A stretch of 64,000 nt of DNA. It comes from Oopsacas minuta (Eukaryota; Animalia; Porifera). Positions 1 to 64,000 of the stretch are shown here, one piece after another. The position numbers and the translations under genes were made by a program. Below the pieces are notes generated by a model, which was not told the origin of the DNA, did not search any database, and saw only the letters and a program-made list of their open reading frames with translations. The stretch's first letter is position 1, and every line of letters starts with the position of its first letter. The stretch is from positions 1 through 64,000 of the forward strand of contig JAKMXF010000221.1 in the NCBI GenBank assembly GCA_024704765.1, written 5' to 3'.

Positions 1-352
1 AGTAATGGAGACAATTGGATAAAATCTCCTATTAATTGTATAACTTCATTTTGACGCTTGCATATTTTACATAAGAGTGTGGTAATCTTACTTTAGATGG
101 TAATTTTCAGTCATTTTAAGTATGAATAAATAAAAAACATTTTAGGTTTACTATTTATTTGTGGAATCGTGCTACCGTACGATCGTACGACGATTGAAGC
201 ATGTCAGTTATAATTTGTTGAAGTCACACAATTCACTTAAAAACTGTATTGAAGCCATATACCATCAGATCGGCAACATCTCCTATGACATACACAGTAT
301 CTGAAATTCTTCCAAATTACTAACAACAACGTAACATCAAACATAAAGATAC

Positions 353-676
353 CTGTGCCTGACTATTCTCCACACTCAATCGCCACGCATCCACATCAGT
401 TCTTAGTCCAGTAGCAGGCTCAGGTAGTTCATATCTCTTCATATTTATAGACTCCATTGGCTGACTGTTAGTCATCCTATCCATCTCATTCTTGAGAATT
501 TGAGTTTCAAACTTATCATCTGGGAGTGGGAAGTGTTGTAGATAATCTTTGGTTGGTTTGTATAACATCATTTCCTCCTGTATAAGAGCAACAGCATGAT
601 CTCTTGCTCCCGGGTCATCATATCCTTGATCGTAGTAAGGCAGAGCATCAATTAGCATATTGTCAGTACCTGCCAT
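353..676 (-). CDS. BCAS2: Pre-mRNA splicing factor SPF27/BCAS2, first coding exon only; the rest lies left of the window
   Basis: N-terminus IDALPYYDQGYDDPGARDHAVALIQEEM...ELPEP...DAWRLSVENSQAQ matches the SPF27 family. CAG|GTATCT donor at 353/352. No continuing exon recognised in 1-350. Confidence 0.9.
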
Positions 677-856
677 GTATTAACCTATTCAATTCTATAG
701 AAGGGAATTATCTATCTGATGAGAGGAGTAATTGGATAGTTGTGTTGGTTAAAAAATGAGAGCATTATGGAAGCAGAAATCATCAAAATAGCAATATTAC
801 AGTTAGCAGTAACAATATGATAAGTATAGAAAGGTCAAGCTAGTGGGTAATACTGT

Positions 857-2688
857 TTATTTGAGTATATTCTTTCCCTTTCTCTTTTGTCGATCTAATA
901 GTAGAAAATATTTAATAAATAAATATATTTGATAATTGTGACATTAAAATTTCTCTCAAACAAACCTAATTCATTATTCGTCATCAAAATCCTCTCAACA
1001 TTATTCCTGGGACCAGGAGATGTGAATGAATAACCAAATTTTAGAATGTTTGTGTTGGCTTTTAAAGCTGACTCAATCTCCATTTCGACACGGACCCCCA
1101 GAGCATGTTTCTATAAATAGAAATAAGTTTACACTCAACTACAAACAACCAATTATCATAACCAAGATGCTAATCACCTGGTTAGAAAGTCTGATCTCTC
1201 TCAACTTCTGGTTAGCCTCTAGTGACTTTAGTAGTGCCTATGGATACACATTACAATACGGACCATCTGTTTAACATGTAAATTCTTACCATTATTCCAT
1301 CTGGAGTAAAACAATTGGTTTCCAACTCTAGAACTTGTAATCTGACATTGTATGCTAGAGCCTCAGCAATACACTGAAAAGATTATGTTAATTATTAGAG
1401 GTAATCTCTCATATTTCAGATTACAAATTTCGGTCAAATACAAACCACCACATCCAATGTATACAATATTAGCCTAATCAATATTCAGAAACCCTCAAAT
1501 CTGTAGGTCAACAACATATTCATCATATTTCAAAAGATTATTTTGTCGTTTTGATTATTATTTTAGAACATGTAACCATTTCTAAATTAAGATTCACCTT
1601 CAAGCTATTGTCTGCCATCTTAACATTGGACATCTTAAGTACTTTGAGTTGATTATTAGTAGAAAGAGCTTCAGCTAACTCCTTTATGTATTCATGTGAC
1701 AGTATCACGCATGAGAGGTCGATTGAAGTAATTTCTCTTGTATTCTTTTTCACTGCTTTAAGAGCCTCATCTAAAAGCCAATCCAGTACTGGTTTCTCTC
1801 CACACTGATATTCTTGACAAATAGATTACCTAGTCATACTCACATAGAAATATCCTTCTACTTATATTCCACTACAAATCGATTTGACTGACTTACATAA
1901 GTGTACGTAATATACTTACCGTGTAAATATGATGGAATGCTACCAAATATCTTAGTGGCTGCTAAAGTGAATGAGAATTGAGTTTGATCCAAATTGGTTT
2001 CAAGAAATTCTGTTAAAAATAATCAAATAAAGTTACGAATAATTAGAATGAAAGTTGGTTTAGAGATTTACCTCTACATTTCTCAGTTGATAGCGTTTTG
2101 AGACCACATACTGGATTTGCACGACGAATAGAACTCTTTTCATTAATACTCTGTTTTCCATTCACCTCCCCGGCATCCATTCCCAAAAGTTCTAATAATG
2201 ATAACTAATAATGCTGGAATACATACAGGTTAGAGAATAAATGATCACCTGCTATATCCTCAACTTCCGAGGGATCTAATCTCTTGATTAAGTCGAATAT
2301 TTCATCTTCACTATCTTTGGAGGCAGGCTGTACTGGAGGAGAGAATGGCTTACCTCTTATTTCGTGTCTGTATGGTACTTCATTCTCGTCAGGAGGGATC
2401 TGTAGTTCTCTCAAAGCTTGTTCTTTGAGATGATCATTGAGGTGTTCAGGATTGTATTTTCCAGTCGGCTTTCTTTCTATGTTATATCTACCTCTTTCAG
2501 AAGCGGGGAGCAAGTCATCCTATGGGAATAATGGGATACAATGAAATTAAAATTAGATATATAATTTGATATTAAGTTATACATGTACATACGTCTGGAT
2601 CGAGCTCTTCAAGAAGCTCATTGATCTGATCCTCAGTTAAATCCCCCAGGAAAGTATCTAACTCTTGGCCATCAGTACAATTAGCCAT
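857..2688 (-). CDS. TMOD: Tropomodulin (multi-exon)
   Basis: Exon 1 2688-2593 (MANCTDGQELDTFLGDLTEDQINELLEELDPD|GTATGT). Then LPASER...PTGKYNPEHLNDHL, an LRR-cap part (REITSIDLS...LAEALSTNNQLKVLKMSNV), and VEMEIESALKANTNILKFGYSFTSPGPR...NNEL. Last exon DRQKRKGKNILK-TAA at 859-857. Confidence 0.9.
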
Positions 2689-2906
2689 TATGAAGCTAAA
2701 ATTAATAAATACAATTACATAAAATGTGATTGCATAGTGGGAAAGTGTCCCGATTTATCAGAGTTGGTAATAACTATTATGATTAAATTCTTGCAATATT
2801 GGCTAGCAGAAGATGAATTTAACTAAGCACTATCAAAAATATAATATCAAAATAAGTGAATCATAAAAATTAGCCAAACATATCGTCTTAGTCTTTATCT
2901 AATTTA

Positions 2907-3566
2907 CTAGTAGTAATCAGGTTCATTTCCGTTATAATACTGATCTGAACAATGGTATTTGAAAAACTCTACTTCTCCACGTACAGGCAGTATATCAGTA
3001 GAGATAATTTCAACTAGTTGAAAAATTCTTTTCTCATATGCCCCCTCTATCTTTTGAAGCATTATAAACTCTCTATACAATAGTATGGTAGGTACAGCTC
3101 TAGCTTTATATTGTTTGTAAAACAAAGAATCCTTTTCTACGTCACAGTTTAGAAATACAGAATCTGGAAACTCGGCAGCCCATTTGTCCCAATAACGATT
3201 GAGCCAGTTACACTGCTCACACCACTCAGCGTATACATTTACACCAACCAGAGTATCTTTAAAAGATTTAAAGTTTACTATTCTAACCGCTGTTTCCCAG
3301 TCATCAACTTCTAATACTTCTCCTCGTTTGAATCCGAAGGGATTATCATTCAAGTCTGGTAAGCTACGGAAACAAGGTCTGCGTGGAGAAGGCAGGTCTC
3401 CTGTAGGAGAAATTAGAGATTTCTTTCCTACAAAAACATCAGTGTCAATTTTGAAATGTTCAAAAGTAGGTTCTCCCGTGTTCAATTTATAAGTCATGAA
3501 CCTTCTAAAGCTAAAGGAAATAGATCCTGAGAATAGAGTACAAACCCTATACGGTAGAATATTCAT
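2907..3566 (-). CDS. Thioredoxin-fold protein with WCEQC active-site motif (alternative start at 3497, MTYKL)
   Basis: VGVNVYAEWCEQC...FPDSVFLNCDVEK...AVPTILLY...KIEGA is a typical thioredoxin fold with the cis-Pro motif. A strong acceptor-like tract (tctatttcctttag) precedes the Met at 3497. Confidence 0.75.
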   Translation of the reverse strand: MNILPYRVCTLFSGSISFSFRRFMTYKLNTGEPTFEHFKIDTDVFVGKKSLISPTGDLPSPRRPCFRSLPDLNDNPFGFKRGEVLEVDDWETAVRIVNFKSFKDTLVGVNVYAEWCEQCNWLNRYWDKWAAEFPDSVFLNCDVEKDSLFYKQYKARAVPTILLYREFIMLQKIEGAYEKRIFQLVEIISTDILPVRGEVEFFKYHCSDQYYNGNEPDYY

Positions 3567-3730
3567 GACAAAAGGTACTTCTGGATATTTGTGACTTGAT
3601 CAATATGCTAAGTGAGTTGGTTCTAAATTTATGAAAAATGGTAGAATAAGTAATCATACCAAACATTATTAATGAGAGTTTAAATTTAATAAATAGTATG
3701 TAGGTGGTATTCCTAATATACGCATATAGA

Positions 3731-3753
3731 ATATATATATATATATATATATA
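3731..3753. repeat. (AT)n microsatellite
   Basis: About 11 AT units read directly between the thioredoxin and PIGN genes. Confidence 0.9.
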
Positions 3754-3787
3754 CAAATGAATTTCAGGATTACGTCAGAATAAAGCA

Positions 3788-6541
3788 TCATTGCTGCTTC
3801 ATTCTGAGATAATCCTGAACATCCACATTGACGTAGATGCTAGCAAGAGCAGTGATGAGTGTGATACCTAGGATCATACCCATAGCAATAACATAGTGAC
3901 TGATACTGGTACCTATCTGTAACCAGCTTCCCTCATCAGTTATCATGAAGAAGAAATGAAGAGCCATAAAATCGCATATAATGAGTACTAGCAGGAATAA
4001 TAGAGATCTACGTGATTGTGTTGTAACAATAAGGAGATTAAAAGCATTACCTACCATCAGGAGGGGTATACCTATCTTAACAATGAGCAGTAATCCCATA
4101 GTGAAAGGAGAATATAGTGTTATAAATGCATACACAGAAGCGATATCAAATGTATTGACACTAGCAATATTACCTGTACCGAAGAATCCTAGCAATCCGA
4201 AGAAAGCAATGAACAGAGCTCTTCTAACGTAACGGCTAGACAACTGATGGTTCTGTTCCGAAGGGATATTAGCTATGTAGTGAGTTAGAACCCATGAAGT
4301 ACACTGAGAAGATTCTCTAGAATCTATAATAGACTCTAATAACAACCATATATACAGGAGGATAGGGAAAAGTAGTGAGAATAAAGCTTCATGAGATATA
4401 CTCAGTAGTATGTAGGGACAGTATAGTGAGAGCCATGAGTGGAAGAAGTTATTATCCAGATCATGTGAGGATAATATAGGTATAAATATTGATATCAATA
4501 ATACACACCATGATGCTATCCTACTAATTAGGTGAGTACCTAATCCAAGGGATAATGTTGTATATACAGCAGCTACATTTACAATACAAATTAGCAACAG
4601 TAATGACTGTAGTGATAGCAATTTCCTATTGAGTGGATATCTGGTGGTTGACAACCAAATACAAATTAAGAATGTGCTCACTCCAGCTACAATAACAATT
4701 GGGTAGTTCACTGTCTTGGCGTCCACAGAGAGTATAGGGAACACACTACACACACAGCAAACTAGCGTCCATAGTATGGTAACAGGTCTGGTTACATGGC
4801 ATGTTATCAGATCTGTGTATAGGTAAGGCCAGAAAGCTAGTATAATCAATCCAAGAGAAAACACCTGACGGTAATGGAAACCAGCTACCATCACCCATAT
4901 CAGTATGAGAAATAGAAAACTGGATAGAATTGTAGTTAGTTTGATACTCCATGGTATTCTATACACAATATGAAGCTGGGGGTATACCAAGGATAGCAAT
5001 AGAGCTGCTAATAGAGAATACAAGTAGTGAGAGATATCAGAACTTTTCAGGTACAGCATTAGTGTACTGATGAGACCAGATAGAAGTAACACTTTATAGT
5101 TAATACGTGTCAATTGTGTAGATTTAGGTACCAGTGATATAGTCAAATTGAGCAGTAGCAAAACACAGTAGAGAATCCAGAGGATGAATATGCTTGTAAC
5201 TAAGATGTATAGAAATAACTTATTATAATCATGAAAGTATTTGAGAGCTGAAATACTTAATGCAATAAGTTCTTCTGAGAGAGAAATAGCCTTGTTGTAT
5301 TGTTGCTTGTTAATAGCTACAGATATTCTACGTACGAAATCTACTTGTTTGGAGGGAGTGAGAGAAGGGAAGGGTGAGTAGAATGCTGAGAAAGAAGATT
5401 CTCTAACTGCGTTCTCTTTTAATTCCATTTGTCTTAAAATAGAAAGAGCATTTGATTTGATTGCTTCTGCTTTAAACAAGTCAGATGTATTGAGATACTT
5501 CAGTGGTAATTTTCCAATAGAATTTACTGGGAATGGTAGTCCTATCAGTACAGACATAAGAGGAGTTATGTCAGCTTGATTCACGTCTATCCTCCCCTCC
5601 AGTGACACTCCGTCTCTGTCTACATGTAAGTACAATTCCGTTAGGGGGACAAGGGGTGGACGTATCCCTGCCCCCCAACAAACTAGAGGAGTTAATGTCT
5701 CATGAGGATGTCCAGCACCATGAGAACCCCAATTCGTCATACCATGGTCAGAAGTGTACACATACGCAGTAGAATTGTCTTCATAGAAGTCTTCAAACAA
5801 CCGTACAACTCTCTTAACTCCTTGGTCCACCACTGCTATATTGTTGAGGTACTGTGGGGAGTTAGGACGATGTGAGTGACCATTGGCATCTAACCCAATT
5901 AGGTGGAGGAAAAACACAAGTTTGTTCTTTCGGAGTTCAAAGGCCAAAGTAGAATTCAACTGAGCATTTTCGAACATTTGTTCTATTTCATTAAATACCC
6001 ATTCATCTAATACTGATGAGTCCTCCAGACCGAAATCAAGATCTACAGTAGTGCTAACGTTAACTTTAGCTATCGATGTGCCTTTAGCAAACATTAAGAG
6101 AACCTCTGCACTTCCCCAAGAGAACGTACGGCGACTGCGGTTAAAGAGGGAATCAAACTCCACAGGATTATCTTGCCAACCACGAGTGACAGCACTCACA
6201 TCTTCATAGAACCCCGCTATAAGGGCTACATGTCCTGGACGAGTCTCAGTAGGGACACGAGTGTGTGACACACCCCAAGATCCTTGTGTCTGAATAATAT
6301 TGTGCAAGAATGGGCTGTAGAGGTGATTGGTTTCGTTCCGAGAGAAAAATAAGTCAGCTCTCAAACCGTCAGCTATAAATAGCACTAGTCTCTCAGCTGG
6401 TGGAGAGAGCGAAACAGAAATAGGAGGAGCTCCTATGACAAGAGGAGAAGTGAAGTAGACATCAAAGATAGATTTAATCAGAATAGTATGAACCAGTAGG
6501 AACAATAGACCATATTTAACTTGACTAGCTCCTGTTGACAT
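3788..6541 (-). CDS. PIGN: GPI ethanolamine phosphate transferase 1, intronless, 917 aa
   Basis: SIFDVYFTSPLV, RLVLFIADGLRAD, GSWGVSHTRVPTETRPGHVALIAGFYEDVSAV, TSDHGMTNWGSHGAGHP, a multi-TM C-half and FFGTGNIASVNTFD. Confidence 0.97.
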   Translation of the reverse strand: MSTGASQVKYGLLFLLVHTILIKSIFDVYFTSPLVIGAPPISVSLSPPAERLVLFIADGLRADLFFSRNETNHLYSPFLHNIIQTQGSWGVSHTRVPTETRPGHVALIAGFYEDVSAVTRGWQDNPVEFDSLFNRSRRTFSWGSAEVLLMFAKGTSIAKVNVSTTVDLDFGLEDSSVLDEWVFNEIEQMFENAQLNSTLAFELRKNKLVFFLHLIGLDANGHSHRPNSPQYLNNIAVVDQGVKRVVRLFEDFYEDNSTAYVYTSDHGMTNWGSHGAGHPHETLTPLVCWGAGIRPPLVPLTELYLHVDRDGVSLEGRIDVNQADITPLMSVLIGLPFPVNSIGKLPLKYLNTSDLFKAEAIKSNALSILRQMELKENAVRESSFSAFYSPFPSLTPSKQVDFVRRISVAINKQQYNKAISLSEELIALSISALKYFHDYNKLFLYILVTSIFILWILYCVLLLLNLTISLVPKSTQLTRINYKVLLLSGLISTLMLYLKSSDISHYLYSLLAALLLSLVYPQLHIVYRIPWSIKLTTILSSFLFLILIWVMVAGFHYRQVFSLGLIILAFWPYLYTDLITCHVTRPVTILWTLVCCVCSVFPILSVDAKTVNYPIVIVAGVSTFLICIWLSTTRYPLNRKLLSLQSLLLLICIVNVAAVYTTLSLGLGTHLISRIASWCVLLISIFIPILSSHDLDNNFFHSWLSLYCPYILLSISHEALFSLLFPILLYIWLLLESIIDSRESSQCTSWVLTHYIANIPSEQNHQLSSRYVRRALFIAFFGLLGFFGTGNIASVNTFDIASVYAFITLYSPFTMGLLLIVKIGIPLLMVGNAFNLLIVTTQSRRSLLFLLVLIICDFMALHFFFMITDEGSWLQIGTSISHYVIAMGMILGITLITALASIYVNVDVQDYLRMKQQ

Positions 6542-6791
6542 GAATAATGCTATTATCAGTTTGTCTGAGCATAACTATAACATTACTAAAAACAGTATCT
6601 TGTGGAGAACATGGTCATATTAGGAGGAAGATAATTACTAGATTGTGTATACAAGTATTTTATTCAAAGGATAAACAAATAATTATATACAAATTTTGCG
6701 AAAAATAAGACAAAACCTGAACACAGGTTATAAAATAATATAATTCAGCTCACCTAATTGATTAAACGTAAAAAATATCGATATATTGATA

Positions 6792-9110
6792 TCAATCAGC
6801 ATTTTCCTTGCTGTCTACTAACTCATTATTATCTTCTGGTATTTCTGCAATCGAGGTATTCATTTCTTCAACATTTCTTATCTCTACTGTTTCTACAGCT
6901 GTACCATCAGTTATAGTATCTCCCTTATCAAAATCAACACACTTAGAAGATTGAACACTCGAAGTATACTCCCAACCATGTTTAATACAAAGCTCCTTCT
7001 TATACAGCTCGAATACCTGTAGTCTATACTCTGAAAGCTCTCTCTTAGGGTCCCATTTCTCTAGCCCCTCGTCATTAGTTAGATTGTTAGTCAGCTCCTG
7101 GAGACACTTGAGAATATTTGTATCACTCAGCTGTTCTGCTTCAGCTAGCTCAATACGAGCAGCTTGTAGAGATGAACACTTCTCTTCGAATTGTTTGCTT
7201 AATTCTGTATTCTCTTCAGTCTTAGATTCTATATCAAGTTTAAGTTGTTCTTGTTTCTCACTAACCTATATTCATTGTCTTATAAATATGCAGAATCAAG
7301 AAACATTTAACTTACCTTTTTCCTCTCTTCAGCGGTTTCTCTCACTTCCTTATACTTCTTAACTTGAGTGAGTCCCTTCTTGATACTGTCTAGTTGACGT
7401 AGCTTTTCATCTCCCTTACTCAAATTCCATTCTAGACTGATCAATTCTTCTTGACACTCTTGTCTGCAGACAGAGAGCTGGTCTATATCAACTGATAAGT
7501 TGGAAACAGCTACAGTCAGTTTAGAACTCTGTGCTTCTTCCAATTGAGTGAATAGGACAGCTTCTAGCTCCTCTTGATACCCGTTGGGTTCTCTCTCTAA
7601 ACTGTAGATTCGTTCTGCCAAGAGAGGAGCGTGTTTTAACCTCTCTATTTTATCTTTCAATCCCTTAATAGTTTCTTTGTGTTCCTCTTCAAGATTTGAG
7701 AAACACACACGTTTTTCTGAGATAACTTTATCTTGAGTTTCTAGCTCTTCCTGCTGTAACTCTACGCGTTTTGATTCTTCCTCAAGTCTCTTCCTTTCAT
7801 CTCCAACAGACTCGTAAACTGCCCCTAATCTCTCATCAACTTCTTTCAGATCAGATAAGCTTTCTTCTCTATTTGATTTAAGACGAGACAGCTTCCTCTC
7901 CAGTTCTCGTATCTCCTCCTCTAGACCCTCCACTCGGGTTTCCAGCTGTGCTCGCTCTTGTAACAGCTGAGATGTACGAGATGTGACGTCATCTTCTAAT
8001 ATCTGCTGCTGTCTCTGCACATGCTCTCTGTCTAGACCCAGCTGCCTGTTGGAATGATCTTGTCTTTCTACCAACAGATTTAGCTCTCTCCTCTGCTCTT
8101 CAATCTGTCGTGTATACTCCTGGTCATCTCTCCTAAACAATAGATATCAGATAATAGGTAGTATGAAGAATGTGAATAGTCAGTAGTTACCGTGCTTCTT
8201 GCATCAGTCTATCAGCAGCATCCTGTCTCACTCCACTCATCTCTTCCAGCTTCTCAGCTTCCTGTTTATACCGCACCATAACATCTGAATAGAATCCATT
8301 CCACACATCTAGAAGATTAGTTCTTACGTCACCTTCCCTCAGTTCTCTCTCTACAATCTCTGATTCTGAGTTCAGTCTCTCAGCTGTTGTGAAGTCCTCC
8401 TGTTCTTCTGCCTCACCAATCAGCTTAATCAGCTGTACCCTCCTCTCTTGTAGCTGACAACGAGCTGTCAATTCTGTCACTCTACTCTCAATAGCTACTT
8501 CTCCTGCCCTTCTACTCTTTTGTAACTCACTCAATATTATAAGTAACTTCTCTACAGATTCTCTTATGTCAACTTGTGTGCTGTTTATATCTTGACATTC
8601 AGTTTCCATTTCAGATATAGGTTCAGAGGGTGATGTCTCTCTAGGTGTAGGAGTAGAATTAGAGCTACGAATACCACTAGAGGATATACCACCGGGGAGC
8701 TTTGCTTTACGAGTCTTCTTTTTCTGAGAAGATCCTAGATCTGAAGAGATGGAGGTAGGAATGATATTCTCTTCTGGTTCTTCTTTCAGTAGATTTGGAG
8801 AATTGGATACGGGAAGGACAGGATCAGGGACAGGAGCAGGAGGAGGAGGAGGTGAGGCTTCAATTTTCAAATCTGAAAGTAAGGCCGAATTCGTAATGTC
8901 TGTAGGTCCTTGAGATGTTTCTATTGTAACGTCATCTGTTCCGAAATCCATTCCATCAAAGAGAGAACCACCTGTCTCGACGGTAGGCGAACCCATGTCT
9001 AGTTGAGTGTCTACTGGCTGTCGAGAAGATGGAGACAGGAATTTTGGAGAATCAGCCTCTTGTTTGTCTGAATTAGCGCTCTTTTTGAAAGGATTCTTGA
9101 ACAGAGACAT
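6792..9110 (-). CDS. Uncharacterised coiled-coil protein with UVR-like motif (3 exons: 9110-8191, 8132-7316, 7265-6792)
   Basis: GT-AG introns join the three frames in phase (CG|G, AAG|GTT). Low-complexity Ser/Pro N-terminus, then LIGEAEEQEDFTTAERLNSE (UVR-like), then long heptad-rich helices. TGA at 6794-6792. Confidence 0.75.
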
Positions 9111-9185
9111 CCAGATACTATTTCAATATTAAAATACGATATATCAATGTATATGTCACTACTCACGAACAGCACCTTGGAATAA

Positions 9186-9320
9186 GGGACTATTCAGAGG
9201 TCACGTAACCCTTTCAAGGGGAGGGGAGGAGGGGGTAAAATGTTACAGACCATCCTCCAAAGGAAGTACGTAGTATCAAATTTTCAGGAAATTACGGTTA
9301 CGTAACACTTGAACTGCCCC
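9186..9320. mobile_element. Degenerate MITE-like element with ~25-bp imperfect terminal inverted repeats
   Basis: Left end gggactattcagaggtcacgtaacc versus reverse complement of right end ggggcagttcaagtgttacgtaacc, 18/25 identical. No clean TSD. Confidence 0.55.
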
Positions 9321-9468
9321 AATACTTAACTTGTCGTTTATTCTTCACTACAAAAGATGTGATAAAACATTTAGCTGCAATTAAAACCATCTAAAATACG
9401 CATCTCATATTATAAGTGTTTATTTGGCTAAGATCGTAAATAACTAATTCCGTATTAGTAACTGATAT

Positions 9469-11101
<1,633 letters not shown>

Positions 11102-11235
11102 TTAATAAAATTGCCTCGAAATAATATGCAACAAGCAAATTTCCAATTAGAATACAGTTGATTAATTCTTCTCTCTGAAATAAATAAGTTATAAGAAAAT
11201 AATTCTTGCAATTAAATAATAAAAGAGATTTGTGG

Positions 11236-14200
11236 TCAGGTGTTTTCAGAGTTAGAGATTCTCTCTCTAATTCTCAATACAGGTCTCATCCATTTCATCT
11301 TGAGTCTGAGCCAGAATATAGCCTGATAGATACCCCACTCGTTAAGAGGGTCCTCCTCTCCCCAATCAAGCTGAGCCTCTTTAAGCGGTTCTGGTGACTT
11401 TATGAAACTCTGTCTAGCTACAGACTCTACTGTCCTGAGACGTCTGTACTCTCGTATTGGTTTATCTTTGCCAAGAGAGTCAGGGAGGGATAGATGCCTG
11501 GAGAAGAAACTCCCAGATGATTCTGATCTGATTTGAGGGAGAGGAGACAGTATATCTTCTTCACTCTCCTGCTTGTGAGATGTATCAGGTTGTAGAGGGA
11601 GATCAGCTGATATTATTTGCTTTTTAGAATGAGAAGTATCTAGATCATTAGCTGCTTGAGTCTCAGATTCCTCTCTAATCACACTGAGTACTCTATCTTG
11701 AGCAGATTGTGTGTTCTCTCTTTTGCCCTCTTTAGGGGAGGCAGGGAAGGTAGGGACATGCTCATGTACCAAGGGTGAGAATCCAGATTCCTCTGTTACT
11801 GCTTGGAACTTATCAGCGATACTACCTGTACTCTCATCAATACTGGTCTCAGTTGAACCTCCCATTTCCCCATCCTTCTGATCCTGTGTCTCATGACTAC
11901 GAATTGAAGAGATAACTCTTATCTCTCCCTCTATGGGTGAAGTGGTATACTTGAGGTCTGTTAAAGAGGTCGAGTTGCTTTTAGGAGTAGAGTGAGGGAG
12001 CTTACTCACATTAGCAGAGGTATGTAGAAACAAATTCGATACACTGGTACATGTAGAAGGAATTGAAATAGAGGTTAAGTGTTCGTAAGATGAGGGGACA
12101 GATCCTAGATTAAGAGAAGGTTGTTTTGGAATGTGGAGGGTACTTGGTTTAGGGGGCGGGACATTAATTGCGTTAGCTTGGTTTAAAGATGGATGTGTAT
12201 ACAAAGGAGGGTGTGATAATTGTAACTGTACAGCTCGTATCTCATTACTTATATTCGTTAGAGCACTTATTCTGGCAGTCTCCTCTAGATGAAGTTTTTG
12301 AGAGAATAGCTGCTGTGTGCCCTGTAAAGCTCTGTGGAGTTGTATAGTCTCTTCATTATGCTGTCTGGTATAGCCCTCCAGCTGTTGAGTGAGTCTGGAG
12401 AGATCGCTTATAGCTTGCGGTGTGTTGAGAAGAGGTTGTATAAGAGAATTCAGTTCTATTAGTTTCTGTTGAGACTTGTGTATTTGAGAAGATTGCTCTT
12501 CTATTGAATGGGTATGTTCTTGTTTCATTTGAAGCAGTTTGTTACTTAAACTTGTAATCTCTGCTCTTAGGCTATTCTCACAAGATTGATTAGAATCTAT
12601 TCGCTGATTCAAATTTGAGAAATTATTTTCTAACTCTGTTTTGTAATTTGTAAATTCTTCCCTGAGAGAATGCAGTACTTGTAATGAGGATAGCTCTTTG
12701 TTAACAGACTCTCTCAGATCTGATAATTGGTTTGTGGATTCTAAGCAATCTGTCCTATAATCCTAGCACAAATATTGAATAGATTGTAATTTTCTAATAT
12801 GATCGATTAGCTATTTCGTTAATACAATGGAACCTGCATAAACCGGAAGACCTCCATAATCCGACAGTGTTTCTGATCTGAAATAGCTTCCGTCAATATA
12901 CTAATTCACCTGCATTATATAACCATACAATTTGCTAACAGACAAATTTTCATGTTCCAACGAGCGTCGTTTTTACGCAGGTTCCACTGTATATTGTATT
13001 GTCAATATATTTCACCTGTAGTTGATCTGTAAGCAATGTGATACGCTGCTCTAGACTGCTCTGAAGTTGCTGGAGTTTAACCTCCAACAGCTGATTAGCC
13101 TGGTGAGCTGAGTTTAGTAACTTGAGAAGATCAGCACGTACTCTATGTGTATCTGTTTGTAGACTACTCACTGCTTCCTTTCTAGCTGTAACCTCAGCTA
13201 ACAATAAATGATTAGTTCGTAGTCTCTCTGCTTCAACTTGTTGTTCTAGAATACCCAAGGAACTAGCATGATGAGACATTAGTTGCGAAAATTTCTTATG
13301 TCTAGATCACAAATTACATTTAACGGAGGTCTACAATAAAAACATAATGTTATATACCTTTGTTGAATTTCAATATAATTATCATAAATACTCTTTTCTA
13401 TCTTCTCCCACCTCGACTCGAATTTATCTCTTGCGTTATCAAACTCTTTCAAAAGCATCTTCTCCAAAATATTCCTCTCTCTGACTTCTTCCTCAGATAG
13501 CTGTTGAATTCTTCTAACTGTTGCTAATGTTAATTCTTTAATATTATTACTAATCGCATTTAATAATGAATGTAGCTCTGAAATATCTCCAGATAATCTC
13601 GTTTCTAGTCCAATAAATTCCTCTTTCCACTTCTCAGCTTTATCTATACAAATCATATCTTTAATAACTATCGTAAATAATAATAAATTTCAATACATTA
13701 ATTTGTCCATGTTATTTCGGTTTTTTGTCCGGAATTGATTGACTCTCATATTCATTGTCTCATGAGTATAACTAACTTGTAAGAGTTGTACAGAGAGTCT
13801 CATGTCCATGTGTACATCTTTCCTCAACCAGAGAGATGTGAGAAGATATACGCTCCTCTGATCTGTTAAGATTAGTACTGAGTGAGGAAATTGTAGCAGC
13901 TAGTCTCTTCAAAGAAATAGCTCCAGTTTCTACCTCTCTGTTAATATCCTCCAGCTGACGCTCTGAAATGTGAGTAGTCTGATTCAGTCGATGAGAGAGA
14001 TCTTTTAACTCCCCAGCTACACGCCCAATATTCGTATCTAAACGCACCTAAATCAGTGTATATCGATATTTACGTATATTCGTGTCTTAGATAATAACCT
14101 GATTGGAAAAATCTTCATGAGCTGTGAGTAACCTCTCTCTCTCAACTTCTAAGAAAGCTTGTCTAGTGCTCTGTCGCATGAAAGAGGACATTTGTGTTTG

Positions 14201-14434
14201 GGTAGATACCAGCTGACTACGTAACTGAGCTGTCTCCTGAGATGAGGAACCTCCCCCCTGATTTATCTGTTGTAACTGTAGTCTCATCATACCGCGAGAC
14301 CTCACAGACTCTTCCATCAGGAACTGAATACCTTTCTCACAGGAAGATAGACGTTCCTCAAGGGACAGAGGAACAGGGGGTACATGAATAGGCGGGAGAA
14401 TACGACCAGAGGGAGAGGCAGTTTCTCGGAACAT
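11236..14434 (-). CDS. CCDC154: Long coiled-coil protein, CCDC154-like, multi-exon
   Basis: Consecutive coiled-coil ORFs joined by short GT-AG introns (e.g. AG|ACAT at 13301). C-terminal PLNEWGIYQAIFWLRLK resembles the CCDC154 C-terminal motif (WGVYQAVRWLRWK) as I recall it. Confidence 0.55.
12825..12989. mobile_element. Tc1/mariner (pogo-like) MITE inside an intron of the CCDC154-like gene
   Basis: TIRs caatggaacctgcataaa and cagtggaacctgcgtaaa (16/18). Flanked by TA on both sides (12823-24, 12990-91). Lies within the intron at about 12765-13013. Confidence 0.85.
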
Positions 14435-14606
14435 CTCACTAATAATAGGTGATTCGTGTATATAATGACAGAAAATAATATTCTCCCAAAAATAATGGAA
14501 TAATTTACTAGCAAAGATGTCAATACCTACTACATACCACTATAACATTACTAATAGAAAGCTAACACAACTAAAGGCAGCTATTAATCAGCTGCTAATA
14601 TAACAA

Positions 14607-16418
14607 TCATGTATCTTTACGAGGTTTGGTCTTCTTTGTTCTCTTCCTTACAGCGGGGCTATCAGAAGGGTCAGCTGGGATAGAACCAGTTGCTCCTTCA
14701 TCGTCTGGAGAGTCTCTATCATCAGAGGTATTAATATCCCTCTTAGAAGTAGGAGATGATTTAGGTGATGGTTCGGCTCCTTCAACTGGAGGAGGAAGCT
14801 CTGATAATTCTGAGCTATCAGTAGCAACAGGTTCACTTGATTTTTGTGGAGTATCTGTTTGTTGTGGAGTAGGTTTAGGTGTCCGCTTCTTCGTAGGACA
14901 CAGACAACAGCATAGGACAATAGGTAGGACTATAGCAGCAGCATACACAGCCCATAAGTATGGTTGGTCATTAGCTAAATCCACAAAATAATCCATGTAT
15001 GAATTCAGAGATCTCTCTCCTCTGGCATCCTTCTCAATATCATATTTTATCATCCATCCATCTTTGAGGAAATAATTACCAGCTTGTAATGAGTCAGTTA
15101 GAATAATATTATCAAAAGCTATTCCCTCATTCATGGTCCATAGCTCAAATCCTACAGCTGCTATTGGAGTTAGTTTGAAGTATGGCTCTGATTCCTCGAA
15201 GTAGTTCGGGTTAGGGATTTGTCTGGGAGACCATATCCCGTTGTAATCAGGATTGTCAATCATTGGAGCTACCCACATCCCTTTATAGTTAGGATTGTGT
15301 ATCATAGCAGGTTCCCATTTGCCACACCCTACCTCTTCACAGAGAGGGTTTGAAATGTAGGGAGGCTCCCAATCTCCATCTTCGTCATCATCCCAGTCAT
15401 CAGGCCGTACTGCATCAGGGTCTGGTATTTCAGAGGGAGCATCTTCATCCCATTCTGCTGGTTTAACCGCGTTTTCATCTGGGATTAATTTAGGTGCGTC
15501 TTCGTCCCAATCCTCTGGTTTAAAAGCTTCTGGATCCTGTATCGTCTCCCGCTCGTCCCATTCCTCAGGTTTCTGGTCTTTAGGGTCAGCTATCTCCTCT
15601 GGCGGCTGGATAGGGGGTCTCATGTCTGTTTTGATGTTCCCATTCATCTGACTAACAAGGTCAATTGAAACATCAAAGTCTCCATTTGAGTGAAGTATGA
15701 GTTGAAGTGCGTGAGTTTTCTTGTCTGAAAAGAAGCTTGTATCACTAACCTTCTTATCACAATGTTTCTCTTCGTATTCTCCTGTAATAGGGTTCTTGTA
15801 ACGTAATATGAAGTGTACCTGATAAATATATAAATACAGTTAGTAAACAATACACTAAAAACATTAATTAAAAATATCTACTAGCTAGGAACCTACCTTA
15901 CTATCAACTCCACATTTATCAGGTCCAAACATTATTGTATAGCCAGTTTGGTCATGGAATTCCTTCAAGTCAAGTCCATCTTGTTGAGAAATCAACTTCA
16001 AGTATGCACCCCCACATTCTAACCCCTGTTGGAAGTTAACCTCATACTGGACAACGAATGTGTCATCTTGGAATGTAAAGTGAGTATCAAGAGGTGCTGA
16101 TATGGCGTAATGTTTAGCTTGATCTTTCATTACCAAGTAATTATCTCCAGGCCATGTACCAGGTACTGATAACTCAGATAGGTAAAACACCCCATCATAT
16201 TTCGCAATATTAGCATCTCCCTGTTTCTTTTTTGTCTCAGAATACACCCATTTAGATTTGAACTCCTCATGATCTGTAAACGTTTCTACGAAATACACAT
16301 TAGCAGTATCTTGTACAGTAGGAGGGGAAAATATTGGGATCTCTCTCTCACAATGGGAGGGTGGTAAAACCACAAAGAGGCACACCACCACCGCCAACAA
16401 CAACATTTTATGAATCAT
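14607..16418 (-). CDS. CANX: Calnexin (2 exons: 16418-15897 and 15818-14607)
   Basis: Signal peptide, KHYAIS, ECGGAYLKL, YTIMFGPDKCG, P-domain repeats (DPEAFKPEDWDED, GDWEPPYISNP), TM followed by Cys cluster LCCCLC, basic C-terminal tail. Confidence 0.97.
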
Positions 16419-16944
16419 CTATTTGTTCACTACCAGCTAGATATATGAAGATGTATATAATAGACCCAATCAGAATCTTACAAATATATTAAGGCTGAAT
16501 AATTCCAGTAGAATTATAAGATTAGTATTGAATTACTATGCTGGCAGGGAAGAGATAGTAGTGAATGGATTAGTAAGTCAAGCTTGTAACTTATAATATC
16601 ACTTCAAGATATTCAATGAGAGCATGAAATTAATTCGTAATTCAATCACTCTGAGTTTATTTAAGCTATGGTCATGATTAAGACAATAGCAATTACTGGA
16701 ATATTTGGCTGACAACTGTGAATTATACACTGGTACTAAGATTTTGCATATACAGCTCTTCATAACCTATAATGGATATTATTGTGTTCTCCATATACAG
16801 TTCTGACGGGATCATTAACTACTCTAAAGCGTATAAAATTCAAGATTTACCAACATTTTCTATTCTTAAAAGCTAAAATACAAGCTAAATATAATGAATT
16901 CTTCAGCACAATCAACATAATGAGCTAACAGTCAAAATAATGAG

Positions 16945-17913
16945 CTAATCTCGTTTCGAAGACAAATTGTAGTTCCATAGAGAAAATGTGTATCGTATTC
17001 GAATAAAAAATATGTCACGTGCCATTTGTAGCCAACTGAATACAGGCACGATTTTAGACCCATCCACCTCCTTCCAATTAACTGCTACCTCTTCAATGGG
17101 TATTTGCAGTTGCTGGGCAATATAAAGCACTTCTACGTCGAAAGCCCATCTTTCTACATGAATACATGGAAATATCCTAGCTGCAGCTTTTCTAGTGAAT
17201 AGTTTGAATCCGCACTGAGTATCCTTGATTTTCTTTACACATAAAATAAACACGCAAAAGTGGAAGACATACATTAAGAAGTTCCTCACAAAGCTTCTGG
17301 TCGCAACAGCGTCTTCCAACAAATGAGAACGGGATCCAATTGCCATCCCTAGTCCATCTTTCGTAATTCCACGGAGTTTCTCTTCTACTCTGTCCAGGTC
17401 TCGGATATCAGTAGCAGCGTCTGCATCAGCAAACAGTATAATGCATCCTCTGGCGGATAGAGTACCTAATCGGACCGCTCCTCCCTTACCTCTGTTCTGC
17501 TTCAGTGTCAGAACTCTGATTTTATCACTCCCATACCGAGAGGAATAGCCAAGAGCTACCTCTGTAGTCCTATCAGTACTACCATCATCAACTACAATTA
17601 TCTCATAAGTATAGTCAGGTTCTTGTTTCGCACGAGTTATTAAATATTCCATAGATTCGTCTAGCATTATCGGGAGTCTCTGTTCCTCCATATAAGAGGG
17701 CACGATTATACTGAGGTGTAGGGAGGGAGGATCATTTATGGATGGAAATGGGATCCTATTACCGCTAAGAGGATCAATAAATGATTTCTCCAAATCGTGT
17801 CTTTGAATATTTGGCTGTGCACGTGTTGTCACTCTCAAGTAGATGTATAGAAGTATAAATGGGGATATTACGAGAATAAAGAAATATAAGAATAGTGTGC
17901 TGAGATCTAACAT
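16945..17913 (-). CDS. ALG5: Dolichyl-phosphate beta-glucosyltransferase, intronless
   Basis: N-terminal TM, LSIIVPSYMEEQRLP, YEIIVVDDGSTD, NRGKGGAVR, FADAD, AIGSRSHL, DTQCGFKLF, ERWAFDVE, VNWKEVDGSK. Confidence 0.97.
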   Translation of the reverse strand: MLDLSTLFLYFFILVISPFILLYIYLRVTTRAQPNIQRHDLEKSFIDPLSGNRIPFPSINDPPSLHLSIIVPSYMEEQRLPIMLDESMEYLITRAKQEPDYTYEIIVVDDGSTDRTTEVALGYSSRYGSDKIRVLTLKQNRGKGGAVRLGTLSARGCIILFADADAATDIRDLDRVEEKLRGITKDGLGMAIGSRSHLLEDAVATRSFVRNFLMYVFHFCVFILCVKKIKDTQCGFKLFTRKAAARIFPCIHVERWAFDVEVLYIAQQLQIPIEEVAVNWKEVDGSKIVPVFSWLQMARDIFFIRIRYTFSLWNYNLSSKRD

Positions 17914-18850
17914 CGCTCAGATATCTACGTATTCTAGCAAAAATACACTTATGAATTATGAGTTTACTTATACACCGATGATCGGTAAACTTACACACGA
18001 TAGTTAATTATATACAATATATATTATACTAATCCTACAGAAGTTTGAACACAAATATTATTTGGAAAGGTTAGTCGGATCAGGATTGAATCTATTTCAT
18101 TTTCTTCGCCTTTTAGAAAATTAATCAACACTTTTTTCGCTTTTAAGAAGGAGAACCCTTACTAAGAGGAATTTTAGGATTCTGTATAATCATTTCTTGA
18201 TTTGATGGCATAGTACGAGGTGCTAATATGTGCGTTTTGCTGTATGTAGATATTCCTGATATTTGCATTAATTCTGTTCTCACTTTTTCAGTATTTTCCA
18301 CGGTTAAAGAAACTATTCTAGTGATATCCTTGAAATCATTAATAAGAAGTGTATATCTTTCGTCTTTAATCTGTGAAAATGTGGAACGTTAGGTTCAGGT
18401 ACCCGACGATTAGTAGTTATTAGCTCATTTACTAAATTGCTCTTTTGTCTCTCAACTTTAACTAACCAAATATTGTATATGGTATTATCAGGTATTTTGG
18501 TTATGTTCTTATGTAGATATAAACGTAAAATATGCTGACATGTGAATTTCCTCAACAAGTGGAGAAAAGGCAAATAATGAGAGTGTCTTAGGGTTTCGGA
18601 ACTACTAGTTATCTCAGAGGGTAAAGAGAGATCGCAAGCATTAATGTGATCACTCTAAACAAGTGTCTCTGAATCTTGAAGATACGACCTAAAGGAGATT
18701 CAATGTGTTCATTAGCCCATTCCGGCTAACAAGAGAACATTTCGCAGCTATACGCACTATTATCATCACCTAATAGTTCTTTTACAGTAAACTACATGCA
18801 GAGTGATAATTATGATTTAACAAATCATAAATATCATTTTCTTTGATATA

Positions 18851-19024
18851 CAGTGGAGTCTCCCAATAAAGACACATTGGGGATCAGAATTTGTCCTTTG
18901 TAGGTGAGATGTCCGACTTCTCAGAGATTGATTAAGTATTATTTAACTTATTTCGTTCCACTAGCTTGTCCGTTGTAGAGGTGTCGTTCGCTTTTCGGGG
19001 TGCCCGTTTTGGGAGACTCCACTG
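18851..19024. mobile_element. Tc1/mariner (pogo-like) MITE, 174 bp
   Basis: Perfect 16-bp TIR cagtggagtctcccaa at both ends, extending imperfectly to 25 bp. TA target duplication at 18849-50 and 19025-26. Confidence 0.92.
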
Positions 19025-19796
19025 TAATGTTTCTATTGGATGTTGACCAGAACCTATAGAAAATGGTTTAAGAGCAAGTCGGGTCGCTTTACCTTCTCCT
19101 CTCTCAGATATACTCTGGCAATATTCCTCAAATTTCCCTGCAACATCCGTTAGGAGTGTATGTGAGCTAAGAAAATGTTAAATAGCTGCAAGAATTGACT
19201 CGGATCGTTGTGCGAAATATACCCCTAGTGTCAAATATTTCTATGTCCACCTTGAAAGCCAGTATTTTTCGTTCATACAAACTCTGCAACCATTTCATAG
19301 CAGAGTCTAATGTTTTTGTCAGTACTGTGCTCAACAGAATTAAGTATTGTCAATAGATCATGCCACTCTTCATCAAAAATAATACATGATCAAGCATCTT
19401 GATATTTACAAATCTTCAAACAGCCACGGTAAAAACTGCTGGAAACTGTTGAATTATGCCAGATCTATCATATATTATGCCCGTATGGCAGCACTAGTAA
19501 GTATTTATATATCTCTACTTATAGTTGCAGACAGAAAGATAATAAATAAAGGCCAATTCGAAGATGGAAGCCCATCTGAATTGGCAAGAGGGGGTTCCAT
19601 TTGCCCATCCTAGATGCCTCAGGATGAAGTCTTAGTTAAAATTAAGAGGCAATTGAACAGAGAGTTATACATTATGCATGAATTCTTTTATTAGTATACT
19701 CTAGAAAATGATAGTCTAGTTTAATCTAGTATGAACTACAATCTCTCATAACAATCTAATCTAGCATAATTGCATTGTACTGTCTTCTAGGATATT

Positions 19797-22700
19797 TTAA
19801 CTACTCTTCTTACCAACTGTAAGAGCTTCTTTTGCAAAAATAGTTGCTACCTGAATAGCCTCATCCATAGCTTCAACCTTTGTACCAGTTCCTTGAGCCA
19901 CCATGTCTCTACCACCTCCCTTCCCATTAATAACTGGCATAACTCTGTGTACCCACTCACTCGCCTTCATACTACCCTCTTTGAGCTGTACAACAGACTT
20001 AGGTACATGTACATAACATATAATCTTATTTTGACCATCCTCTAGTCCAGAGCTCAGTAGTAATACAGGAGTTTGAGGGAAATCTGCTTTGAATTTCTTC
20101 ATTGATTCTTCTAAAGCTTTCATCATTGCACCTGCTTTAACAATGAATACCAAGAATTTATTATCTTTCTGTGCAGTGTCTATAATCTCTTGTGTGTGTT
20201 GTAGAGCTATTTTCTTTAGAGCGTTGTATTGCTCTCTCTCTGTCTTCTCAAACTTATCCTTCACTGAGTCTAATTTCTCTCTGAGCTCGTCTTTAAACCA
20301 AATAGGAACAAATTCTCTCTTGATACCGCCCTTACCATCTGCTCCTTCCTTCAGCTCGGATAGTTTGGTTAAAGCACGTTTCAGCGTTAATAAGTTGTTA
20401 CTAACTGCATCTTCTATATCCTTGATACCTTGAGTAATCCTCTTACCAAGACTAACAGCATTCTGACGGACAAGCACAGCCTCTCTTCCAGTAACAGCTT
20501 CTATTCGTCTCACTCCAGCAGCATTAGGCTCCTGACTCATTATAGCTAGTTCTAGTATGTGTTTGCTGTTACGGAGATGTGTACCTCCACACAACTCCAC
20601 TGAATATTGGAGAGCAGTAGGACCTGATGGATCCTGCATAATAGTATCAATGGGTATACCTATGGTTACCATACGTACCATTTCAGGGTATCCCTCCTCA
20701 AACATTGCCCTCAATCCCTTCACCTCTTTAGCACGAGCTAGTTCTATCTCTTGTGTGTAGACAGGGAACTCTGATCGGATCAGAGTTTGACACACCCCCT
20801 CAGTACTCTTCACCTGATCTGTAGTCATAGGTTGATCAGCCGTGAAGTCAAACCTGAGTCTGTCAGGAGCTACAAGAGATCCCCTCTGGTCCGCATTCCC
20901 AAGCACTGACCTTAGACCGAAGTTGAGAACGTGGGTACCAGTGTGGTTGTTCATAAGACCACGCCTCCTCTCCTCGTTCACATCTAAAGTAACCGTGTCT
21001 CCAACAGATATTGTCCCTTCAAGTTGTCCCACATGAATGACGTAACCCCCTTTAACCTGTACACGGTCTATTACAACTTCAACCTCCTCCCCCTTACTAA
21101 TGAACCCTGTATCACATAGCTGACCCCCGTTCTCTGCATAGAAGCATGTCTTATCTAATACTAATCCAACAGCCTGATTAGCAGCTGAGCCAACGAACTG
21201 TTTGTCTAGCAGTAATATAGCTAGTACTGTACCCTCACATCCAGCTAGCCTGTAATCTTCATTATCAGTCTCATAACTGTACTTGTATACGTCATCTGTT
21301 AGAGGTACTGAGTTGTTCTTGAGACTGTCTATTGAGTGTACATCTAAATCTATTCTTACTTCTTCCACATTGGTCTCTCCTCTGGCTATTGCTTGAGCTT
21401 TAAGTTTAGCAGATTCATAGCCTACTTGATCTATACACAGTTTTTTCTCCTCTGCCATTAGTCTAGTCAAGTCAAGAGGGAATCCATATGTGTCATACAT
21501 TTGCCATGCTAGGTCACCAGGTACAGACGTACTCCCGCTCTTTATTAGGCTGTCTGCCTTCTGGCTGAATACTTTCACACCCCTCTTGAGGGTGAGGAGG
21601 AACTGTCTCTCTTCTTTATCAATCAACCTTTGTAGGTCATCTGGACACTTGGTCACTTCTGGAAATACATCTCCTAGCATTGCTACTACAGAGTGCACGA
21701 GACTACCCAACACCCCTGGACTAGCATTCAGCTTCTCAGTAGCATATCTAACTGCACGTCTCAGTAATCTCTTCAGAACATATCCCTGTCCTGATTGATC
21801 AGGTCTACCCCCGTCTGAGAGAGTAATAGTTAAAGTACGTATGTGATCAGCTACTACTCTATAAGCCATATCAATACCATTTATATCTGCTTCTCCTACT
21901 AATCCACTGTAAGGAGCAATGCTACATTTCTGGGAAATCTCATGAAAAATAGGCTGAAACAGATCTGTGTCGTAATTGCTTCTCTTCCCCTGAATAACAG
22001 AGGTTAGTCGCTCAAAACCCATGCCTGTATCCACGTGTTTCTTAGGTAATAGCTTCAGAGAGTTGTCAGACTGTCTGTCAAACTGAATGAATACCAGATT
22101 CCATATTTCTAGAACATCTGGGTCATCCATGTTCACGAGGGGAGCAGCATCTCTGTCCCCAATTCTATCGAAATGTATCTCAGAGCATGGACCACATGGA
22201 CCTGTTTCCCCCATCTCCCAGAAGTTATCCCTCATATCGAATGGCAGAACTCTGCTCTCAGGGATTCCGATGTCCAACCAGATCTGCTTTGTCTCCAAAT
22301 CCGCATCTAGTCCGGACTTAGAATCTCCTCCAAAATACGTAACGTATAACCGCTCTCTGGGGATCTTATAAACATTAGTCAACAGGTCCCACCCCATTTC
22401 TATAGCCTCTCTCTTGAAGTAATCTCCGAATGACCAGTTTCCTAACATCTCGAAGAATGTATGGTGATACACGTCCTTACCAACATCATCTAAATCATTG
22501 TGCTTACCACCAGCACGTACACACTTCTGGCTGTTAACTGTACGCTTCCAGGTAGCCTTAGCACTACCAGGATCTACTCTACCTAGGAATATATCTTTGT
22601 ATTGATTCATACCTGCATTAGTGAATAATAGAGTGTTGTCATCAACTGGGATGGTGGAGGAAGAGGGTACGTATAGATGATCATGTTTATCTTTGAAATA

Positions 22701-22898
22701 GTCAATAAAAATAGATCGTATTTGTTTACTAGTCAGGTTGTGATCCATTCTTATTTGTTGTTTATTATTATTGTTGCTTGATAAATAAGGCTGTTGTTGT
22801 TGTTGTTGTTGTTGCTGACGGTAGATTGTAAACTTTGATGAATGAAGGGTTCTATTGAATCTATCAGTTATTAGCTTCAAGGCAGAGCCTATTGACAT
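19797..22898 (-). CDS. AARS1: Alanyl-tRNA synthetase (cytosolic type) with a 50-aa N-terminal extension, intronless
   Basis: LLFTNAGMNQYK, NSQKCVRAGGKHNDLDDVGKDVYHHTFFEMLGNWSFGDYFK, editing-domain motifs NHTGTH and ELCGGTH, and C-Ala GKGGG. Confidence 0.97.
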   Translation of the reverse strand: MSIGSALKLITDRFNRTLHSSKFTIYRQQQQQQQQQPYLSSNNNNKQQIRMDHNLTSKQIRSIFIDYFKDKHDHLYVPSSSTIPVDDNTLLFTNAGMNQYKDIFLGRVDPGSAKATWKRTVNSQKCVRAGGKHNDLDDVGKDVYHHTFFEMLGNWSFGDYFKREAIEMGWDLLTNVYKIPRERLYVTYFGGDSKSGLDADLETKQIWLDIGIPESRVLPFDMRDNFWEMGETGPCGPCSEIHFDRIGDRDAAPLVNMDDPDVLEIWNLVFIQFDRQSDNSLKLLPKKHVDTGMGFERLTSVIQGKRSNYDTDLFQPIFHEISQKCSIAPYSGLVGEADINGIDMAYRVVADHIRTLTITLSDGGRPDQSGQGYVLKRLLRRAVRYATEKLNASPGVLGSLVHSVVAMLGDVFPEVTKCPDDLQRLIDKEERQFLLTLKRGVKVFSQKADSLIKSGSTSVPGDLAWQMYDTYGFPLDLTRLMAEEKKLCIDQVGYESAKLKAQAIARGETNVEEVRIDLDVHSIDSLKNNSVPLTDDVYKYSYETDNEDYRLAGCEGTVLAILLLDKQFVGSAANQAVGLVLDKTCFYAENGGQLCDTGFISKGEEVEVVIDRVQVKGGYVIHVGQLEGTISVGDTVTLDVNEERRRGLMNNHTGTHVLNFGLRSVLGNADQRGSLVAPDRLRFDFTADQPMTTDQVKSTEGVCQTLIRSEFPVYTQEIELARAKEVKGLRAMFEEGYPEMVRMVTIGIPIDTIMQDPSGPTALQYSVELCGGTHLRNSKHILELAIMSQEPNAAGVRRIEAVTGREAVLVRQNAVSLGKRITQGIKDIEDAVSNNLLTLKRALTKLSELKEGADGKGGIKREFVPIWFKDELREKLDSVKDKFEKTEREQYNALKKIALQHTQEIIDTAQKDNKFLVFIVKAGAMMKALEESMKKFKADFPQTPVLLLSSGLEDGQNKIICYVHVPKSVVQLKEGSMKASEWVHRVMPVINGKGGGRDMVAQGTGTKVEAMDEAIQVATIFAKEALTVGKKSS

Positions 22899-24082
22899 AA
22901 GAGTTCGTGAATGGGACAGGAGAGATCCGATTCTATGAACAAGGAAAATACTCTCCCAAAGTTAATTAACGTAGGTTACAGTATAGTTAGGGTCGTTTAT
23001 AGTTTCCCCCACGACCCCCACGATGGGACCAAAATCCTATTCATAATGAAGAGAGATTTCATGATGATTAACTGAATTCAATACTAATGCCATGGGAAAA
23101 CGACCCTGTGTATATATAGCGACTGGTCACGGCTTAAAAATCAAAGAAAAGAATTTTGAGACTTTTTAAAACTTAATGAACTGATTAGATACAAATTAAA
23201 TGTGACAGCCATGTAATTAATACTTCAGTGGCTCAATTAATCAGTTATGAGTGTTGATATACAAGATTCAATAAAGTCGGTAACTAATTATACATTAAGA
23301 TGATTTAATGCAATCAATGCCATGTATACACCTCATCGATATTTCCTAATAATCCAATTCAAGAATTATGTACCTGAGCATTACAACTTCATGTTGAAAC
23401 AGATGAGGAGTTCATCTAAAAACATACATACTAGAATTCTGTTTTGAAATTCATCGCAGAACCCAGATTAAATCGTGAGAATCCGGGTATTAACAAGTAA
23501 TCAGTGGAATTTGTCAACAGATCGCGGTGAAAATAACTATTAATATATTTATTGGATCAAAGATCTTACCGAAATATGTACGAATCAGTTATAGAAAATT
23601 CTATCACAGTAAACTCCCGGAATATCGAACACGGGTATATCGAAGTCTAAAACTATACAAATAGTGGCCCAAGCCGTCAAATTGGTGGCAAGGTCCCCTA
23701 TTGTATCAAAATTTTGTATAATAACCTCCCTCGAGGAATAAGGTAAAAGCAAATAAGATTGACTAAAGTTTAATGTACATTTCTAAATGCATAAGAACTA
23801 CCTTCATATAATCTATATTCAAGTGTTGGTATGCACTGGTAATACAATTTAATAATGTATAAGAATATTAGAGTAGGAACAAGTTGGCATCTCAACATGA
23901 CAATAATTATTAGCCAATTAAAGTTGTTGATCATTTATACAAAAAGTCATTCAAGAATTAAGTCATAACATGGAACGATACAAAATAGACTGGTTAGTAA
24001 TACAAAGGTTGAGTTGTAAAATTGGGCACGGTCAGTTGGCCAACAGACAGATGCTTTAACAATACATATGTCGCTGGGGTCA

Positions 24083-25372
24083 CTATTTACGCGAAGAACT
24101 TACTAGTGAGTCCTCAATAATGCCCCCATCATCTTGACTACTATGTTTCAAGTCCTGGGAGTGTGAATTCGCCCCTGGACGCATATATGGGGGAAGGAGG
24201 ATATGGTTGAGACCCGGAGCAATCGATAACTCTCTTTCTGTAAAGTTAAACAGTTCCGGGAGAGGTCGTCCGTTGGGAAGTCTAGCGTCCGGAGCTCTGA
24301 GCTCATCGAAGAAGTTATGCGCGCAGGAGTCGAGGGGGTGTAGTCGTTTAGAGGGCGTGTACTCGAGCAGACGGGAGGCTAAGTTGATAGCTTCTGGAGA
24401 GGTACGAGGTCGGAATACCTTGTTCCAGGGGTGAGGTTTGATTTGTGGAAACTTGAACTCGGTGTAATTGGGATTCATTTCCATAATCTGTTCCTTACAA
24501 GGCGTGCCTAGGACCTTTATAATCTCCACCAACTGATCAACCCCAGAGTCTCCAGGGAATATAGGCTGACCTAGGAGAAGTTCTGCCATGACACAACCAG
24601 CTGACCAGATATCTATATGGGAAGTATAGTCCTGAGCCCCAAATATCAGCTCGGGAGCTCTGTAGTAACGACTACAGATGTATGATACATTAGGCTCTCC
24701 CTTTACTAGCTTCTTAGCACTACCGAAATCACACAACTTGAGCACTCCACTCTCTGGATCAAGTAACAGGTTCTGAGGCTTGATGTCACGGTGACACACC
24801 CCCATGGAGTGAATGTATGCGAGTGAACGGAAGACTTGATACATGTAGATCTTGATATAGAAGGGAGGAATGTTCTGCTTAGACTTGGCATAATGTCTGG
24901 CTACTTTGTACACAGTCTCTGGTACATATTCTAATACGAGGTTCAAATATATTTCTTCTCTCTTCTCTCCGTCTGTGTAGAAGAAATATAGGAGATTCAC
25001 AATATTACAATGGTCTAGTGTCCTCATTATTTGGAGTTCTCGATTTTTAAATCTTTTATCCTGTAATACTTTCTTTATTGCTACCAATTCTCCACAGTCC
25101 ACGAATCTAGCTCGGTATACGATGCCAAATGAACCGTTACCGATAACCTTCAGGTCAGAATAGACAATATCTTTCTGAATATCTGGAGGACCTCTGCCCT
25201 CGGTGGCGGTTATGGTTGTTATCTTAAAGCCTTTGTCATCTCGAACGACTTTGAGACCAAGATTTACTGAAGACCGGTTGCTAGCTTGTATTTCAGCGAA
25301 ACTGGTGGTCCTTGCCCTCCCGGATATGTCTCGAGTAGGTGCCTGGGGTTGAGGGAGACCGCGTGACGACAT
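24083..25372 (-). CDS. GSK3B: Glycogen synthase kinase 3, intronless
   Basis: [10 protein letters not shown] inhibitory Ser motif, [52 protein letters not shown]. Confidence 0.97.
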
Positions 25373-27175
25373 TATGAAATATTTATAAAATATGTTTTTG
25401 TAAATTAGTTATTTTGAGGTGTAGTAAGTAAGTCAGTAGACTCTGTATAAGTGGTAATAATGAGCCAAATGAAGTGGCTAATAGCTAATTCTTATACAAT
25501 AGTAGACATTTATTCATCAGAATATGTAATTTAGTAATATTATTTCGCAGGGACGAGATACTGCTCAAAAAACAAGAGAAGGTACACAAAAGAGAAAATA
25601 CTATCTGTAGCGATAAATATTATGTTTTGCCAAATAATTTACTATATATATTATACAAACAGACAAGTAATTGCAGACTATAACTTTGGTATACTGTGTA
25701 GGCAAGTATCATCATTTGTTAGGAAAGGGCAGACCACCAATGATAAGTATGCGTTCATTACCAGAGACTAATTATGAGCAATTGAATAGCATATAATTTG
25801 TAAAAACTATGGATGAGTATTTGCAATGATAATTGTCAAACTATTTTACTTGAAAATGGTCGTTTATTTCAAAATACATATAATGTTATATCTGTAAATA
25901 AGCAAACATACATCGCAACTCTAAAATATAGAAAGGATCCATGACCATGACTTATATACAAAACGCTATGATTCAGTATTTATATTCTAAGGAAAGAAGT
26001 CGATAAAAATGTGGAATAAATAAATCGATTAGAATGATAGCATTTCAAACGATACGATCTGTAGTTAGACAAGAGAGTGAACGTAATCCTAACTCAATGT
26101 GTTTGTGTTAAACCTTGGGAATAGCATTGATTTAATTAAACTCTCTCATTGTTCATATGATTCAACTATTAGGGCTGTTGGCTTCGGTCAAGTATTCTGT
26201 AGGTATCTTAGCAGTATCATACACATTACATGTGTAGTGATTTTAGTAATGTAATTTGAATATACACATTTTATTCCCAGGTTGAAGTTATTATTTCTAA
26301 GAAATTAGACACAAATTTAAAGGGGAGATTTGAGTGAACTTGCTGTAAAATGATCATAATATGAAAGCAAAATAAATTGTAATAGTAATAGTCTGTTCAA
26401 TGGTACAGTATGATTAACTAAACAATACCACGCCCATACGATGAAATGACAAACGGGGGTATATCATGATATAATCAATACAGATGCAATATCAACAACG
26501 AAAGAGTTTCAGGTCCAGAGTACTGTGTATTGCTAGCATGATATTTGTAATATTAATAAGACCCCTCTAATTATGTTAAACATAATTATTATTACACATT
26601 ATGGGTGTATGATGAGTTAAACTACCAAATAGTTAGCAAGGATATGCAATACTTATAGGTAAATCAGCTAGAAAAATGATGAATGATTCCTACGATAGTC
26701 CTAATATTTATTGACCCGGTTCACTTGGCCACTTCGCAACTTATACGTCATATCCATTATATATCTTGTGTTTAGATTGTTTTCTAAAACAAAAATAACA
26801 CAAATTGAAAATAACCGCCCTTATTGAATCAAATATTTGCAAAGAAGAAGGTTTTTAACTAAGGTGATTCTACATACTATAACAAACATGAAAATGTGAG
26901 TTTTCTGATCCTATTATAGATTACTTTAATATATTTATCAAAACCTGACAAACTGACAACAAACAGCAACAAGTGAGATTTAATAAATAGGTTGTGAGCA
27001 AAATAATATATATCTAAGGAAAAAATTGAAAACTAAACTAACTGATGCATTTGATTGAGTTAAAAAATAAATAGTTACGAGCTTATCAAATGAGAGCTGT
27101 TCTGTAATTAGTAAGTTGATCGTGTGAGTTAATTGCTAGTAAGTGATGAGTAAATTATAGAGTAATGGGAGGGGA

Positions 27176-28222
27176 TCACTGTAGGTCTTGAGAACTACAT
27201 TCTGAAGATGATTCTGTCATATGCAAGGGTCCCATTGGATGAAGGGAGGGAGGATGATTATTGAAATAAATAGGGTTAATTTGATGAGCTTCAGGTACTG
27301 AGGATAAGGATTGTCTCTTGTATAAGGCTTGATGGTCAAATTCTACCGGGAGACCTGCTTGCATGGCGTAAGGAGACGGTAGATAGAGTCTGTCATCATA
27401 AGGGACACAGCATGCACTAGGGGAGAGAGGAGGAGATATTATCCTGTAGGTAGGACTACCCGAATCATCATGTGGTTTAATAGGTGACCTAATTGTTAAA
27501 GGAGGATTTTGAGACCAGTTCTTCACTTCAGAAACTGGTAGATATCCTTCTGAAGGAATTGAGTGGTAAGGATTATTTGAGTGTATAGAATTGTGTTCAG
27601 GATTATAGTGGGGTGTGTAACCGGTGTTATGATCTATATAAGGACTGAAGAAGTAGGAGGGGAAGTGAGGTAGGTTGAATGCAGCCTGATTGAAGGAGTG
27701 AGGAGCATTTGCATAAGAATAATTGTCACTACCATTATTTATATATTCAACTTGTTGTGTAACAGCTGGGATAGAGGATTCTGGCTTGAATTGATCAGAG
27801 AATAGATTCTGTGATTGTGAGAGTAGAGCAGGCCGTTTAGCTCTTGATGACAGATCCATATTAATTCTCAAATGACCATCTCTATTATGTTTATCTAACT
27901 TATTAAGATTCTCTAACTTTTTCTTCCTAGGCTTATATCTATACTGAGGATATTTCTGTATATGAGTCTCCCGTATACGCTTAGCTTCTATCCGGAAAGG
28001 AGACTTGTCTTCGTCACTAAGTTCTCTCCAAGACACACCCAGCTGTTTTGAAATCTCTGCGTTGTGAAGTTTGGGATTTTCTTGAGCTATCTTCCTGCGA
28101 GCATCCCTTGCCCACACCATGAACGCGTTCATGGGTCTTTTTACATGTTTCTCGTCAATAATAACAGTCCCGTCTCTATCTAAGTCACCAGGTACTTCTA
28201 AGTTCTGTAAGGGTGTGTCCAT
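27176..28222 (-). CDS. Sox HMG-box transcription factor (SoxE/SoxF-like), intronless; ATG at 28222
   Basis: [40 protein letters not shown]...[13 protein letters not shown]. The ORF track starts at a non-ATG codon; the first ATG (MDTPL) follows a strong acceptor-like tract. Confidence 0.92.
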
Positions 28223-28610
28223 TGTTCTGAGAGGATAAATAGTAATTAATAAATTCCCTGGCTTCAATTAATGAAATACAAATACTTGAGTAATTAAGTC
28301 TAACAACTCGATAAATATATGCTTATTTCTAGCAATGGTTAGTTGAATTAGAAATCGGTAATTCAACTTTTCTCTTCAAATCTATCAAACAAACATTAAT
28401 ATAGTAATTATCTAAATATCAACAGAGAACATCCTAGATGTCATATCGAGACAGAGAATAGATTTGGGATTGAAAGGTAAAAATAAACGCAATTCTGCAA
28501 AAACACAAGCAGAACTATAAAGTACTTGGAGTATTAAACAAATCCAAATCTCTCTATCTCACTTCGGACACCCTAGTACTATACACCATAGTGGCTGGTT
28601 AGTTGAGCAC

Positions 28611-30242
28611 TCAGTAAGGTGTGTAGACAGCCTTGGGTTGTAGGCCGGGGTTCGTTTGAGGCTGACCGGTACCAGCCCCTAGGGGTATATTGGAGACCAT
28701 AATGTTCCCTGTGTTAGGGTCCTGTTGGTAAACAGCTGGCATTTGGTTAGGCACGTATTGCTGCATGTTAAGAGCATCTGTGATAGATTGGTTGTTGACA
28801 GGTACTGGCATCGGTTGAGCTGTCACGATAGAGTTTATGTATGCTTCCGTAGGAGATACGTAAGTAGAACCGGGGGGTGGGGTGGGATTTATGCCTGTGT
28901 ACCTGAAGTAGGGATTCTTGAGATCTAAAGAGTTATAGGACCTTATTCCTGATCCTTGTAGACCTATGTCTATCTCCATGTCATAGCTCTGTCTCATCGT
29001 AGCTTTCATCACAAGTCGACCTTCTAATACTTGTCCCATTTTAGCAAAGATAGGGAATTTGAGCAGACAGCGTACCTGGTACCAGTGAGTCAGCTGTTGA
29101 GTAGGGGAGGTGGAGAGCCAGATGGTCTTGAGACTACCCATGAATGCTACTTCAAACCAAAAAGCAAGCCCGTGTACCATAGCGGTTGTGAGTATTGTGA
29201 ACTGGAAGGGTATTGATATTTCTTCAAAATCAGATTCCTTCACTGTTAGGAAGTTAGCATTATGTTTCAAAGGCTTAGCAGTGAGAATACGAATATCAAA
29301 CGTGTCTACTACTGGTTGCTTGAAGTACTCTTCAAATGCTTGTTCTCTCAGATGTGATATATCTACTCCATAGAAGGATTGCTGATACCAAAAATTAGAC
29401 TTGCTATATTGCTCCATGTATAATGCTTCGTCTGAGAAAGGGGCTAGATAGAGGTCTCCTTGTGTGGGGAACATGTTCCCTCCTTGCTTTAGGAATTTAC
29501 GCGAGTGTACAAAACTTTCCAACATCCGTTCATTGTACAGCATATAACCCATAGGCTCAGAGATGATAGTATCTATTTCCTCAGGAATATCTACTTCTTC
29601 AATTTTCCCATACATAACAATAATCTTATCAGAGAGATTATTCTTACGGACCAGCTCATCACAGTGTAGAGCCATAGAGCTAGCTTCTACTGCATATACT
29701 CTACGTGCTCCTGCCTGTATAGCGAAGAAGGATAGTATACCAGAACCTGCTCCTACATCGAGCACTATCTTGTCTTGGAAGTCTGGATAGTTTTGTAACA
29801 TAGCATTCTGATAGGTAGAAGTACGTATAAAGTCTTGCATCATATTCTGTTGCTGGGACAGATAGCCATAGAATTGAAAATATTGCTTAGCAGAAGCAGA
29901 TTCAGTGCGCTGAGTAAACACACTCTCTTTTGATTTCGCGACAGAAATCAGCTGATAGAAACGATTGTTGTCTTCTAGATTGGAAAGTTTGAGTAGATAG
30001 GTAGCATCTTCCTGAATGTGAATGAAGTAGCAATGAGCATCATTACGAAAGAACTCAATCGTATCGTCCAGATTAAAATTGAGTAAGGCTTCATTCTGGT
30101 CGTTCTGGAGGTAACACGTTATACAGCCGATAACTCGCTTCACCAGAAATGTGCCACTACCCATCTCAACCACAGACGAGTCTTCATTGACACGCTTGAT
30201 ATTGACATTTCTGAAGGTAGCAGTTGAGTCATGCGAGGACAT
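28611..30242 (-). CDS. CARM1: Histone-arginine methyltransferase CARM1/PRMT4, intronless
   Basis: N-terminal PH-like region, [72 protein letters not shown]. Confidence 0.97.
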
Positions 30243-30709
30243 TCCTATAGAATGTTGTGTTATCTACACACCCTATTCTCTGCCGACACTAAAATTGCAG
30301 TCCCACCCAAACGTGCAAGCGATCACTTTCATGAACAATTACTCGGGTTTATGATATTTGCAAATTTGGTGGAGTTATATTAAAATAATGTTCAGGCGGG
30401 TAAACTTACATTTTATGATATTATCGCAAGTATATGAGGAAAGATTGTTCGGATATTTGTTGCACAAGCGAAGGTAACACTATGCAAAACAAAGCTCCCA
30501 CCCAACTTAATAATTAATGGAATATTATATCGATAAAACTATTATTTGAGGTTTCCCTGTGGAAAAATTAAACTGACACAAATAAAACCATATTATGATA
30601 GCTCATAATAGTTAGAATTGTCTATTCCATGGCATCGCATGCCTTTATCATGTTTAAATTGCAGCAGGTAGTTACAAATATATTCTACACTAATCCTTGG
30701 TACAAAATG

Positions 30710-31234
30710 CTAGTCATCATTAGAAGATTCATCTTCATCAGAAGGAATGCAAGTTAGTAGCCGTTTATTCACTTGCTTTTCTTTACTTCTCTTACTACTG
30801 TTATTATCTGCTTCTAATTGATCATCTTCAGACGCTCGCTTTTTCTTAGAGCTGCTAGGTGGTGGGGGTCTATAAACTATCTTTCCATCGCGCTTTTCAT
30901 CATAAGGAAGTTTCGCAGCCTCTTTCAATGCCATTTCCTGTTCCTTTTTCTCACGCTCTGCAGCGATGGCAGCTAGATCTTTGCCTTCTAAAACATCTTT
31001 GAGATTTTCTTTAGTCATATCACAAGATTGTGATTCATCTATTGAGAGTTGATTGCTGTTAATCATCTCTAACAATTCTTGTTTAGGATCGATTTCATCT
31101 TCAGGTTTACCGCCCTCAGGTTCAAACTTATCACTGAGAGTAGGTCCTTCTATATAACCCGCCTTTTGTTTGAAAGCTCTTATAAAGCTAGGCTGAGACG
31201 GTTCACTGTAAGAAATCTGATTCTTCTTGGACAT
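30710..31234 (-). CDS. KIAA1143: KIAA1143-like (DUF4604) small protein
   Basis: MSKKNQISYSEPSQPSFIRAFKQKAGYIEGPT...DGKIVYRPP...KQVNKRLL..SDEDE follows the KIAA1143 pattern. Confidence 0.85.
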   Translation of the reverse strand: MSKKNQISYSEPSQPSFIRAFKQKAGYIEGPTLSDKFEPEGGKPEDEIDPKQELLEMINSNQLSIDESQSCDMTKENLKDVLEGKDLAAIAAEREKKEQEMALKEAAKLPYDEKRDGKIVYRPPPPSSSKKKRASEDDQLEADNNSSKRSKEKQVNKRLLTCIPSDEDESSNDD

Positions 31235-31899
31235 AGCAATTCACACTCGAATAAATTGCAACTGTAATTCATATGTAAGGTAAGATTGCTACGAACCATT
31301 GGAACGATATCCTTGGATAAACTATGAAGAAACCTTGCGGATATTCTATATTAATTAAAATTACATTGTCTTGGTTAGATCATACTGTACTTTTGTTATG
31401 CATGGGATATTTCAATATAATTATCTCAATGTCTGTAAGGAAATTTCCTTGAATTAGTAGGATCAGTAAAGTTGATGTTGTATATTACGAGTATAATTAT
31501 TGTAATATTAGCAAATCAAAACAAAAAAATAAGTTTATTAGTAACTAAATTATTGAAAGTACTGACACAAAGGTTCATTAATCCATCTTGAAAGTAATTA
31601 GATTGGGACATATCCACAGGTATTGTAATCATTTTGATTCGTATGTGGTAAAACTTATTAGTGTATTAATATCTATAGACAAATACTTTCCAGGAAATTG
31701 GACAATTGATATTATGCAATGTTTGCTTTAATGCTCAGTAAAATAATATTTCTTCCCAGATCACGTAATCAATAAAATATAATCATAATTCGCTGAAAAT
31801 AATATGTACTGTATGTATGCATTATATTGTCGCGTAGGTTAAATTACTTTTGAGATAAATACTTCACAAATAAATATTGAAGTAACATACAATTAAAAT

Positions 31900-33411
31900 A
31901 TGGACTGTAAATCTCTACTAGCAATTGCAACATTAATATGCATCATCTCCTCAGGATCAGCTGATAGTCCCGGGGCGAGGATAGAAATTACGCAGAATGG
32001 ACTCAATTATATGATAGAACAAGCTCTACCATACTTGAAATCTACTCTGAATAGGATAAACATACCAGATATCAGTGGTAAAGATGAATGTGATTATTCA
32101 CTGAGTAATATCAACATCGGGGATATAGAACTCCCAGATATACAAGGAGTTACAGGTTCTGGTGGATTAACGCTAAAAGGAGACGGCATAGGCTTGAGCG
32201 GAGGGTTAGATTATTCTTACAAATGCCCTCTATGGATTCATGGGAGTGGGAACGTGGATCTGGATGTTACTGACGCTAGCCTCAGTTTCACACTCCTGGT
32301 GGATAAAGATGATACAGGCCATCCTGTCTTCAATCCTAATGGCTGTTCACTGGATATCTCGGATATCGACATAAAATTCCACGGATCGCTATCTTGGCTT
32401 GCGAATTTATTTAAAGGACTTATCGGAGATAAAATAAAATCATATGCTAATGATAACGCCTGCTCGAAACTATTAGAATTGATTCAACAAAAAGGAAATT
32501 CATTTTTGCAGGACTTCCAAACACAAAAGGCCATAGATGACAAAATAGTAATCGATTACTCTCTAATAACCAATCCAATATTCTCCAGCACAGACCTCGA
32601 AGTTGACATAAAAGGAGAATTTACTTCAATCAATCCAAACGCTGTCAAGCCTCCTTTTTCTCCCTCCGCTATACCACAAGCCAGCGAGTCCAGTAAAATG
32701 GCTTATCTAGTAGCTTCTACATACCTAGCAAACACTGCGGCATTCGTGATTAATGAAGAAGGTTACTTGCAGTACAACATTACTCCAGATACACTACCTG
32801 CTAAAGCAGAATTTTTGTTTACTACTTTGATTTTCCAGGATTTGATACCAGCCTTCTACAACAAATATCCTGACATGAACCTTACACTAAACATGTATGC
32901 AACCAAGCCACCAATTCTTAAAGTTACTCCTGGAGAAGCGAGGCTACAAGGAAGTGGAATTATCGAGTTTGCAGTTTATGATGCAAACTGTGATAACGCA
33001 ATAGTACACGCATTCAGTCTAGAGGTTGATGGAAGTACTGAAGTAGAAGTGGGATTGAAACAAGTTGCTGGAGCTACGAATGTAACTGGAAAGATTGAGT
33101 CACTCGATTTAGAAGTGTCTATACTGGACACAGAAGTAGGTACCATCAATAGCACTAAAATAAAGGACCTAATAGACCTAATAGGAACTAACCTGCTAGT
33201 ACCACTAGTGAATAAGTACACAGGTGTAGGATGGCCGATACCAATTATCTACGGGGTAGAGCTACAGAATACTGAAGTGACACTAGGAAACGATTATATA
33301 ATGATTAGTACAGATGTGGACTATGAACCTCAACTGTCTCAGCAGCAGAAACTAGAAGATGATGATAGCCAGCCTGTGATGAAGAGACTGACTTCTCGTG
33401 TACAGTTCTAA
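31900..33411 (+). CDS. BPI/LBP/PLTP-family lipid-binding protein, copy 1 (secreted, acidic)
   Basis: Signal peptide, PGARIEITQNGLNY, conserved Cys pair (NGC...NAC), IDYSLITNP, DIKGEF, KMAYLVASTY, PAFYNKYPDM, IPIIYGVEL. Confidence 0.92.
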   Translation: MDCKSLLAIATLICIISSGSADSPGARIEITQNGLNYMIEQALPYLKSTLNRINIPDISGKDECDYSLSNINIGDIELPDIQGVTGSGGLTLKGDGIGLSGGLDYSYKCPLWIHGSGNVDLDVTDASLSFTLLVDKDDTGHPVFNPNGCSLDISDIDIKFHGSLSWLANLFKGLIGDKIKSYANDNACSKLLELIQQKGNSFLQDFQTQKAIDDKIVIDYSLITNPIFSSTDLEVDIKGEFTSINPNAVKPPFSPSAIPQASESSKMAYLVASTYLANTAAFVINEEGYLQYNITPDTLPAKAEFLFTTLIFQDLIPAFYNKYPDMNLTLNMYATKPPILKVTPGEARLQGSGIIEFAVYDANCDNAIVHAFSLEVDGSTEVEVGLKQVAGATNVTGKIESLDLEVSILDTEVGTINSTKIKDLIDLIGTNLLVPLVNKYTGVGWPIPIIYGVELQNTEVTLGNDYIMISTDVDYEPQLSQQQKLEDDDSQPVMKRLTSRVQF

Positions 33412-34985
33412 TAATTTTAATACAGATTTGAACAATTGAACATTGCTTCCTTTGTAAAAACTCATATTGTAATTCCTACATAGCAGGGGAAGTGGGAGTT
33501 TGACTGTTAAAATAGTTAGACGTGATCGCCAATAAGTTAGGATTGGTCTTCGCAAAACAAAATATAAAATAATAATTATCCCTCGGTGAAAAGTTATAAT
33601 AAAGAAGTTTGATGTAATCTCTTACAGTATGATTGTATAATAGTGTAATCAGGATAAATTACTAACATTAGCTTACAGATAAATAATCCGTAAATATGAT
33701 ATTTTGATTAATACCAAACTCAAAGATGATAAATAACTCAATAAAAATTGTATCAGTAGTAACCTTGATTACGATTATTAGCTCAGGATTGACTGATTAT
33801 CCCGGGGCCAGAATTGTACTCACACAAACTGGACTAGATTACTTGACAGAAATAGGCCTACCATACCTGCAATCTGCCCTGGACACTACAATAAATATTC
33901 CAGATCAGAGTGGAGAAAAATTTCTTATTTACTATGAGCTATCTAACATACAAATCTGGGGTATACATCTGAAAGGATTATCGGCTATACTAGGGTCCAA
34001 TGGATTGACATTGAAAGGAACTGACTTAAGCATAAAAATGAGGCTTGATTATAGCTTTACCTTCCTGGTAATTCACGAGAGTGGAAGCATAGAAGTAGAT
34101 ATATCTGACGGTGATCTAAGTCAGACTATCCTGGCGAAGAGAGACGAAAATGGTCACCCTATTCTCCAATCAGACGGCTGTGCAATCCATGTTTCCGGTG
34201 TCAACTTAGAATTCACTGGGTGGTTGGATGGAATCCTGAACCTGATATCTGGAATACTTGACGACTTAGTAGAAGACTATCTCGACAATAATGGATGTTC
34301 TAGACTCTCTAGCGTAATAGAGGATGATTTAAATCCACTTATACAGACTTTTCAAACGGAAGCTAATATAGAAGAATTCATAGAAATAGATTACTCTCTT
34401 GTTGATAACCCACTCTTCACAGATCTAGAACTACAAGTTGACTTGAAAGGAGAATTCGTCTCAGTTAAGCAATATTCCGTGGAACCTCCGTTCTCAGCCC
34501 CTCCCATCCCAGAACTCACAGAATTTAGTAGAATGGCTTATCTTATGGTATCTACATATACAGCAAACACTGCAGCATTCGCATATCAAGAAGAAGAGTT
34601 CCTACATATTAACATTGCTCCAGACACACTACCTGCTAAAGTTGATATACCAATTACTACTGTACTCTTCCAGGATTTGATACCAGCCTTCTACAACAAA
34701 TATCCTGACATGAACCTTACACTAAACATGTATGCAACCAAGCCACCAATTCTTAAAGTTACTCCTGGAGAAGCGAGGCTACAAGGAAGTGGAATTATCG
34801 AGTTTGCAGTTTATGATGCAAACTGTGATAACGCAATAGTACACGCATTCAGTCTAGAGGTTGATGGAAGTACTGAAGTAGAAGTGGGATTGAAACAAGT
34901 TGCTGGAGCTACGAATGTAACTGGAAAGATTGAGTCACTCGATTTAGAAGTGTCTATACTGGACACAGAAGTAGGTACCATCAAT
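32833..34985 (+). repeat. Two identical 318-bp copies (32833-33150 and 34668-34985) inside BPI copies 1 and 2
   Basis: Line-by-line comparison from ttccaggatttgatacc to gtaggtaccatcaat showed no mismatch. Offset 1835 bp. Confidence 0.93.
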
Positions 34986-35183
34986 GCGACTAAAATAACA
35001 GATCTAATACGTTTGTTAGGGAATTCATTGATAATACCACTAGTGAATAGTTTCGCAGGTGTAGGATGGCCGATACCAGCTATAGACGGGATAGAGTTAG
35101 AGGACACTGAACTGATACTACGAAACGATTACATATTAATTGGTACAGATGTGAACTATGTACCTCAACAGTCAAACCCTTGA
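33726..35183 (+). CDS. BPI/LBP-family protein, copy 2
   Basis: Same architecture (PGARIVLTQTGLDY, DGC...NGC, IDYSLVDNP, LKGEF). Shares a 318-bp identical block with copy 1. Confidence 0.92.
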   Translation: MINNSIKIVSVVTLITIISSGLTDYPGARIVLTQTGLDYLTEIGLPYLQSALDTTINIPDQSGEKFLIYYELSNIQIWGIHLKGLSAILGSNGLTLKGTDLSIKMRLDYSFTFLVIHESGSIEVDISDGDLSQTILAKRDENGHPILQSDGCAIHVSGVNLEFTGWLDGILNLISGILDDLVEDYLDNNGCSRLSSVIEDDLNPLIQTFQTEANIEEFIEIDYSLVDNPLFTDLELQVDLKGEFVSVKQYSVEPPFSAPPIPELTEFSRMAYLMVSTYTANTAAFAYQEEEFLHINIAPDTLPAKVDIPITTVLFQDLIPAFYNKYPDMNLTLNMYATKPPILKVTPGEARLQGSGIIEFAVYDANCDNAIVHAFSLEVDGSTEVEVGLKQVAGATNVTGKIESLDLEVSILDTEVGTINATKITDLIRLLGNSLIIPLVNSFAGVGWPIPAIDGIELEDTELILRNDYILIGTDVNYVPQQSNP

Positions 35184-35562
35184 TGAAATTATTGAGGCCA
35201 GGTGTAAAGATTCATATTTTTGTAATTATTAATTAGATTAAGGCTATATGTAAAAGTAAATGTATTTCACATTTATTCTGTGTGGCAAAGAATACATATT
35301 AATTCGTCAATTAAATTTGGGTTCCGTTCCGTTAATAAGAGAAATTCAAGCAAAGTTTGAATTCATAAATACGTATAATATCTCATGTTTATAGAAATTT
35401 GAGAAGTAGTATAAAAGGTTAAAGTATAGAATATTGTCTAATTACAAATATTTAAGAGTAACGGAGTGACCTGAGAGGGAAAAGCAAAGTATAAATTACC
35501 AATTTGTTAGCTGACAATAAAATACTAAGAAAATTCTCCTAATTCTATTTCTACTAAATAAA

Positions 35563-37065
35563 ATGACAATCAAGTATTACATCTTATGTGTGATATTCTT
35601 AAGTTCATATCTACAACTCGCATGGTTGGTGAATCCTGGATTTAGAACTGCCATAACTGAAAAGGGATTTGAGTACATTGTGCAAGTAGGATTACCAATC
35701 TTAGAAGCTCAACTCAATAACATAAAAATTCCAGATCAACATGGAGACTACCATAGTCCTATTGGTAAAATACACTGGGATCTGACAGATATACATATGG
35801 GTAGTATTACGATACCAAAAGCTGCGATAAAGACAGGAACTGCTGGATTAACAGTCAGTGCTTCTGGGATATCTCTATCAGGAGGAGGTGCACATTGGCA
35901 TTACAAGACGAACGTCATATTCCCAATTTCTGATAGTGGGAGTGCAGATATCGGTACGTCTGGGACAAGTCTATCTGTGACTGTCAAAATCGGGAAAGAC
36001 GCCAAAGGTCATGCTACTCTCTCTTCCTCTGCTTGCCAATTCAGCATAGGGAGCTTAAGTATACATTTCCATGGAGGAGCAAGTTGGCTATACAACCTGT
36101 TTGATAGCGAAATAGAAAGTGCAATAAAAAGCTCACTGAATGGGCAAATATGCGAGCAGGCAACTCAAGCAATCAACACACAAGGAAACAAAGCTTTAGA
36201 ATCACTACCAGTTCAGGTTAATATCGACGAAACTGCACTGGTGGATTATTCAATAGTCCAAGATCCTATATTTACCACCCAATATATGGAAACCGAGCAT
36301 AAGGGAGAATTCTTCTCAAGAACCAAACCGCACGAGGCTAGCATCTCTCCTGTCGTTCTCCCTGGTGTAGGTTCTCCTACTAGAATGCTCTATATTTGGC
36401 TAACAACATATATTGCCAATACAGCTGGAATAGTTTACGATGAAGCTGGAGAGCTAAAGACTACTATTACACCGGATGAAGTACCATCTAGTATCCCGAT
36501 TAAACTCAATACTGCCTCATTCAAAGTGATAATCCCAGCTCTATATAACAAATATCCTAATATGAACATGACATTATTGCTACAGGCTACAACGCCCCCG
36601 GTAATGACAGTAAATCCTAAAGGAGTTAATGTCACTGTATTCGGAGATGTAGATGTTTGTGTTTATGACAGTAAGAACAACAACAAAATTACTCCGGCAT
36701 TCAATCTAAGTGTAATTGTGTATACGAATATTAGTCTTTCAGTAAAGGAAGAAGGGAATACACCGTATGTGATAGGGAAGGCAAACTTCATAGGAGCTAA
36801 GTTCTCACTTACATACAGCTCTATTGGAAATTTTGACGCTAAGCTTTTACAAGGTGCTGTTAACTTTCTTTGTCAGGCGTATGTTATTAAGGAATTGAAT
36901 AAGTATGGAGCAGCTGGTTTGGAAATTCCATTGATCGATGGGGTACAGCTGATTAATCCAGAGATAAAGTTTGGTACTGGTTACATAACAATCGATACTG
37001 ACATCAATTACAAGCCGAGTGAAGAAATACGGGCGAGGACAGATGAGGTAGAAATAGTAATCTGA
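35563..37065 (+). CDS. BPI/LBP-family protein, copy 3 (most canonical BPI/LBP-like)
   Basis: NPGFRTAITEKGFEY, SACQFSIGSLSIHFHGGASWLYNLF...QICE, VDYSIVQDP, HKGEFF, RMLYIWL, IPALYNKYPNM. Confidence 0.93.
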   Translation: MTIKYYILCVIFLSSYLQLAWLVNPGFRTAITEKGFEYIVQVGLPILEAQLNNIKIPDQHGDYHSPIGKIHWDLTDIHMGSITIPKAAIKTGTAGLTVSASGISLSGGGAHWHYKTNVIFPISDSGSADIGTSGTSLSVTVKIGKDAKGHATLSSSACQFSIGSLSIHFHGGASWLYNLFDSEIESAIKSSLNGQICEQATQAINTQGNKALESLPVQVNIDETALVDYSIVQDPIFTTQYMETEHKGEFFSRTKPHEASISPVVLPGVGSPTRMLYIWLTTYIANTAGIVYDEAGELKTTITPDEVPSSIPIKLNTASFKVIIPALYNKYPNMNMTLLLQATTPPVMTVNPKGVNVTVFGDVDVCVYDSKNNNKITPAFNLSVIVYTNISLSVKEEGNTPYVIGKANFIGAKFSLTYSSIGNFDAKLLQGAVNFLCQAYVIKELNKYGAAGLEIPLIDGVQLINPEIKFGTGYITIDTDINYKPSEEIRARTDEVEIVI

Positions 37066-37529
37066 ATTAACATAATAAATGCTCTGTAGTTTAGTTGAGC
37101 TAAGTTTATGTAATGGTGTATATCCTACCTTAGCATCTTAGTTTACCCCAGTTTATAGAGTTCGTTTTACCAATATTATATTCCTCATAATATTGATCTA
37201 ACAACAATTATTAAGCATAAATATTAGTAATAACTATATTACAATGCTCTTATAATCTGTATGATATCAACCTTATGGAGTATTAATTAAGTAAGGGATT
37301 GAGGGGCAAGTAAATGCTATCATCGTATTACATTTTTGGTAATATTTGTAATCTTACAAATCTAGTGTTTGTACATATTAAATTGACATACTGTAATGAA
37401 TAATAAATTACTTGTAAGATGCTTAGGTTAGGGAAATATCTGTGATAATATCCTAAGCATTAGGCTATGCCACAAAAGTATAAATTAAAATAATCTAATA
37501 CAGCTGCAATTAGTCAGAAAATATCCAAA

Positions 37530-38447
37530 ATGTTTTATAGTCATTTCATTTATACGTGCATTAAAATAAATTTGATTCTCGGATTTATCATTTTATCTGT
37601 GTTTGGATTTCTAATTCTAATCCCTAACTTCAGAGGAGTCGTTAGGAATGCAATTTATGAAGCAATTATCACATACGGGACACCAATACTGTCATCGTAT
37701 TTGAATAAAATCGATATCCCAGATCAAGTAGGTAGTGTTTCTACCATGTTTGGGACGATAAATTATGGAGTAACAAACATTGGTCTCAATGAAGTTGAAA
37801 TACAGCACTCCTACGCAAACGTTGATAAGGACGGAGTAACATTATCGTTCTGTAATGTTAGTATTGGAGGCCATATTGACTGGAGTTTCAAATTATCAAA
37901 TCCTCCAGTCGGAAACATTACTATCTTAGAGGCGAAAGGAACAGCAGATGCAAAGTTTTCACAAGTAAAACTTGTTTCAGGTTTTAATCTTGTAAGCAAC
38001 AATGGTACACTGGCATTAAGTTATCATCATTGCAAATTTGTAATCGATAAAGTGGATTTGGAATTCCACAAATCATCCTTGAGTCCAATATTAAACATCT
38101 TCCGACATTTTATAGCAGATATTTTGGAAGATTTCGTGAATAACCATACATGCATACAAATCAGGGCAGCCATTACTAAGAAAGCAAATAGTAAGCTAAG
38201 AACAATACCAATTGGTATTGACATAGCAGAAGCAGTGAAGATTTTTATAAAATTATTCTCAGATACAGAAGTAGGGGAACCTCCTGAAACCTGTAAAATA
38301 CCGCATCCTCATTCGAATAGAAGGAGCCAGCTAGGTTGTAAAGCACCCCCAAAGACATTAACACCAACAGAAGCACCCGAATGCAAAGATGAGGAGGAAT
38401 CAGGATGTAGCAGACAAAAGAATATCTTACCTCACATATACTTTTGA
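37530..38447 (+). CDS. BPI/LBP-family protein, copy 4: N-terminal domain only, with a Pro/Cys-rich tail
   Basis: Hydrophobic N-terminus, PNFRGVVRN...GTPIL..IDIPDQ, Cys pair HHC...HTC, then an unrelated tail (PPETCKIPHP...PECKDEEESGC). No BPI C-terminal domain. Confidence 0.8.
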   Translation: MFYSHFIYTCIKINLILGFIILSVFGFLILIPNFRGVVRNAIYEAIITYGTPILSSYLNKIDIPDQVGSVSTMFGTINYGVTNIGLNEVEIQHSYANVDKDGVTLSFCNVSIGGHIDWSFKLSNPPVGNITILEAKGTADAKFSQVKLVSGFNLVSNNGTLALSYHHCKFVIDKVDLEFHKSSLSPILNIFRHFIADILEDFVNNHTCIQIRAAITKKANSKLRTIPIGIDIAEAVKIFIKLFSDTEVGEPPETCKIPHPHSNRRSQLGCKAPPKTLTPTEAPECKDEEESGCSRQKNILPHIYF

Positions 38448-39302
38448 ATTTGTAATATTTTAAGTGTAAATAAAGTGTAATTTGAACTCAAATAATAATG
38501 TCAATTTGATAAAATTATCAGAATTAAAAAAAAGGTTTTATACACACAAAAACTCAATTATATTGTATTTTATTAATAAAAGAAGTAAATAATATAATTA
38601 TTCAAGAAATTCAAAGATTATATATATAAAGGAACACACACAGAGAATATTTTAACACTCTCCCTACCTGTTGAGGATTGTATTCTTCAAAATTATTATC
38701 TTTTAAGCATAAATGGAGGAAGAACAATTGCATTGAATAATTACAGAATGAGTAAAAAAATTAATGAACTCATTTATATTTAACAGATAAACACGTGGGA
38801 ATTCCATTAATATATTATGAGGCACAGAATCAGCTGGCTACATATCTTTATAACCAATTCTTCTTTAAGTTTTCTGGGTTTTAATTTATGGCTTAAAAAA
38901 GAATACGCAATGCAGAACATACATTGCTGAATTAGTCGAGGTACGATGGGTCATTTTAATTGTATGAAAAATAAACTGTTTCACCATAAAGTGAACAATG
39001 AACAATCAGTCAGGATAAATGACTGACGTCTTTCAAAGCAAATGGAATGGTTATGGGAAATATTATCTATTGAACTGTAAATTAAAGTCACGGAGAGCTG
39101 GCTAGAATTCATTATTTTGGATAAAGGATTAGAGTATAGTACTTTCGACAGTCCCTTGGCTAACTGTTTAAGGCAACTAATGTTTACCCCTAAAGCATAT
39201 ATGACATATACGTACATTCAAGAAAATTACATGTCAAAGTGTATCGTCCCTTAGTGTTTACTATATAGTAGTATAGTTAATTAACCAAGAATGTATACAG
39301 CA

Positions 39303-40184
39303 TTAAACAATTTTCGTTATTTTTAGAAGTTTCCTAATTCGTTCTTGCGTCGTATCAGAAGAAATAATTCGAATTAATTCATTTCTGTCAGAATTCAATC
39401 GATTCTTCAATTCTGAAATTAATTCTTCTCTAAATCTCAACTTAATCGTTCTCCTGGCAAGAGAATCTACGAACAAGAATTTCTCTGCCACTGATAGTGC
39501 AATAGCTTGACAATCTTTTGGAGATACAACCTGGTCAAGAAGTTGAATGTTAAGAGCTTCTTTTGGAGAAAACACAGTTCCTAACTGAATAGCTCTGTCT
39601 GCTCGAGAGACCCCGATGGCTTGAGATAACAGTCTGCAAACCCAGAAAGGTGGAGTTATTCCTACTTTTGTAGCATTTATCCCCATCTTAGAATCTATGT
39701 CAGACATAATACGGTAGTCAGTTGACAGTGCGATTATACAACCAGCAGCTAGACAATCCCCCTCTATCAAAGAGAGCACAGGGATATCTAAGCAGTAGAG
39801 AGATAACCAGAACGACTCAAATGTAGTTAGATAATTCTCACATTTGTCAAGATCAAAATTATTGTTTATAATCAACTCAGTGAGGTCAAGACCAGCTGAA
39901 TAAATCATAGGGATAGAAGATTTTATAATTAAAGCGTCAGCTGATATACTTCTATCCTGTATTTGATTAAAGAAATCAGTTAAAGACTCCATGAATTGGC
40001 TAGTTAGAATGTTAAGAGGATAATGCTGAAGTGATAGCTGGAGTATATTGTATCCTCTAATAGACTGGAGGGTGTCATGTGTATAAAAAGGACACAATGT
40101 ATAGCGGCGAGCAGAGCATCTGACGATATGTAATGATCGAAGAGGTTGGATGAATCCGTTTAAGGTAGAGATTACTTTTAACAT
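39303..40184 (-). CDS. ECI1: Enoyl-CoA delta isomerase 1-like (crotonase fold) with the catalytic Glu replaced by Ala
   Basis: Mitochondrial-type presequence, IYSAGLDLTEL, IEGDCLAAGCIIALSTDYRIM, MGINATKVGITPPFW, ADRAIQLGTVFSPKEAL...ARRTIK. Confidence 0.85.
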   Translation of the reverse strand: MLKVISTLNGFIQPLRSLHIVRCSARRYTLCPFYTHDTLQSIRGYNILQLSLQHYPLNILTSQFMESLTDFFNQIQDRSISADALIIKSSIPMIYSAGLDLTELIINNNFDLDKCENYLTTFESFWLSLYCLDIPVLSLIEGDCLAAGCIIALSTDYRIMSDIDSKMGINATKVGITPPFWVCRLLSQAIGVSRADRAIQLGTVFSPKEALNIQLLDQVVSPKDCQAIALSVAEKFLFVDSLARRTIKLRFREELISELKNRLNSDRNELIRIISSDTTQERIRKLLKITKIV

Positions 40185-40869
40185 TCTAACTGATCAGTGA
40201 ATATTGAAACCTAATCCGTGATACAGCTACAGTGGACACAGCTTAATTGGACTACTGGTTAATCTATCAGTCAAAAGAATAACCAGACCATACAATTACA
40301 TAGTTACTTGGTATTAAGAAGAAGGTGATATGTATCCAAATGTTCGTGTACTCTTAACCTCACAAATACAACAGTCGTGTCAAATATCCCTATAACTGTT
40401 ATTTCCGTAATCTAGTAAAAGAATTAGTAGAAGTGATACAATTTAATTTTATCTCTACAATAGTTAAATATCACAAACTTATTAGAAGTCGTAAGGATGT
40501 CTAGTCTCAAATGAATGCCACATCACGTCAATCCAGTAAAGTGCGTAATCATTGTGCATGCTAAAAGGCAAAAAAACAAGCTGACGGCTTATCATGAACG
40601 GATTCTCATTAGAACAAGGACTGAAGATTAGTTTCTGTGTCGATGGTCCATCCTAGACACACGTGCTAAACACGTGGGAGATGAGCTGTTAACTATTTTC
40701 CATATATGTTATCTAGGTTCTATATGTGAACTCATGTGAATGTAAATTTAATTTAACACAAATGGTAAAGCATAGAATTACTAAATGGATTCTTTACATG
40801 TTGATAACAGTGAGGAAGCTGATAAATAGGCTATCTGGAGATTCTATTGCAAATTTTAGATTTGCAAAT

Positions 40870-41352
40870 ATGGGATCAATATTATCGCTATGTCCAGGGA
40901 TGGGGGTTGGTAAAGAAGAGAATTTTACAAACTCTATACAAGACTCGATTAATTCAGACAATGTAGTGATGAGAGGTGGAGACGTTGTAAATCAGGGACA
41001 GTGTGTACATTGTGGAGTGAGGGTGAATAATAATGGTATATCTGTAGTGAAATACTATTATCTAAGGCTACAAGGAAATGGGGAGCTCGTATTATACACG
41101 CCTACATTCATAGCTGGGATTCCAATGGAAATAATTTGGCAGACAGGAGGGATAAAGCAAGGGACACGACCTTATAAACTGAAGTTAGAGCAAAATGCTA
41201 ACTTAGTTATCCAGGATATAATGGGGATGATAATGTGGCAGACTAACTCAAAGCAAAAGAATTGCAAAGGAATTCCTGAAGTAATATTGAATGGAGAATC
41301 TTTTGGAATAAGAGTTGGGAAGAAAATAGTTTGGAGCAGTGCACTGAAATAA
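40870..41352 (+). CDS. Bulb-type (GNA/B-type) lectin-fold protein, 160 aa, probably N-myristoylated
   Basis: LRLQGNGELVLY..IIWQT, LKLEQNANLVIQ..IMWQTNS, IVWSS are beta-prism II repeats. Start MGSILSLC is 10 nt after aaattttag. Confidence 0.75.
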   Translation: MGSILSLCPGMGVGKEENFTNSIQDSINSDNVVMRGGDVVNQGQCVHCGVRVNNNGISVVKYYYLRLQGNGELVLYTPTFIAGIPMEIIWQTGGIKQGTRPYKLKLEQNANLVIQDIMGMIMWQTNSKQKNCKGIPEVILNGESFGIRVGKKIVWSSALK

Positions 41353-41564
41353 AGTGAAATGACTATTGAAATAATAGTTGGATTATCAACAATATTCGTT
41401 TTTATAATAAAATATTATTAAGCTATCCAAATCTGATTTTCTTAATCTATCTCTATCCCCCGTTACTTAAGAATTCTACTGTCAGTAATATCTAAAAATC
41501 TATAAATGGTATAAAAAGAAAATATAGGGAAGTTCCTTTACAGAAATATCTGTCCAGTTAAAAA

Positions 41565-44500
41565 TTAAATAATAGAAATAACATCTGAATCCTCAGATAT
41601 GACATCAAGGGCCATCTTCTGGCTGGAAGAGGTTGAAGGAAAATCAAAATTAGAGACATCACTCTCAGAATTCGGTAAGTAATCCATATCATCAGTTTCT
41701 ACAGTGCTAGCACTGTCAGAACTCGGCATATCAAATTGACCCTGTAATAAACTCACATTGACCTTGCTAGGGGCAGAATAAAGTGAGTAGTCGTCTAGAT
41801 CTTCCGCGAAGAGGTCGATTATCAATTCTTTCGTTTCGTATAAAGTGCTTTCTGTAGAGTAGAGTGAACCCATGTTATCGTATGGATGCACCCATAAGGG
41901 ATTATCCATTACAGCTGCATTTGATTGCGCAAATAAACCAGAGGTACCGACCGCGGAAAGAGAAGAAAATGACTTAGCATGTTGTTGTGTCAGTAAATTA
42001 CCCGCATCATCCAAATCACGTTCGAACTTCTTTCTAGCATGTTTCTTAAAATATTTTATGTATATACACAGCAGACAACAACAACAACAAGTCAAACATA
42101 AAAATAGAGCTAGAACAGATACAGTAGAAATCAGAGCTGGTAGTATATAAGGAGAGGATACAGTCTCAGGATATGGACTAATACTCACAACAGAGAATGT
42201 ATCGTATAACCGTATAGCATTATCAAACCGTTCATCTGCACCTTTCAATACATCCTCAGGATCAGCTATCCATTCTGTATCCAGGTCTATGACGTGGAAT
42301 ACAACTCTAGTCTGACTGCTATCAACCTGGTTATCTGTAGTAGCAGGTAGAAATTCTTCAATATTTACATAACCGTGAGTAATGTCCTCCAGTACTTCTC
42401 TGACTCTAGTCTCCATACTACTCACTTCTTCAATAGGGCTGTCAAGCAGAGCTATCAGACGCTGCGAGTCTTTAATTACTATTACAGTAACAGGTTGGGA
42501 TACGCTATTAAATACCTCTTCCTTATTATTGTCATATGCTGTAATAGTAAACTCAAAATGCTCACCAGCTCTACCCCGGAACAGCTGATCAGTTACAAGG
42601 ATGCCAGTTTGATAGCTAAAATCAAATGCCTGTATCAACCTAGTAAGCTCAAACCGTATAAGGTTGTGAGGCGGTATGTCTTCATCTGTAACAACGAATT
42701 GAATTATTTTAGTCTCAAACTCTGAGTTTTCACTGAACCCTACTATATATTTATTTCTTGTAAATATAGGAAAGTTATCATTAGTATCTGCTATGATAAT
42801 AGATACAGAGGCTGTTGAAGAGAGAGCAAGAGTTCCATTGTCACTTGCTTGAATTACAAGTTGATAAGAATCAGTTATCTCTCTGTCAAACTTCACAGTT
42901 GTCTTAATGATATTATTATCCAAATAAAATACTTCATCATTTCCACTTATAATGGAGTAGCTAACAATACCGTTACCAGTATGTTCATCGTCTAAATCAG
43001 TAGCTATTACTTCTAGAGATATATCAGATGGATTTTGTTCCTCTTCAACAGAGTATTCGTAAAAGAGATGTGAAAATATTGGTATGTTATCATTCTCATC
43101 AGAGATTAGTATTGATACACTAGCTGTAGTTTGTAGCGGATTAGCTCCAGAGTCTATAACAGACACGACTAGATCTACATTAGTGTATGTCTCTCTGTCT
43201 ATCATAGTATCAGTAGTCATGATGTCACCTGTGACATGGTCTAGACTGAAATACATAGCATCGTTACCAGATATTATATTAAAAGAGAATTCAGCATTAA
43301 TCCCTATATCATCATCAGTAGCTATAAGCTGTAGTACACACTCGTTAGGAGGTAAATTCTCTGTGACAGTCTCTGAATAGGTTGTTAAGCTGAAAGTGGG
43401 CGGGTTGTCGTTAATATCGTTTAGAGATATTAAAATAGATTGAGAAGAAGTGAGGACAGGATTACCATAATCAGATGCCACAAGTGTTAACTGAAATCCA
43501 TCTGGATGAGTTTCTCTATCTAACAGCTGAGTAGATATAAGAGCTGTTGAATGCTCGTTAATAGCGAATATTCCATCTATATTCCCTTCTGGTAGGATAG
43601 TTACAAAAGTCCTTGAATTATCAGTATTAACCTGATCACCATCAAATGTCTGTATAGAGAATAATGTAGAATCAGCTATTAGTCCCTCATTTACTGAAAA
43701 GTTGTTTGGAAGAGAAACCATTTGAGGAACTACATCGTTACAGTCAATTATTTCAATATCAAAATCTGCTCTAATATTATGTTTAGGTTGATTAACTTCA
43801 GTAGCTAGAATAGACAATGTATAAGTCACGGAACTTTCTCTATCTATACAATTCTCTGTAGATACAGTGAGTAGACCGTTAGTAGCTAGAGAGAAACATG
43901 AAGGATTTGAGGAAAGGAAGCTGAATTCAATATCATCACCTACTCCCGTATCTCCATCATAAGCCATAAATGTACCAATAGAGGTATCGATAGGAGCACA
44001 CTCTTCAACAGAGAACTGACAACAGTTGTCTGTGAATATAGGAGGTGTGTCTGGGGAGTCTGATACTAAAATGGATATAGTATCATCTGTTGACAGTGGT
44101 GAAGAGGGACAATTAAGAGATAATGGGTCTCCATTATCTGTCACTGTTACGATCAAGTCATAATTAGATTGAGTTTCAAAATCAACACTAGAGGCTAGGG
44201 TAATCACGCCAGTTATTTCATTTATTTCAAATTTCCCAGATATATCTTGGATAAAGAAAGAGAGAGCACCATTTGTGCCAGAATCTTCATCAGTAGCTTC
44301 TACAGTAAATACAGGTTCCCCCACAGTGGAGGTTTCAGAAACAGTAGCAGATAGAATGCTAGAACTAAGGACAGGTGGATTATCGTTACAATCTGATATG
44401 AATATGTCTAGCTGAGCATAAGACTCTGACCCATCCGATCCAATAGCTGACACAGTACAATCAAAGTTTTTCTGATTCTCATAGTCTAGAGTATCAGCAT

Positions 44501-44762
44501 ATTTTACACGTACTCTTATCAGGTTTCCAGCAATTATAGAAGATATTGTGAAGTATTCATCACAATTCCTGGATAAAGATATAGCTTCATTGTTTGTATT
44601 AGCCACATCTATAGCCTCAACCAATTCGTTAATCTCTGCACACTCACAAACAGTACTTACTATTTGAGAGTTTGGGAATATACTACAATTACAATATGTG
44701 GATAGACAGGACAGAAGTAGGAAGAGGGAGAGGCTTAGAAATATTATTCTTTCTGGAATCAT
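41565..44762 (-). CDS. Non-classical cadherin (7 EC repeats, membrane-adjacent domain, TM; CDHR2/PCDH15/CDH23-like), intronless
   Basis: DxNDNxP linkers (DCNDNPP, DINDNPP, DENDNIP, DTNDNFP), DYE/DFE/DRE motifs, AxDxG, TM with poly-Cys, tail with NPLW, C-terminus VISII. Signal peptide from the Met at 44762 (ORF track starts at 44945). Confidence 0.92.
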   Translation of the reverse strand: MIPERIIFLSLSLFLLLSCLSTYCNCSIFPNSQIVSTVCECAEINELVEAIDVANTNNEAISLSRNCDEYFTISSIIAGNLIRVRVKYADTLDYENQKNFDCTVSAIGSDGSESYAQLDIFISDCNDNPPVLSSSILSATVSETSTVGEPVFTVEATDEDSGTNGALSFFIQDISGKFEINEITGVITLASSVDFETQSNYDLIVTVTDNGDPLSLNCPSSPLSTDDTISILVSDSPDTPPIFTDNCCQFSVEECAPIDTSIGTFMAYDGDTGVGDDIEFSFLSSNPSCFSLATNGLLTVSTENCIDRESSVTYTLSILATEVNQPKHNIRADFDIEIIDCNDVVPQMVSLPNNFSVNEGLIADSTLFSIQTFDGDQVNTDNSRTFVTILPEGNIDGIFAINEHSTALISTQLLDRETHPDGFQLTLVASDYGNPVLTSSQSILISLNDINDNPPTFSLTTYSETVTENLPPNECVLQLIATDDDIGINAEFSFNIISGNDAMYFSLDHVTGDIMTTDTMIDRETYTNVDLVVSVIDSGANPLQTTASVSILISDENDNIPIFSHLFYEYSVEEEQNPSDISLEVIATDLDDEHTGNGIVSYSIISGNDEVFYLDNNIIKTTVKFDREITDSYQLVIQASDNGTLALSSTASVSIIIADTNDNFPIFTRNKYIVGFSENSEFETKIIQFVVTDEDIPPHNLIRFELTRLIQAFDFSYQTGILVTDQLFRGRAGEHFEFTITAYDNNKEEVFNSVSQPVTVIVIKDSQRLIALLDSPIEEVSSMETRVREVLEDITHGYVNIEEFLPATTDNQVDSSQTRVVFHVIDLDTEWIADPEDVLKGADERFDNAIRLYDTFSVVSISPYPETVSSPYILPALISTVSVLALFLCLTCCCCCLLCIYIKYFKKHARKKFERDLDDAGNLLTQQHAKSFSSLSAVGTSGLFAQSNAAVMDNPLWVHPYDNMGSLYSTESTLYETKELIIDLFAEDLDDYSLYSAPSKVNVSLLQGQFDMPSSDSASTVETDDMDYLPNSESDVSNFDFPSTSSSQKMALDVISEDSDVISII

Positions 44763-45031
44763 TGTGAGTGTTGTAAGACTAATTTGTAAGAAGATAACAA
44801 TAAAGAATAATACAATAAAGAATAATACATTTAAGAATCTAACCATTTCATGCAAGATAAACAACAATAAGGTAGAATCAAGAATACAACATAAAATCAA
44901 TAAATTCATAACAGGGTAAAATCGGATTCGAAAATGTACAGACAATCCACCTAACAGGATATAATAACATGTATGTACAATTGTATGATAAGTGGAGTTT
45001 TTGATTACTTTGTTACAGTTTCTGCTGACAA

Positions 45032-45529
45032 TTAGGAACTGGTGAGACGCTGGTTACAAGGAATACAAACATTTACAAGTTCTTTAGAAGTTCTAGGAGA
45101 CGTTACTCCAAGAAATGATTTCTTAATCTTCATAGAACATTTTTTACAGCATATATTTCCACAGCTTTGACACATTCTCTTTCTGCGGAAGAAAGGTAAA
45201 ACAATATCACACTTGTGACATACTTCTTGCCTGTCAACTAATTCATTGAAATGTGACTGGAGAGAAGTGAAAGAAAAAGTTCTCTTCTTCTCTCTCAGGG
45301 AAGGCGAAGTGTCGTATGTCATCCGTCTTCTGGGCGTAGTAACACCTGTGTGTGATGCCACTTCATTAACGTCTGTATGATTAGAAGTGACAGGTGTATT
45401 TAATTGGGTCCTGGTCTCATTTACCCTCCCGTTACTCGGACTAGCAGATGCAATTGCAACTAGAATTTGCCAAGGTAAGAAGCATATTGTAAAGAGCTCC
45501 ATTAGCAAGAATGCGAAAATATCTATCAT
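45032..45529 (-). CDS. Short protrudin paralog: hydrophobic N-terminus plus protrudin-type FYVE domain
   Basis: CHKC...RRKRMCQSCGNICCKKCSMKIKKSFLGVTSP...VCIPCNQRL. Shares DNA identity with the 3' end of 46824-47924 (e.g. ggtgagacgctggttacaaggaatacaaacat). Confidence 0.75.
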   Translation of the reverse strand: MIDIFAFLLMELFTICFLPWQILVAIASASPSNGRVNETRTQLNTPVTSNHTDVNEVASHTGVTTPRRRMTYDTSPSLREKKRTFSFTSLQSHFNELVDRQEVCHKCDIVLPFFRRKRMCQSCGNICCKKCSMKIKKSFLGVTSPRTSKELVNVCIPCNQRLTSS

Positions 45530-45646
45530 CGTGCTTTAGTAATGAATGGTAAATAATAGTAACAAATATGCTGCAGCCCCTTGGTAATAGTTTATGGATA
45601 TTAATACGAATTATTAAATGTCAAATATGCGATAATACATTATTTA

Positions 45647-48600
45647 TCATAGATGCCAGAGATTATTAAATGATGGAGTGCGATAAAGTAAGTAATTCAG
45701 TTCTGTTTCAATCTCTCCTTTAGAAAAGGAATACATCTCTCTGCACATACATTGAATAAAACTGGAAAAGAATGGACAGAGTGATCTGGAGTATTAGAGG
45801 GGAAAATTATTTCTCTTCCAAAGCCGAAAAAGGTGAGTTCACAATTAGCACAGTGATTATGTCTAGATTTAACAATAATTCACATAAAGTTTAAACAAAT
45901 CCAAGTTTCCAACTATATACAAACAATAATATAAATAAACGAGCCGCTTCACTTGCGAGCACTCTGTTCGCATATAACTCAGCACTTCACGGCTCGAATT
46001 ACATATATACCCATGCTGAGTAATCTTAGAAAATTTACAATATTATTTGACAAACCTTTGAGTAAATAATGTACTTAGATTAGTGGGTACTCTCTCCATA
46101 TCATCATCATATAATTCGTATAGGATATTCCTCATACAAATATCTTGCAAGTGCTGACAAAGAAATAATAATTATGTGATATTAACGAGACATTTCTAAT
46201 AGCGATAACTTACATCAGGTTGTTTGTTGAGGGAATCATTCCAAATTAAAGGATGCATAAAATTGCTTGTAGCTTTTAGGAATTTCAACTTTTGTAAGAA
46301 TGTCAATTCAATTGGGAGTCCTGGTAGCTCATTCCCTTCTAGATTCAAGAACATCAACTCACGGAGATTACAGAATTTATAAGAAATACGCTTTAATCTA
46401 TTGTATGAAATGTCTAGTTCTCTCAAGTTGCAAAGGCTGTAAATGCTAAAAAATAAATCTACTAAGTAGATATATCTATGTAAATACTGATAGGAACGTA
46501 CCTGTTAGGAAGATCTTCCAACAAACAAAAAGATGCAGAAAGAGTTCGTAAATAAGTGAAATTACTTATCTCTTCAGATATCAACAAGAGAGGATTATTT
46601 CTCAAGTATAATTCGTTAAGGTTTGTAGCAGCAAATATTGAAGAGGGCAGAATCTACAATAAAATATTGTATATACAAATATTCGTTATAGAGCTAAGAT
46701 GTATGTATATAGCCCCAAAGCATAAGTTTAACGATGTTTACACTAATCTCTTGAGTAGAGTACAAAATAAAACGTGTATGTTATATGTGCACAAGTACAC
46801 ACCCAATCATGTCATGTATATTACTAAATGAAGTTCTTCTTTCCTCTACTGTTAGCTGTCTGCTGAGAATCTACACTATCTTGTAGCACCATACGGTTGG
46901 GTCTTAAACTGGGTGACCCGGTGAGACGCTGGTTACAAGGAATACAAACATCTACTGTCTCTTTAGACGCGTTGGGTGCTGTTACTCCAAGATATGATTT
47001 CTTAATCTTCATAGAACAATTTCCGCAGAATGTATTCCCGCACTTCTGACACATTCTTTTCTTTCGATAAATACGTAAAATAGTTTCACATTTGTGACAC
47101 AAATCATGTCTGTCACGTGTCATTCTTCTTCTAGGAGTAGCAACACCTGTCTGTGGTACATCTGGTGGTACAATTTCATTAGCATCTGTCATATTAGGAC
47201 TAAGAGATACATCAGATTGAGATCTGATCTTCTCTTCAGGGCGATTCAAAAATTTCTTCTCTTTACACTTGTTACTTGGTGTAATAAATGAAATGATTAA
47301 ACTTATAATATTTACATTACAACAGAGTAATGTACTCAGTAAGAGGCTGATAGTAACAGAAGGTAGTATAAGGAGGAGGACAGCTATCAGGAATAGAATA
47401 CCAACGAATACCGTAGAATTAAAATGGTTAGCCCATGAAATCAAACAGTAGATACTGTCAAATATCTTTATTAGAGAGTTTAGATTATCTTGTGCAAGGA
47501 GTAGCATAGATCGGAAATCTCTAATATCCTGTTGAATACCTTCTCCTTGTTCTAGTTCCTGTGTTAAATCATTTTGATATGAGTTATTCAAATATATTTG
47601 GTACTTAGGACGGGAGAGCTCTCTATTCTCTGTGGAGTACTGAGTTATGAAGCTAGCAAGCATTAGCAGGAGAGCTGAAGAAGTGAGAATTATTAACGAG
47701 CCTGGAATAAATGTTGGATGAAGAAGTAGAGCGAATAAACTGATAAAAGCTAGCGAAGATAGTAGAGGATATTTCCAGCTCCTTAACAGTATCAAAGACC
47801 TTACGGAAGATCGTAATGGATATAGATATACTATAGCTAGATTGTATGTACGGGTGAGGTACACAATGTCTACATGACGATCTGGTATGCTGACGTCATC
47901 AACTGGTATGTGGTTGTTATTCATAATGCGGTTAGTTGTAATTGTGGAGAGAGGATATCAAGCAGCCTGCTATACTAACAATTTCTATATAGCTATAGAT
48001 GAGATTATGATTGGGTATGTACAAATATTAATTATTAAGAAATACGATAGAGACTCTTGAATTACAAAGAATCGGATATGAAATGTTTGGGATTATTGCA
48101 AATATAGTTTAGTAAATTATAAATAATGAGTTTGGGAACAATAAATATCTGTACAGTGAAGAAATACAAGACTAATATACCACAAAAGCCTATGTATTTT
48201 AATATAATATTAGTAGAAAGCATATCTACGTAATGGATATACAAATTGAATAAATGCCTCGTTAACTTAGAAATTAATTAATTAAGGCATATTAATAGGA
48301 TAAGGAATCGCACGGCATAATTAAAAGGATTTATAACTTTCGTTAGCTGATTTAAAAAATTAAGATAAGTAACTAACTACCTTAAACATATTGAATGAGA
48401 GGTTGAGTACAGTTAGTTTCTTTGCTAAAAGAGATATATCAGGTAAATAGTGTAGGAACTGTGCTTTTAGGTTTAGCTCCCTGCAATCAGCTTCCATACA
48501 CTTAAGTAGAGATACGTCAGAAGGTGACTGCATTGGTTTCTGGGGAGCTAGATACACGTATGTACGTACATAAATTCGGCAAAATATCTTATCCATTGTT

Positions 48601-48801
48601 TCTATGAACAAGTGATAAATTGCAACAAACCAAAGGGAGATCTCCAGCGTTTATCTCCACAGAAGTACCCAGATACAGGACCCTGTAAGACAATATCTCC
48701 CTGGGGGAGATAACCAGTCAAGCTTATTTGTTCCAACTCAGAGTCCTCTAAACTGACTGTAGAGGATAAGTCTAGCTTCTCACGCATGTAGGCCTGTACC
48801 T
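45647..48801 (-). CDS. LRRC63: LRRC63-like leucine-rich repeat protein, multi-exon; possible additional 5' exons at 59258-58524
   Basis: Hand-assembled, phase-compatible exons: 48801-~48630; ~48550-48381 (ELNLKAQFLHYLPDISLLAKKLTVLNLSFN); 46653-46502 (ILPSSIF..LYLRNNPL); 46445-46214 (LRELDISYNRL..LEGNEL..NFMHPLIW); 46153-46056; 45862-45647 (CANC..FGFG..FNVCAERC, TGA). Order and motifs match LRRC63 as recalled. Confidence 0.8.
46824..47924 (-). CDS. ZFYVE27: Protrudin (ZFYVE27), intronless, nested in an LRRC63-like intron
   Basis: VYLYPLRSSVRSLILLRSWKYPLLS hydrophobic hairpin region, and an atypical FYVE CHKC..RKKRMCQKCGNTFCGNC..KSYLGVTAPNASKETVDVCIPCNQRL lacking RRHHCR, as in protrudin. Confidence 0.85.
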   Translation of the reverse strand: MNNNHIPVDDVSIPDRHVDIVYLTRTYNLAIVYLYPLRSSVRSLILLRSWKYPLLSSLAFISLFALLLHPTFIPGSLIILTSSALLLMLASFITQYSTENRELSRPKYQIYLNNSYQNDLTQELEQGEGIQQDIRDFRSMLLLAQDNLNSLIKIFDSIYCLISWANHFNSTVFVGILFLIAVLLLILPSVTISLLLSTLLCCNVNIISLIISFITPSNKCKEKKFLNRPEEKIRSQSDVSLSPNMTDANEIVPPDVPQTGVATPRRRMTRDRHDLCHKCETILRIYRKKRMCQKCGNTFCGNCSMKIKKSYLGVTAPNASKETVDVCIPCNQRLTGSPSLRPNRMVLQDSVDSQQTANSRGKKNFI

Positions 48802-49052
48802 CTATGAAGAAATGTTAATAATTATCACGGTTAGTAACAAATATCATTTTATATATTTCAATTAGACTCAGTGAATTAACAATTTAATATTTAGTACGGT
48901 ATTAGCAATGTTTTAGATATCCAAAATACTTGTAACAGCTAATTATATTTGTATGTAACATTATGTATTAGCTACACAGATAGGAATAATGAAATTTGTT
49001 ACAATATCCAACATATTACAATCTCATAGCTTTTTGGAAGTAAGATAGCTAT

Positions 49053-52000
49053 TTAATCATCTCGGAAACAAAGTTGTTCCAACTCTGTAATTTTCTGAAT
49101 ACAGCCTTCGTACTTGTCTCCTGATTCAGAGAGGAGTCTCTTTAGATCGTCAATTTGCTGGTCATATGCAGATTTCAACACTTTATACATTCTTAACTCC
49201 CGTAGAGTGTATCCGAGCTTAAGTCTGAGGAGCTCTAGTTGTTTCTTCTTAGTACGGAGTAGCTTATCGCTTGGTTTAGAATCAGAGTGAATATATTGAG
49301 GTTTCTTGAAGTAGACAATATCACTGTGATCTTGTATATCAGGAGTTGAGGTGCCTGGTAGACTATCAGTCCTTCCTTCTAAAATTGAAGTCTCTAAATC
49401 ATGATATCTCATCTTCAATTCTTTATTCTCTTGACACAGTTTGCGAATGAGATTTGGTAAAGAAACATGCTCAGAGTCTGTAGAATAGATGTCCAGTTCT
49501 TCTCCAATGTTTAACAGGTCTATCGGTATCTCTCCTTGTAGGGATATAATATCCAAGGTATACTCCTGTTTAAGTTTACCCAGTTCCTCTTCAAGGTCTC
49601 TCTTATTTCTCATAACTCTCTCAAACTGTTCCTCAGAAGTTAATGATAGTCTACTCAGTTCATGTTTGGAGCGAGACAACTCTGTTTGGATTTCTGCAAG
49701 ACTCTGAGTCAGCTGACCGTTCTTATTACTTAGATCTTCAATGAACTTTTGTAATTTAGCTCTCTCTTCTTTATTTCCTTCTAAGATACTTGGTATTTCT
49801 GTTTCAAATGTGTTTTTAAGACGGGAATTCTCCTCAGACAGAGCTATATTCTTGTGTTCTAATTGTTCAGCTCGTTGAGTTACTTCAGTCAATTTCTTAT
49901 CCTGTAAATTTTCGTATTCAGACAACATAGCCTGTTTCTTCTCTCTCAACTCATCAAGATTTCTTACTAACTCTAAAAGCATTTGTTCTTTGTCTGCTAG
50001 ATGATTGCGTTGAGTTTCTAGCTCGTCATGACACCGAATAACTTCTGTTTTGTTCTGAGTTAGTTCTAATGATAGAGCTTCAACCTCATTGGCTTGTGTA
50101 CTAGAGAGTTGTGTTAGTGTGTTGGTGTCTAGCTTCATACTGTCTGATAGCTTAGTGTTAACTCCTTCTAATCGTGTTACCTCAGTCTGTGCCTTATAGA
50201 GCTGAGCGTTTAACTGCTCCACCTGATTAGAGGAGGTTATCTGTAGATGCTGCATTCTATTATTTAACAGCTCCCAGTCTCTCTTTTGCTGAGTATTTTT
50301 CTCTTTCAACTCATCAACTTGTGTACTCAATGAATTTTCTTTATCAGAACATTGTTGTTTATGGAGAAATCGTTCTTGTTCCAATTCATGTCTCAGGGAA
50401 AGTACAATCCTCTCTCTGTCTTGTAACTCCTCGTCAAGTAACTTCCTTCCCTCCTGCTCGCTCTTGAGCTGGTTAACTAGTCGCTGAGACTTGCTTTTCT
50501 CCTCAGATAAAGCTAGAGTATTAGTATTATTCAGCTCACTAAATTCTGTTAACTTAGCTCTGTCATTATCAGACACGTTTCTAAGAGATAACAACTCTAC
50601 TCTAGTTTCTTCTAGCAGTTTATTCGTATCACAAATTTGGCTAGCTTTCTGGAGGAGAATACTGATAACTCTGTGTCTACTACTCAATACTGTGTCTACT
50701 AGCGTGATCAGCTGTGGAGTATCAGTACTATTACTAGATTGCTGTAAGGCATCCGATAATTCTGATTGATCAGTAGCTTGCTCAAAACGAGCTAGTTTAG
50801 AGAACTCTACACAGAATGCTTTGTTGTCCTGTGTGACTTTATTACATACAGATTCTAGTACTTGAACTAACATGTTTATACGATCCATCTTTTGAGCATT
50901 AGAATGAATTCTCTCAATCTTACCGTCCTCTATTTCCCCTCGTAATCTTTGTAACTCACTCTCCGCAGTTTCTGCTATACTCTCAAGAGCATTAGAGTTC
51001 TGAGTAACGTCATTATTAACCAGCTGGAGAGATACAATACAACCATGTGATTTAACCAGATCTTGTTTCAGGTTAATTATCAAACTGCGACTCTCTCTCA
51101 ATTCTCTTCTCATCTCTCTCATCTCTCCGCTGAAATAATCAGGTGTGTCTGGTTGAGGAGAGGATTCTCCTGTTAACTCAAGTTGTGACTGAAGAATATC
51201 TTCTTGTTGTCTGGGGTTCTGGTTAAGAAGAGCGAATACGTCATGTGGTAACATTTGTGATAGGGTCAATGGTTCTGATTTGTTTGTGTGTGTTGTATTG
51301 AAGTTAACCTTAGTTTGGAGTGAAGCATTATTTGCTAGAAGTTCTAGAATCTTCTCTTCACAGCATAGCTTATTTCCTTCTAGTTTCTGTAACATATTTT
51401 TCAATACGCCAGCCTCCTCAGTATACCTCTCAATACGTGACTGGTCAGCTATCAGCTGTTGGACTGTAACAGCTTGTTTCTGAATAATATTTCTAAGATT
51501 TTCAAAGGCTTGAGGATATGAATTCTCTTCTGAAACAGAACAACTGACTTGATCGAATAGAGATTCCATTTCCTGAGTTAGGCACTGATGATCAGCTTCT
51601 GAGAACTTCACAGCTAATGCCAGTTCTGATATTATCTGGCTAAGCAGTGATATCAGTGTAGATAAGGCTTGCTTGCTATCTTCCTGAGAATTAGCCTTTT
51701 CTAACGCTATAGATGCATCTACCTGCAGATTAGCTATCTCTCTCTCTAAAATCAAACATTCTTGTACCTTATTCTGTAAGCTACTCCTTAGCTGTACGTG
51801 ACTCTGTTCTAACAGGGAGTAGTCTGATTCTAATTGTCTCTTATCTGTTACACTAAGAGTAAGGTTCTCTTTTAGATTTACAAAACTTTGTTTTCTCATC
51901 TCTAACTCGTTAGTGAGATTCTGGTTAGCTTCATGAGCAGCTTCTAATGCCTCGTTTAAATCCTGTGTGTTTCCATTTTGTGTATCTCTCTCTACTCTCT

Positions 52001-54077
52001 GGAGTTCTCTGTTGAGACGAGTAATCTCTTCATCAGCTGTCTTCTTAGCTTCCATATATTGTAGAGTTTGTTGCATTTCCTGTGTTAATTTCAATTCTAC
52101 TCCTTCCTTCTCTACTTTTAATCTCTCTATTTCCCTCTTCAATGTATCCAATACATCTAACTCGACCTGCTGTCCTTGTTTCATTTCTAGCTCAGACAAT
52201 ATCTCATCTCTTCCTCTCAACTGCTGCTTGAGATCAGAATTCATAGTTTGTTGAGTGAGTAACTCTTCTTCAATATCTCCCCTTTCCTTGCGAACTGATT
52301 GCAGTTCTGATTGAATTATACGTTTTGAAGAATCCTGTTCGTTCAATTCTTGAGCCAGCTGTTTATTAGCTTGACGTAATCGATTACAATTGTCTTGCTC
52401 TTGCTCAAGTTGTGTCAGAAAATAAGACTCATTCTCTTTCAATCGTAACTTAGTAGATTGTTCTTCCTCTTGTAATTGTAGTCTTAATCTCTGTACTTCC
52501 TGTTCCGCACTTATTCTCATATTCTGCTCTTCGTTTAGTTGAGCTATTCTGTCCCTGAGTTGAGTATTGTCTAGCTTAACAGTTTCTAACTCAAGCAATG
52601 GGGCGTGACTAACGAGACTGGTAGGACTAAGGATATTCTTCTCTCGCTCTACTCTCAGTTCTTCTTCAAGATGTAATTGATAAGCTTTCAGCTGTTCGAA
52701 TTCACTGGCTAACATATCCCTAGCTCTAGTTGCCTCCTGTAGATCAGCTGACTCTTCATTAGAGGATACAGCTCTGCTTAGCTTAAAGTTCTCACTCTCT
52801 AGATCCATACACTTAATTCTCAGCTGTTCTATCTCTTTATTAAAATCAGCTGAGTCTGCGGTTAATCTGTTAGGAGATCTAACATGTTCTTGCTCTTGAA
52901 TAATATTCACGAGACGTGCTCTCTCGCGTGTACTCTCGTCTAGCGCTTCTCTCAGGGCTGTCAGCTGATGAGAGAGTCCGTCTGTGTCAGCATAAACAAG
53001 AAAGTTGTCCGGAGATACCTTGTCATCAGGAGTGCTGAGGAGAGAGGGGATAGGGGAGGGTGTATCCATAGGAGTACCATAAGACACGCTAGTGAGGTCA
53101 AGGGAGTCTGTTGAGGCCCTCAGATGATAGTAATCCCTGTTATCTTGTGAGAGTATGTGAAAAGGAGGAGAAGAGAGGGGAGGAAGCATAGGGTGATGAA
53201 TAGGAGACCCTATAGTCCATTGAGATTGATTTGAAATAGTGTGTAGCTCGTACAAGTTGTCACTCAAAGGAGGAGGCATTGAATGGCCAGATATAGGTAA
53301 GAAATGAGTATCTATTTCAGGAGGATATTGTCTTAACTCCTCTAGACCGTATTGAGCATGGCGTGATAGGTCAGGGGATAATCGAGAGAAGGCTGAAGGG
53401 GGAGAGGTAGGTATCTTAGGGTAAGAAGGAGGATGAGGGATAAGGGTAACATCAGGGGAGTAGAGAGGATCAGTTTCAACAGGATAGACTATTAGATCAG
53501 CTGATAATGGTGATGAGTGTGTATGATGATCAGAATCTGGGTTATATGATTGATAGTCAATAGGTGCAGGATCTTGTATAACTTCTCTTTTATCAGCTTC
53601 ACTAATAATTTCGTGAATAGAACTCTGATTTTGATGAGGTTGAGACTCGAAGATATGAGGGGGTGGAGACACAGGTGTACTACAGTCAGGGGCAGGAGAA
53701 TTATCTTGAGGAGATATAGATGGCTCTACCTCCGCCTCTTGAGTATGTTGTGAGTGTGGAATATCTACAGAGTTCATAGGAGATAGAGCATCCAACTCAC
53801 TATCATCATCGTGGAAATGCGAGGGCGTGGAGATATCACGAATATCAGTGTGTTCTAATTGGAGATGAGGTACATGGTTGCTCGTAGGAGGAGATGTCGC
53901 CAGGGTATCTGGATATACGGGTAGGTTAGATTTGCTCGGTAGTTGAGTTGTGGATTTTCTCGGAGATATAGGGAGTGGAATCTTAGTTCTCTGATTAGGG
54001 TTGGGAGAGGAGATGCACCCAGAGCTGGCAGGCACTCCCACACTCGAATTCCTATCGAACCGAGGGATCTTACTCAT
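49053..54077 (-). CDS. 1674-aa intronless coiled-coil protein with a Pro/Ser-rich N-terminus and SxIP-like motifs
   Basis: Uninterrupted ORF. About 370 aa of disordered N-terminus (SKIP, TKIP, SNLP), then over 1200 aa of heptad-rich helix. No family recognised. Confidence 0.85.
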   Translation of the reverse strand: MSKIPRFDRNSSVGVPASSGCISSPNPNQRTKIPLPISPRKSTTQLPSKSNLPVYPDTLATSPPTSNHVPHLQLEHTDIRDISTPSHFHDDDSELDALSPMNSVDIPHSQHTQEAEVEPSISPQDNSPAPDCSTPVSPPPHIFESQPHQNQSSIHEIISEADKREVIQDPAPIDYQSYNPDSDHHTHSSPLSADLIVYPVETDPLYSPDVTLIPHPPSYPKIPTSPPSAFSRLSPDLSRHAQYGLEELRQYPPEIDTHFLPISGHSMPPPLSDNLYELHTISNQSQWTIGSPIHHPMLPPLSSPPFHILSQDNRDYYHLRASTDSLDLTSVSYGTPMDTPSPIPSLLSTPDDKVSPDNFLVYADTDGLSHQLTALREALDESTRERARLVNIIQEQEHVRSPNRLTADSADFNKEIEQLRIKCMDLESENFKLSRAVSSNEESADLQEATRARDMLASEFEQLKAYQLHLEEELRVEREKNILSPTSLVSHAPLLELETVKLDNTQLRDRIAQLNEEQNMRISAEQEVQRLRLQLQEEEQSTKLRLKENESYFLTQLEQEQDNCNRLRQANKQLAQELNEQDSSKRIIQSELQSVRKERGDIEEELLTQQTMNSDLKQQLRGRDEILSELEMKQGQQVELDVLDTLKREIERLKVEKEGVELKLTQEMQQTLQYMEAKKTADEEITRLNRELQRVERDTQNGNTQDLNEALEAAHEANQNLTNELEMRKQSFVNLKENLTLSVTDKRQLESDYSLLEQSHVQLRSSLQNKVQECLILEREIANLQVDASIALEKANSQEDSKQALSTLISLLSQIISELALAVKFSEADHQCLTQEMESLFDQVSCSVSEENSYPQAFENLRNIIQKQAVTVQQLIADQSRIERYTEEAGVLKNMLQKLEGNKLCCEEKILELLANNASLQTKVNFNTTHTNKSEPLTLSQMLPHDVFALLNQNPRQQEDILQSQLELTGESSPQPDTPDYFSGEMREMRRELRESRSLIINLKQDLVKSHGCIVSLQLVNNDVTQNSNALESIAETAESELQRLRGEIEDGKIERIHSNAQKMDRINMLVQVLESVCNKVTQDNKAFCVEFSKLARFEQATDQSELSDALQQSSNSTDTPQLITLVDTVLSSRHRVISILLQKASQICDTNKLLEETRVELLSLRNVSDNDRAKLTEFSELNNTNTLALSEEKSKSQRLVNQLKSEQEGRKLLDEELQDRERIVLSLRHELEQERFLHKQQCSDKENSLSTQVDELKEKNTQQKRDWELLNNRMQHLQITSSNQVEQLNAQLYKAQTEVTRLEGVNTKLSDSMKLDTNTLTQLSSTQANEVEALSLELTQNKTEVIRCHDELETQRNHLADKEQMLLELVRNLDELREKKQAMLSEYENLQDKKLTEVTQRAEQLEHKNIALSEENSRLKNTFETEIPSILEGNKEERAKLQKFIEDLSNKNGQLTQSLAEIQTELSRSKHELSRLSLTSEEQFERVMRNKRDLEEELGKLKQEYTLDIISLQGEIPIDLLNIGEELDIYSTDSEHVSLPNLIRKLCQENKELKMRYHDLETSILEGRTDSLPGTSTPDIQDHSDIVYFKKPQYIHSDSKPSDKLLRTKKKQLELLRLKLGYTLRELRMYKVLKSAYDQQIDDLKRLLSESGDKYEGCIQKITELEQLCFRDD

Positions 54078-54085
54078 CCTACTTT

Positions 54086-54100
54086 CTGAAAAAATTAACG
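54086..54100 (-). promoter_or_regulatory. Unpaired 3' splice-acceptor-like site 8 nt before the ATG (candidate trans-splice acceptor)
   Basis: Minus strand reads cgttaattttttcag|aaagtaggATG. Similar sites precede most genes in the window. Confidence 0.5.
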
Positions 54101-55430
54101 AAATTATATTGTGTAAATGTTATGTATAACTACTATAGAACAGGTATACTCTCATTTATCCAGATAATAATGAAACTGTAAATATGATAGATAAACAGAG
54201 AAACCACCGAATAGTGGTCAAATACAAGTACATAGTATTACACACATGTAATCATACTGTACTACACGTGTAGACTATCCACACAACCTTTATATCACTT
54301 CCTGAGTGATACGTAAAGGGAAATTAACATTTTATATCTAATTAGAATAAAATATTGCTGGGATTGGATTTCCATCTAGAAGAATCTGTTGGCAACACGA
54401 AAAACACCTGGAAACTGGGAAACATTCAAAGGAGTGTTTGTTATGAATCTTAGTACAAACTCATAAATCATGTGTCCAGAATACAAGTGTAGTAAGAACT
54501 CATATCTATACGTATATTCTGGCAGCATTTAGTTTGATGATTATCATTCTACAGATTATTGAACACTGAAATCTAGACGCATATATGAATTATTCTCTAT
54601 AACTTTTGACTAATGAAAAAGTTAATTTAGATAAGATGGACACAATGAAAGTTAATGGACTTTGTATGATACACGAGAAGCAAACTGCAATCGTAGCCAT
54701 ACTAATTGCTCAATTGGTATCCAGTGATGTACATATAATACGTATGTATGGTTGGAATTTGATCCTCCAGATCGATCCAATGAGCAACCAAACCAACCGA
54801 ATTGCCATGAAAAGAGGATATTCAATATTAATTAGCACTCAAATGTAATTTACGTATATCTATTCCCTATCATAGTAATACATACCACATGGTTAAATTC
54901 TATGAAACAATTCTTTTATTACTATCGTAAGTTTTATATAATCTGGCTTGAAGCCTGTATGAATAACACAGAGCTGAATCCTTCTCAAAGATAAGATGCT
55001 CGCGTGAAAATACTGATAGATTCTAACATGATAATTACCAGCAACCGAAGTTATAAATTACTCAATGTAATAGTCAAAAATTCTGTACAATATCTATCTA
55101 TTAAACGCAATTTAGAAACTGGAATACACTCAGAGCTGATTTTCGGCAGACAGAGGTATTTGAGTGTTCCCCAAAAAGTTTAAGTTTTAAAAGAAAATTC
55201 AGTCGCTTACACATTTCGTCGAGGCAGATAGAGTAGACATTAGGGATGCAATGAATAAGAAATTATTACAATACTTACAAGTATATGTGAATGTAAACAA
55301 GTTTGCAAATGTTCAGGAAAGGCAAAAATCAAATGCTTTAGAATTATATTAATAAATTAACAGGCCATGTGTGTTAGTAAAAAATCCTAGTATATAACTA
55401 GATACATTGAATTGGCTATAATTGCTTATA

Positions 55431-56549
55431 TTACATTTTCATTCCAGAGAACCAGGCTCCCATGTCGAAAGGGTCTGTGAGAGCATCGCAGAGGAATGGG
55501 TGCTTGAGCAGGGCCTCATAACTTGGACGAGAGTCGCAATCGAGACTGAGACAGGATTTAACAACTTCTCCGAATTCAGGGGAGCGGTCAGAGGGAGGAT
55601 TGGGAGGTGGACTTTTGGTTATGGCTATGATGATTTCGAAAATAGACATTTTATCTCTCTTCATGTATGGCTGTACCCCTGTGGCTAATTCGTACATAGT
55701 CACTCCAAAAGCCCACAGGTCAGATACGTATGTATACTGCCCAGTACTGATGATTCGTTCTGGAGCTAGATAAGCAGTCGTGCCGACTTTGGTATTAGCA
55801 TGATTCTCAACAAGGTAACCTGCTATACCCATATCACAGAGCTTTATCTCTCCTTTAGTGTTGATAAGAATGTTAGAAGGTTTAATGTCACGGTGCATGT
55901 AATTTATCTTCAGTAAGAAGTCTAGGGCTGAAATCACGCTAAATGCGATTTTCTTGAGAGCTCCTTCTGAGAATGTTTCTTTGTTTGTGTAGACTACTTT
56001 TAGGACTTTGTCCAGTGACGAGTCCATCAACTCTTCTCCAAGATATATCTGTCCTTCATGCAAGAATGTTCCGTAGAAGTTTATAATGTAGGGACAGGAT
56101 TGAGTCTGCCTGAGAACTTTAGCGTCTTCTAGAGCAGAAGAAGTAGTCTGGTGAGGATGGTCAACTGATAGTTGCATCTTTTTGATAGCGATTATATGCC
56201 CTGTAGATATGCTACGCATTTTGTACACTGTAGCAAACTGTCCTTGTCCTATAACATCTAATTGCTCTAGATCTTCATAGGATACTTTGGCATATTGAGA
56301 CTTACCAAACATAAAGTTACCTTCTATGTCGATCTCATCGATGTTTGGCGTAGGTTTTGGGTCTGTGGATGTACTAGAAAGTATTTTTAGAGGCGGCATG
56401 GGTTCTCGTTTTTTTCTCGGGGGCTTGTCTGTATTTGTAGAACTGGTTTGCATTGGAGAGACCGGAGACTCTTCAACTGAAAGAACAGGATCTGCCTTTG
56501 CAACTTCTGGCTGTTCTGAAATATCTTTTGGTTTGTTTGTGTCTACCAT
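55431..56549 (-). CDS. MAP kinase kinase (STE7 family), atypical, intronless
   Basis: D-site-like RKKREPMPPLKI, IGQGQFATV, IAIKKM, CPYIINFYG, ELMDSSLDK, HRDIKPSNIL, KLCDMGIAGYLV, YLAPERI, SDLWAFG. Confidence 0.9.
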   Translation of the reverse strand: MVDTNKPKDISEQPEVAKADPVLSVEESPVSPMQTSSTNTDKPPRKKREPMPPLKILSSTSTDPKPTPNIDEIDIEGNFMFGKSQYAKVSYEDLEQLDVIGQGQFATVYKMRSISTGHIIAIKKMQLSVDHPHQTTSSALEDAKVLRQTQSCPYIINFYGTFLHEGQIYLGEELMDSSLDKVLKVVYTNKETFSEGALKKIAFSVISALDFLLKINYMHRDIKPSNILINTKGEIKLCDMGIAGYLVENHANTKVGTTAYLAPERIISTGQYTYVSDLWAFGVTMYELATGVQPYMKRDKMSIFEIIIAITKSPPPNPPSDRSPEFGEVVKSCLSLDCDSRPSYEALLKHPFLCDALTDPFDMGAWFSGMKM

Positions 56550-57507
56550 TTGTACTTTTTCTATTGCTGTTGATGCTGATAAGAGGTTTACAAACTTGTT
56601 GCTTAGTTACTCTTCCTACAAGCTTATATACTAAATGCTAGTGTGGTGCTCTGATAGAATAAAATTGATTAACCGATAGACTATGGATATTTAGAATTAT
56701 ATAGCTATATATGACACATTCAAATTCGTGCAAATTGCCGTGAATATCTAAAATAAATCTGAGCAACAAAATCATTAAATCCTTTGAATTAGGGATAGCA
56801 GTTTAGTTATAGTTTTCTCATAAAACATTATCATAAATTATATGCTTCGGCTGGAAATTTACAAAATTATTGAATTTATTATATAATTGCAAATCAAGCT
56901 TTGGTGTTTCATAGAAATAATTATTTCCGAAATAAAATCTAGGATGAATGTTAAACATCTTAAGAGATGAATATGTAGTTCCTATTCGGCAGCAATTTGT
57001 TTGTTTATTATCTAAAAAACAGTATGAATTCATTTGTTTATATATTCCTACAAAAATTCGAACAATAAGTGTTAAATATATATAATAAAATATGATAAAA
57101 GAGAGCAGAGCAAAAGCTGTAGCGAATAACTAAGGTATTAGATAATATTAACCACTACTAAAACTAGGAACATTGATACAGTAGTAGATCTCTGGTGATG
57201 TTTCGATTATCAGGTAATAGGTATGTCACTACTTGCATAGAAACAGAAAGGTTCAGTGGAATCACGAGTGAGCGTGATGATCACTCTATATAATTGATAT
57301 TAGCAATTTAATCTACTTGCTACAAGCAGAATCAAATCCGAGCCACAATATATTTGGTCAAATATCTCCTTTTAAAGTAATAATTTAGTTCAGATAATTC
57401 TCAAGTGTTTACAGTATCATTAGAGAGAATAATGAGGCAACATGATGTCTCATTAAAACCTGAATGGATCTCATGCGCTGTGGGATAAAGATAAGATACG
57501 ATATACG

Positions 57508-57691
57508 CAGGGTTTCATCCAGATTTTCTGAACCATACGCCTAAAATCTTAGCCTTCATATTTACGCGCGCCTAGAGTATACATTTAGTATTACGGTATG
57601 GGGTCTTCCGCTAATTTTGGCGCGCCTAGGTCTATTTTTGCTGAAATTTATGCGCCTGTAGCCGCGTCGCATATACCTGGATGAAACCCTG
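57508..57691. mobile_element. hAT-superfamily MITE, 184 bp
   Basis: Perfect 15-bp TIR cagggtttcatccag / ctggatgaaaccctg and a perfect 8-bp TSD gatatacg (57500-07, 57692-99). Confidence 0.95.
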
Positions 57692-58523
57692 GATATACGT
57701 AACTACGGTCAATGCAATTTCGGATTGTTTTGTATACAAGAAAACGGAGGACAATTAGTTTGAGTTAGAGTATAATTAATTGTGTATAGAGAACCTGACA
57801 TCAGCAGAATATGTAACAAAGCAAAGTATGGTACAACCCAACATATTTCCAAAGTGGGCTGTATTAGTAAAGATTTAAAAGAAAGACAGAGCTGATGAGA
57901 AGACTAACGCTTTCGTCATAATATAATTAATTCAAAAGAGTAAAATATGGATCTGTGTTCTGATCTGATTGGATAACAAGTGTATTATGCCGATTAAACA
58001 GTGCACGAGCGAATACAAATCATAATCAAAGTTTAGAAATTAAGGTATATCTATCGTATATGCCCAATAAGCCAGTGAGCATGGGACGAAAGTAATATTG
58101 AAGGAGATAATATAATAATTGTGTAATTATATGTTACAACAATTACTGGAAATTATTATCTTACTAAAAGAAATATCAGTGATATAATCTGTAATTAATT
58201 AGTAATTCGAGAAAATTCTCGAGATTCGGATAACTTATTGGTGTGGTTGAACAAAGAATGGAAAGTTCAAAAAAGAGATCACACTCTTCGACAAATGAAC
58301 ATACTTTACAATCACATTGCATAATTCAGGGAACCGGGGTGCATAATAATAACAATGATGTATTGCGTAGCAAGCGGTTAAAAATAAATCCATATAATAT
58401 GATGAATCACGACATTTCCAGCTCGGAATACTAAGAACTGTTTACTTCAGGAATTATGCAACATCAATTATGTCACCACCTAGGGCTTAAGAACCCTCTC
58501 ATAAAGTAAACTAAATAACTCAC

Positions 58524-59258
58524 GTAATAAGAACTGGTGTTTAGGTATTCTAACTTGTGGTATTTCAACATCAACTAAAGGGAATATAGACAATAAGAGA
58601 TGTGTTAATTGATTAACCATACAATCTACTGACCTTCTAATTTGAGAGTGTTGAGGTTCATTTGAGAAGGGGGAAATGCTTCCAGCCAACTAGTCAGCTT
58701 TTTATAATTTTGATTAGATTTTATTACAGTTGAAAGTGAAGGCATAAAATAAGATTTTCTTTTTGCAAGTATTTGAAAGTCATTAAGAGTGAAGTGTTCT
58801 TTTGATGTAGGAGGAGGGGAAGAGAACAGCTGTGCATAGATAGAAGCTTGATTGTTGAAAACCTTTTTATTTGTAGGAAAGAATGGGGCGGGACCTTTAG
58901 GTACTAAAGAGTGAAGGATAGTTCCAACTTCTCGATGAGCTGAGCGGGATTTGGTAGGACTGTTGGTAGGAGGCTTGGGAAATGCGGTAGATTCCAGCTG
59001 GTTAATCATAGAGCTTTCTTGAATTGTGAGTGTGTTACCATTCTGTGACCCATTGTGTATACTCCTGATAATATTGTTGTTAGAGGTGATAGAGGCGGGT
59101 ATAGCAGTAGATGCATGGGAATGAGGAGATTCTATATTACTACGATTTGATGATTTCGTGGTGGTCCGAATACTCATACGTTCTGGTTTTGGAGTTTGTT
59201 TCTTTGGTCTTCTCAATAATGGAACAGTTAGTATCGTTTGCTCACTTACAGATTCCAT
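58524..59258 (-). CDS. Ser/Pro/Asn-rich coding exon(s), candidate 5' part of the LRRC63-like gene
   Basis: ORF MESVSEQTILTVPLLRRPKKQ... A 38-nt GT-AG intron candidate shifts into LAGSISPF..PKHQFLL, ending at a phase-1 C|GTGAGT donor that is compatible with the acceptor at 48801. Confidence 0.55.
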
Positions 59259-59942
59259 ATCTAGTAACTACAGCTTAATTAATTGTTAAACTCACCAACT
59301 ATCCGTGATTCTGTTAAGTATATAAGCAATGTTAGTTGTATGGGGCTGCTGAGCAGCTCCACTTTCCATTACAATGCCAACACGGCCCTACTCATTGGAC
59401 AAGATTATCATATGTGGGCAACGAATTTAATCAGAACGAATCTATACAATTATGAGCCCAATCTACATGATGGAACGCATCAGTGTAGCATCACTATGAA
59501 TTATGTCATTAATGCCAACAGTTAAGCTACTTTAAATATTGTAATTTATCACCAGCATGTAACATGGTCACTGATAGATAGATTGCTATTGTCTGATTCA
59601 TGCATAACAATAATATGCGAGGAGCAGTTTTCAAATATAATGACTAATCTAAGCGAATAAAAGCATTTCTCGGTAAACTAGTCGTGTATTGAAGTGATTC
59701 GTGATTAGATAATTCACGAGGAAAGTTCTTACCGATTCTATATTGTTGTTACCAATTAAGGAATCTTCATTTCTTCTGTAAATAATAGAAACATGTAGTA
59801 TATATGCAGGAGAAGAAGTATTTAAATATCTATGAAGTAATACAAGCCATTCAATTATATTGAACTAGCTGCTTACATACTCTGTGTCTTTCATTAGCTG
59901 TGAAATCTTTTAGGTTAAATGTGGTTATTATTTCAAAAATTG

Positions 59943-59980
59943 AGGGCTGACCAAACGTTACGTAACGTTTGAACGGCCCT
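59943..59980. repeat. 38-bp imperfect palindrome, probably a collapsed MITE (fused TIRs)
   Basis: agggctgaccaaacgttac|gtaacgtttgaacggccct, arms 16/19 complementary. Related to the TIRs of the 9186-9320 element. Confidence 0.65.
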
Positions 59981-61540
59981 TGGGTATTTACATATGACGT
60001 ATCAAATTGAAATTTTGAATAAATTCATTGAGTAAAAACTAAATAGCTACTGGAGGGAAGTCTTAGTTTGTTTCTTATTATTCTACAGATACTTATAAAG
60101 GTAATACATTTGGGTAATTGTTTTTTACTTATTTAGTGAAAAAGAAGACAAAACAAGTCAATCCGTAGGGCCAGATGGTATCTGGAACCTGTATTCAACT
60201 GGAATCTCCAATTAACAAATCATCCAGTATAAAGTGTTATCGTAACGACTTATAACAAATAAAATGTAATTGCTTCATTTCTAGAATTCATTTATGTTTG
60301 CATGAATAAATAATAATTAACCTAGAAAATGGGCTAACACGTAGAAATGATTCGATTGTTCACAATGAGAAAGAGTTCAATAAAATTTACATAATGGAAG
60401 ATATTCCAACACTTAGTAAAATGGGAAATCGAAGCAGCGTTATCTTTCAGTCGAACTATTTCTGATTTTGTTTTGAGGTTTCCACATATCTATCCATTCT
60501 ACTTTACCAACTAAATTCTAGCAAACAAATAATTTGCAACAAATAAAAAGCAGATAAAATGTAAATTAATAAATTCTTTAATAAGTATTCGTTTGAAAGA
60601 ATAGTTGAATCGTTAATTTATTTGGAAAAATTATTAACACTCAGACCTCTGACTTGCGAATATATGTAATATTAAATAAATTCTGGATTAGGTAGCTAGA
60701 AAATAGTAAAGTCAAATTTGCAAATTGTTCATAAGTAAATATTCAAGTAGAGGACAAGTTGATATTTTAAACCTGTCCTACACTAATTATTATATATAAA
60801 ATTATAAGAAAACAGGGAAAATATCTAGAATGTGTCTAGAGAAATTACTGAAATATTTACATGCCTAGTTTACATGTTAAAATTATGCTCATCTAGATAA
60901 GTTGTACGCGTCTGGCTGAAACCATATGTATAACTGTCTAAGATCAGCTGATGAAATAATATGCTAGTAATTTTTCTCTACTATTTGGAAAATTTAGGTT
61001 AGAATTCTTAAAGCTTGTTAAAAACAACTGTAAAGTATCAAGTAAACATAGAATAAATTGACATATCAGAAATTTCGAAAATTTGACTCAATAATGAAAT
61101 TTTAAAGAAAGAGATCCTTTCCTGGCAATCTTACGAGTGAAACAAATGATAGTGGATTTTTGGTCCAGCTGTTACAACAACAGTAAAACATAGTAGTTTG
61201 TGTAAATACTGGCATAATCTAAACGTGTTTTAACCTGTTGCGTATTCTGTATTTATGTACAGTGAACATATATGATGAATTGCAAAACACATGGGCTATC
61301 ATGTTATAATTATTAATAATATTTAATGGAATTAGTAGCTGCACGTATGAAATTAACAAAGTAGGATTCAAACAATAGAGTATATTTAATATGCTAGGAT
61401 ATTGGAGGTAATATATTATGAAAGTTAAAGGGCATAAAAAGATTAGTTAATTCACATACATTACAGATTCTAAAATTGTAAGAGACAAGGATAATAGCAC
61501 ATAAATAAAGTTAGTGCTGTGAAGTGATAATAACAGGATT

Positions 61541-62975
61541 CTATAATCCCTTATTGAAGTACACATGTGTAATTGATGGGTTTATCCTCAAAATTTGTTC
61601 CCTTGCCTCAGGCTCCAACTTTGAAATAGCCATAGAGCTCTTCTGAGGGAACAGGGCACAACACATGGGTGTGGCAAGGGTTAGTATAATACCAGTGAAT
61701 ATTATTTGAATTGGAGCAGGTGCCCAAGGATAGCGCTTCCAGATACCATTCTGTTCAGCCCAGTTCATGAAAAGGGGAGGGATTATCATCCCTGGTGCAG
61801 CCATACCAATTCTAGATACAACAACTTGGAATATTGCTTTGACCGCGGCCTTTTTGGATTTACCAATGGGTACGTCGTTTTCATCAGTGACCTATAAGTA
61901 GTGCTGAATTAACAGATATTGGCATTTACAAGTTCAGAAGTTCAGTACTATACCTGGATGCCATTAATTAGTTCATCTTGTCGCATAAGAGGAACATTTA
62001 TACAATTAGCTGCAGCAACAGCTGAGAATGGTACAAATCTACCGATGAGAGGTGGAGCGTATTTAGCTACATGATTCAAAGTCAGAGCTGTGAATAACGC
62101 GCCAAACGTAGCAGATACATAAGGTACCATCATCTGTTTAACAGTAGGAACTACAAATAATACAATAATAAGATTCAGTTGTTGTAATCGTGCATTGTAA
62201 ATCTGGTCAATGGAATTTAGTTCAGTCTGCAATAGAATCCAATAAATTACCAATTTACAAATTAACATATTAGAATCTCGATTAAGTGATAGCCAAGGAA
62301 GTGAGGGAAACTGTAGGAAAGAATTTAAAAGTTCACATTAAATATCTATTATTGTTTATTGTCCCAGATAAGGTAATTTGGTTGTAAGGCTGCAGGGATT
62401 AACTGCATAAGGTAATCATCCAATTCACCTGCTGGACTTTTCTTAGTATAGTTTAATATGTAAAATTAGAATTCACTGACCTGTAGTAGCGCTTCTGTTT
62501 GTATAATTGACAATTGCGTTGAACGTCTGATTTACCCATTGCCAGAGAATTACAGCAGCAGGTGATTTATAGAAGGTTAACATAAAGCCTGTTATAAACA
62601 TGTTACAAGGAACCTGTGCTGACATTCTCCCTATAGAAACAGGTCAGTTCAAATACTAGAGGAATTGAAAATAGTTCGAATATAATATATTGTACTACCC
62701 AAGATGAACATCTTCTCCCCTGTTCCTGGATGGAAAGCTGATTCGTATAAAGCCTTGGCAGCATAGACCTGGTCTTTGCTGGTATATGTAGGTTCCCTAC
62801 CCTCTCTGTACTGCTTTACAAGGGTGGCAGCTGCTTCAAGCCTGGAATTGCTTGCAAAAATATTCAATGGGTTTGTGGTTAGAAAGAAATGTTTCGCTCT
62901 CCCCATGTAAGTATCTTGGATATACCTTGGCTTGTCAAGATCAATTCTTCTATTGATCAGTTTTGTCTCAGTCAT
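61541..62975 (-). CDS. SFXN1: Sideroflexin (SFXN1/2/3-like), multi-exon
   Basis: [103 protein letters not shown]. Confidence 0.93.
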
Positions 62976-63442
62976 TATTGCAGCTGCCCCTGACTAATGT
63001 AAATACATACAATTTTAAGGAATATAATGGAATTAAGAAAAGGATTGATGGTAAACTGGTTTATAAGATTAATGGTTGATGACGTATTTACGAAATTGTT
63101 TTGGCCCATTGTCTACAAATCTATCGATGCTAGAGCCTTTATAGGTTTCTCACCATAAGTAATTACAGCTAATTTGTAAGTAACGTTGATGACACAAATA
63201 TTTTATGACAAGTGTTCCCATAATATTTAAATAAATTATAAAAATGAAAATAAAGTATCTGCGGACTTATGTAGCTCCCCCAAGGACAAAACTCAATTCC
63301 CCCAAAAGCAATTAATCGTTGGGAGTACCATGGAACGACAGATATGAGAAAAATCGCGAGTTTTTGTATCAACATTTATATTTAACATACTATAATAGTA
63401 TTCTATGTATTTCCTAATTGTAGACAAATTCACTCTAAAAGA

Positions 63443-63847
63443 TTACTCGTTCTCTTCGCTCCTGACCCTAGCACTAGCATTAGTCACACGAATAGCTAAT
63501 TGTTTGCCTCTCTCTACAATAGCCTTTCTCTTCCTTGAGGATACTCCGTGAGCTATAGTAGCAGCAAATCTGCGATTCTGCATCAACAGGACCTCTAATT
63601 CTCTCACATTGTGAACCAAGAAGTGATACATATGATCTGGATGCAGATGTCTAGTTTTCCTGTTTGAACCGTAACCGATCTTTGGCATCTTAAACTGACC
63701 CTTGAAGCGACGTCTTACGCGATTATCAATACCCTTTGGTTTACGCCATACCTCAGTGATCTTCTTGTAGCGATCTGATTGATGACGAATAAACTTCTTT
63801 GTTCGTTTCTTGACAATTTTTCTTCTGTTGAGCGGAGTCAGCACCAT
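63443..63847 (-). CDS. RPL32: 60S ribosomal protein L32 (eL32), intronless
   Basis: [60 protein letters not shown]. Confidence 0.98.
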
Positions 63848-64000
63848 ACTTGACAGAAGCTATAAACTAATGAACTAAATAAACAATATTATTAAAGTAT
63901 ATGCCTAACATAATGCAATATGTATTTATGATAATAGAGACTGGAGAGTTTATCAGCTCAGGAATCCCACATAAACGCTTACTGTATATACGCAAAGCAC

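Follow-up and report, generated by a model that had tools for sequence, protein, structure and literature searches.

How can two genes on the same strand both be expressed when one of them lies complete within an intron of the other? This question is raised by a locus of the glass sponge Oopsacas minuta on contig JAKMXF010000221.1 (assembly GCA_024704765.1), analysed here as a stretch of 64,000 nucleotides (the window), in which a sequence-only reading had placed a whole protrudin (ZFYVE27) gene within one of the introns of an LRRC63-like host. All positions below are those of the window.

Host mRNA is spliced across the nested gene

The part of the host that is covered by RNA contigs (X4), together with the gene nested in it, consists of the following features.

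48631–48801, minus strand: host exon 3; 3′ boundary set by the RNA joint 48631>48547
48381–48547, minus strand: host exon 4; RNA joints on both sides; ends ...NLSFNMFK, donor GTAGTT
46654–48380, minus strand: host intron 4; 1727 nt, phase 0, holding the nested gene; X4 joint 46653/48381
46824–47924 (stop included), minus strand: nested intronless protrudin gene, 366 aa; ORF, Pfam, PDB and Atlas matches, RNA depth about 990
46502–46653, minus strand: host exon 5; ILPSSIF...LEDLPN; RNA joints on both sides, LRR Pfam matches
46214–46445, minus strand: host exon 6; LRR repeats; RNA joints, LRR_8 match (E 4e-7)
46056–46153, minus strand: host exon 7; RNA joints 46214>46153 and 46056>45862
45697–45862, minus strand: host exon 8; Cys-rich C-terminal tail; RNA joint; stop TGA at 45699–45697

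These data show that host mRNA arises by conventional cis-splicing at GT-AG borders, with 48381 joined to 46653 over the nested gene. The junction on which the sequence-only reading turned is present in an X4 RNA contig at depth 1118, with GT..AG borders (CT..AC on the plus strand) and exactly 1727 nt skipped, and the acceptor side of the intron (...ttattgtag) is followed by an in-frame LRR exon starting at 46653. The joint comes from a single contig whose shorter side is 30 letters, a length expected with k=31 unitigs, and so counts as evidence of presence. The four other introns predicted for the host (83, 56, 60 and 193 nt) were also joined in X4, at depths of 945–1508, and depth was 0–23 across introns and spacers versus about 1000 across exons. 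The spliced host protein was collinear with the LRRC63-type proteins P0007 and P0008 and aligned to them without a gap over the 48381/46653 junction (E 8e-59). Every coordinate of the earlier reading proved correct on the minus strand (exon end 48381, restart 46653, intron 48380..46654, 366-aa ORF inside), and its main claim, same-strand nesting of a complete protrudin gene in an LRRC63-like intron, is upheld by the RNA joint, the ORF and the homology across the junction.

The host is best described as LRRC63-like, judging from its resemblance to P0007 and P0008, the latter of which has LRRC63 as its nearest named Atlas clusters (0.99). The full host model aligns to both across aa 120–543, with a collinear match of about 31–36% over 430–470 aa, which extends from the N-terminal motifs NYKKLT and RIPxxQxLL through the LRR block to the Cys-containing tail encoded by exon 8. 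With the LRR part of the host alone, however, the clusters of LRRC28, LRRC58 and LRRC69 come close to LRRC63 in score.

The nested gene is a complete, expressed protrudin gene

It was confirmed that a complete protrudin gene lies wholly within one host intron, on the same strand, and is expressed. Pfam detected a FYVE domain in the nested ORF (E 7.7e-7) along with weak Reticulon and Pex24p matches; the best PDB match was the FYVE domain of human ZFYVE27 (1x4u; E 3.9e-14), the next FYVE domain reaching 9e-6, and Atlas protrudin clusters matched at 0.94 and 0.90. Hydrophobic stretches at aa 53–96 and 165–217 agree with the N-terminal membrane hairpin or transmembrane segments of protrudin. Orthologues in glass sponges are 361–366 aa long with 58–76% identity, and are called as free-standing genes in five other assemblies. 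By eye, a putative D-A-x-E remnant (NMTDANE) of an FFAT (VAP-binding) motif can be seen in the nested protein, without a counterpart in P0002.

The nested protein thus shares with protrudin/ZFYVE27 the C-terminal atypical FYVE finger, the N-terminal hydrophobic hairpin segments and a length of about 360–410 aa. It differs in that the sponge gene is intronless and in that O. minuta also carries an extra, 165-aa C-terminal paralogue. The human ZFYVE27 gene has many exons. Genes of glass sponges are mostly single-exon (PMC10282587), so that the intronless state is not diagnostic of a retrocopy. An exact-protein look-up of the 366-aa ORF found it absent from public records, which is explained by the public model being a chimera. 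No AATAAA follows the nested stop in the genomic sequence, and an Rfam scan of 44900–49200 with E up to 1 gave zero matches, and hence no known small RNA in the host intron. Short Logan contigs with orthologous protrudin were all DNA-type metagenome contigs.

A spliced leader is joined to the nested gene and to a downstream FYVE gene

Two further features are defined by loose ends of RNA contigs and by an additional ORF.

47994–93 and 47986–85, minus strand: two AG acceptors of the nested mRNA; X4 loose ends with non-genomic leader letters
45032–45540 (CDS 45529–45032), minus strand: second FYVE gene, 165 aa; ORF, FYVE match (E 5e-8)

The genomic 5′ end of the nested mRNA is shown to lie at the acceptors 47994 and 47986, joined to a spliced leader encoded elsewhere. 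Both acceptors are located 60–70 nt 5′ of the nested ATG, where X4 depth exceeds 1000 and drops to 23 directly upstream. The loose end at 45540, in the second FYVE gene, bears the same leader as acceptor 47986; the letters at the two sites overlap into one leader, about 22 nt long and with AG at its end, so that AG acceptors of two genes receive the same leader. At 47994, the 10 letters differ from it, also stand before an AG and represent a second leader variant. The leader had no match in the 64-kb window with up to 2 mismatches, nor in 310 kb (the window plus the loci compared) with up to 3. A local shared 5′ cis exon was also considered as the source of the leader letters and is ruled out within the window by the absence of any match. 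A paper by Douris and colleagues from 2010 reportedly deals with a hexactinellid leader. A published spliced leader exists for the glass sponge Aphrocallistes vastus (PMC10282587).

The acceptor of the second FYVE gene lies at about 45534–45540, some 160 nt past the host stop, and an RNA contig (45506–45791) runs unbroken from host exon 8 over the host stop into this gene, which is absent from all relatives compared. The sequence-only reading had suggested that the nested mRNA could be excised from the host pre-mRNA by trans-splicing. The leader at the nested acceptors and at a second gene supports the trans-splicing part of that idea; a leader by itself does not amount to excision from host pre-mRNA.

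The arrangement is conserved in glass sponges

Judged by comparison with relatives, the nested arrangement is shown to be old and conserved in glass sponges, in line with the synteny that the earlier reading had proposed to look for. Six other glass-sponge assemblies have the same intron position, phase 0, donor, acceptor and nested gene, with orthologous host introns of 1635–4402 nt; extra ORFs that widen the host intron at locus L008 had no Pfam match. The acceptor cluster upstream of the nested gene is likewise conserved in relatives, as is a 20-nt block (ATTAATAYYTGWGCATAA-like) located 25–45 nt 5′ of the cluster. This block stays beside the nested gene though its distance from the host donor ranges from 375 to 3034 nt, and the rest of the intron is not alignable among relatives.

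Alternative gene models and the source of the nested transcript

Two other gene models must be weighed against nesting. In the public annotation, a 565-aa protrudin-LRR fusion (nested aa 1–352, joined 46875>46653) stands beside a separate 114-aa upstream gene; both calls (the fusion as P0001) are present in GCA_024704765.1, and the GT that follows 46875 has phase 0, which would keep the join in frame. We consider this model very improbable, since the X4 contigs contain no 46875>46653 joint while 48381>46653 occurs at full depth, RNA depth persists over the nested stop codon, the orthologues are called free-standing at 361–366 aa in five other assemblies, and LRRC63-type proteins align through the 48381/46653 junction. 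The same GT qualifies the earlier statement that no chimeric protein would form: it holds for splicing of the host donor to a nested acceptor, but not for the nested GT after 46875 joined to 46653. The number of codons given there before a stop (3–4) was roughly right, as joining the host donor to 47992, 47984 and 47969 leads to stops after 5, 4 and 3 codons. A reading in which the LRR halves belong to two genes, or meet through an assembly join, with protrudin merely lying between them, is scarcely credible. The public annotation does split the halves, and the joint evidence is one unitig with a 30-letter side; however, the joint is canonical and as deep as those of the four neighbouring host introns, the gapless alignment over it is to single-transcript LRRC63-type proteins, the layout is identical in six independent assemblies, and the DNA-type contigs X1 and X3 span the region unbroken.

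Given the nested structure, we put the chance at about even that host and guest share a transcript from the host promoter with two alternative fates. Polymerase would read from the host promoter through the nested gene. In one fate, cis-splicing across the intron would give host mRNA; in the other, the leader would be trans-spliced at the nested acceptors and cleavage and polyadenylation between 46823 and about 46700 would release protrudin mRNA, destroying the host message on that transcript. The nested acceptors would then be used for the leader but not by the host donor. In an operon-like way, the FYVE gene downstream would be freed from the host 3′ end. An X4 contig (47965–48410) links host exon 4 without a break, by way of intron sequence, to the nested 5′ UTR, and X4 depth in the spacer 48836–48972 is 0; a unitig contig spanning two genes is not proof of one transcript. 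In the same RNA sample, the host, the nested gene and the downstream FYVE gene lie within about 2–3 fold of each other in depth, contig depth being a poor measure of expression. No chimera of host donor and nested acceptor was found in the X4 contigs, which drop rare variants; the nested acceptors are carried on the host pre-mRNA, yet the contigs contain no such chimera, so that these acceptors behave as trans-only. Among reads and contigs, none showed host exons and the nested gene in processed form on one molecule.

Alternatively, nested protrudin may be transcribed independently, from a promoter of its own within the approximately 390 nt that separate the host donor from the acceptor cluster. 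Its short outron would be replaced by the leader, while host polymerases would read through and the unit would be removed as an intron, so that DNA and not transcripts would be shared. We take this to be a serious contender with rather less than an even chance. The conserved non-coding block just 5′ of the acceptor cluster moves with the nested gene in all relatives; it could be the gene's own promoter, and is counted here against a shared transcript. In C. elegans, splicing occurs in cis and not in trans at an acceptor that is preceded by a donor on its own RNA, the outron rule expecting the leader on RNAs without an upstream donor, and by this rule the leader of the nested mRNA would speak for a separate start. 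Unspliced RNA 5′ of the nested acceptors also reaches only about 2% of the mature level. Against a separate promoter, the acceptors and poly(A) signals of the guest must also be present in the host pre-mRNA, and yet host mRNA is plentiful and no chimera is seen. The acceptors would therefore have to be passed over on host RNA while being used on the RNA of the guest itself, and an additional means of discrimination would be required. If the TATA-like box were the promoter, transcription would start only 10–20 nt from the acceptors, too short a distance for a branch point. The near-equal depth of the neighbouring units and the operon-like geometry of the downstream FYVE gene also argue for the shared transcript.

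A probable larger host with further same-strand guests

The host is probably larger than the earlier reading had assumed, with its start near 59258 and its N-terminal exons at 59258–58524, on the evidence of sequence conservation and synteny. The features concerned are as follows.

58634–59258, minus strand: predicted host exon 1; ORF with ATG at 59258, homology to P0007/P0008
58524–58574, minus strand: predicted host mini-exon 2; VDVEIPQVRIPKHQFLL, donor GTGAGT
48802–58523, minus strand: predicted 9.7-kb host intron with two further same-strand genes inside; sequence conservation and synteny
56549–55431, minus strand: MAP2K-like kinase; kinase Pfam match
54077–49053, minus strand: coiled-coil protein, 1674 aa; ORF in the predicted 9.7-kb host intron

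The public 114-aa model starts at ATG 48787 inside exon 3. Coding conservation extends 5′ of this ATG up to the acceptor at 48802, and the position reads ATC and GTG in two relatives (L001 and L004, respectively), from which we infer that the host continues upstream. Exon 1 would code for aa 1–208 and the first base of split codon 209 in a 553-aa LRRC63-like model; its donor is GAAG/GTCAGT, and the full model with the NYKKLT motif aligns to P0007/P0008. At three loci of relatives (L010–L012), exon 1 shows 53–68% identity and lies upstream of the kinase gene. The peptide of mini-exon 2, with the GT that follows it, is also present at L010, L011 and L012 and matches RIPxxQxLL of P0007/P0008.

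Between 41.5 and 64 kb, all ORFs of at least 70 aa that match a known family or a syntenic gene are on the minus strand; plus-strand ORFs of 72–102 aa in this interval lie inside or antisense to minus-strand genes, and none is supported. Four 1.4-kb Logan contigs with the kinase of a relative followed the genome collinearly throughout and carried no leader, and so were uninformative. More tentatively, the LRRC63-like gene might be a 13.6-kb 'intronic operon' conserved in glass sponges, in which one promoter would serve three guests and the downstream FYVE gene, each freed by leader trans-splicing plus polyadenylation, and host mRNA would form only where every guest is skipped; as a whole, we regard this extension as unlikely. 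The guests in it would be the MAP2K-like kinase, the 1674-aa coiled-coil protein and protrudin. If true, the choice between cis- and trans-splicing would set the ratio of five proteins, and the arrangement would help to explain why same-strand nesting is common in this leader-using glass-sponge lineage.

Meaning of the locus and comparison with known systems

At this locus, the public gene calls of O. minuta need correction: the 114-aa fragment, the 565-aa chimera and, probably, an N-terminal ORF called separately are replaced by two genes, namely protrudin with 366 aa and the LRRC63-like host with about 553 aa. The locus also illustrates why the O. minuta gene set lists only 83 nested genes versus 2432 in A. 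vastus, where these make up 12% of genes (PMC10282587); that study noted for O. minuta that automatic annotation often fuses host and guest. With leader acceptors of the guest on the host pre-mRNA that the host donor leaves unused in the contigs, it offers a test locus for the separation of cis- and trans-splicing in an early-branching animal, in a case that is clean, conserved and RNA-supported.

Nested genes and a spliced leader are already published for glass sponges, and the LRRC63/protrudin pair is one more instance. The ctenophore Hormiphora californensis has 2357 nested genes, many of them parallel with their host (PMC8527503), so that the expectation that nested genes are usually antisense, from which the sequence-only reading had started, is not a useful prior. 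Such glass-sponge and ctenophore genes resemble the present pair in that a complete, mostly single-exon guest lies in one intron of a compact non-bilaterian genome that uses a spliced leader. The two studies (PMC10282587, PMC8527503) provide counts, and do not analyse the LRRC63/protrudin pair, the strand relation in sponges, or the sharing of one RNA by leader addition and host splicing; the pair described here is supported by joints in RNA and by a leader, and recurs in six further assemblies.

Further parallels are found elsewhere. At the cholinergic gene locus, VAChT/unc-17 lies inside the first intron of ChAT/cha-1, which is likewise a complete same-strand gene in a host intron, long conserved, with a common region that is alternatively processed. 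The cholinergic genes, however, have a promoter and a non-coding 5′ exon in common, are cis-spliced and serve one pathway, whereas in O. minuta no exon is seen to be shared, protrudin and LRRC63 are not known to be functionally linked, and the 5′ end of the guest comes from a trans-spliced leader. This last feature recalls the spliced-leader operons of nematodes and tunicates, with which the locus shares a leader at an AG just 5′ of the start codon, a downstream FYVE acceptor about 160 nt past the host stop and a long run of same-strand genes. In classical operons the genes are consecutive, whereas the leader-receiving protrudin of O. minuta occupies an intron of the gene upstream. On any one RNA, freeing the guest and completing the host message would therefore be mutually exclusive.

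Host splicing across the nested gene

The host, an LRRC63-like gene on the minus strand, breaks off after the residues NLSFNMFK at 48381, where its leucine-rich repeat (LRR) exon is followed by GTAGTT, and its frame is picked up again only at 46653 (ttattgtag, then ILPSSIF...LYLRNNPL). This phase 0 gap of 1727 nt encloses, on the same strand, the 366-aa protrudin (ZFYVE27-like) ORF at 47924-46824, exactly as the sequence-only reading had placed intron and guest.

Four sequencing runs of one sample contain the stretch, as does a single run from a near relative. Coverage of 45000-49100 is even in X1 and X3, which therefore look like DNA. Run X4 behaves as RNA-seq: its depth is ~1000 over exons, drops to 23 over 48014-48287 and is 0 over 48836-48972. 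Its contigs contain five joints (CT..AC on the plus strand, GT..AG on the minus strand) that coincide exactly with the introns predicted from the host frame, each joint being one k=31 unitig with a shorter side of 23-40 letters.

Splice joints in the X4 contigs
48631>48547, minus strand, skips 83 nt, X4 depth 945.5
48381>46653, minus strand, skips 1727 nt, X4 depth 1118.1
46502>46445, minus strand, skips 56 nt, X4 depth 1507.6
46214>46153, minus strand, skips 60 nt, X4 depth 1174.6
46056>45862, minus strand, skips 193 nt, X4 depth 1174.6

The RNA junction 48381-46653, which had been proposed as the decisive check of the nesting, is thus present in the contigs at depth 1118.1. No joint from the host donor to a nested acceptor was found in the X4 contigs, which can miss rare forms.

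A spliced leader on the guest mRNA

Non-genomic letters terminate X4 contigs at 47986, 47994 and 45540. Those at 47986 and 45540, taken in minus-strand orientation, overlap as a single leader of ~22 nt ending in AG, and the leader junctions coincide with AG acceptors in the genome. At 47994, the 10 loose letters differ from this leader and also stand before an AG; we read them as a second leader variant. The unspliced unitig ends at 47965, exactly where k=31 places it for a branch at 47994. The acceptor pair precedes the protrudin ATG by 60-70 nt, with no upstream ATG between the acceptors and the start codon, and since X4 depth falls from >1000 to 23 at the acceptors, nearly all nested mRNAs begin there. 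Neither the 64-kb window nor any fetched locus contains the leader sequence, so it does not come from a shared exon nearby; a ~37-nt trans-spliced leader is described in the glass sponge A. vastus (PMC10282587). Host mRNA spliced across the guest and guest mRNA bearing a leader are both abundant in the same sample.

The nested gene is expressed (X4 contig 47210-47895, depth 989). Its protein contains a Pfam FYVE finger (E 7.7e-7) and gives weak Reticulon and Pex24p matches over the hydrophobic regions aa 53-96 and 165-217. Among solved structures, human ZFYVE27 gives the best match with its FYVE domain (1x4u, E 3.9e-14), well ahead of other FYVE domains, and the closest Atlas clusters are those of protrudin (0.94, 0.90, 0.90).

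The window corresponds to positions 1-64000 of contig JAKMXF010000221.1 in the Oopsacas minuta assembly GCA_024704765.1. In the public annotation, the nested ORF matches, at 100% identity, part of P0001, a 565-aa O. minuta entry called "Leucine-rich repeat-containing protein 63-like" and named "Protrudin" in UniRef. This entry is a chimera: with the GT that follows 46875 taken as donor, protrudin residues 1-352 continue at 46653, the acceptor of the host, and on into the LRR exons beyond it. The upstream LRR exons were called separately as a 114-aa gene (48787-48360) reading into the intron. Neither model is supported by the RNA contigs, and the 46875>46653 joint is absent from those of X4, in which rare forms can be missed.

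Extent of the host gene

Over 299 residues, the spliced 323-aa host product (48787-45697) matches P0007 (36% identity, E 8e-59) and P0008 (35%, E 3e-53), single-contig, transcript-sized LRRC63-type proteins of other organisms; the alignment crosses the exon junction ungapped and extends through the Cys-containing tail at the C-terminus. The nearest named Atlas clusters of P0008 are LRRC63 (0.99). The label "LRRC63-like" is reasonable and falls short of proven orthology, because the LRR part alone is also near LRRC28, LRRC58 and LRRC69.

Host coding must start upstream of the ATG at 48787, since this codon is replaced in related glass sponges (ATC in L001, GTG in L004), whereas the preceding peptide E(V/L)QAY and an acceptor at 48802 are conserved. 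An ORF at 59258-58634 and a 51-nt mini-exon at 58574-58524 (donor GTGAGT) join in phase to 48801, and the resulting 553-aa model aligns to P0007 at residues 120-543 (E 6e-61). Both exons are kept in three relatives (L010-L012) at 53-94% identity, upstream of the kinase gene. The host is probably larger than 48787-45697 and appears to begin at 59258; a predicted joint 58524>48801 would create a 9.7-kb intron (48802-58523) holding two more same-strand genes.

Genes inside the predicted 9.7-kb host intron
56549-55431, minus strand, MAP2K-like kinase
54077-49053, minus strand, coiled-coil gene, 1674 aa

A second FYVE gene of 165 aa (45032-45540, CDS 45529-45032, minus strand) starts ~160 nt after the host stop. 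It is expressed with the same leader as protrudin, joined at a third acceptor 4 nt upstream of its ATG, and is present in the public annotation. Its alignment with protrudin begins at the last hydrophobic hairpin and reaches the C-terminus, with ~44% identity overall and 69% in the FYVE finger. Because it is missing from all six related assemblies, it is a partial duplicate of the Oopsacas lineage, corresponding to the C-terminal 45% of protrudin. An X4 contig (45506-45791, mean depth 483) runs unbroken from host exon 8 through the host stop into the FYVE coding region; either the host 3' UTR overlaps the downstream gene or a bicistronic RNA is abundant.

Conservation in glass sponges

Protrudin orthologues (76-58% identity) were placed on contigs of five other assemblies, and the sixth was reached via the kinase orthologue. 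All six relatives share the order coiled-coil gene, LRR exons 3-4, protrudin, LRR exons 5-8 and cadherin on one strand. The host intron, 1635-4402 nt long across relatives, has its donor AA(G/A)|GT after the same codon and its acceptor AG before (I/V/S)LPSS in 6/6. Its only alignable non-coding parts are the acceptor cluster, the subsequent CAGGCTTCT..TAGGCTCCTA motif and a block ~20 nt further upstream.

In the alignment of the nested gene's 5' non-coding region, this island (47945-48035, minus strand) comprises a ATTAATAYYTGWGCATAA-like block, the acceptor cluster (..TCTYAGCAGTATAG) and the 5'-UTR motif, which contains an internal direct repeat. It may correspond to a promoter, branch point or UTR element.

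Two relatives have a host intron expanded to 4.4 kb (L008:2967-7368) and 3.3 kb (L005:4064-7365), the extra DNA lying between host donor and nested gene; overlapping ORFs (75-264 aa) in that of L008 have no Pfam match. A low-depth contig from another sample (X5) over 48184-48965 is ~96% identical to the window, with a 63-nt stretch of the host intron (48255-48319) exchanged for 66 other letters; it probably stems from either a close relative or a population that has diverged. Positions 46273, 46352, 46419 and 46561 differ from the assembly at full depth in X3 and X4 and not in X1 (A447T, M420I, E398V and one silent change in the host protein), and these differences are allelic or individual, not editing.

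Origin of the host and guest RNAs

We infer, at roughly an even chance against the main rival, that transcripts from the host promoter are partitioned between two fates: cis-splicing across the guest would yield the host mRNA, and leader trans-splicing with 3' cleavage would yield the protrudin mRNA. Host pre-mRNA must contain the nested acceptors, but no contig shows the host donor using them. Continuous RNA at low level extends from host exon 4 into the 5' UTR of the guest, and an unbroken contig runs from host exon 8 into the downstream gene that receives the leader. Depths of the units differ by no more than 2-3 fold, and every gene between 41.5 and 64 kb with annotation or homology support is on the minus strand. 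Counting against partition, the RNA links are contigs and show no single molecule that joins host and guest, and under the nematode outron rule only RNAs that lack an upstream donor should receive a leader. The conserved block upstream of the acceptors, which may be a promoter, also weighs against it and favors the rival, in which the guest's own promoter inside the host intron drives the protrudin mRNA; we consider this a serious possibility, at somewhat under an even chance.

Comparison with known nested genes

The same-strand nesting of protrudin is real and well supported, and this kind of arrangement is already known. In A. vastus, nested genes make up 12.4% of genes, and the low count in O. 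minuta (83) was ascribed to an annotation artefact in which guests are fused to hosts (PMC10282587). Many nested genes of the Hormiphora genome are parallel with their host, requiring a complex processing system (PMC8527503). What this locus adds is a correction of the gene models, a view of how deeply the arrangement is conserved and direct leader evidence for this pair.
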